DNA of 12,661 nucleotides from Candidatus Altiarchaeota archaeon (lineage in GTDB: Archaea; Altiarchaeota; Altiarchaeia; IMC4; QMZM01): positions 1 to 12,661 of the forward strand of contig JAFGDV010000018.1 in assembly GCA_016931955.1 (NCBI GenBank), written 5' to 3'. Shown piece by piece: positions 1 through 12,661 of the stretch. A model generated the notes under the pieces. That model was not told the origin of the DNA and did not search any database. It worked only from the letters and a program-made list of their open reading frames with translations. A program made the translations under genes and the position numbers. Every line of letters begins with the position of its first letter. Position 1 is the stretch's first letter.

Positions 1-294
1 GGTATGAACTTACAAAGTCGGCAAGTATGAGGCATTCATCTGCGACTTCAAAGTCGCAGTACAAGAAAGTGCCATGCACTTTCTGTACGCAAATTACATA
101 GTAACTTGCTGTATTCTGCCGACTTTGTAATAAAGGCATACAACAGCAAGACCTACCGGATAGAAACTCCTATACAGTTCTGGCAGGGTGCGGAAGAGCG
201 TGAACACACCAGAGTGAACATCACCATCGAATTCGAAGTCAACGGAGAAAACAAAAAATATAAAATACCCGTCGATACCTACTTCCTTGGTTAG
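1..294 (+). pseudogene. 3' part of a hypothetical protein gene interrupted by the inverted-repeat element (in-frame TGA at 28-30)
   Basis: Without 13-129, frame 1 reads GMNL|IKAYNSKTYRIETPIQFWQGAEEREHTRVNITIEFEVNGENKKYKIPVDTYFLG*, a beta-rich, protein-like sequence. The ORF track's TTG start at 106 lies inside the element. The gene probably begins upstream of the window or at ATG 4. Confidence 0.5.
13..127. mobile_element. Putative MITE (IS630/Tc1-mariner-like ends), 115 bp, highly structured
   Basis: Perfect terminal inverted repeats CAAAGTCGGCA (13-23) / TGCCGACTTTG (117-127), flanked by TA at 11-12 and 128-129. The interior forms four hairpins (27-39, 40-59, 59-88, 89-109). Removing 13-129 (117 nt) restores an open frame. 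Confidence 0.65.
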
Positions 295-776
295 ATCTCT
301 TCTTGCAGTATTTCAGCTAACTTATCCTCAACGTCTTCTTCTCTGGCCCGCTTTTTTAGGTAGGGTCTGTCTATATGCTGCTCATAACCCCTCAAGAGAA
401 ACTCAGCATGATCACAGTCTCGTTCAGAATTCCAGAACTTACAGGCACACAATCTGTCCACAATCAAGTCCTCCACGCTCACTACGCTGATTTTTTCTTT
501 TACCCCCTCCAACTCAAGCTCTTTTATTCTCTCCTTCGTAGTCGAACCCACGATATCAATTGCAACATCTTCGTTGTAGTAGATGTCGTTTTTTTCTTTG
601 AATCCAAGTTCCTCCAAGAGAGAAACAAGTTCACCCCTATCCGCAAGCAGATCAAGGTCTATGCTCTCCCGTTCACCGGCGGTATATAGTTCCACCGCAG
701 AACCACCTACCAGTATCGGCGTTTTCTTCAGTCTCCTGCTTAATTCGCTCAGAATAAGGTATTTTCGTTTAATCAT
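291..776 (-). CDS. Nucleotidyltransferase-fold protein (DUF6036-like, Pol-beta superfamily)
   Basis: 161 aa with ILVGGSAV...SIDLDL (hGG/GS + DxD), a third acidic residue in AIDIV, and a C-terminal SVEDLIVDRL...D motif typical of this family. Confidence 0.8.
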   Translation of the reverse strand: MIKRKYLILSELSRRLKKTPILVGGSAVELYTAGERESIDLDLLADRGELVSLLEELGFKEKNDIYYNEDVAIDIVGSTTKERIKELELEGVKEKISVVSVEDLIVDRLCACKFWNSERDCDHAEFLLRGYEQHIDRPYLKKRAREEDVEDKLAEILQEEI

Positions 777-780
777 TTCC

Positions 781-912
781 TTACGTCCAGTCGACGTCGA
801 TGCTTTTTATGTTTCCCTTTTCATCGAATTTAACATACTTCTTGATTCTGAGTTTAACCACTTCTATCAGTGCCGCTACCTTCGCCCTATCCCTTGGTTT
901 CCTTCTGACCAT
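781..912 (-). CDS. Small basic hypothetical protein (43 aa), not in ORF track
   Basis: ATG at 912-910 translates MVRRKPRDRAKVAALIEVVKLRIKKYVKFDEKGNIKSIDVDWT*. The TAA is 4 nt before the nucleotidyltransferase ATG. Purine-rich coding-strand composition matches the other genes, and a TATA-like AATATTTATC sits about 25-35 nt upstream. Confidence 0.7.
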   Translation of the reverse strand: MVRRKPRDRAKVAALIEVVKLRIKKYVKFDEKGNIKSIDVDWT

Positions 913-982
913 AACATATAATCCTTGGTATCCGACAGATAAATATTCACCATTTCTTCTTGTAAACGTAAATATTAGGGTG

Positions 983-1900
983 ATGGATTCAGTCGAAGCA
1001 GAAGCTTATGGTACGGGAGTTATCGTGGATGCTGGTAGTCGAGGCGCAGTGTTCGCCTTAGACTTGAAGGCGACAGCGTCCGCAAAAATCCTCGAAGATC
1101 ATAAAAAGATAAAGACCCAAGACAAAACAGCGGAAAAGATAGCGAAAAAGGTCCTGGATCTGCTCGGATACACTTACAGAGTCGAAGTCAAAATCAAGAA
1201 CGAGATCCCGCTAAGAGTAGGATTCGGCGAAAAAGAAGCTGTTGCGATCGCTACGGCGCTTGCGGTCACTGGGGCCCTGGCGAAAAAACACGGCTCAGTG
1301 AATGAACTGAGGATAGACAAATACATGAAAGACCAGTTCATGATCATAGGAGACAAACTGGTGGACAAAAAAAAGCTGATGGATTTATGCGTTGACTCAG
1401 GAATGCGCCTGGATCGGACCTATGCAAGCCTCTACGGGGGATTCAGTGTAGCGGACAACAACAAAAGAAAGGTGCTACGCCATGGAGAGATGGAATCCCT
1501 GCATTCAATCATCCTGGTCCCAGAAAAACCTAAAAAGAAGAGCCTGAAGGATATGAGGGTATTCGACGGACAACTGCAGATGATCTGGGATGAGGCTTTA
1601 AAAGGCAACCTGAACACTGCGATGAACATGAATTCGATGCTCTACAACAGTGAGACAACAAGAAAAATGCTCAACGCAGACGCCTTAGCTGTCTCAATCT
1701 CCAGAAAAGGCGGCCTGGTAGGCTTCACCAGAAAGGAGGAAAGGATAAAAGACATCATGAAAGCCCTAGAAGAAGAGGGAAAAATCCTGATAAAAAAAGC
1801 GATGAACGAAAAAGCATGGGCTCTGATTAAACCAAAAAAAATCTATAAGACTCACGAGTTCCTCGAACTGAAAGGCGGCCAAGAACACCATTGGCTATAG
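983..1900 (+). CDS. Archaeal shikimate kinase-like GHMP-fold protein with degenerate catalytic motifs (305 aa)
   Basis: N-terminus EAEAYGTGVIVDAGSRGAVFALDL, the EIPxxxG motif and YASLYGGFSVADN match archaeal AroK. The start is reassigned to ATG 983 because 800-982 is largely the antisense of the small upstream gene plus intergenic sequence. Confidence 0.7.
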   Translation: MDSVEAEAYGTGVIVDAGSRGAVFALDLKATASAKILEDHKKIKTQDKTAEKIAKKVLDLLGYTYRVEVKIKNEIPLRVGFGEKEAVAIATALAVTGALAKKHGSVNELRIDKYMKDQFMIIGDKLVDKKKLMDLCVDSGMRLDRTYASLYGGFSVADNNKRKVLRHGEMESLHSIILVPEKPKKKSLKDMRVFDGQLQMIWDEALKGNLNTAMNMNSMLYNSETTRKMLNADALAVSISRKGGLVGFTRKEERIKDIMKALEEEGKILIKKAMNEKAWALIKPKKIYKTHEFLELKGGQEHHWL

Positions 1901-2962
1901 ACCTTCAGGGACGATTGAGCCCCTCTGCAAGGGCACCAGTTCATCAGCTGAGAGAGATGTCTTATATCTTGTTCCCTGACGTGTGCCCCTAAGCATAAGG
2001 ATTTTTTCAACACGAGGACCGACAAGAAAACGATGAGTATCCCATTCAGGCACGATTTTTCCGTCCAAGCCACAGTCCTTCGAGATCCTCTGGACTAAGA
2101 CATAAGGATTCATGTGCTCCAGGAAGTCGGCTATGATCACAGCATATTCGGTCATGCTGATGGGCCTGTACCTGCCAGAGTAATACTCTTTCGCCAGGCT
2201 TGTATCGTGCATCACCAGTAATGGATAGAGTTTCACTGCATCGATCCCTGACTCAGATATTATCTTCGCTGTTTCTATCATCTCGGAGGGTGTTTCATAG
2301 GGCAAACCCATGATCAAGAACGCGAGCGACAGAATACCTCTTTTATGACACTCTTTCGCGGCGTGGAGCAATTCACCGAAGCCATGATGCCGCCTGGTTT
2401 TTTCTTCAGTGTGGAAGTGAGGAGACTGTTGGCCGAGTTCAAGCCAGACCTCAAAGCCCTGATCAACGTATCCCTTAAGGAGGTCAAGCACTTCCATGGG
2501 AAGACAATCCGGTCTTGTCCCGATAGACATGCCTATGACATCAGGATGGTCTAAGGCCGCATCATATATCCTCCGAAGGTCCTCTACTGGGGCGTAGGTG
2601 TTTGTGCCAAAGGCGACATAAACAAGAGCCTTGTCTCCAGCACCCTTCTCCTTGTAGTAGTCCACTTGGTGCGCGACCTGGCTTCTTATGTCTCTTCCTA
2701 TGACCGGGCGGAAGCTTTCGTAGGTGAACTGTCTCGCGAAATTAGGGCAGTATATGCAGCCTTCTAAAGAAAGGCGGCCATCCCAGTTCGGGCACGTGAA
2801 GCCAGCATTCATCGGAACCTTAAAGACCTTGCAACCATGTGTTCTCCGAGAATAGGCCCCGTATTGGGCGTAGAGGAAGCCCTCCTCGTAGAGCTGGTCT
2901 ATTACTCCTCTGTCAATTTCTCTCTCGATCGGTGTGCCCCTAATCACACCCCTAGATGCCAT
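1895..2962 (-). CDS. TIGR01212/YhcC-family radical SAM protein
   Basis: AGFTCPNWDGRLSLEGCIYC (CX11CX2C), TNTYAP, GMSIGTRPDC, WLELGQQS and IMGLPYET are all characteristic of YhcC-like proteins. Confidence 0.92.
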   Translation of the reverse strand: MASRGVIRGTPIEREIDRGVIDQLYEEGFLYAQYGAYSRRTHGCKVFKVPMNAGFTCPNWDGRLSLEGCIYCPNFARQFTYESFRPVIGRDIRSQVAHQVDYYKEKGAGDKALVYVAFGTNTYAPVEDLRRIYDAALDHPDVIGMSIGTRPDCLPMEVLDLLKGYVDQGFEVWLELGQQSPHFHTEEKTRRHHGFGELLHAAKECHKRGILSLAFLIMGLPYETPSEMIETAKIISESGIDAVKLYPLLVMHDTSLAKEYYSGRYRPISMTEYAVIIADFLEHMNPYVLVQRISKDCGLDGKIVPEWDTHRFLVGPRVEKILMLRGTRQGTRYKTSLSADELVPLQRGSIVPEGL

Positions 2963-2985
2963 AATAGTATTAGGGGATTACATGC

Positions 2986-3001
2986 ATAAAGGATATATAT
3001 C
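2986..3001. promoter_or_regulatory. Palindromic TATA element shared by the divergent radical SAM and pstS1 genes
   Basis: GATATATATC (2992-3001) is a perfect palindrome centred about 34 nt from both ATGs (2962 and 3031). A purine-rich BRE-like ATAAAG precedes it on the + strand. Confidence 0.5.
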
Positions 3002-3030
3002 GATTCCTGCGAAATCTATTACAGCAGAGG

Positions 3031-3849
3031 ATGGACAAGGTACTTTTGACGATAGTTATATGTATATTTGCAGCTATATTTTCGTGCTGTGTCGACGAGG
3101 AAGGAGACACTGGATTGACTGTTGTAGGCTCAACCACGGTTCAGCCGATAGTTACGAAGGCTGCTGAAGCATACATGAAAAACAATCCAGGTGTCGAGAT
3201 AGGCGTGCAAGGCGGCGGCTCAGGAACCGGGATCAGGATGGTCGGCGAAGGCTCAGTCGCCATAGGAGCTTCTTCTAGGGAGCTGAAGGAAAGCGAACAA
3301 GAGGAGAACCCTGACATGTTACTGCATGCGATAGCAATCGACTGCATCACGATAGTGGTCCACCCATCGAATACAATAGATGATTTAAGCATCGAAGAGG
3401 TTAGGGATATCTTCTCTGGGGAGATAAAAAACTTTAGGGAAGTCGGCGGCCCGGACAGAGAGATAGTGGTGGTCATGAGGGAGGATGGCTCAGGGACGAG
3501 GTCGACCTTTGAGGAGCTTGTTATGGGTGATTGGAAGATAACCAATGCCGCGCTGCAAAAACCAGCAAGCGGCGCCATAAGGTTCAGCGTCGGCGGGAAC
3601 GAGAATTCGATAGGCTATCTTGGCATAGGATACTTGGACGAAACAGTGAAAGCAATAGCGGTCGGTGGAGTGCCGCCCACGGAGGAAAACATCAGGAAAG
3701 GGAAATACTCCATCTCAAGGAAACTTTACTTGATCACCAAGGGAGAGCCTCGGGGAGAGGCAAAAGAATTCATAGACTACATACTCTCAGAGGACGGGCA
3801 AAAGATGGTGGAAGAAGAAGGATTCATTAAGGTGAAAGACAGTGCATAG
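3031..3849 (+). CDS. pstS: Phosphate ABC transporter substrate-binding lipoprotein (copy 1)
   Basis: GSTTVQP, GGGSGTG, GASSREL, REDGSGTRSTF, IGYLG and YSISRKLY motifs. Signal peptide ends in FSCC. Confidence 0.95.
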   Translation: MDKVLLTIVICIFAAIFSCCVDEEGDTGLTVVGSTTVQPIVTKAAEAYMKNNPGVEIGVQGGGSGTGIRMVGEGSVAIGASSRELKESEQEENPDMLLHAIAIDCITIVVHPSNTIDDLSIEEVRDIFSGEIKNFREVGGPDREIVVVMREDGSGTRSTFEELVMGDWKITNAALQKPASGAIRFSVGGNENSIGYLGIGYLDETVKAIAVGGVPPTEENIRKGKYSISRKLYLITKGEPRGEAKEFIDYILSEDGQKMVEEEGFIKVKDSA

Positions 3850-4714
3850 GATAGATAAAGAGAACATAGTAAGGGCGATCTTGCTGCTTTTCAGCGTCAC
3901 AGCAATACTCATCCTCTCCCTGATATTAATATTCCTCTTCAACGAAGGATTACCACTGTTTCAAAAAACAGGGATTACGGATTTCCTCTTCGGTGACAGA
4001 TGGATTCCAGCGGAAAACCTTTATGGCGCCTTCCCGTTCATAGTCTCCGCCCTGCTTGTAACACTCGGGGCTATGCTGATAGCGATTCCATTAGGAGTCT
4101 CTTGCGCAGTCTTTCTAGCGGAGATAGCCCCAAGATGGGCGAGAGATCTGATGAGGCCGGCAATAGAGCTTCTCGCAGGAATACCCTCCATAATCTACGG
4201 CTTATTTGCTTTAGTAGTAATCGTGGACTTGATAAGGATACCCTTCAATCTGGCGAACGGGGAGACAATACTAGCGGGCTCAATAATCCTAGCAGTGATG
4301 GTTCTCCCCATAATAATAAGCATATCACAGGACTCGATAGAGGCGGTTCCGAGAGCCTACAGAGAAGGCTCATACGCGATGGGCGCAACAGACTGGCAGA
4401 CCATAAACAGGGTCGTAGTGCCTGCTGCAAGACGCGGCGTTATAGCGGGGATAATCCTCGGCAGCGGGAGAGCCGCCGGCGAGACCATGGCCCTTGCCCT
4501 GGTCATAGGCAACGCAGAAAAGCTTCCAATGTCACTCCTAGAACCGGGGGAGACGCTAACGACCGCTATACTCTTAGAGATGGGTGAAGCGGTCATCGGA
4601 AGCCTCCACTATAATGCGCTCTTCTGTCTGGGGATTATACCGTTCACAGTCGTTTTAATCATGAGCATAATCTCAAGCAGGTTGATAAAGAAAGGGGTTG
4701 GAAGGTTTGGATAG
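3842..4714 (+). CDS. pstC: Phosphate ABC transporter permease PstC (copy 1)
   Basis: ELLAGIPSIIYG, the EAA loop REGSYAMGAT and GRAAGETMA. GTG start preceded by GGTGA (3831-3835), overlapping the pstS stop. Confidence 0.95.
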   Translation: MHRIDKENIVRAILLLFSVTAILILSLILIFLFNEGLPLFQKTGITDFLFGDRWIPAENLYGAFPFIVSALLVTLGAMLIAIPLGVSCAVFLAEIAPRWARDLMRPAIELLAGIPSIIYGLFALVVIVDLIRIPFNLANGETILAGSIILAVMVLPIIISISQDSIEAVPRAYREGSYAMGATDWQTINRVVVPAARRGVIAGIILGSGRAAGETMALALVIGNAEKLPMSLLEPGETLTTAILLEMGEAVIGSLHYNALFCLGIIPFTVVLIMSIISSRLIKKGVGRFG

Positions 4715-4715
4715 G

Positions 4716-5558
4716 ATGGATGCGAAGGTAACTGACAAGTTGGGTAAAGCAGGGCTCTGGCTATCAGCATTGTTCATTATCTTGACACTGCTAGCCGTGC
4801 TCGGCTACATCCTCATCAGGGGGATTGGCGTAATGAGCCTCGGATTCGTCTTCGAGATGCCACGGAACAACTGGAGGGAAGGAGGCATCTTCCCCGCGAT
4901 AATAGGTTCATTAATCGTGGTCGGGATAGCATTGTTGTTTTCCACACCCATTGGAGTGGGTGCAGCAGTCTATCTAACAGAGTTCACGCGTGAGGGAAGG
5001 TCGACAAAGGCTATAAGGATCGCGGCGGACTCCCTTAACGCGGTTCCATCCATAGTCTTCGGTTTATTCGGTTTAGCGCTCTTCGTATTCTACCTCAAGG
5101 ACTTCACAGGAGGTCCGTCGCTGCTTTCTGCTGGACTGACGCTTGGCTTCATGATCCTACCGACGATAATAAGGACTTCGGAGGTTTCGATGAGGACGAT
5201 ACCCTTTGGAGAGAAGATGGAAAGCTATGGCCTCGGTGCGACGAAGCTGCAGACCATCTGGAACATTGTGTTGCCTGGCGCCATCCCCGGAATAGTTACC
5301 GGGATCATACTCGGTCTGGGAAGGGCCATCGGAGAAACAGCTCCGATAATCTTCATGGTGTCGTTGAATCCCATAATCCCAAAGTCGATTCTCGGCAGTG
5401 GTAATACTCTTACGACGCAACTCTACTTCCTCGCGATGGAAGGCATCTCAATGGATGTGGCATTCGGCACAGCCCTCACACTCATACTTATAATATTAAC
5501 GCTCAACTACTCCGCCAGGAGATTGAATAGATACCTCTCCAGGAACCTGAAGAGGTAG
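4716..5558 (+). CDS. pstA: Phosphate ABC transporter permease PstA (copy 1)
   Basis: [23 protein letters not shown] and GRAIGETAP. ATG 4716, 1 nt after the pstC stop, is preferred over TTG 4698 because it aligns with the copy 2 start. Confidence 0.95.
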   Translation: MDAKVTDKLGKAGLWLSALFIILTLLAVLGYILIRGIGVMSLGFVFEMPRNNWREGGIFPAIIGSLIVVGIALLFSTPIGVGAAVYLTEFTREGRSTKAIRIAADSLNAVPSIVFGLFGLALFVFYLKDFTGGPSLLSAGLTLGFMILPTIIRTSEVSMRTIPFGEKMESYGLGATKLQTIWNIVLPGAIPGIVTGIILGLGRAIGETAPIIFMVSLNPIIPKSILGSGNTLTTQLYFLAMEGISMDVAFGTALTLILIILTLNYSARRLNRYLSRNLKR

Positions 5559-5561
5559 AAG

Positions 5562-6323
5562 ATGACAGACGAGAACAAGATCGTGATCAGGGATTTGAAT
5601 CTGTGGTATGGGGATAAGAGGGCGCTCATAGACAACAACATGGACATAAGAGAAAACAAAGTGACTGCGATCATAGGGCCCTCCGGCTGCGGGAAATCCA
5701 CGTTCATCAGATGCCTGAACAGGATGAACGACCCAGTTGAAGGCGTGCGAGTTACAGGAGAGGTCAGGATAGACAGCAAAAACATCTACGACAAGGATGT
5801 AGACGTCGTCGCTCTGAGAAAAAAAGTGGGGATGCTATTCCAGAAGCCGAACCCGTTCCCGATGAGCATCTACGATAACGTAGCCTACGGGCCGAGGATA
5901 CACTGCACCAGAGACAAAAAAAAGCTAAGAGAAATCGTGGAAGAAAGCCTGAGAAACGCGACCCTGTGGGAGGAGGTCTCTGATAGACTAGACAAGAGCG
6001 CATTAGATCTTTCAGGAGGACAACAACAGAGGCTATGCATTGCAAGAACACTAGCAGTAAAACCAGAGATCATACTATTCGATGAACCATGCTCCGCACT
6101 AGACCCCATCTCCACAGGAAAAATAGAAGACCTGATACACGAATTAAAGAGGGAATACACAATAGTAATAGTAACACACAACATGCAACAAGCAGCAAGG
6201 GTCTCAGACTACACAGCATACTTCCTACTAGGAAAAATGATAGAATTCGGAAAAACAAAAGAACTATTCGAAAACCCCAAAGAAAAGGAAACAGAAGACT
6301 ACATAACCGGAAGATTCGGATAA
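5562..6323 (+). CDS. pstB: Phosphate ABC transporter ATPase PstB (copy 1)
   Basis: Walker [59 protein letters not shown] and terminal YITGRFG. Confidence 0.98.
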
Positions 6324-6378
6324 AAAAAGGGAACCCCCCATAGGTAGTACTGCAAAGCAATACCACACAATGATGATT

Positions 6379-6394
6379 AACCTTTCTAAAGGTT
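6379..6394. promoter_or_regulatory. Palindrome AACCTTT-CT-AAAGGTT upstream of phoU1 (candidate operator or hairpin)
   Basis: Perfect 7-bp arms within the 104-nt pstB1-phoU1 spacer, followed by the RBS AGGAGG at 6415-6420. Confidence 0.35.
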
Positions 6395-6427
6395 GACTGG
6401 AAGATTTGGACAACAGGAGGGAAAAAA

Positions 6428-7072
6428 ATGCCGAGAAAAGCACTTGACAGGGAGATGGAAAAGATAAAACGGGACATCATGGAGATGTCTGAGTTGGTGC
6501 GTTATGCTGTCTCCAAAGCGATGACTGCGCTTGAAAAAAACGACAGAAAGCTTGGTGAGGAGGTTATCTTGGGCGACGAACTGATAGACAACTATCAAAC
6601 GCAGATAAGGAGGAGGAGCATTCAAGCAATCGCCTTACAGCAGCCAGTAGCCAAGGATTTAAGGGTGATAGGCATCTCCATGGATGTGGCATACAACCTC
6701 GAGAGGATCGGGGACTACGCCAAAGACATCGTGGAGATACTGGAGCACATGAACGGATCCTATGTGATCCCAGAGGAGATTGATAGACTGGGGGAGATGG
6801 CGCTGAAGATGGTAGAGGATTCCGCAGACGCTTTCGTGAACGAAAGAAAAGAAAAGATCGAAGCCGTCTTAATGATGGAGGAGGAAGTTGATACAATCTA
6901 TGAATCAACGTTCCCGCTGCTGAAGAAAACAGTCAAAGAAGACTCCGAGCAATGCACCAGCGCGTTAAATTTCGCGTTGATCGCGAAATTCCTTGAGAGG
7001 ATAGCAGACCACTCAGTGAACATCGTGAACCGGGCCCTCTATGGGATACACGGTAGAGAAGAGTATCTTTGA
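6428..7072 (+). CDS. phoU: Phosphate signaling complex protein PhoU (copy 1)
   Basis: Two PhoU repeats: IALQQPVAKDLR, NLERIGDYA and FLERIADHSVNI. Confidence 0.95.
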   Translation: MPRKALDREMEKIKRDIMEMSELVRYAVSKAMTALEKNDRKLGEEVILGDELIDNYQTQIRRRSIQAIALQQPVAKDLRVIGISMDVAYNLERIGDYAKDIVEILEHMNGSYVIPEEIDRLGEMALKMVEDSADAFVNERKEKIEAVLMMEEEVDTIYESTFPLLKKTVKEDSEQCTSALNFALIAKFLERIADHSVNIVNRALYGIHGREEYL

Positions 7073-7074
7073 GA

Positions 7075-7299
7075 TCATACAGGTGAGGGTATTACATCAC
7101 ATCCCTCCTTTAGGGCTTCCCTCACCGCTCGATATACGAAGATTGGCGTGAAATCGGTTATCCTCGCATTGCTTTCCTCGTTTTCTCTTTGGTTCATGTA
7201 TAGACCCAGTATTTCGTCTCTATTGTTTTCACCGAATTCATCTATCAGCCTGTCTATGTTTGCCCTGTGTGCGCTTTCGATAACGTTTAATTCAGCCAT
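7075..7299 (-). CDS. Small helical protein (74 aa), DUF3562/three-helix-bundle-like
   Basis: MAELNVIESAHRANIDRLIDEFGENNRDEILGLYMNQRENEESNARITDFTPIFVYRAVREALKEGCDVIPSPV. The ARITDFxPxxVxRxVRExL motif resembles DUF3562-type three-helix bundles. A BRE/TATA (AAAACCTTATAT on the - strand) lies about 23-35 nt upstream. The ORF track's 200-aa version extends into the antisense of the regulator. Confidence 0.75.
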   Translation of the reverse strand: MAELNVIESAHRANIDRLIDEFGENNRDEILGLYMNQRENEESNARITDFTPIFVYRAVREALKEGCDVIPSPV

Positions 7300-7302
7300 G
7301 GA

Positions 7303-7325
7303 ATATTCTCTGAATACGAGAATAT
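7303..7325. promoter_or_regulatory. Inverted repeat ATATTCTC-N7-GAGAATAT over the small gene's promoter
   Basis: Perfect 8-bp arms at 7303-7310 and 7318-7325, lying between and partly over the TATA box and the start codon at 7299. Confidence 0.45.
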
Positions 7326-7334
7326 AAGGTTTTA

Positions 7335-7370
7335 TAAATAGACTATATAGATTATATAATTTATCTATGT
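7335..7370. promoter_or_regulatory. 9-bp-period tandem AT-rich repeat array (candidate Pho box)
   Basis: TAAATAGAC/TATATAGAT/TATATAATT/TATCTATGT, lying between the two divergent TATA boxes. Confidence 0.55.
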
Positions 7371-7383
7371 ATATTCCTTTAAT

Positions 7384-7397
7384 AACAAAATATATAG
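7384..7397 (+). promoter_or_regulatory. BRE/TATA of the AbrB-PhoU regulator gene
   Basis: AACAAAA-TATATAG with TATA at 7391-7396, about 25 nt upstream of ATG 7419 (leaderless-type spacing). Confidence 0.5.
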
Positions 7398-7418
7398 ATT
7401 TTATCTGAAGCAAAAAAA

Positions 7419-8333
7419 ATGGACTACCGGAAGATACAACTAACAGGGGAATCAACCTATATAATCTCCCTCCCAAAGAAGTGGGTTGAGAGAAACGAAC
7501 TAGATAGAGGAGACGTATTGGCCATCGTGGATAGGGGAGACGACCTTGTTTTAAAGGTGAAAGAAGAGAAAGAGACAGAATCAACGATAAGCATCGAAAA
7601 GAAGAGCCTTGAACTGGTCTCCCGGATGCTGATAACAAAATACATCCAAGGCTTCGACACCGTAACAATAACCTCAAAAGACTACATACCGTTAGAGATA
7701 AAAAAGGGTTTAAAAGATATTTCTGCGCTTCTCATCGGCATGGAGGAATTCGGGGAGACCTCAAACGAGATCGTCTTCAGGATGCTCATGAGAGAGAAGG
7801 GCAACGTCGAAGACACCGTGCTCAGGATGCACAGGATGTCCCTTTCTTCCCTGAAGGAACTCCTGGACAATATAAGCGAGGGAGACTACAACGAACACGT
7901 CCTTCAGAGCATAATACAACGGGACAACGAGATAGATAAATTCTATTTCCTCGTATTGAGGCAGCTTTCCTCGCTCAGCAGCTATGACGCCGTTATGTGG
8001 GGAAACGTAGCCAAAAAAATCGAGAGACTATCGGACCACATAGAAAACATAGCACGTCTTGTGACTGAAGGCGGTCGGATCAGAGAGGAGCACATAAAAG
8101 AATACAGGAAACTGATAGAGATGTATTCGTCTGTCAGTTTCGCCCTGAAAAACAAGAGCCTGAAGAAGGCTGAGGAGATACTTGAGGTGGTGAAGGATTT
8201 CAGGATCAAGGAGAAGAGGATGGCCGACAGTATCAAGAAAACAGAACCGAAAACGCTTCTAGCCTACGAGAGCCTGAAGAGGATCGGAGAATACACCTCA
8301 GACATCGCAGAGGTTGCTATAAACATGATCTGA
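7419..8333 (+). CDS. Archaeal phosphate uptake regulator: N-terminal AbrB/MazE DNA-binding domain plus PhoU domains
   Basis: RKIQLTGESTYIISLPKKWVERNELDRGD (AbrB-like), then ITKYIQGFD, RDNEIDKFYFLVLRQL, IERLSDHIENIA and SLKRIGEYTSDIAEVAIN. Confidence 0.92.
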   Translation: MDYRKIQLTGESTYIISLPKKWVERNELDRGDVLAIVDRGDDLVLKVKEEKETESTISIEKKSLELVSRMLITKYIQGFDTVTITSKDYIPLEIKKGLKDISALLIGMEEFGETSNEIVFRMLMREKGNVEDTVLRMHRMSLSSLKELLDNISEGDYNEHVLQSIIQRDNEIDKFYFLVLRQLSSLSSYDAVMWGNVAKKIERLSDHIENIARLVTEGGRIREEHIKEYRKLIEMYSSVSFALKNKSLKKAEEILEVVKDFRIKEKRMADSIKKTEPKTLLAYESLKRIGEYTSDIAEVAINMI

Positions 8334-8382
8334 TAGAGAAACTATATAGAGTATATATCTTATGTTCAGACTATATTTATAG
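8334..8382 (+). promoter_or_regulatory. pstS2 promoter: 9-bp repeat array followed by TATA box
   Basis: TAGAGAAAC/TATATAGAG/TATATATCT/TATGTTCAG (8334-8369), then TATATTTATA (8372-8381) about 30 nt upstream of ATG 8410. Confidence 0.55.
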
Positions 8383-8409
8383 CCCCAACAACAACATAAA
8401 ATCAAAAAA

Positions 8410-9255
8410 ATGGAAACAAAAAGGTTACCAAAACTTGGGGCTGCGGCGATTCTGCTGATAAGCGCAGTAATCCTAACAGGCTGCATGGACGGTGGGGATA
8501 GTGAAGTGGAAAAAAAGACCCTGACCATTGCAGGTTCTACAACGGTTCAGCCGATAAGCATAAAGGCTGCTGAGATATACATGGGAGAGCACCAGAACGT
8601 GGAGATAATCGTCCAAGGAGGCGGCTCTGGAACAGGAATAAAGATGATAGGGGAAGGTTCAATAGACATTGGAGCCACATCAAGGGAACTCAAGGATTCT
8701 GAGAAAGAAGACTACCCAGACCTAGTAATGCACGAGATAGCCGCCGACGGTATCGCTTTGATAGTGCACCCAAGCAATAAAATAGAGGATTTAACGAAAC
8801 AACAGATACAGGACATCTTCTCAGGAAAGATAAAGAACTTCAAGGAAGTAGGCGGGCAAGACAGAGAAATCGTCGTCATCATCAGGGAAGAAGGCTCAGG
8901 TACCAGGTCGACTTTCGAAGAACTGGTGATGAACAAGGGGGAGACACCAAACTCTGAGGATTCATTGCAGAAGCCATCCAATGGCGCAGTTAAGGCAACC
9001 ATATCATTAAAAGAGAACGCCATAGGCTACCTCGGTTTAGGATACATCGACGAAAGCGTGAAAGCCTTGAAGGTTGAAGAAGTGACCCCATCAGCTGAGA
9101 CTGTAATGGACGGATCCTACCCACTGTCAAGGAAAATCTACCTGATAACAAAAGGAGAACCTAAGGACGCAATAAAAGACTTCATAGATTTCATAATGTC
9201 TGAAAGGGGACAGGGTATAGTAGAAGAAGAGGGATTCATAAGAGTTGATAGGTAA
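8410..9255 (+). CDS. pstS: Phosphate ABC transporter substrate-binding lipoprotein (copy 2)
   Basis: Lipobox LTGC, with GSTTVQP, GGGSGTG, IAADGIALIVHP, REEGSGTRSTF and YPLSRKIY. Confidence 0.95.
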   Translation: METKRLPKLGAAAILLISAVILTGCMDGGDSEVEKKTLTIAGSTTVQPISIKAAEIYMGEHQNVEIIVQGGGSGTGIKMIGEGSIDIGATSRELKDSEKEDYPDLVMHEIAADGIALIVHPSNKIEDLTKQQIQDIFSGKIKNFKEVGGQDREIVVIIREEGSGTRSTFEELVMNKGETPNSEDSLQKPSNGAVKATISLKENAIGYLGLGYIDESVKALKVEEVTPSAETVMDGSYPLSRKIYLITKGEPKDAIKDFIDFIMSERGQGIVEEEGFIRVDR

Positions 9256-10126
9256 GAAACAATTTAACGCTGAGGCAATAGCAAAGAGGACTCTTTTCCT
9301 GTTCGCGATAACAGGAGCCCTCATCCTATTCCTTATCGTGGTCTTCATCTTCAAGGAAGGACTGCCAATATTCAATCAGATAAATCCTGTAGATTTCATG
9401 CTCGGCGGCGAATGGAGCCCCAGCAAAGACGTATACGGAGCTCTGCCCTTCATCGCAGCAACCATCCTCATAACAGCCGGCGCCTTGATGATCGCAGTAC
9501 CGCTTGGCATATCATGCTCCGTGTTTCTCGCAGAGATCGCACCAAAATGGGCGAGGGAGCTGGTCAGACCGGCAATAGAGCTCCTCGCAGGGATACCCTC
9601 AATAGTTTATGGCTTGTTCGCCTTGGTCGTCATAGTAAACACCATAGAGGTCTCATTCGATGTGCCAACTGGTGAAAGCATACTCGCAGGTTCCCTGATA
9701 CTGGCGATAATGATCCTCCCCATAATAATAAGCATATCGCAGGATTCGATAGAAGCGGTTCCAAGAGCATACAAGGAAGGCTCCTATGCCATGGGTGCAA
9801 CAGACACCCAGACCATCACAAGGATAGTGATACCGACAGCAACTCCCGGAATAGTCGCAGGCATAATTCTGGGAATGGGCAGAGCCATAGGGGAAACCAT
9901 GGCAGTAGTCCTCGTCCTGGGGAACGTGGAAAAGATCCCAACAAACCTGCTGGACCAAGGGGAAGCCCTTACCTCGGTCATCCTGTTGGAGATGGGAGAA
10001 GCCGCCGTGGGAAGCCCCCACTACAATGCCCTCTTCGCCCTCAGCATGATACTCTTCATGATAGTGTTCTCATTAAGCTCCATATCAAACCATATCATAG
10101 CAAAGAGGGGGTTAAGGCCAGGATGA
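9245..10126 (+). CDS. pstC: Phosphate ABC transporter permease PstC (copy 2)
   Basis: ELLAGIPSIVYG, KEGSYAMGAT and GRAIGETMAV. TTG start overlaps the pstS2 stop. Confidence 0.93.
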   Translation: MIGKKQFNAEAIAKRTLFLFAITGALILFLIVVFIFKEGLPIFNQINPVDFMLGGEWSPSKDVYGALPFIAATILITAGALMIAVPLGISCSVFLAEIAPKWARELVRPAIELLAGIPSIVYGLFALVVIVNTIEVSFDVPTGESILAGSLILAIMILPIIISISQDSIEAVPRAYKEGSYAMGATDTQTITRIVIPTATPGIVAGIILGMGRAIGETMAVVLVLGNVEKIPTNLLDQGEALTSVILLEMGEAAVGSPHYNALFALSMILFMIVFSLSSISNHIIAKRGLRPG

Positions 10127-10968
10127 TAACAGCAAACACCGCAGACAGGCTTCTTAAGATACTGCTATGGGCTTCAGCCTTCGCCATAATACTGGTACTG
10201 TTTTCCATTATGGGCTATGTATTCCTCATGGGAGCAGGGGTTATGAATCTAGAATTCATCTTCACTACGGCGAAAAACAACTGGAAGGAGGGCGGAATCA
10301 TCACGGCAATAGAGGGAACACTCATCGTAGTATCCATAGCCGTTTTATTTGCCGCCCCCATCGGAATAGGTGCAGCCATATATCTCGCAGAATTCACACG
10401 CGAAGGAAAGACCACGAAGATCATAAGGCTTGCCGCTGATTCATTGAACGCGATACCTTCGATAGTTTTCGGCCTCTTCGGCCTGACGCTGTTTATACAT
10501 TACCTGAAGGATTACACTGGTGGGGCTTCCCTCCTCTCAGCAGGCCTGACCCTCAGCTTCATGATCCTGCCAACAATAATGAGAACCTCCGAAGTCTCCA
10601 TAAGAACAGTCCCACTCCAGGAGAAGATGGGAAGCTACGCCTTGGGCGCTACAAAGCTGCAGACAGTAAAGAATATAGTCATACCAGGAGCGCTTCCAGG
10701 AATATTCACGGGCATAATCCTCAGCCTGGGGAGGGCTGCAGGAGAAACCGCCCCCATCGTATTCATGACAGCATTGAACCCGATAACCCCGTCTTCGATA
10801 TTCCGAGGAGGTAATGCTTTAACAACAACCCTCTACTATCTCACATCCGAGGGAATATCGATCAATAGAGCATTCGGCATAGCCCTCACTTTAATACTCA
10901 TAGTGTTAACGCTCAACTACTCGGCAAGATTCGTCAACAACTACCTTACAAGGAACCAGAGGAGATGA
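10123..10968 (+). CDS. pstA: Phosphate ABC transporter permease PstA (copy 2)
   Basis: [23 protein letters not shown] and [13 protein letters not shown] overlap with pstC2. Confidence 0.95.
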
Positions 10969-11723
10969 GTATGGAGAAGATAATCGTCAGAGAACTTAAC
11001 CTATGGTACGGAGAAAAACAGGCATTGGAGGACGTGAACATGCAGATCAGAGAGAACAGAGTAACGGCTTTGATAGGACCCTCAGGCTGCGGGAAATCCA
11101 CCTTCATCAGATGCCTGAACAGGATGAACGACAGGATTGAAGGAGTACGGATAACTGGAAAAGTAGAGATAGACGGAAAAAACATCTACGACAAGGATGT
11201 AGACGTCGTCGCTCTGAGAAAGAGGATCGGGATGCTATTCCAGAAGCCGAACCCGTTCCCGATGAGCATCTACGACAACGTAGCCTACGGGCCGAGGATA
11301 CACGGCACCGGAGACAAAAAAAAGCTAAGAGAAATCGTGGAAGACGGCATTAGAGGAGCTGCGCTCTGGGATGAAGTATCAGACAGACTGGAAACGAACG
11401 CGTTAGACCTCTCAGGTGGACAACAACAGAGACTATGCATTGCAAGAACACTAGCAGTAAAACCAGAGATCATACTATTCGATGAACCATGCTCTGCCTT
11501 GGACCCTATAGCTACTGGAAAGATTGAGGAACTAATACACGACTTAAAGAGGGAATACACAATAGTAATAGTAACACACAACATGCAACAAGCAGCAAGG
11601 GTGTCAGACTACACAGGATACTTCCTCTTAGGAGAGATGATAGAATTCGGAAAAACAAAAAAACTATTCGAAAATCCACACAAGAAGGAAACAGAAGACT
11701 ACATAACCGGAAGATTCGGATAA
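10965..11723 (+). CDS. pstB: Phosphate ABC transporter ATPase PstB (copy 2)
   Basis: All ABC ATPase motifs intact, terminal YITGRFG, ATGA overlap with pstA2. Confidence 0.98.
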
Positions 11724-11744
11724 AAAAAAAGGGGTGGAAAAAAA

Positions 11745-12389
11745 ATGCCGAGAAAAGCACTCGACAGAGAGATGGAAAAGGTAAAGAGAGACATCATGGA
11801 GATGACTGAATTAGTGAGTAAGGCGGTCTTGAAGGCAATAGCTGCGTTAGAGAAAAACGACAGAGACCTCGCGAGGAAGGTCGGCATAGAGGACGACCTA
11901 ATCAATGAATACGAGACCCAGATAAAGAAGAGGAGCATTCAGACGATAGCCTTACAGCAGCCGGTTGCCAAGGATTTAAGGATTATAAGCGTATCAATGG
12001 ATGTGGCATACAACCTTGAAAGGATCGGGGACTTCGCCAGGGACATAGCGATGAGCCTAGAGTACATAGACGATGGATATGTCATATTGGAAGAGATCAC
12101 TAAGATGGGCAAACTTGGAGCGCAGATGGTCAGGGATGCTGGAGACGCCTTCGTAAACGAGAGAAAAGAAAAAATCGACACCATAATGCAGATGGAGGAT
12201 GAAGTAGACAAGATCTATAAGTCGGTCTTCCCCATACTCAAGAAAAGCGTTGAAGGGGGTGAAGGAAAATGCTCGAACGCGTTAAATCTCATACTCATCT
12301 CAAAGTTCCTTGAGAGGATAGCGGACCACTCAGTGAACATAACAAACAGGGCAATGTATGAGATATACGGTAAAGAAGAATACCTGTAA
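11745..12389 (+). CDS. phoU: Phosphate signaling complex protein PhoU (copy 2)
   Basis: IALQQPVAKDLR, NLERIGDFA and FLERIADHSVNI. Same length (214 aa) as copy 1. Confidence 0.95.
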   Translation: MPRKALDREMEKVKRDIMEMTELVSKAVLKAIAALEKNDRDLARKVGIEDDLINEYETQIKKRSIQTIALQQPVAKDLRIISVSMDVAYNLERIGDFARDIAMSLEYIDDGYVILEEITKMGKLGAQMVRDAGDAFVNERKEKIDTIMQMEDEVDKIYKSVFPILKKSVEGGEGKCSNALNLILISKFLERIADHSVNITNRAMYEIYGKEEYL

Positions 12390-12661
12390 TCAACGAGGAG
12401 GTCTGCCGAAGGTGCGTCTACCGTATTCTTGGACCTTTCTGGCTGAGAGATAAGCCAAGCTCTTGGCTACGTCCCGCGTAGTTATGATTCCGATGATTTT
12501 ACCCTCTTCCACAACAGGGAGCCTACGGATATCATGCTCATTGAACATCTCACTTGCAGCATATACGTCTTTCCCAGAGTCTATGGTGTAAGCGCACTCG
12601 CTCATTATCTGCGAGATAGTGGTAACCTTCGGATCATAACCTACGGCCACAATCTTCTTAA
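12390..12661 (-). CDS. CBS domain-containing protein (5' partial, runs off window end)
   Basis: ISQIMS...YTID...AASEMFNEHDIRRLPVVEEGKIIGIITTRDV is a classic CBS repeat. The frame stays open (KKIVAVG) to the window edge. Confidence 0.9.
   Translation of the reverse strand, partial: KKIVAVGYDPKVTTISQIMSECAYTIDSGKDVYAASEMFNEHDIRRLPVVEEGKIIGIITTRDVAKSLAYLSARKVQEYGRRTFGRPPR

Follow-up and report, generated by a model that had tools for sequence, protein, structure and literature searches.

BOX, Correia, RUP and Rickettsia palindromic elements (RPE) are small, structured and sometimes modular repeats that are found near gene starts and can alter expression. Repeats of the BOX, Correia and RUP kind have terminal inverted repeats and/or target duplications (TA in the case of Correia), and RPE are translated in frame. 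Mobile elements with another organization of their ends are known from archaea and bacteria. The palindrome-associated transposable elements (PATEs) of Haloquadratum walsbyi have, according to the accessible part of their description, no terminal inverted repeats, palindromes close to the termini with the longer distance at the 5' end, and a targeting sequence of 4–5 nt (PMC3119063). In IS608 of Helicobacter pylori, according to the accessible sections of the published work, cleavage occurs at tetranucleotides placed 19 nt upstream of the left hairpin foot and 10 nt downstream of the right one. The left site belongs to the host, both sites are recognised by four guide bases on the 5' side of each foot, and a change of the left guide retargets the element (PMC3201880). 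In this report, we describe an element at the beginning of an archaeal contig whose architecture can be compared with these systems.

The DNA analysed here (the window) is a stretch of 12,661 nt, positions 1–12661 of contig C29 in an Altiarchaeota-like assembly of 1.55 Mb and 46 contigs, which we denote G000; other G numbers denote assemblies of relatives. The initial annotation, made from the letters of the window, had described a palindromic, cloverleaf-like stretch near its start as a TA-flanked element inserted in frame into a protein gene, and had proposed a relation to IS630/Tc1-mariner. Our comparisons indicate that the palindromic stretch is very probably one truncated copy of a short IS200/IS605-type element that carries no gene and is scattered through the genome of this archaeon. 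Judged from its sequence, the window in all likelihood holds the left ~129 nt of a ~160-nt non-autonomous IS200/IS605-type element, that is, a PATE whose active ('top') strand would be the minus strand. We refer to the form present in the window as type A, and to the variants in G000 that have the same right-end module and a different interior as types B to E.

The palindromes themselves were confirmed. Positions 10–23 (TTACAAAGTCGGCA) are the exact reverse complement of 117–130 (14 nt, 100% identity, 93 nt apart), the hairpins at 40–59 and 64–84 are perfect, and those at 27–39, 59–88 and 89–109 read as had been described. The ends had been placed wrongly, however, at TA|CAAAGTCGGCA...TGCCGACTTTG|TA; the repeat reaches ~38 nt further left, through ATCAACAACC, an 8-bp hairpin and TATGAACTTA, and the TA at 11–12 is internal. 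This extent is evident from the other copies in G000. Contigs C1, C2, C15, C16, C17 and C43 (left 45–78 nt) and C30, C31 and C32 (right 25 nt) carry stretches of the type A core at their ends with 100% identity, and a copy of 95% identity lies inside C44. In all left-hand type A copies the nine bases upstream of the inverted repeat that had been taken for host gene (GGTATGAAC...) are preceded by ATCAACAACC, the 8-bp hairpin (CCACACCC TAAA GGGTGTGG) and TATGAACTTA, and their flanks diverge only upstream of this module; variants B to E have the same module at their head and terminate in ...TTGTAATG, versus ...TTTGTAATAA in type A. Because the module upstream of the inverted repeat is shared by all variants, the repeat continues past the inverted repeat and C29 breaks inside it, a placement that is based on six other contig ends, which have identical left parts together with the module missing from the window, and on the copy inside C44. 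As the contig starts within the element, the window lacks the right-end hairpin and the final ~29 nt, which would extend past position 1. The full right-end module, ATCAACAACC-CCACACCC TAAA GGGTGTGG-TATGAACTTA in plus sense, occurs at 15 places in G000, and 39 of its 92 contig ends belong to the element family or to related IS ends. In the DNA run X1 the summed word depth was 310–577 over positions 1–135 against 43.5 in the flank, which is a hint of repetition and not a copy number. The expectation of dispersed, TA-flanked copies stands with regard to the many copies and falls with regard to their TA flanks.

Read 5' to 3' on the minus strand, the long-form type A copy of the window runs from position 129 down to position 1, where the contig start truncates it. 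It is preceded by the tetranucleotide TTAT (130–133; ATAA on the plus strand), the flanking target and putative left cleavage site, which is host sequence outside the element; the empty site in G013 retains AATAA. A guide-like tetranucleotide, AATA (112–115; TATT on the plus strand), begins after 14 nt of the left end, on the 5' side of the hairpin domain. Within this domain lie the accessory hairpin modules (59–88 and 89–109, together 59–109), which are present in long copies and missing from the short ones (10 of the 19 aligned), and hairpin 1 (40–59; CTGCGACT-TTGA-AGTCGCAG on the minus strand), the left-end subterminal palindrome common to all type A copies, followed on its 3' side by the conserved ATGAATGCC (39–31). 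Related accessory modules with different stem sequences were found in copies of G017 and in a variant on contig C42 of G000. The two arms of the 14-nt inverted repeat form a closing helix of 14 bp. Its 3' arm in plus sense (117–130) corresponds on the minus strand to nucleotides 1–13 of the left end together with the last target base, and its 5' arm (10–23) is located just 5' of the right-end guide and hairpin. Only the edge of the right-end module remains in the window (1–9), with a guide-like CATA at 3–6 and the first two bases of the right hairpin at 1–2.

On the minus strand type A is therefore laid out as TTAT, a left end that begins with TAC, a hairpin 18 nt in, and a right-end hairpin plus 8 nt (...TTGTTGAT), and every variant has the same order of flanking tetranucleotide, TAC left end, hairpin domain 18 nt in and right hairpin plus 8 nt. 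In short type A copies the subterminal hairpins are thus farther from the left (5') end, at 18 nt, than from the right end, at 8 nt. The true ends, as defined by a filled/empty pair, read TACAAAG... and ...GTTGTTGAT on the minus strand, and neither is an inverted copy of the other; the 14-nt inverted repeat is not terminal, since one arm is at an end and the other is internal, beside the right-end hairpin. Complete type A copies in relatives measure 104–157 nt, too short for a transposase, and no conserved ORF was found within the element, the frame being broken in the window and in the short copies.

The structure of the element is not a product of chance. Positions 1–140 fold at -53.8 kcal/mol on the plus strand (z -7.4) and at -58.7 kcal/mol on the minus strand (z -9.0), and none of 200 shuffled sequences folded as well on either strand; with the repeats confirmed as well, the sequence features are real. 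We aligned 19 type A copies from 7 genomes, of which ten are short (104–131 nt) and have no hairpins at window positions 59–109, so that these hairpins are optional modules. In the three helices common to all copies, 91.3% of cells are paired, versus 30–48% when the partners are slid, and 9 of 30 pairs have changed on both sides; 0 of 500 shuffles reached such values. The covariation across copies that the initial annotation had proposed to check was thus observed. Hairpin 1 has both-side changes at 4 of its 8 pairs (94.1% of cells paired), and the closing helix has compensatory changes at 2 of 14 pairs (86.6% of cells paired in the 19 copies), its variants CAAAGTCGGCA, CAAACTGGCA and CAAAGATGGCA each having matching partners. 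The hairpin at 27–39 is not kept in relatives, and the minus-strand ATGAATGCC of this region is conserved as a single strand. Counts of G-T versus A-C (12 on the plus strand and 17 on the minus strand) do not clearly pick a strand. Taken with the layout of the ends, the 'cloverleaf' most probably represents the folded top strand. The closing helix pairs the start of the left end with the stretch beside the right guide and would therefore hold the two ends side by side; that it has been kept by compensatory changes suggests that it may aid transposition.

Two comparisons of filled and empty sites show that insertion is real and that the family is mobile. A type A copy in G017 has an empty orthologous site in G013, the filled site reading GGGA-AAT-[CAAC...TTTGT]-AAT-AAACAG and the empty site GAGG-AAT-AAATAG. 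In addition, a 282-nt variant in G000 separates the end of a rib gene from the riboflavin synthase ATG, and the orthologous rib sites of G002, G004, G008 and G011 have no such variant, the two genes nearly abutting. Empty-site alleles, which had been anticipated, therefore exist. The junctions of the filled/empty pair (left ...A|ATCAAC, right GTA|AT) consist of (A)AT and not of the TA duplication that had been proposed; since (A)AT is common to both junctions, a target duplication of 2–3 bp and a duplication-free insertion are indistinguishable here. TTAT precedes each of the four type A ends captured in G000 and, in relatives, 16 of 17 copies, and fixed flanks distinguish the forms in G000, with TTAT for type A and TCAT or CCAT for B to E. 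Because relatives align to the window only from ~933 onward, neither an empty counterpart of the window's own copy nor its left neighbour was found among them, and the DNA contigs of run X1 contained no element joints.

The flanking tetranucleotide covaries with the guide-like tetranucleotide inside the element. At the left ends in G000 the pairs are AATA-TTAT (4), GATA-TCAT (11) and GGTA-CCAT (6), which makes 21 of 21 in agreement with a rule whereby the first guide base pairs with the second base of the site and the second guide base with the first; the separation of the GATA-TCAT and GGTA-CCAT classes has a Fisher p of 8e-5. The right ends obey the same rule, with CATA-TGAT in the family itself and GATA-TCAT and AATA-TTAT in IS, and five element types are covered. 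Among 31 copies of the B to E type in relatives, found with a scan pattern that fixed guide base 1 as G and with L108 left out as probably matching by chance, 23 form Watson-Crick pairs at both positions and 7 contain a single mismatch of the G-T type. A-C mismatches occur in the one remaining copy (L133) and, as an additional exception, in L049. The 17 type A copies in relatives include 15 that follow the rule strictly, the exceptions being L022 and L043. In long copies such as that of the window, the two accessory hairpins stand between AATA and the canonical hairpin, and the guide is consequently not directly at the hairpin foot. That the flank is host sequence is apparent from the riboflavin synthase gene, whose ATGG is present in orthologues without the element. 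In these elements, guide variants and correspondingly changed targets thus occur as a natural series, whereas the retargeting of IS608 was, in the accessible part of that work, achieved by engineering (PMC3201880).

A candidate source of transposase is found in the same family of genomes. Of 22 family genomes, 9 contain the Y1 transposase domain (PF01797), with a Pfam E value of 1.3e-29 for one copy; G016 has it at 17 places, and six of the G016 copies are IS200 elements of 677–701 bp (~680 bp). Their left end, TCAT|TACACTTTTCGCAAGG-ATA-[CTGCGGCC TTTA GGCCGCAG]..., matches the 'right end' of G000 types B to E in reverse complement, and their right end reads GATA-[8-bp hairpin]-AGGTTCAT|. More directly, a 20-nt left hairpin is identical between four type A copies of G016 and the six tnpA-bearing IS200 copies of the same genome, and this hairpin goes with gata and a TCAT flank in the IS and with aata and a TTAT flank in type A. 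One type A copy directly adjoins the right end (...TTTATT) of another IS200 subfamily. The G000 assembly contains no complete tnpA; five of its contig ends (the left ends of C4, C6 and C7 and the right ends of C33 and C45), however, carry the last tnpA codons (in C6 ...KFFRTVGNVTADVVQAYIADSHHGWHFPNQTTLTHF*), the right-end hairpin and then ...AAGTTTAT|, suggesting that transposase genes are present and have been collapsed in the assembly. Left ends of type E lie at five contig ends as well, on the right of C6, C12, C14 and C44 and on the left of C13. None of the genomes inspected contained a tnpA-bearing element with the right-end hairpin of the family itself. TnpB (PF07282) has no match in G000. 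A DDE transposase of the IS4/IS5 type (PF01609), with matches in 12 of the 22 family genomes and none in G000, was rejected as incompatible with the junctions.

By analogy with the known mechanism of the IS200/IS605 family, we propose a model whereby a Y1 (HUH) TnpA, supplied in trans by full-length IS200 elements, binds the hairpins of the element and locates the cleavage and target tetranucleotides by their pairing with the guide bases. The top strand would then be cut out by the enzyme and inserted on the 3' side of another TTAT. Both the single-strand nature of excision and integration and the identity of the acting TnpA are taken over from the family mechanism and should be read as likely by analogy.

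The targets of the other variants have a consequence for the genes next to them. TCAT and CCAT are complementary to ATGA and ATGG, and types B to E and the full IS therefore often stand directly before start codons on the opposite strand. The terminal ATG opens an ORF of at least 125 aa in 13 of 17 G000 copies, an ORF spanning all 54 fetched codons in 18 of 27 copies of relatives, and an ORF of at least 131 codons in 5 of the 6 full IS copies of G016; the invaded starts include those of riboflavin synthase, a radical SAM protein and an aspartate carbamoyltransferase-like protein. With 16,103 ATGA and 13,623 ATGG sites in the G000 genome, the target sequence alone cannot explain this bias, and selection against intragenic insertions is the simplest added explanation. 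A Shine-Dalgarno-like GGAGGT(G) lies 3–4 nt 5' of the closing-helix arm in nine G000 copies (seven found by script, those of C12 and C42 by eye), each of them a copy whose sequence extends to this point, and in 10 of 15 evaluable copies of relatives. The outward-facing GGAGGTG could be folded by the closing helix to ~12 nt from the host AUG, a putative arrangement in which the invaded gene would stay translated. Type A has no GGAGGT(G) motif and does not target ATG. We tentatively consider, as a possible but rather doubtful extension drawn from these sequence patterns, a start-codon-homing IS200/IS605 lineage whose address would be set by two guide bases, with the miniature copies acting as portable, structured translation-initiation leaders and type A being a retargeted offshoot (AATA to TTAT) without a Shine-Dalgarno sequence.

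Several other explanations have to be weighed against a mobile IS200/IS605-type element. The proposal that the stretch is a palindromic insertion in a protein-coding gene, comparable with RPE, had a genuine basis, as the frame from the ATG at 4–6 has a single stop (TGA, 28–30) and is otherwise open up to 294, removal of 117 nt joins ATG AAC TTA to ATA AAG GCA in frame, and some G017 copies read uninterrupted from the ATG of the element to TAATAA. The supposed host sequence ATGAACTTA, including ATG AAC TTA, nevertheless belongs to the repeat, 18 of the 19 aligned copies having it conserved. In short copies a stop falls within the hairpin loop, and the contig begins only 3 nt before the ATG. Downstream, no relative of the 54-codon frame at 130–291 was found among 21 family genomes, and its Pfam match was below threshold; the next real gene after the element encodes a DUF6036 nucleotidyltransferase (291–776, minus strand). 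We accordingly give an in-frame insertion practically no credence. A TA-duplicating MITE of the IS630/Tc1-mariner type, with the 14-nt repeats as its terminal inverted repeats, would account for an exact inverted repeat with TA on either side in the window and for a multicopy family, but it is very hard to reconcile with a left arm ~38 nt inside the repeat, with a left junction that has no TA and an empty site of (A)AT, and with the DDE_3 domain (PF13358), which is absent from G000 and matched in 3 of 22 family genomes; we regard it as extremely improbable. The wider suggestion of an archaeal MITE or structured-repeat family was correct in that the element is dispersed, non-coding, structured, mobile and multicopy, and incorrect in ascribing to it ends of the IS630 type. 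Two further candidates were rejected on structural or positional grounds, a BHB intron because the 14 bp of the closing helix are all paired with no bulge, and an integron attC because the copies are dispersed before housekeeping genes and not arranged in cassette arrays.

It is also conceivable that the repeats are structured regulatory RNAs, either 5' leaders (plus strand) or sRNA genes (minus strand), that are immobile as DNA and kept alike by gene conversion. The helices conserved through compensatory changes would suit such a family, as would the sister variants with GGAGGTG directly upstream of genes and, on the minus strand, a last hairpin followed by UUGUUGAU and a U-rich flank, with TTTATTA ahead of the element. 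Filled and empty sites between close genomes and copies that are 100% identical at unrelated loci speak against immobility, as do the placement of one family copy within an unrelated short frame and of another adjoining a tRNA gene, and the ends are common to tnpA-bearing IS. Rfam 15 likewise gave no match at gathering score in the window, where no tRNA was found either, and at E values up to 1 in L001, L012 and L031 none fell on the element, the L031 results being one tRNA above gathering score and two far-sub-threshold rows at chance level. No RNA run was listed as containing sequence of window positions 1–3000, and two metatranscriptome runs from the study that also supplied the DNA yielded nothing on window positions 1–800, a result that says nothing about expression. 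Immobile RNA genes are therefore an unlikely explanation, and a function at the RNA level could still exist on top of mobility. Domesticated palindromes of the REP/BIME kind, served by a single-copy RAYT in place of IS200 transposases, would share with our family the abundance of modular hairpin repeats and the Y1 enzymes in the lineage. The Y1 genes are multicopy, however, with 17 places in G016 of which six are identical, and they lie inside ~680-bp elements with their own ends and flanking target, which looks like the behaviour of IS200 and not of a lone RAYT between REPs, so domestication of this kind seems quite improbable to us. The mobile IS200/IS605-type element remains the reading that we carry forward.

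In an exact-pattern scan of species genomes, matches to the family occurred only in Candidatus Altiarchaeota/Altiarchaeales MAGs, and a pattern scan of viral contigs gave no match to the right-end module. BLAST detected the left module and core in 16 of 40 relatives, and by pattern scan 17 of the 60 further genomes sampled from the phylum contain the hairpin module, a reversed control pattern giving no hits; by family, the 17 were 12 of 21 genomes of the same family, 1 of 1 and 4 of 21 of two other families, and 0 of 12 of two families outside the order. The hairpin stems vary among genomes through paired changes. The element family explains the breakage of G000 and of related Altiarchaeota-like assemblies, and it also explains false extensions and false small ORFs produced by ORF callers at gene starts, such as the 54-codon frame at 130–291 and starts placed upstream of the true ATG. 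Among the papers listed in the literature searches, none described such elements in Altiarchaeota, MITEs of Altiarchaeales or IS605-type elements at start codons.

Compared with repeats of the Correia or RPE kind, the family of the window shows neither TA duplication with terminal inverted repeats nor in-frame translation. It shares with REP/BIME sequences and their RAYTs, as far as the accessible parts of the two reports describe them, abundant intergenic hairpins related to IS200/IS605, Y1 HUH enzymes and mosaic arrangements; RAYTs are domesticated and typically single-copy, whereas the Y1 genes here are multicopy and lie inside complete IS, and the repeat here has two distinct ends and a defined target (PMC3333891, PMC2817692). 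The likeness to IS608, within the available sections of its description, extends to subterminal hairpins with cleavage at a distance (sites 19 and 10 nt from the feet in IS608 versus a cleavage point 18 and 8 nt from them here), to a target tetranucleotide outside the element and to a 4-nt guide 5' of the hairpin foot; the targets differ, being TTAC/TCAA in IS608 versus TTAT, TCAT, CCAT and TGAT in the window family, and the element of the window is gene-less and known here from its sequence alone (PMC3201880). The closest resemblance is to the PATEs of H. walsbyi. In the accessible part of their description, these elements, like ours, are too short for a transposase, have no terminal inverted repeats, carry palindromes near the termini with a longer distance between end and palindrome on the 5' side, have a targeting sequence of 4–5 nt on the 5' side, share their ends with transposase-bearing IS605-type elements and occur as highly homogeneous multicopy types (PMC3119063). 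The differences, with the same part of that description as the reference, are that the host of the window family belongs to a different phylum (Altiarchaeota-like MAGs), that its partner is a tnpA-only element of the IS200 type of ~680 bp and not mainly of IS1341/TnpB types, and that it has a helix between the left terminus and the right-hairpin side, optional internal hairpins and sister variants at start codons. Together, these comparisons indicate that the element of the window is very probably a member of a new PATE family, ordinary in kind.

Apart from the copy of the type A element (a non-autonomous IS200/IS605-type element, or PATE) that is cut off at the window's start, the minus strand of positions 291-912 carries a 43-aa ORF (781-912) that precedes a gene for a DUF6036 nucleotidyltransferase of 161 aa (Pfam E 1.1e-8; its AbiEii-like Pfam match is weak), and this arrangement suggests a small two-gene module. 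Because the alignment of the window with relatives begins only at ~933, the module looks strain-specific.

Elsewhere in the source assembly, a decayed type A copy (C44:2821-2966, 95% identity) lacks 12 nt of the closing helix, on its left arm, as well as 1 nt in the guide region; this copy is probably immobile. In a related genome, G017, the type A copy of locus L031 (contig C72) is followed, ~60 nt downstream, by a gene for a tRNA, which scores 54.5 bits in Rfam and has a TATA-like box of its own.

A second IS200-like right end, ATA-CCGCCGAC TTCA GTCGGCGG-ATATTTAT, was found at the source contig ends C14_L and C26_L, where the sequence upstream encodes a different tnpA-like C-terminus (...QTNLLNYT*); a near copy of its hairpin adjoins a type A copy on C32. 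Directly upstream of the 282-nt variant of the family on C42 lies a short repeat of two hairpins, GAGGGGCT..AGCCCCTC and TCGCATTATAGTGCGA (C42:28357-28424; L012:1232-1299), which has 80-90% matches at several loci in the related genomes G004 and G008. A further hairpin-repeat mosaic, composed of GAATTC-centred palindromes, GGTTGATAAGGG... and CCCTTTCTTT...AAAGAAAGGG, occupies the source contig ends C3_R, C10_L/R, C24_R, C27_L, C28_R, C37_L, C44_L, C45_L and C46_L/R; it bears no sequence relation to the family of type A and its sister variants B-E and, like that family, is located at assembly breaks. Another kind of sequence that terminates source contigs is low-complexity, tandemly repeated and coding-like (C5_L, C12_L, C25_L, C33_L, C38_R and C41_L).

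In the related genome G016, a PATE copy carries a GC-rich mini-hairpin of ~27 nt, TGCCCAGCAGGGCATGCCC..., inserted in its right-end module (L045:620-650, contig C31), and two IS200 copies (L096 and L097) exceed the other four in length by 24 nt, with an insert similar to this mini-hairpin immediately before the start of the tnpA frame. Haloquadratum PATEs are described as targets of small repeats (PMC3119063), and the G016 mini-hairpin inserts recall those insertions.
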